From contig JBNRSN020000005.1 in NCBI GenBank assembly GCA_051313645.2, forward strand, positions 282,410,001-282,474,000: a stretch of 64,000 nt of DNA, written 5' to 3'. How positions within the stretch are numbered: the first letter of the stretch is position 1; the number at the start of each line of letters is the position of its first letter. The notes under the pieces are model-generated. The model saw only the letters and a list, made by a program, of their open reading frames with translations, searched no databases and was not told where the DNA came from. This document shows positions 1 to 64,000 of this stretch, one piece after another. Source of the stretch: Centroscyllium fabricii. Taxonomy: Eukaryota. The translations under genes and the position numbers were made by a program.

Positions 1-39185: not shown

Positions 39186-42100
39186 ATACTCATCAACTAG
39201 GTCAACTAGAGCAATAAAAAAGACCTCTGTAAGAATAGCTGCCCTCTTTAATCAAGAATTATAAACCTTATCTAGCTCACTGAGTAGCCACAAATAGTGG
39301 GTCGGGAAATGTCAATTTCTCATCAAGACAACACACCCAAATGATAATTTTCCACAGAATACATACAATTAAGTGGATGTAGATAGGCAGCATCAGTGAT
39401 TTAGAGCGATCACTGCTTATTATGTCAATGGCAAGCGGAGATCTAGCTGTAAGCAGATAATGACTGTTGTTGATAGCAAAAGTGTCAATATGCCAAAGAA
39501 CGATTTTTGAATGTGAGCCCTTGTGCTTTTTTTGACTTTTGCTGATCTTCCGGCTTGATAACCATACAGTTGCCAAATGACACCACATGTTGTAACTCAC
39601 AATTAACAGAGCGAATAACTGGCACAAAGAGTGGAAGTTCTTTATATTCTTTGAGACAATTCTCTGTTTTTACCCTTCAAGGATTTCTTTTATCTTTGCA
39701 AGAGCTTGCTTTTAATGAAATCTAAACTCATCAGAGGAAATCAAAAACCTCAAATCAGATTACAAATTGATTTTTGGTCGCTTGTCATTAAGCAGTGTAC
39801 TGCCTTGTGTTCCACAGCAGAAGCAACTGTGTATCATCTGACAGTGTGAAAACAACTTGTACGTAAAGTAATTATATAAAGGTCAGGAATGGATTTACAT
39901 ACTTTTATGTCCACATCAAAGTTATGGTGTGTTTCAGTTATACTATGACTTAAACATAAAAAAGTTACTCAATAGCTTATAATTAATGGAATTGTTTTAC
40001 ACTGAATAGATGTTTCCATATACTTTTACTAATTACTAATGTAATAATAACTTCATAGCACTATTAATCCTGTACTTTTTCTGATGCAATATTTTTTACA
40101 ACCAGAAATATGAAATGACCATTCTATCGTTAGGTACTAATGGATATTGCATGCCATATTTGTACATAACTAATAAATATTCATAAATTCTACATCAATA
40201 ATGCTTCATAATTAGCATCAAAAATAACTACAAACGATGCAGTTTCTGCTCACTTAAATTAAGTCAAAGGTTGCGATGGTAGACAATCAAACTGGAATAC
40301 TGGTCTTGGAAAACTTGAACAGCCATTGCTATTAAAATAATGAACTTATCCATTTGCAGACCTTGAATGCTGTGTTTGCATTTGTAGTAAAATATAACAA
40401 AACATCTTATTGATCGGAAGGTATGTTGGTATTGTACAGAAGCTCCACTTAGATGGGTCTTCAATTATCTGTATACATCATAAGATTCTGTCTTTCAATA
40501 ACCTACAAAAAAGCCATAAATCTTGCACATTCATGTAAGATCCCAAAGGAAACCGTATGTATCACAAATATTGCCTCTGTAGCACCTGGGCTGTATGGTA
40601 GTACGTACAGTACATTTCAGACCAAGGATCTTTGGCTAGTACATCTATTTAAACAGACAACACTGCCCTTACAGTTATAGATCTGTTCCAACTTGAAAAT
40701 CAAGTCTGCACTCTATCCAAAACTCAATGTGAAAGTTTTACTGAAAAATGATCGTCACTTGAAAAATACATTGCAGTGTTTATACGCTGCCTATCTGGGA
40801 GAGAGAACATTATGCACAGCATCCAGAATCTTTCATGATGCATGTGTTAGAAAAGCAGATGTGCATTAAATCTTATAACTGTCTTTGTTTTCTTTCAATT
40901 TCCTTTTGGTTTTATGTGCCTAGGTTCAACAAGGTGAAGATTGACAGCTTGGAAACAATTTTCCACTTGAAACCCAGTGACAGTGTCAAATATTCCTACA
41001 GCAAATACAGCACATGCCAAATGTAATGCAGATGTTCCTCGACATTGCCTTGACAATGTACCTAAAGTCTGGTCTCAGTAGAGTAAATGCTACCACACCA
41101 GCATGGCTTCTATTTCTTGCACCGTCTGTACTTATAGCCTCTCCAACTGATATTGAAGAATTATGCAAATTTCAGGGAAGGTTTATGATGTGTCACCGAT
41201 TAGACTCGAGACTGCCCAAACTTTGCTTAGAGCTTTTGACAATCATCAAAAGGAAGACATTTTCATTTTATCTGTGTGAGCTGCATTTGAACCTAAATGT
41301 TAGAATAAATGAACAGTACTGTGATACAAGGACAATAAAAAAGCACATTTTTGTTTAAAATCTTGATTTTCCTAATTGATACAGTGTAGCAAGTGTTCAG
41401 AACAGTACACAACCAAATAGTGAATTTGTATTATCTTTGATTTCAATGTCAAAATACCATTGTAGAACTCGAGGAGTTGACTAGTTTTTTAATCTTTATT
41501 TTCTCCCTCTTTTTTGATATTAGACAACTGCTATCATTCGAAACCCTCAAATGTTTTCAATACCCTTTATTTTAACAGAGATTACTTTCCAAACTGGATT
41601 TTAAATCCAAATGGACCCAAATTCAGAATAATGCAAATTGCAGGCACTTCCGATTTAGATCACTTTGGATTTATTTCAGCACTCTTAAGCAATGCAAATC
41701 TGCCTAACATGACAGCAGGACTTGTACTGCAGTTACATGAGGTTAACTGTGATGCAACAACCTGTAATAACACTCTGTGTGTGTAATCAAATCCATTTTG
41801 GAATGCATCAATGTCATAACCAGGGTTTAGCTCACATTGTATAACCAACACAGCATGTAGACTTCACTCCAGGTTAGCATAATATAATATAATTCTTGCT
41901 AGTGTTCTTTTAAAACAGTGGCTAATTGGCTTGGAAATTATTCCGTTTAATTGAGCCACATTCACTGTGGTAACAAATCATGGTCGCTGTCACCCCGATT
42001 GCTCCCCACAGTCCCGACACCAGTTCGTCCCGCCTTGTATTGGTTTTCTCCACATTTAGCTGGCTGCTGCTTCTCATCCTGCCAATGAAAATAATGCTGC

Positions 42101-42224
42101 AATCACAATTTTTTTTTTTTTTCCAAGTGTGGTTTAAATTTACATTGGCAGGAGCAGAAACTGAGATCTAGGTAAGTCACCAATGCAATGACTACTGAGA
42201 GAGAGGGCAAGTAAGATCCACCAA

Positions 42225-42498
42225 AGTCAGGAGTGCACCGACTGCTGAGAGAAAGGGTGAGCTGCGAACAAGAGGGTAGATGAGTCGGAGAGGAATTTCC
42301 CAGATTTTTTCTCCCAAATTGGCCACTGGGTTTTTAATCTGTTTTTTCGCCTCTCCCGGGAGATCACATGGGTTTGGGCGGGGATGGAGAGTGAAAGTAG
42401 ATTTGAGGTTAGGATGAGGTCAGCCATGATCTTGTTGAATGGCGGGGCAGGCTCGAGGGGCCGATTGGCCTACTCCTGCTCCTATTTCTTATGTTCTT
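42225..42498 (+). mobile_element. CR1 3'UTR fragment, homologous to 30595-30810
   Basis: Shared gaggaatttcccag...ctcccgggagatcacatggg...ggcctactcctgctcctatttcttatgttctt. Confidence 0.8.
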
Positions 42499-43929
42499 AA
42501 GAGGGCGGGCGGCTGCGGCCATGTTTTTTCCGATGACAAATTTCGGCTGGTTTCCCACTAAATTTGTGGAACTGATTTTTTAAACAAGGTGGTTTCATGA
42601 ATCTGTGGCTAGTGAATTTGAATCTTCAAACCCAAGAATCCAGTTCCAGGTCTGGGAATCAATGGGATACCTGGAAGCCAAGTAAGAGCCTGCAGTTTAT
42701 TTGGAGTGGAGTTGTGGTATACTCAGTTGTGCCACAAGCACTGATGCTTTGGCAGTGAAATAAAATACAAAAGCACATCTTCACTGCCAAACATCACTGT
42801 AATTTCTTGCTAATATTTTCCTCATTTTGAATCCTGCCTCAATAAAACATGACATGCAGGCTTATTGATAAAGTACAGTATAACTCTACACATAAAAACA
42901 CAGTTAGAATGTCTTTTAAATGTGCTTCACAAGTCCAGCAGCAGACTACAGAACCCTGAGCAAACCCGACATGTTGCTATAGTAACCTACATAAGTTTTA
43001 TGGCGGTGATATCATCGTGCATTCCCTGTGTTTCCATTGGAACTTGGATCTGATCGTCTTCCAGACATAAAAAGGTAACATCACTTTAATGTGCATTTTT
43101 TTTAGAACTTCAGACTCTCAAAAATTAAAAAAGGGTTTGTGATGGGAGACAATGAATTATTAATTTATATTTCACTGCTGAGAATCACGAAACTAACTCA
43201 CTCATAATTTGTGTTGCTCGTGAGTTCTGAAGTCAGTGTTGGCACTGAAAAATAAACCAATGTTTCATTGTGGTCAACTCAGAGCCAAAACTACACTGTT
43301 GCAACCCTGAACTGCAAACCACTGAAATAAATAAAACCTGCATAAGGTATTAGTTTAGCAGTGTACAGATTTGACTGCTGTAAAACTACAGGTTTCTGGA
43401 ATTTACATTCTAAAATACAATGCTGCAGTAACAGGAGGGATACCATTGTGCTATTGTCGAGTGCACTATCGGACAGAGTACGTAGCAACCCTTCTTTCTT
43501 TGCCCTGCACTTCAGAAACCCATAAGTAGATTTGAAGAATCTATCCCAGATGAGTACGTTCAGGTTTCCAAAGGTTTGGTTAACCTTGGACACTTTCACC
43601 AATATAGTAAAACAAATATACAGACCTGAAAATGACTGTTGCTGTTACTATTAATGAACATATATTAGGAGTCAGTAATTTCACAAATGATGCAAAATGC
43701 ATTTTACCTGGCTTTATTGCAATACAACATTTCTTGTGATATGGAATAGCTGTTTGCCATTATATAAATTGAATCTGTGCAGTAGAATTGTTGGGCTTGT
43801 TAGCACCAGAATAATTGCTATTTAGATCTAACTTTCTCTCTTGGCAAATGCAGTGTGCTGAGAATGTTGATTTATAACTGGTGCTGTAGAAAACTGGTAC
43901 TCTACAAATCACTGTATGATCTTAGGTGG

Positions 43930-44135
43930 AGCTATGCGGGAATGACTGGAGAGCTGTCTCTCAGGGGGCTGTATCTAAGTGATGGAGATGTGCCATCTGC
44001 TGAATGAAGACTTGCAGGCCCAATCCAGTATCAATGGGGCTTTGTCAGTAGCAGTAAAAGTCATCACAGTCCTGAATTTCTAAACCTCAAGGTCATTCTA
44101 GGTGAGCATGGGAGCCATGCTGTCGAGCCAGAGGG
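43930..44135 (+). pseudogene. Degraded PIF/Harbinger (HARBI1-like) transposase fragment
   Basis: Translates with stops as LSVAVKVITVLNF*TSRSF*, matching the L.V..KV..AL.F.A.GSFQ helix of Harbinger transposases. Confidence 0.55.
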
Positions 44136-44234
44136 CTTGCATCCGAGTCAACCATGCTTAGTGCTGCTTTGGCTGCCGGCTACTACTTGCTATCCACTGT
44201 CATTTGTGTAGAAGAACTGGATGGTGCAGATATT

Positions 44235-44907
44235 GGGCCAGAAATTCAGGTTGGAGGCTCCCCGCGAGTGCAAGCCTTCAACCCACACTTACGGATCGCG
44301 CCTGCCGTTCCCGATTCCACCCGCCTGAAATCCTGATCCAAGGCCGGCGCGCCGTGCTGGTGCCTCTGAACGTCGGAGTTAGTGCGAGGCTCCGCGCGGG
44401 ATGACGTGGTCCGCGGGGAGCCAATCGGAGCAAAGAATGCTCCATTCATGAGTTTGGCAGGAAGACCTGTCAAACTTATGAATTACTACAGCCCCAAAAC
44501 CACACTAAATCTTAAAATACATTTTTTTTAAATCACATTTTTAAAAATGACTATCAATCACATAAATTAGCTATTTTAAACAAAAAATAAAAATTTTGAA
44601 AAAAATAATTAAAGTGTTTAATGGGTTTAAAAACAACTTACCTTCTTTATATTATTTAAAAATGAAAAACCCGTGGAAAAAAATGTTTAAATTGAATAAA
44701 ATAAAGACTTACCTGATGAAATCCACTCTTTCCCATTGAAAATATCAGCTGTAAATTTTTCAAATACTTACCCTGATACAAACCTGAGAAAAAATCAGAA
44801 GTGCATTGCGCACCCCCTGGCGTGCACGCAAACGCGCTCGGACATCTGACCCCTTCTGTCCCTGGATTGGAATTTCTGGTTTTGCGCGTATCCCGAATTT
44901 CTGGGCC
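44235..44907. mobile_element. PHIS/Harbinger-group MITE, copy 1
   Basis: TIRs GGGCCAGAAATTC / GAATTTCTGGGCC; ATT at 44232-44234 and 44908-44910; homologous over its length to 52300-53006. Confidence 0.9.
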
Positions 44908-45144
44908 ATTGTGTTGTCACGACAGCCAAAAAGTACTCCATATATGTCCTGCTGGGGTGTGGGGGACACCTTCTCAACAAGTCGCCTGATTTTTTTGTGA
45001 ACAGAACATTGGTTATCTATGCGGTCAGACAATCCCAGGCTCAAGGTTGTCTGCATCTGGACTTTATTCCTCTCATTCCCAACAGTTGCAATATGTGTTC
45101 CATGGAGACAAGTGACTCATCTATACGATTCTGTTTAAAAAAAA

Positions 45145-48100
45145 TCCATTTATGGGATGTGGGCGTCACTGGCAAGGCCAGCATTTATTGCCCATCCCTA
45201 ATTGCCCTTGAGAAGGTGGTGGTGAGCCGCCTTCTTGAACCGCTGCAGTTTGTGTGGTGAAGGTACTCCCACAGTGCTGTTCGGGAGGGAGTTCCAGAAA
45301 TTTGACCCAGCAGTGATAAAGGATCGGCGATATACTTCTAAGTCAGGATGATGTGTGACTTGGAGGGGAACTTGGAGGTGGTGGTGTTCCCATGCGCCTG
45401 CTGCCCTTGTCCTTCTAGGTGGAAGAGGTCATGGGATTGGGAGGTGCTGCTGAAGAAGTCTTGGTGAACTGTAGTGCATACTGCAGCCACGGTACGCCAG
45501 TGGTGGAGGGAGTAAATGTTTAAGGTGGTGGATGGAGTGCCAATCAAGCGGGCTGCTTTATCCTGGATGATGTCGAGCTTCTTGAATGTTGTTGGAGCTG
45601 CACTCATCCAGGCAATTGGAGAGTATTCCATCACACTCCTTGCGCATTGTAGATGGTGGAAAGGCTTTGGGGAGTCAGGAGGTGAGACACTCACCGCAGA
45701 ATACCCAGCCTCTGACCTGCTCTTCTTGCCACTGTATTTATGTGGCTGGTCCAGTTAAGTTTCTGGTCAATTGTAACCCCCCATAATGTTGATAGTGGGG
45801 GATTCAGCGATGGTAATGCCGGTGAATGTCAAAGGGCGGTGGTTAGACTCTCACTTGTTGGAGATAGTCATTGCCTGGCACTTGTGTGGTGCGAATGTTA
45901 CCTGACACTTATCAGCCCAAGCCTGGACGTCATCCAGATCTTTTTGCATGCGGGCATGGACTGCTTCATTATCTGAGGAGTTGTGAATGGCGCTGAACAA
46001 TGTGCAGTCATCAGCGGACATCCCCATTTATGACCGTATGATGGAGGGATGGTCATTGATAAAGCAGCTGAAGACAGTTGGGCCTAGGACACTGCCCTGA
46101 GGAACTCCTGCAGTGCTGGCCTGGGGTTGTGATGATTGACCTTCAACCACCCCAGCCATCTTTCTTTGTGCTAGGTATGACTCCAGCCAGTGGAGAGTTT
46201 CCCCCCCACTTCCCATTGACTTCAGTTTTACTAGGGCTCTTTGATGCCACACTCGATCAAATGCTGCCTTGATGTCAAGGGCAGTCACTCTCACCTCACC
46301 TCTGGAATTCAGCTCTTTTGTCCATGTTTGGACCAAGGCTGTAATGAGGTCGGGAGCTGAGTGGTCTTGGCGGAACCCAAACTGGGCATCAGTGAGCAGG
46401 TTATTGGTTAGTACGTGCCATTTGATAGCGCTGTTGATGACACCTTCCATCACTTTGCTGATGATTGAGGGTAGACTGATGTGGTGGTAATTGGCCAGAT
46501 TGAATTTGTCCTGCTTTTTGTGGATAGGACATACCTGGGCAGTTTTCCATATTGTCGGATAGATGCCAGTGTTGTAGCTTGGCTAGAGGCGCGGCTAGTT
46601 CTGGAGCACAGGTCTTCAGCACAATAGCAGGGATGTCGTTGGGGCCCATAACCTTTGCAGTATCCAGTGCGCTCAGCTGTTTCTTGATATCACATGGAGT
46701 GAATCGAATTGGCAGAAGACTGGCTTCTGTGATGGTAGGGACCTCCGGAGTAGGCTGATATGGATCATCCACTCAGCACTTCTGGCTGAAGATGGTTGCA
46801 AATGCTTCAGCCTTGTCTTTTACATTCATGTGCTGGGTTCCACCATCATTGAGGATGGGGATATTCATGGAGCCTCCTCCTCCCGTTAGTTGTTTAATTG
46901 TCCACCACCATTCATGACTGGATGTGGCAGGACACAGAAACACAGAAGATAGCAGCAGGAGTAGGCCATTCGGCCCTTCGAGACTTCTCCACCATTTTCT
47001 TGATGAGATCATGGCTGATCACCCAACCCAGAATCCCCCACTTACCCTCTCCCCATATCCCCCGATACCCCCAACTCTAAGAACTATATCTCCACACATA
47101 CTCATGGTCAATTTTTAGCATGTCTTTGGGTGGTGAGAGGAAACCGGAGTACCCAGAAGAAACCCACACGAACATGGAGAGAACATGTAAACTCCATGCA
47201 GAGGTCCTGGGCCAAGCATGATTCGAACCCAGGAGCTCCTTATTGCGAGGCAGCAGTGCTAACCACTGCGCCACCGTGTCGTCCTGCAGAGCTTTGATCT
47301 GATCCGTTGATTGTGGGATCGCTTGGCCCTGCCTATAGTATGCTGCTTCTGCTTTTTAGCATTCATGTAGTCCTGTGTTGCAGTTTCCCCAGGTTGGCAC
47401 CTCATTTTTAGATACGTCTGGTACTGTTCCTGGCATGCTCTTCTACACTCCTTATTGAGCCAGGGTTGGTCCCCTGGCTTGATGGTAATGGTAGAGTGAG
47501 TGATATGCCGGGCCATGAGGTTACAGATTGTTGTGGAATACGATTCTGCTGCTGCTGATAGCCCACAGCACCCAGTTTTGAGCTGCTAGTTCTGTTCTGA
47601 ATCTATCCCATTTAGCACGGTGGTAGGGCCACACAACACGATGGAAGGTGTCCTCAGTGTGAAGACGGGGATTCGTCTCCACAATGACTGTGTGGTGTTC
47701 ACTGCTACCAATACTATCATGGACAGATGCATCTGCGACAGGTAGATCGGTGAGGACGAGGTCAAGTAGGTTTTTACCTCGTGTTGGTGTTCTCACAACT
47801 TCTTCCAAGTGGTGTTCAACATGGAGGAGTATTGAGGGAGGGAGGTAGGTGGTAATCAGCAGGAGGTTTCCTCTTGCTTGAAACCATGAGACTTCAAGGG
47901 GTCTGGAGACAATGCTGAGGACTCCCAGGGCCACTCCTTCCCGACTGTATACCACCGTGCCACCACCCCGTGGGTCTGTCCTATTGGTGGGACAGGACAC
48001 AGGACGTACCCAGGGATGGTGATGGAGGAGTTTGGGACATTGGCTTAAAGGTATAATTATGTTAGTATGACTATGTCAGTCTGTTGCATGACTAGTCTGT

Positions 48101-48505
48101 GTGACAGCTCTCCCAATTTTAGCACAAGTCCCCAGATGTTGGTGAGGAGGACTTTGCAGGGTCGACTGGTATGGTTGTGCCGTTGCTGTGTCAGTAACTG
48201 GTGCCGAGGTTGATGCCGGGTGGTCCGTCCAGTTTCATTCTAATTATTGTGTTTCGTAGCGGTTTGTTACAACTGAGTGGCTTTCTAGGCCATTTCAGAG
48301 GGCAGTTAAGAGCCAACCACATTGCTGTGGGTCTGGAGTCACATATTGGCCAGACCAGGTAAGGACGGAAGATGTTCTTCTCTGAAGGACATTTGTAAAC
48401 CAGATGGGTTTTTATGACAATCCGATAGTTTCATGGTTACCATTACTGGCATACCCGGCATATTACCATTACAGATTTATTTAATTCACTGAATTTAAAT
48501 TCCCG
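45145..48505 (-). mobile_element. Degraded long CR1-group (Zenon-like) LINE with endonuclease and RT remnants, interrupted by a V-SINE
   Basis: Minus-strand peptides: EN (RGGGTVVY, TPTRGKNLLDLVLT, SEHHTV) and RT (QFGFRQDHS, ALDIKAAFDRVWH, GVPQGSVLGP). 3' end gggcaataaatgctggccttgccagtgacgcccacatcccat. Many frameshifts. Confidence 0.85.
46934..47284 (-). mobile_element. Full-length tRNA-derived V-SINE (HE1-like) inserted into the LINE
   Basis: Minus strand has an A-box-like ggtggcgcagtggttagc, B-box gggttcgaatc, a V-domain and a CR1 tail. The host LINE rejoins as gcaggac|tgcagagc. Confidence 0.88.
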
Positions 48506-48654
48506 TTTCGACAATAATCTCCATTTGTAAGTCAGTATTGTGAGCTCTGAATCCTCAGAAGCAGTAGCAGATCAAGTTACCATTTGGGGCTTTCACCCAA
48601 GATGTTGCTTTGCCTTGTGTAGCCAGCACCACTGGTTCTTCCTCACCCACTCAG

Positions 48655-48830
48655 CAAGGCCACTAAGGGATGAAAAAGGCAATCTCATATTAGAGAATAA
48701 AGAAATGGCAGCCACACTGAATTATTTTCTTCTGTACTTACAAAGTGTGAAGGAAGGACTACAGGAATACTAGAGGAAGACTTGGATGAACTACTATTTG
48801 ATATGTGTTAAAAAGGAAACTATATTAATT
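48655..48830 (+). mobile_element. CR1 ORF2 internal fragment; may continue at 51500-52140
   Basis: RPLRDEKGNLILENKEMAATLNYF compared with GPLEGETGNLLVGNMEMAKALNEYF in the intact copy. Confidence 0.7.
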
Positions 48831-49026
48831 AAAAGAATTGTTGTTTTCGTGTCTTCACACGTTCCCTTGGAGAATAGTGTGAAGTAGTGGAAAGACTTGC
48901 AGGCTGATTAACAGTCTGACAGGCATGAATACTCCTTCCGTGGCCATAACCATCTTTATACCAGCCAATAGGATGATTAGTCCGATATGGCAGGAGGATT
49001 TCATTGGCTTCCTGAACCCATACAAT

Positions 49027-49871
49027 GGAGGGGATTTTCATGTCCCCATGAGGTGGGGTTTTCGGCGGCCCGGCCGTCAAAATAGCGGAACCGGCGGGTC
49101 CCGCAACGCCCCCCCCCCCCCGCCGGATTCCCGCCGCCTTCTCATTTTCGGCCGCCCAGATTCCCCGCTCCGAAACCTTCCCACCGCCGGCCGGCGGGGA
49201 TGGGTTGTCACCTCGTTACGGGCCCATAATTGGCATCTTTAATGCCATTTTAAGGGCCCTCAGCCATTTTGCCGTGTTTTCTGCCCTAACCCTGCCACCT
49301 TAAACCCTGTTGGGTGAAACCCAGCGGGAGCACAGCGCTGGTTATTACCTTTGGACTATAACCTGGTGTTGTGTGACTTCTTGAATTTATTACTTTCTCC
49401 TTTAAGGTGTGAAGGACATGCTGCCAAATGCTTGGCATGCCTCCAGCACCTTAGAGGAGATAGTAACTCCGTTCTGGCTTCAGCATCAGCTGTGAACAGA
49501 AACTGAGCAATCTCAGTTCTCACCATGTCCTCACAGCTGCTGTGAGCTGTGAGGGATTCGGAGCCCGCCCGCCCACCTGTCATTCACCAGCACTTGGCCT
49601 TTCCCATTGGCTCCACTCCACTGTGATGTCACAGTGGAGTGTTGCCATGGGAACTGACAACAACCAGTGCTGGAACTGTCAATCGAAGTGCTCGCAGCTC
49701 CGCTGCAGCCCGACTCGATTGACCTAATTACCTCCCGCTCCCGCCGACGGGGATTTAACAACCTCATTAAACTAAAATTGCATGGGCTTCCCAGCTGGTT
49801 GGGCGGGCGGGACCGGAAGCCGCCCAGACCAATCCCCGCCAGGTTCCCGCCCTTCCGGAAAAATCCCCCCC
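49027..49871. mobile_element. GC-rich PHIS/Harbinger-group non-autonomous element
   Basis: Ends GGAGGGGATTTTC ... GAAAAATCCCCCCC, flanked by AAT and ATT. Subterminal GC-rich inverted repeats. Contains a short Penelope-like tail at about 49345-49385. Confidence 0.7.
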
Positions 49872-50346
49872 ATTTGGGTAAATATTTCAAAAAAATCTTA
49901 TCTTTTTTGGGGCGGTCTCCAGTAGTCCATTTAAAGACCGTTGGTTAGGCTACATGTACACCACATTTTCTTGATTGTAGCCAGCCCAGCACATGGGGGC
50001 CTCAAACAGGTGTTGGGGCCCCTAATTGCATATGCAAAGGACCTATCACCTGTTTCAGGCACGGGGCCTGGACGTTTATTTTTCTGCCTTCACTAATATG
50101 ACGGCAGGTGTGTAATGAGTGTGTGTCATATTGGATGCATAGCTGCCTGTTTTGTGCCTGAGAAACCAGCATGACGCCATTGAATTTCAAGGCCAGTGCT
50201 GGATGCGTGCTCCCAGGCAATCTCAGATCTATTGAGACACCAGAACCTTCTTTTGAGCATCTCAATGGATTTAATAATTATTGTCATTATCTCTATGTGT
50301 GCTTCATTCTGGCGCTCCTCTGGAGCAGTGGTCCTACGAAGAGACA

Positions 50347-50960
50347 TCATGACGCATGGAGCAGCGGGCATCCAGCAGCTTTCCTGGCCCTTGCTCTTGC
50401 TGCTGAACTAGAGCGGAGACACTGAACTGCTGAAGTATAACAGTATGTTGTGAAGTTGTGCCTGCCATCACAAATTAGCTGCAAATTTAAGTTCATAGAA
50501 ATGTGGGGGTTTACATATGGACCATATAATGTTACACAGGGGCAATCAATAGCCCCGACAACCCGGGGGAATCTGGCTATTCTGAAACATTTGATGGCCC
50601 TCTCAGTCATTTGTGTGGGAGCGCTGGCAAATTATATAAATTGAGCTGTACTGGAAAAGTGGGCGTTGGTGACTTGCCTTATGGAGAAATTCACAGCAAA
50701 TTGGCTGATCTGTCAAAGGTGCTGGTGCTGTCTGTAATGAGCCTATTGCACAATAGTTGAGAGTTGTGGTCACTTTGCCTGCTAAAGTGGGAGCTATGCA
50801 TGTTGTCGATCTGGCTGCAGCAACAAACAATGCTCCTCCAAAGCTTCAGAACTGAAGCACAGCCACCTGAGACAGAGCTCTTGGGAAAGATCTTGGTAAA
50901 AGCACCTGGGTCTATACATCTGATTGGTTGGGGAGTGCCAGGATGGTCAGATTCTCTTCT
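50347..50960 (-). pseudogene. Degraded PIF/Harbinger DDE transposase
   Basis: ARFPRVVGAIDCPCV...SMNLNLQLICD carries the first catalytic Asp motif and NxQLxCD. Upstream KVTTTLNYCAIGSLQ. Frameshifted. Confidence 0.8.
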
Positions 50961-51499
50961 TGTACTGCCTGATTAATCTGGCCTCCCTTCCAGCCTCCTG
51001 CTGCTGCGCCTCTTCCTCCAGCATATCAATCATGTAAAATGGGATTCCCATTGGGAAGTTCATTGTGCAATCCTCTGATCCTAGCTCAGTAATTCTATTG
51101 AACTAAAATGCTTTCCAAAGGCAATGCAATCCTGAGTTCAACAGTGAAAATATTTTTGTAATGCCTGCAGTGAGTCCCAAGATATGGTCTAAAGTCTCCA
51201 CAAGCAATCTCCGTTGAGCAGTATTAATTTACCCAAGAGTTCCATCTTGATGAAAGGGGCCTGGCACCTTTTAAAGGGTGGCACCCAGTTTCAAGGGTGC
51301 TTGTACAGGAGTAACCAAATTTAGGATGGGCGATGTTATCCTTGTGTAACTCTGTCACTTACTGCCACTGTGAGGGTGAGTTCACCAGCATGTCCTGAAG
51401 CTGAATGGAATTTACGCTGCGCCATTTCTCCAGTTTATGTTGGTCCTGTCGGAAATTCCTGGCCCCTCGATGGCATAATGTCCTCCTCAACCCAAGAAT

Positions 51500-52140
51500 T
51501 TGGATGACCTACGCTTCACAATACTAAGCGAGTGTAATGTTATTGAAGGATCAGGCGGGAGGCCAACACTAAGTTTCAATGGAGCTTCTTTATTCAGGTC
51601 TTATACACTGCCACTCCAAGCCTCAACTGAGGAATGGCTTATGATGGCGTCGGCTCCCGCTTACGGGCGTGACGTCAGACATAAGTCAAGCCTGTGCTGT
51701 CTTTACACCAGTCACAGCTATCCTTACAGTGAGGTTAGTGATGAAAAAGCAGAGACAGTAACCATAAAGTTCCAAATTTCTTTGGAAAAAGACTGGAATG
51801 TGGCAAATATTACACCCCTATTTGAAAAACAAGGAAAGAGATAAGCTGGGGAATTATAGGCCTGTTAGCCTCATGTTATTAGTAGGAAAACTGCTAGAAA
51901 CTATAAAAACTGATAACATTAGTGAACACTTAGGGAGGTGTGCTCTAATTGAGGCAGTCAACACAAATTGGTAAGGGCAGGTCATGCTTGACTAACTTAA
52001 TCCAATTCTTCTAGGTAATTACAAAACACAGACAGTGGGAATGCAGTGGAGGTGGTAGATTTTCTTTCATAAAGTGTTTGATAAGAGACTTTCTGCAAAG
52101 ATTTAGGCCATTTAAAGGTAAAGTGGCAGCAACAAGAATT
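51500..52140 (+). mobile_element. Old CR1 ORF2 fragment split by a solo LTR
   Basis: DDLRFTILSE|VSDEKAE...DWNVANITPLFEK...GNYRPVSL. Confidence 0.8.
51533..51728. mobile_element. Solo LTR, 196 bp
   Basis: TGTAA...TTACA termini; 5-bp TSD GCGAG/GTGAG (one CpG-type change); TTTATT inside (AATAAA on the minus strand); cleanly interrupts the CR1 reading frame. Confidence 0.8.
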
Positions 52141-52299
52141 AATGCAATAATGAAATTACGTAATAAGTTAAAATAATTCATCTTTCCAACCAACATTGAA
52201 AATTCCAATGCCAAAAAGCAATCTCTTAAAGGCTGGGACAGACAAACTGCCACACGTCCATTTCATACAGATGAGCTGTTCAGGTGCTCAAAACATATT

Positions 52300-53006
52300 G
52301 GGCCAGAAATTTGGGTTGGAGGCTTCCCGCGAGTGCAAGCCTCCAACCCACACTTACGGACCGCGCCTGCCATTCTCCATTCCACCCGCATGGAATTCCG
52401 ATGCGGAGCCCTCCTGAAGTGCCGGCGCACTGTGCTGCTGCATCTGAGTATCAGAGTTAGTGCGAAGCTTCCCGCGGGATCGCGTAGTCTGCGGGGAGCC
52501 AATCGGAGCACAGAATGCTCCATTTATAATTTTGACAGACCTGTCAAACTTATGAATACTACAACCCCAAAACATCATTAAATCTTAAAAAAAAAAATTT
52601 TAAATCACATTTTTAAAAATAACTATCAATTACACAAATTAGCTATTTTAAACAAAAATTTAAAATTTTGAAAAAAATATTTAAAGTATTTAACGGGGCT
52701 CAAAATCAACTTTAAAGTATTTAAAAATGAAAAACCTGTGGAAAAAAATGTTTAAATTGAATTAAATAAAGACTTACCTGCTGAAATCCACCCTTTGCGC
52801 ATGAAAATATCAGCCGTAACTTTTTCAAATACTTACACTGATAAAAACCTGTAAAAAAAATCGGAAGTGCATTGCGTACCCGCTGCCGCGCATGTGAATG
52901 CGTTCCGACCCCTGACCCCTTCTTTCAGGGGATCGGAATTGCCGGTTTTGCACGCATGCGCGGTGCACCGTCGGTACTCACGCGTTGCGGGCCGAATTTC
53001 TGGCCC
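52300..53006. mobile_element. PHIS/Harbinger-group MITE, copy 2
   Basis: TIRs GGGCCAGAAATT / AATTTCTGGCCC; ATT at 52297-52299 and 53007-53009. Confidence 0.9.
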
Positions 53007-53817
53007 ATTAATGGGACTTGGTTCTTGTTTACGTTTTATTTTGAAGCCTTAAAGAGCCTGGTGCACAACATGTACGTAAGGCGTTGAGCATCACAAGCGC
53101 TTGCATTTTTGTACGTGTTCTCAATCATGTAAATCATTAGTTTTCTGGTTATTTCCTGGCAGCACTGTACTTCTTCAAACTGGCTTTCATGGAGGTGTAA
53201 AGGGTGAGAAGTTTGTACGGCCGACTGCCTTTAATATCCATTTATGGCAGGTATATATATTGCATATTCATATTTCTGACTTACCGTAGTGCATCTCTCA
53301 AGGCTTGCCATGTTCTTCTTGATAGCCTCCCAGGTCCAGCAGATTCACAACGCAGAGCTTGACTTGGTTCAATGAATTAGTCTCTTGCCAGGTGGCAGTG
53401 GGGGAAGGGCAGTTGCCCTCGATCCTGATGATGGTATCAACCATCCCCACCCCCGCCTCACTCAATGCCTACCTTCTCGGCCGTATTCCTGAAGTGAAGT
53501 TGTCACGGAAACAGCTGTATTGGGGTAACATGAAATATTTCAATGAAAGATGAAAGACTGGGCTTTCTATCGCATCTCTCACATTGTTAGGATGTCCTAA
53601 AGGACTTCACAGCCAATGAAAGACCTTTGAACTGTAGCCACTCTTGCTATATAGGCAAACACAACAAACAATTTGCGCACTGCAAGGCCTCACAAACAAC
53701 AAATGAGATAAATGACCAGTGGCTCTGTTTCTGGGGTTGTTGGTTGAGGGAGCAATGTTGGCAAGGACACCGGGATCATTTGCTGCTCTTCATCCAATAA
53801 TGGAGCCTTGGGTTAAT

Positions 53818-54583
53818 GGGGAAGATTCTCCCTCTATGCGGTCCAAAGATGTGCGGGTTAGGTTGATTGGCCATGATAAATTGACCCTTATTGTTAGGGG
53901 GATTAAATATGTGGGGTTACGGGGATAGGGTGGGATGTGTGTCAGTGCAGGTTCGATAGGGATCGAGGGATATGGGGACAAGGCAGGGACAGGGTACTGG
54001 GTTTGGATGATCAGCCATGATCTCATTGAATGGCGGAGCAGGCTCGAAGGGCCGAATGGCCTACTCCTGCTCCTATCTTCTATGTTTCTATGTTTCTATG
54101 TATTTGGGTGACCAGTCAGCACAGTGCTCCAGCTGGCTGCCTGCTAAAGCTGGCTAGAGGCCCGGTCCATTATGGGGGCTGAGCCTCATGAACATAGGGC
54201 CAGCGAGCTGTGGACACCTGCCAGCTCTAGGTCGTCGCAATGTCAGGGGGGATGGGGGGCTCGGTCGGCCTCTGGACCTGGAAAAAGATAGGTCCACAGA
54301 GGGGGTCCGGTCTCTGTTTTTATGGAGTCCGGAGGAGCACTCTGCACCTTCCATAAAAGTAAATTAAAACTTACCTTCATGGCTCCTCTGTGGTTGGACT
54401 GCCAGCTGAAACTGGGTGGTACGTGTATTGCTGGGCCTACCAATTCAGGCTGGTATTCTGGATGGCCATCGATAGTTCCTTAGAAGATAGCATCAGTGGG
54501 AATGGGACAGTAAATCATACCCCACCATTATCAGAGTACTACCGTCCTGTTTCCACCCAGCAGGCGGCTTGAAAATCTCCCAC
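53818..54583. mobile_element. Degraded PHIS-type MITE that itself contains a V-SINE
   Basis: Ends GGGGAAGATTCTC ... GAAAATCTCCCAC, flanked by AAT and AAC. Confidence 0.55.
53838..54100 (+). mobile_element. V-SINE (HE1-like) 3' portion, very similar to 27313-27566
   Basis: gtccaaagatgtgcgggttaggttgattggccatgataaattgaccctt...(tttctatg)n. Confidence 0.85.
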
Positions 54584-55019
54584 AACATTGCAACCAAAAG
54601 GCAGCATCTCTAACAATGCAGCACTCCCCTCGTACTGCACTGAGCCATCAACCTAGATTATGTACTCAAGTCTGTAATGGGGCTTAAGCAATAACCTTCT
54701 GAATCAGAGGTGACAGTACAACCACTGAGCTAAGTTGGCACTTAACAAAGGCTACAATGGCTTTTCAACACTTTAAACGGTTACAGGAGATGATTTTTGC
54801 AATGGCATTGCATTGGTTACCCTATTGTGTGATCATCATAGTTCAGACCATCTAGCATTACACAGAAAGAGTAAAACTGTGGGCTCATAATACTGAAGTA
54901 CCTCAAGCAACATTCAATTAACCCTTGATTACTGCTGAAAAACAGCAGCTTCTAAGCTATCTTTCTCTAAGCACACAGCTTGAAAAGCTTGTTCAAACAC
55001 AGAAGTACCATTTTATTAA

Positions 55020-55512
55020 TTCATTCTTGGAATGTGGATACTACTTTCAAGGCCAGCATTTATTGTTCATCCCTAGTTGCCTTTGAGAAGGTGGTGGGCC
55101 TTCTTCTTGAAGCATTGCAGTCCATGTGGTGAAGGTGCTCTCACAATGCTGTTCAGTAAGGAGTTCCAGCGACCATGAAGGAACAGTATTATATGTCCAA
55201 GTTGGAATGATGTGTGAGTTGGAGGGGAACTTGGAGGTGATGGTATTCCCATGCACCAGCTGCCCTTGTCCTTCTAGGTGGTGGAGGTCATGGGTTTAGG
55301 AGGTGTGCACGAGAAGCCTTGATGATTTGCTGAAGTAGATAGTACATACTGCAGCCCCAGGTGGAGGGAGCAGACGTTTAAGGTGGTGGATGGGCTGCCG
55401 ATCAAGCGGACTGCTTTGTCTTGGTTGGTGTTGAGCTTCATGAGCTGTTGTTGCAGCTGCACCCAGCCAGGCAACTGGAGAGTATTCCGTCACACTCCTG
55501 ACTTGTCCCTTG
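55020..55512 (-). mobile_element. Older 3' fragment of the Zenon-like LINE
   Basis: Homologous to 45150-45650 (caaggccagcatttattg..., ggagagtattcc.tcacactcct). Confidence 0.8.
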
Positions 55513-55587
55513 TAACAGAAAGAAGGGCAACAGGCTCAGGAATTCAATTGTACTAAACTAGACCACATCACCCAAAGCGGAATATAT

Positions 55588-56003
55588 ACTGGAGAAGTTG
55601 GGGTTGTTCTCCTAAGAGTAAAGAAGGTTAAGAGGAGATTTGACAGAGGTGTTCAAAGTCATGAATGGTTTTGATAGAGTAAATAAGCTTCCAGTGGCAG
55701 AAGGGTCGGCAACCAGAGGACACAGATTTAAGGTGATTGGCAAAAGAACCAGAGGCGACATGCAGAAGCATTTTTTTACACAGCGAGTTGTTGTGATCTG
55801 GAATGCACTGCCTGAAAGAGTGGTAGAAGCAGATTCAATAGCAATATTCAAAAGAGAATTCGATAAATACTTGAAGGGAAAGTAATTTACAGCTTATGGG
55901 GAAAGGGCAGGGGAGTGGGACTAAAAGAACCAACAGAGGCACGTTGGGCCAAATGGAAACCTGTGCTGTATCATTCGATAATTCTATGATTCTATTATTC
56001 TAT
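55588..56003 (+). mobile_element. CR1 LINE 3' fragment
   Basis: EVFKVMNGFDRVN...FFTQRVVVIWNALPERVVEADS; tail attctatgattctat. Confidence 0.88.
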
Positions 56004-56571
56004 ACACCTCGCAGACTTCCAAAACTCCCCCCCACCCCCAATTTCCTGTGAGGCAGACTGAGCAGGTGATGGGCATTTGGGTAGCAGGTGACAGTCCAGA
56101 GGTGGAAACACTGACTGTGCCAACAATGAGTTAGTCAAGAAAGGAACCCCGCAAAATCGTGGGCATCAGAGCAGTGGGACGAAACTGAAAACTGACAATA
56201 AAACTGAAAAAATGAAAACGGCAGCAGCAGCAAAAGTCAGCAGCCACTGAAGCAAGCAGGACAGCACCACAGGCAGCACGTGGGGGAAGATTCAAAAACA
56301 GGCAGGGGAGACCCCGATGGAGAAGTGCATATTGTGTGGAACGAAAATTGAGTGTTGAGGTTTGCTGTGTGTCACTCATTGGGAGAAATTAAGACTCAGC
56401 TTCCCCCAGTTATGAGCCAAATGATAAAGACAAAAAAAGGGAGGGGGAGGAGCTGTAGGAACACATGTTGACAAATAATTACATAGCCAGTAGAGCAGGT
56501 CAGAGGTTGGGTATTCTGTGGTGAATGGCTCACCTCCTGATTCCCCAAAGCCTCTTCACCACCTGCAAGGC

Positions 56572-56749
56572 ACCCTTTGTAACAATTTTGGCCGAAACGG
56601 GTGATAACGAATCGACAGCTGGTTTTACTGCCCGTCCTATTGTTTTTTTCTATAGACTTCAATGGAAAGAAAAATCGTGCGGGGAGTAAAATGGTCTGTT
56701 GATTCGTTATCGTCTGTTTTTGATACAGCTGAGGATGAATTTCACCTCC
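56572..56749. mobile_element. Palindromic MITE remnant next to a short LINE fragment (56480-56571)
   Basis: Arms gataacgaatcgacag..ttttact..cccg / cggggagtaaaa..ctgttgattcgttatc; ends gaatttcacctcc followed by ATT. Confidence 0.6.
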
Positions 56750-57229
56750 ATTATAACCTGCAATTCAATACAAATGAGGGGGTCTCCTGATAATGTGATC
56801 AGGAGCTGGGAGCAGTGCCTGATAGGCTGATCACCTGTTTAAATCACACATTGCTGTTAAATGGGCATTGTGAACCTTGCTGTATATCTATGTGTAACAT
56901 TGTTTCTGCACCGCTTTGACCTTGTAGTACAAGGGAAATGCTTGGAATTAGTCGTAGACTTCCTGATTGCTATCTAAAGCTATACTGACTCTTTTGTCAC
57001 TGACTGTTGCTATAGCTATAGTTGTTAGACAGCTCTATACCTTCCAGGTATGGATATTCCTCTGGGCATACTACTCTATTTGCATTTTCTGAAGAAGGAG
57101 GATGGGGATCAGGGGAGCCATGAAAGACAGGTGAGATTGCACCTTAGACACTCCCTGCAGACATGTCCTTACACTGACAATCATGTATATGGGGCTAAAC
57201 CATTTTATCTTTACCTGTAATGAAGAGAT

Positions 57230-57570
57230 TTGCCAGTGCAGGCTTCGATTCATAGGAAGCCATCACTGAACTCTGCACACTCTTGCAGCCATACATCAGA
57301 GACCAGTTACAGCACAGGGAAAGCTTTGCCTGCACCTGTCAAAGTTACAACTGCTTTGGCCTTTTATGTGCGGGAGATCTCGGTCACATCTCCCAACTTT
57401 AGACCCCAAATCGTATCCAGCTGGTAGCTAATGCATTGTTTGCCAGGGATTTCACCATGTTCCCCATAGAAAGCAGCCAGTAACAAGAAAGAGTCCTATA
57501 CCTTTACCACGTGGCAGGACTCCCACATGTGCAGACCATCATCAATTCCATTCGTGGCCATATGTGCCCC
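57230..57570 (+). pseudogene. Degraded PIF/Harbinger transposase fragment
   Basis: AITELCTLLQP, GKALPAPVKVTTALAFY and LYHVAGLPHVQTII in shifting frames. Confidence 0.65.
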
Positions 57571-57649
57571 TAATCTAAAAGGGCGCGGGATTCCTCAGTA
57601 TTCTCATGGAAAAAGGCAGGCAGCGATAATATGGAACCATTCATGGGGC

Positions 57650-59200
57650 TGTTACGCCTATGTTATTAGGAGGACGAATAACGACAGACGCAGGTTAATG
57701 TTCTAAACGGGGTGATGTTTACTGTGTATGGTAAAATCACAACTTAACCATTGGCGCTCCTCGCGCCAACTTATTTACATGTAGCTCACAGAGAGTCTAG
57801 TAGAGGACTAAACAGAAACTACTCACACAAGCTTATATACACGACATTGGCTGGTAAGGGTACTGCAGCCTGGTGGCATCACATGATACAGTGCCCAGCA
57901 CCATCCTTAAAGGCACAGGCAATCGGATAGCACCGGGGTGATATAGAGAGGTGATGCCAAGGTAGAGTCTAGCATCATCAGTACATAGGTGTATGTTGTC
58001 CATACACCACAGGGGCCACTCAGGAAATCTCCCGATATCACATATGGCCAGTCCACCCTTGAATACGCCCCATGTATCTCCAGGGTTTAGGATGAAACAA
58101 ACCGTCAGCATTGTTAAGCAGCGATTCCGATGCCTGGACCGATCGGGAGAGTTCTACAGTGTAACCTAGTCAAGACCAGTAAGATTATTGTGGGCTGATG
58201 TGTCTTCCACAACTTTCCTTTGGGAAGGGGTCTAATAATGGAGCAGCAGGAGAAGGATGCCAACCATGAGGGAGCAGAATTGGCTGCGGAATGAACTGTG
58301 GCGATTGTTGAAATCATCAGACCGTATAATAGCACAAACATTTCAATAATAACCTTTGCTGACCAATGCACAACCGTCCTCCACACGTGTTCGATCCCCA
58401 TCCACATACAGCTTCCCCTCCATTGGATCAGCTGTATATCAGCATCAATTAATGCGATGTAATTTCTCCCCACCAACCCAAGGTATCTCAGAATGGAGGG
58501 AAGTGCAACCCTCTGCACCCAAGGATCCCCTGCCGAATGTTGTATTATTGGATGTCCAATGTCAATATTGTTGTTACCTTGTCTCCATCATCAAATGCAA
58601 TTTCCCTGACTGTTCCTTATGACCAGGAATCTATTATATTTGACAGCTGCCTATCGTTAGTTAAAATGGGCTGAGCAATAAACAGCAGAGGGCCTGCTCC
58701 ACCAGTGGAAGAATGGCAGAGTGAGTATTGGGGACTTATGCTCCTGACCCCACAAGAGTTTCTAAGGTCAGGGCAGGTCACCTCATTTACAAGATTCTGG
58801 AAGGTACCTGCACCACTATGGATGCACCAAAGGGACCTTGGCCAGTTGCTTGCCATCGTTTCCAAATCGGCCTCCTTTATATGCAGCCTGATAGTTCCAC
58901 ATCCTGTCAGCTTTCCAACGGGGCGGATCCAAACTAGAATCCAGTCCTGGGCCTGCAGGTGTGCTCCACCTCTGCCGCTCCAATAGCCTGTTTGCTGGGT
59001 TCATCCCAATGTCCAGCTTGCTGGATGTTAGAGAGGATAATGCTGCGGAGATTTCCAGTCTGGGTATTTGCTCCCTGCTGCCCTGTCTTCTCTGCTGTCA
59101 GAAGGCATGTTTGGGGCACTCCCAGCCAACTTACCCTAGGAGTATACCACTGGCCTTGTGGACATTCGGGGCTCACATGTTCATGGCCATGATGTCTTTC
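57650..59200 (-). mobile_element. Heavily degraded Gypsy-like LTR retrotransposon relic
   Basis: Minus-strand motif remnants in gag-RT-integrase order: GH...ECP (zinc knuckle), HSGAGTFQNLVNEV (RT), PLPKGK...IILLV and YLGITSLYHP (integrase). LTR-like end at TGTTA, 57650. Confidence 0.55.
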
Positions 59201-59384
59201 GTTGTTTGTTACTGACTGGCCCATAATAAAAAGTACTACATGATGTCAGAATTGAAAGTAATTCACTCTGAATCTACTAAAAAGTTTTGGATGCTAATTC
59301 AAATGAAAACAAGGAACATCCAAAGGTGGAAAAGCCAATCTCCTACAGTTCCATATGCTTTTCAGCTGAATGGATATTCTACTT

Positions 59385-59875
59385 CCAAAACTTGGCTGCC
59401 CGTGTCCTAATTCACATGAAGTCCCGTTCACACATCACCCCTGTGCTCGCTGGCCTACATTGGCTCTCAGTTAGGCAATGCCTCGAACTCAAAATTCTCA
59501 TCCTTGTTTGCAAATCCCTCCATGGTCTCGCCCCTCCCGATCGCTGTAATCTCCTCCAGCCCCACAACCCCCCGAAATATCTGTGCTCCTCTAATTCTTC
59601 CCTCTTGAGCATCCCTGATTATAATCACTCAATCATTGGTGGCCGTGCCTTCTGTTGACTAGGCCCTAAGCTCTGGAATTCCCTACCTAAACCTCTCCAC
59701 CTCGTTACCTCTCTTTCCTCCTTTAAAACACTCCTTAAAACCTACCTCATCCTGCCCTAATTTTTCCTTTTGTGGCTCGGTGTTAAAAGTTTTGTCTTAT
59801 AATACTCCTGTGAAGCACCTTGGGACGTTTTAATACATTAAAGGTGCTATATAAAGGCAAGTTGTTGTTGTTGTT
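59385..59875 (+). mobile_element. L2-clade LINE 3' end
   Basis: QNLAARVL...HITPVLAGLHWL...KILILVCKSLHGLAP...GGRAF; tail (gtt)n. Confidence 0.88.
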
Positions 59876-60429
59876 ATCCTGTATGGGATTGATTCAGCTT
59901 GAAAACTTCTCTGTGTTGGCTGAGTGAGTGGTTCCTGAAATAACGCTGAAGTTTTTGGGCAAGACATTGAAGTTCATTTATTTCTTTATTTAAGAGAGTT
60001 TGGGGTAAAAATAAATTAAAAATAAAAAGCTTAACAGGATTTTAAAATCGGATATAAAAGGGGCGGGACTTAGTGCATCTGCGCGGAGTGCGGCGGCGGA
60101 GAGTGCAGACGGGAGTTTGGGCTCTGGGAGTTCGGGCAAGTGGGGGTTTTCTGGTGTCTGTTGTGTTTCTGTCTGTTTTTCCTTTTCTTTCCTTTCCTTC
60201 CCTTGTTCACAGGTTCACAGGTTTGCCACGCATTGCGGAGGAGCTGTGGACCGGACAGGCTGAGCAGACTTATTTACCACCAGCCAGCCAAGCTAGTAGG
60301 TGATTTACTGCTGGGGTGAGTACTTTCCCGTTTTATAAGTGGTAAGCTTAAATAAATAGGGGTGTGTTTTCAATATAGTTAATCCGGGTAGAGGATTCTT
60401 AACTAGGAACTAATAATTAATTATATAAG

Positions 60430-61383
60430 ATGGGCGAGCAGGTGATGTGCCAATACTGCCAGATGTGGGAATACGTAGACACCATTGATGTCGTCGATCC
60501 CTACACCTGCGGTAAGTGTTTGAGGCTAGAGGAACTCGAGCTCCGTATTGATGAGCTGGAGACCCAGCTTCATACGCTGCGGGACATCAGGGAGGGGGAG
60601 AATTACCTGGATAGTTTGGTCCGGGAGATGGGCACACCAACAAGTTTAAATAATTCTGAAGTTAGTGAGCAAGGACAGGAAGGTGTGTCCATGAGCAAGG
60701 CAGGTATGGGGATCCAGGAGGAGGTGCTGCAGGAGCCACAGCCCTTGTACTTGCCGAACAAGATCGAGGCTCTTACTCACTGTGAGGAGAGGAACGGGGG
60801 CTGTGGGACGGATGAGCAACCTGGCCACAGCACCGTGGATCAGGGGGCAATTCAAGAGGGAGGAGTTAGAGGAAATGTTGTAGTGGTAGGGGATAGTATT
60901 ATTAGGGGGATAGATAGGGTTCTCTGTAGCCGACAGAAGGAGTCCCAAAGGCTGTGTTGCCTGCCCGGTGCTAGGGTTAAGGACATCTCTGCTGGGCTGG
61001 AGAGAAATTTGCAGTGGGAGGGGGCGGATCCAGTGGTCGTGGTCCATGTCGGTACCAACGGCATAGACAGGACGAGGATAGAGGTTCTGTTAAGGGAGTT
61101 TGAGCTGTTAGGGAACAAATTAAAAAACAGAACCTCCAGGGTAATAATCTCCGGATTACTACCTGAGCCACGGGCTAAATTGGCGAGGGTAAATAAAATT
61201 AGAGAGCTAATTGCGTGGCTCAAAGACTGGTGTGGGAAAAATGGGTTTGGTTTCTTGGGACACTGGCATCAGTACTGGGACAGGGGGGAGCTGTTACGTT
61301 GGGACGGACTTCACCTGAACCGTGCTGGGACTAGGGTCCTGGCAAATCATATAACTAGGGCAATAGAGAGGTCTTTAAACTAA
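60430..61383 (+). CDS. CR1 ORF1p: zinc finger/leucine zipper plus SGNH esterase domain
   Basis: CQYC...CGKC, heptad LEELELRIDELETQL, and esterase blocks GDS, PGA, GTN and DGLH; 317 aa. Confidence 0.93.
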   Translation: MGEQVMCQYCQMWEYVDTIDVVDPYTCGKCLRLEELELRIDELETQLHTLRDIREGENYLDSLVREMGTPTSLNNSEVSEQGQEGVSMSKAGMGIQEEVLQEPQPLYLPNKIEALTHCEERNGGCGTDEQPGHSTVDQGAIQEGGVRGNVVVVGDSIIRGIDRVLCSRQKESQRLCCLPGARVKDISAGLERNLQWEGADPVVVVHVGTNGIDRTRIEVLLREFELLGNKLKNRTSRVIISGLLPEPRAKLARVNKIRELIAWLKDWCGKNGFGFLGHWHQYWDRGELLRWDGLHLNRAGTRVLANHITRAIERSLN

Positions 61384-61415
61384 GTAGCCGGGGGGAGGTT
61401 TTAAGAGAGATAATA

Positions 61416-64000
61416 ATGACAGGGGAAAATGAATTAGAGCAGGGTTTCAGTGGGGAATCTGAAAATCGAAGTGTGCTAGGAGGATATAGAATGTATGAAG
61501 ATAAAGGTATAGTCGTAAAAGGGGCAAAAACAGAAATAAAGGGTAGTAAAACAGATGTGAAAGTGCTTTATTTGAATGCACGTAGTATTCGCAATAAGAT
61601 AGATGAATTGACGGTACAATTAAGCACGTATAGGTATGATATTGTGGCCATTACAGAAACATGGCTGCAAGGTGATCAGGACTGGGAGTTAAACATAGAG
61701 GGTTACTTGACAATCAGAAAAGACAGACAGGAAAGAAAAGGAGGTGGGGTGGCCTTTTTAATAAAGGATGGAATAACTGCAATAGAAAGGAAGGATATTG
61801 GGTCAAAGGATCAGGATAGTGAAACAGCTTGGGTACAGATAGAGAATAATAAGGGGAAAAAAACACTAGTGGGTGTAATCTATAGACCTCCAAATAGTTG
61901 TGACTCTGTTGGTCAGAACATAAATCAGCAAATAGTTGAAGCATGTAATAAGGGAACTGCTGTAATCATGGGGGACTTTAACTTTCATATCAACTGGGCA
62001 AATCAAACTGGGCAGGGTAGACTAGAGGAAGAGTTTATAGAATGTATTAGGGATGGGTTCTTAGAACAGTATGTCACTGAACCGACAAGGGGGGAGGCAA
62101 TCTTGGATCTGGTCCTGTGTAATGAAGCAGGATTAATTAAAAATGCCATAGTTAGGGACCCTCTTGGAACGAGTGACCACAATATGGTCGAATTCCATAT
62201 TCAACTAGAGGGGGAGCAATTTGAAACTCAAACCAGGGTACTTAGTCTAAACAAGGGAGATTATGAAGGTATGAGAACAGAATTGATTAAAGTAGATTGG
62301 GATAACGGACTAAAGAATAAGACGGTACATGAGCAGTGGTGTACTTTTAAGGAGTTAGTGTACAACCTTCAAGAAAAATACATTCCACTGAAGAAAAAAA
62401 GGGGTAAAGGAAAGGACAGCCAACCATGGCTAAGTAAAGTAATAAAGGATAGTATTCGGCTAAAGGCAAGGGCATATAAGGTAGCCAGATACAGTGGGAA
62501 GACAGAAGATTGGGAAGCATTTAAAAGTCAGCAAAAAATAACAAAGAGATTAATTAAGAAGGGGAAAATAGATTATGAAAGTAATTTAGCGAAAAACATA
62601 AAAACTAATAGCAAGAGTTTTTATAGTTATATAAAAAGAAAAAGGGTGGCTAAGGTGAATGTTGGTCCATTGGAGGGTGAGACTGGGAATTTGTTGGTGG
62701 GGAACATGGAGATGGCAAAAGCATTAAACGAATATTTTGTATCAGTCTTTACCGTAGAAGACATTAAAAATATTCCAACGCTGGATAAACAGGGGGCTAT
62801 AGGAATGGAGGAGTTAAACGCTATTAAGATCACTAAGGAGATGGTATTAGGTAAATTAATGGGACTTAAGGCGGATAAATCCCCTGGGCCTGATGGATTA
62901 CATCCTAGGGTCTTGAGAGAAATAGCGGTGGGGATTGTAGATGCATTGGTGATAATTTTCCAAAACTCCCTGGAGTCAGGAAGGGTCCCGGTGGATGGGA
63001 AAATGGCTAATGTAACACCTATATTTAAAAAGGGAAGTAGACAGAAGGCTGGTAACTATAGACCGGTTAGTCTAACATCTGTGGTGGGTAAAATGTTAGA
63101 GACCATTATTAAAGAAACACTGACGGGGCATTTGGATAAACATAACTTAATCGGACAGAGTCAGCATGGTTTTACGAAGGGTAAGTCATGTTTAACTAAT
63201 TTGCTCGAATTCTTTGAGGAAGTAACATCTCGGGTGGATAAAGGGGAACCGGTGGATGTGGTATACTTGGACTTCCAAAAGGCTTTTGACAAGGTGCCAC
63301 ATAAGAGACTATTGCTTAAAATAAAAAATTATGGGATTGGGGGAAATATATTAGCATGGGTAGAGGATTGGCTTTCAAACAGGAAGCAGAGAGTTGGGAT
63401 AAATGGTTCATACTCGGGATGGCAATCGGTGACTAGCGGTGTTCCGCAGGGGTCGGTGCTGGGACCCCAGCTGTTTACAATCTATATAAATGATTTGGAG
63501 GAGGGGACCAAGTGTAATATATCAAAGTTTGCAGATGACACAAAAATGGGAGGAAAAGCAGGGAGTGAGGACAGAAAAAGCCTGCAAAAGGACATAGATA
63601 AGCTAGGTGATTGGGCAGCAATTTGGCAGATGAAATTTAATACTGATAAATGCGAAGTTATACATTTTGGAAAAAAAAATCATAGAGCAAGTTATTCTCT
63701 AAATGGGGAGGAGCTGCGTGGTAATACAACGCAAAGGGACCTGGGGGTATTAGTGCATGAATCACAAAATGTTAGTATGCAGGTGCAGCAAGTGATTAGG
63801 AAGGCCAATGGAGTCTTAGCCTTTATTGCTAGGGGGATAGAGTATAAAAGCAGGGAGGTCTTGCTGCAGCTGTACACAGTATTGGTGAGACCGCATTTGG
63901 AATACTGTGTGCAGTTTTGGTGTCCATACTTAAGAAAGGATGTACTTGCCCTGGAGGCAGTGCAGAGAAGGTTTACACGGTTAATTCCAGCGATGAGGGG
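61416..64000 (+). CDS. CR1 ORF2p: APE endonuclease plus reverse transcriptase (partial, runs off the window)
   Basis: LYLNARSI, ITETWL, YRPP, GDFN, SDH (EN); NYRPVSLTS, QHGF, YLDFQKAFDKVPH, GVPQGSVLGP, FADD (RT). The first in-frame ATG after the ORF1 stop is at 61416, but the frame is open upstream through 61371. It is absent from the ORF track, presumably because it has no stop in the window. Confidence 0.93.
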   Translation, partial: MTGENELEQGFSGESENRSVLGGYRMYEDKGIVVKGAKTEIKGSKTDVKVLYLNARSIRNKIDELTVQLSTYRYDIVAITETWLQGDQDWELNIEGYLTIRKDRQERKGGGVAFLIKDGITAIERKDIGSKDQDSETAWVQIENNKGKKTLVGVIYRPPNSCDSVGQNINQQIVEACNKGTAVIMGDFNFHINWANQTGQGRLEEEFIECIRDGFLEQYVTEPTRGEAILDLVLCNEAGLIKNAIVRDPLGTSDHNMVEFHIQLEGEQFETQTRVLSLNKGDYEGMRTELIKVDWDNGLKNKTVHEQWCTFKELVYNLQEKYIPLKKKRGKGKDSQPWLSKVIKDSIRLKARAYKVARYSGKTEDWEAFKSQQKITKRLIKKGKIDYESNLAKNIKTNSKSFYSYIKRKRVAKVNVGPLEGETGNLLVGNMEMAKALNEYFVSVFTVEDIKNIPTLDKQGAIGMEELNAIKITKEMVLGKLMGLKADKSPGPDGLHPRVLREIAVGIVDALVIIFQNSLESGRVPVDGKMANVTPIFKKGSRQKAGNYRPVSLTSVVGKMLETIIKETLTGHLDKHNLIGQSQHGFTKGKSCLTNLLEFFEEVTSRVDKGEPVDVVYLDFQKAFDKVPHKRLLLKIKNYGIGGNILAWVEDWLSNRKQRVGINGSYSGWQSVTSGVPQGSVLGPQLFTIYINDLEEGTKCNISKFADDTKMGGKAGSEDRKSLQKDIDKLGDWAAIWQMKFNTDKCEVIHFGKKNHRASYSLNGEELRGNTTQRDLGVLVHESQNVSMQVQQVIRKANGVLAFIARGIEYKSREVLLQLYTVLVRPHLEYCVQFWCPYLRKDVLALEAVQRRFTRLIPAMR

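Follow-up and report, generated by a model that had tools for sequence, protein, structure and literature searches.

The heptamer U_UUA_AAC is the frameshift site between ORF1a and ORF1b of coronaviruses, and retroviral Gag-Pol is also made via -1 frameshifting. In arteriviruses, frameshifting is stimulated by a protein and involves a C-rich motif ~10 nt behind the slip site. To our knowledge, translation of ORF2 in LINEs has been described for only a few elements, L1 and SART1, in which it is attributed to reinitiation and ORF1p and ORF2p are taken as separate proteins. The general features of -1 programmed frameshifting are described in the available part of PMC3919603. According to the accessible portions of the respective papers, termination-reinitiation involves the sequence UAAUG in SART1 and a 63-nt spacer in L1 (PMC5972666; PMC3708506), the functions of ORF1 are argued to need a product separate from ORF2 (PMC3708506), and the gag gene of HeT-A in Drosophila undergoes frameshifting (PMC5009743).

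Elements of the CR1 group are dominant in most vertebrate genomes, and the canonical vertebrate CR1, a clade found vertebrate-wide, carries an esterase ORF1 and an APE-RT ORF2 (PMC13343379), as does the element described below. The CR1 layouts named in the accessible passages of that paper are ORF1(+) and ORF1(-), and the words 'frameshift', 'slippery', 'reinitiation' and 'fused' do not occur in its main text. Our literature search found no paper on CR1 frameshifting; CR1 papers of the 1990s, Repbase/Dfam notes and supplements lay outside this search and may mention an overlap.

We analyzed a window of 64,000 nt of Centroscyllium fabricii DNA, which contains a young CR1 copy (Table 1). Comparison with family copies by blastn placed its 5′ limit at 59895, and both reading frames are intact. 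The esterase domain of ORF1 spans ~60889-61335 (PF13472) and matches PDB 4C1B (E 3e-41); among named sequences, rays and sharks provide the closest relatives of this ORF1. The ORF2 frame begins at 61359 and, as the initial annotation had stated, lies at -1 relative to ORF1 without a stop to 64000; it continues for 121 codons beyond the window and comprises 996 codons from the heptamer. The 3′ end, located near 1740-1759 of L228, is a short tandem repeat without poly(A), which we take to be a CR1-type tail. The esterase-type ORF1, the APE and RT domains in ORF2 and the tandem-repeat 3′ end expected of a canonical vertebrate CR1 are all present, and by its domain layout and 3′ tail the element is probably a member of this class. 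The junction pattern of its family has 3360 matches in G000.

Table 1. Coordinates of the CR1 copy and its ORF1-ORF2 junction in the window.
Feature	Position	Strand	Remark
CR1 LINE copy, young	59895..64000	+	extends to about window-equivalent 64758
ORF1 (317 aa) with Cys-rich N-terminus, SGNH/GDSL esterase and L-N-stop end	60430..61383	+	ATG 60430
Slippery heptamer U_UUA_AAC, in phase with ORF1; predicted site of the -1 shift	61374..61380	+	exact in 25/27 lineages
Linker from slip site to endonuclease, 59 codons, -1 frame	61380..61556	+	no stop
ORF1 stop, adjoining the 3′ side of the heptamer	61381..61383	+	
G-run, candidate stimulator	61390..61395	+	conserved core +11 to +15 (61391-61395)
ATG of the window copy, not the family start codon	61416..61418	+	ACG in 28/30 copies
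First in-frame family ATG, 107 nt past the ORF1 stop	61491..61493	+	30/30 copies
APE endonuclease domain, ORF2	61575..62180	+	PF03372
Reverse transcriptase domain, ORF2	63027..63677	+	PF00078

ORF1 ends with AGG TCT TTA AAC TAA (61369-61383), and T_TTA_AAC has the X_XXY_YYZ phasing and the adjoining stop for which it had been singled out, being in the phase of ORF1 with TAA next. A single phased heptamer is not rare because ORF1 contains two others, at 60645 and 61122; in the sequences compared, it is the conservation of the heptamer, rather than its mere presence, that is in excess over chance. The initial annotation predicted an invariant TTTAAAC, including its synonymous choices, and the heptamer proved exact in 25 of 27 lineages, which were hand-picked, share common ancestry and in some cases consist of a single decayed copy. 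Of these, 24 provided codon data (median pairwise identity 0.46). The wobble base of codon 315 is T in all 24, across eight amino acids; L316 is TTA in 24/24, compared with 50/414 (12%) of the other Leu codons; and N317 is AAC in 23/24, compared with 71/145 of the other Asn codons. The share of the top codon was 0.39-0.81 in 14 of 15 control residues, and since the control codon C177 is likewise invariant (TGC in 21/21), codon fixation may have other causes. A stop directly follows the heptamer in 23/25 lineages (TAA in 8, TAG in 12 and TGA in 3).

Within the window family, 99 of the first 100 copies listed have the exact heptamer. Among 15 loci obtained with a distant query, it is absent from four, three of which read G_TTA_AAC. 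Of 56 metagenome loci, 18 with a CR1-type ORF1 end and DNA behind it were used and three were of L2 type; the remaining loci stopped short of the junction, showed no ORF1 tail or were unrelated; one, L146, was ambiguous. Prokaryote genomes yielded no further loci, and viral contigs one weak, unrelated locus. An L-N-stop end had also been proposed for other vertebrate CR1 ORF1s, and this was confirmed. A C-terminal LN is present in 54 of 86 homologues, and in 54 of the 59 that terminate shortly past the esterase motif; the species with LN ends are sharks, rays, a teleost, turtles, a lizard, a frog and birds. The LN end is missing from the three L2-type esterase loci and from the solved L2 esterase. 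Judged from these codon comparisons, the heptamer is conserved beyond coding need.

The linker between the slip site and the endonuclease ranges from 27 to 87 codons across lineages and changes in whole codons only; the -1 relation is constant, as had been anticipated. In 16 lineages, with representatives of multi-copy families partly picked for an open frame, the -1 frame of the linker before the first Met has no stop in 493 codons, while the other two frames have 41 and 49. The amino acids of the linker are unconstrained in the window family (dN/dS ~1.2 versus a sister family). Ten of the 16 linkers contain Met, in three of them only two codons past the site; in the other six, including one family in which 18/18 open copies have no linker Met, the frame reaches the endonuclease before its first Met. 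The expectation that the ORF2 ATG would not be conserved was also borne out: where present in the linker, the first Met stands 2 to 42 codons from the site, and ATG 61416 occurs in only two of 30 family copies, the window copy being one. With ACG in the other 28, it is ruled out as the ORF2 start. The start needed by a reinitiation model would be ATG 61491, which has no fixed counterpart in the other lineages.

From shark-type to bird-type elements the heptamer retains every letter, and a one-base backward slip is therefore likely. We consider it likely that the endonuclease-RT of canonical vertebrate CR1 is made via programmed -1 frameshifting at the terminal U_UUA_AAC of ORF1, and assign this reading a probability of roughly 0.78 on the sequence evidence. 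The tRNA-Leu and tRNA-Asn would slip from UUA AAC to UUU AAA and CUA would be read next, giving ...S-L-N-L-S-S-G-G... and an ORF1-ORF2 fusion of ~1311 aa alongside free ORF1p. The predicted tryptic transframe peptide is SLNLSSGGEVLR, or SLNLSSR in the window copy.

The G6 run noted 9 nt after the heptamer was located at 61390-61395. In the family it is normally G7 because 61389 is G in 29/30 copies. Across lineages, positions +11 to +15 are G in 23/24, 24/24, 22/24, 21/23 and 18/23, respectively; the background start frequency of GGGG is 0.012. Of these positions, +11 and +14 fall on the wobble base of -1 codons. The stimulatory structure proposed for these G-runs was not recovered. Local folding of five windows after the heptamer gave no stable structure (z -0.3 to +1.4), folding of 15 copies gave neither a stable nor a shared hairpin, pseudoknots being outside both models, and no stem-loop was found 5-9 nt downstream. 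Scanning the 3.7 kb downstream for a duplex with the G-motif, we found no homologous partner that exceeded shuffled controls. A quadruplex was predicted in 7 of the 15 copies. The G-run at +11 falls outside the stimulator spacer of 5-8 nt given in the available text of PMC3919603. It might nevertheless substitute for a pseudoknot and, perhaps together with the neighboring stop, stimulate the slip, either as a protein-bound motif or as a weak two-tier quadruplex.

In a sister family of the same genome, insertion of a single base into the slip site has fused ORF1 and ORF2 in frame. Copies with an exact junction comprise 811 L-N-L and 167 L-K-L fused versus 2319 unfused; in a hand count of the first 100 junctions listed, 30 were at +1, one at -1 and one at +2. 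The L-K-L copies are intermediates by their grouping, 21 of 23 falling together with all 40 L-N-L copies. After the fusion, the changes shared in ORF2 number 35 N : 39 S, compared with 300 : 80 among singletons (p=9e-8); by this measure ORF2 stayed under purifying selection in the fused lineage, which kept multiplying. By the same count ORF1 is almost neutral (21 N : 9 S, omega 0.87), its constraint being relaxed after the fusion, and no stop or frameshift is held in common in the ORF1 part (3.1 expected, P=0.047). Since ORF1 is near-neutral and up to four linker Mets are retained, ORF2 of this lineage could start internally. The fused lineage is a natural in-frame control for the frameshift reading and adds indirect genetic support for it at the sequence level.

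Could the same junction be explained by termination-reinitiation of the SART1/L1 type? Ribosomes would stop at the end of ORF1 and restart at an AUG or non-AUG codon in the linker, and the conserved letters would belong to a reinitiation signal. L1 ORF2 tolerates non-AUG starts, which counts for this route. The stop is conserved at the CR1 site, many linkers have a Met, and the route is described for SART1 and L1 (PMC5972666, in part). However, it predicts neither the phased heptamer, nor the constant -1 frame, nor the open frame before the first Met, and it is at odds with the six lineages whose first Met lies within the endonuclease. No AUG overlapping the ORF1 stop or at a conserved short distance was found in the 16 lineages, and the fused lineage amplified with ORF2 under selection although it has no ORF1 stop. 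Reinitiation thus appears unlikely. A single slip driven by the stop codon, in which the stop occupies the A site and only peptidyl-tRNA-Asn moves from AAC to AAA, would yield the same fusion by a termination-linked event instead of tandem slippage, and is consistent with the adjoining stop and with the lack of RNA structure found. We regard it as quite improbable, because the first T and TTA, fixed in 24/24, are unneeded for a P-site-only slip on AAC and all three stop codons are found at the site.

RNA splicing or editing might also bring ORF2 in frame, with the motif being a splice acceptor, a branch point or a polymerase slip site. Although the TAG of 12/25 lineages, followed by G-runs, could be an acceptor, the TAA and TGA lineages, including the window family, have no AG; there is no upstream pyrimidine tract, and the runs are just 3 nt for a polymerase to slip on. 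The contig over 61291-61519 is gapless, which weighs little as it comes from one run whose RNA status is guessed. We give this explanation very little credence. It is equally hard to believe that the esterase fold accounts for the retention of Leu-Asn and that the codons and frame are inherited accidents. The lineages do share ancestry and C177 is also invariant, but the L2 esterase of known structure has no terminal LN, synonymous positions elsewhere are highly variable, and linker lengths differ by whole codons only.

Programmed -1 frameshifting, if true, would mean that the CR1 RT bears an N-terminal esterase, that the ORF1:ORF2 ratio is set as in Gag-Pol and that the annotation of CR1 ORF2 starts changes, and would provide a frameshift cassette of ~25 nt with a stimulator that is possibly new. 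We tentatively combine these observations in a broader scenario, for which we put the chances somewhat short of even. The retrotransposon that dominates in most vertebrates would make an esterase-endonuclease-RT polyprotein by -1 frameshifting that predates the split of cartilaginous and bony fish, stimulated by the G-run 10 nt downstream and not by folded RNA. A shark-type lineage would have hard-wired the fusion, from unfused through +A fusion to A>T, and become the youngest wave of its family. Its logic may be inverted: the heptamer that survives in it would now send ribosomes to a stop a few codons past the shift and thereby release a near-native ORF1p.

The CR1 heptamer and its phase are identical to those of coronavirus ORF1a/1b. 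As in coronaviruses and Gag-Pol, the polymerase ORF lies at -1 behind a structural-type ORF without a conserved start codon. Unlike in these systems, the sequence 5-8 nt downstream yielded no pseudoknot or hairpin, the one candidate stimulator is the G-run at +11 to +15, and CR1 is a non-LTR retrotransposon in which the shift is predicted from sequence. In being short, unstructured and fixed at 10 nt from the slip site, the motif resembles that of arteriviruses, but it is G-rich instead of C-rich and its binding protein is hypothetical. With SART1 and L1, CR1 shares a bicistronic non-LTR RNA in which ORF2 translation is coupled to ORF1, whereas its junction has no stop-start overlap or fixed AUG. 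The predicted fusion contrasts with the separate ORF1 product argued for in the accessible text of PMC3708506. HeT-A is alike in that a non-LTR element frameshifts, but, as far as the available part of PMC5009743 goes, the shift lies inside the gag gene of an element that lacks RT, not at an ORF1-ORF2 junction.

The initial annotation placed a phased T_TTA_AAC against the ORF1 stop of the CR1 copy at the window end, with ORF2 open in the −1 frame, and the sequence at 61374–61380 bears this out. As ORF1 of this copy contains two further phased heptamers, a single one is unremarkable, and the case depends on comparison between lineages. The family is young, with 99–100% identity in the 40 scored copies, and 3360 places match its junction pattern. 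Its nearest named ORF1 relatives come from rays and sharks, which makes a cartilaginous fish the probable host. Just beyond the window end (~1344–1760 of fetched locus L228), the terminal unit of the 3′UTR is duplicated, with short tandem repeats, and sister copies vary in the 3′UTR by ~88-nt units.

Features of the CR1 copy and older LINE fragments in the window
Feature	Position	Remarks
CR1-type LINE	from ~59895 to beyond window end	
ORF1, SGNH esterase, 317 aa	60430–61383	ATG to stop inclusive
Slippery heptamer T_TTA_AAC	61374–61380	in ORF1 phase, then TAA; ORF2 at −1
ORF2, APE and RT	next frame (−1)	996 open codons counted from heptamer; end beyond window
Older LINE ORF2 fragments	45836–46579, 2546–2872, 51816–52023, 47572–47808, 3735–3824	35–65% identity to window CR1 ORF2

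The L-N terminus was found in 54 of 86 ORF1 homologues, including those of sharks, rays, a teleost, turtles, a lizard, a frog and birds. The L-N-stop end suggested for other vertebrate CR1 ORF1s holds for 54 of the 59 homologues that terminate after the esterase catalytic motif; of the remaining five, one ends in LNY and four have differing tails. An alignment of 36 rows shows no variation at L316 and N317 but is no independent test, as almost all rows were picked from LN-ending proteins. The solved L2 esterase 4C1B aligns to position 313 only and ends two residues further on, so LN is unnecessary for the fold in that relative, and three L2-type esterase loci carry neither LN nor the heptamer. 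Two LN-ending proteins labelled Pseudomonas aeruginosa (P0023) and Klebsiella pneumoniae (P0056) are probably vertebrate contamination of bacterial assemblies.

At the nucleotide level, we compared 27 hand-picked lineages, of which 9 belong to the window's genome; the other 18 were taken from metagenome contigs of host origin, and their best named ORF1 matches were to birds (14), turtles (3) and reedfish (1). The exact heptamer is present in 25, both exceptions being single decayed copies, and a stop (TAA, TAG or TGA) follows directly in 23 of 25 lineages. The anticipated invariance extends to synonymous choices. Codon data cover 24 lineages, at a median pairwise identity of 0.46. In all 24, the third base of codon 315 is T across eight encoded amino acids, and Leu316 uses TTA, a codon that makes up 12% at other Leu positions; AAC encodes Asn317 in 23. 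The top-codon share at 14 control residues is 0.39–0.81. A caveat to this argument is Cys177 (60958–60960), a control codon that is TGC in 21/21 lineages amid variable neighbours, possibly as another nucleotide-level signal or by chance. Counting against invariance, the exact heptamer is absent from 4 of 15 loci found with a distant query (L241, L243, L246 and L248), older copies with G-runs immediately upstream of the site; three carry G_TTA_AAC, a form that acts as a slip site in viruses, and may have decayed or may hold a variant of the slip site.

The linker between the slip site and the endonuclease varies from 27 to 87 codons, yet the −1 relation is constant, as had been proposed, in all 16 lineages with both ends placed in an intact copy. 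The amino-acid sequence of the linker is not constrained, with a dN/dS of 1.2 between two families. Before the first Met, the −1 frame contains no stop in 493 linker codons, where the other frames have 41 and 49. Representatives were selected in part because their frame is open, but the multi-copy families agree in most of their copies. Met is absent from 6 of the 16 linkers. Entry of ribosomes into ORF2 at the heptamer would predict both observations. Reinitiation has been described for SART1 and L1 (PMC5972666; PMC3708506), but restart at an AUG after ORF1 does not predict the stop-free frame ahead of the first Met. The ORF2 ATG is not conserved: ATG 61416 is ACG in 28 of 30 family copies and probably arose by CpG decay in the window copy, and the family's first in-frame ATG lies at 61491.

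A search with another ORF1 brought up open frames as long as 1318 aa. They come from a sister CR1 lineage of the genome searched for family copies (G000; e.g. L208–L221, C1044:212648166-212654166 and others; L286–L310), in which one base inserted into the slip site joins ORF1 and ORF2 into one ORF of 1314 aa, whose junction, R-A-L-N-L-I-S-G-G, is the predicted transframe sequence. Exact junction copies number 811 L-N-L and 167 +A (L-K-L), ~980 fused in all, versus 2319 of the unfused sister. Fused copies are dispersed, and 14 taken in full differ at their 5′ ends and mostly have a common 3′ end; some others, in clusters, may be duplications. The +A copies are intermediate over 47 diagnostic sites, 21 of 23 grouping with all 40 L-N-L copies (support 0.74), and terminal branches average 0.024 in unfused copies but 0.011 and 0.006 in the fused ones. 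This places the unfused form first, the +A insertion second and the A>T change last, with the fused form the youngest of the sample examined. L208 has a 5′ array of ~192-nt tandem monomers (~337–893), variable in number between copies of this family.

In ORF2, the changes common to at least three fused copies number 35 N : 39 S versus 300 : 80 for singletons (p=9e-8), and hence selection acted on the ORF2 of the fused elements themselves while they were being copied. ORF1 is relaxed after fusion (21 N : 9 S; omega 0.87 versus 0.39 between unfused families), and no stop or frameshift is fixed in it (3.1 expected, P=0.047). This suggests that ORF1 is kept readable so that ORF2 can be reached, though its sequence matters little; ZfL2-1 ORF1p is dispensable in HeLa assays (PMC3905857). 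Because linker Mets are retained, ORF2 of the fused lineage could instead start internally. The fused junction keeps a slippery-type heptamer. In 39 of the 40 copies that cover it, both this heptamer and a −1 stop downstream of it are unaltered; the parent already had that stop, which is thus no sign of selection.

Compared across lineages, the heptamer feature is real and lineage-wide, and it most likely works as a −1 frameshift site, with a probability that we put at 0.78. The claim is somewhat more probable if it takes in a single slip of peptidyl-tRNA-Asn with the stop in the A site, which would yield the same fusion product. For the proposed ORF1-ORF2 fusion by programmed frameshifting, the heptamer, −1 frame, linker and fused sister speak in favor, and the lack of a stimulatory hairpin speaks against it. 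No report of CR1 frameshifting was found in the literature searched; the original 1990s CR1 papers may mention the ORF overlap, so novelty is provisional. The main text of PMC13343379 lacks 'frameshift', and the 300,000 characters of PMC5009743 covered here mention HeT-A, TART and L1 but not CR1.

Neither a hairpin nor a long-range helix was detected 3′ of the heptamer by local folding of 15 copies and a long-range search, contrary to the structure envisaged at the downstream G-runs. As this hairpin test failed and the shift is a prediction, we do not assign the heptamer to the classical structure-stimulated type. A −1 shift can also be stimulated by a quadruplex, at ~7% and best with a 6–8-nt spacer (PMC3919603). 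A predicted quadruplex is present in 7 of the 15 copies, and G is fixed across lineages at +11 to +15 after the heptamer, two of these being −1-frame wobble positions. In arteriviruses, a protein-bound motif stimulates frameshifting. By analogy, such a motif would suit the 10-nt distance of the CR1 G-run better than a quadruplex.
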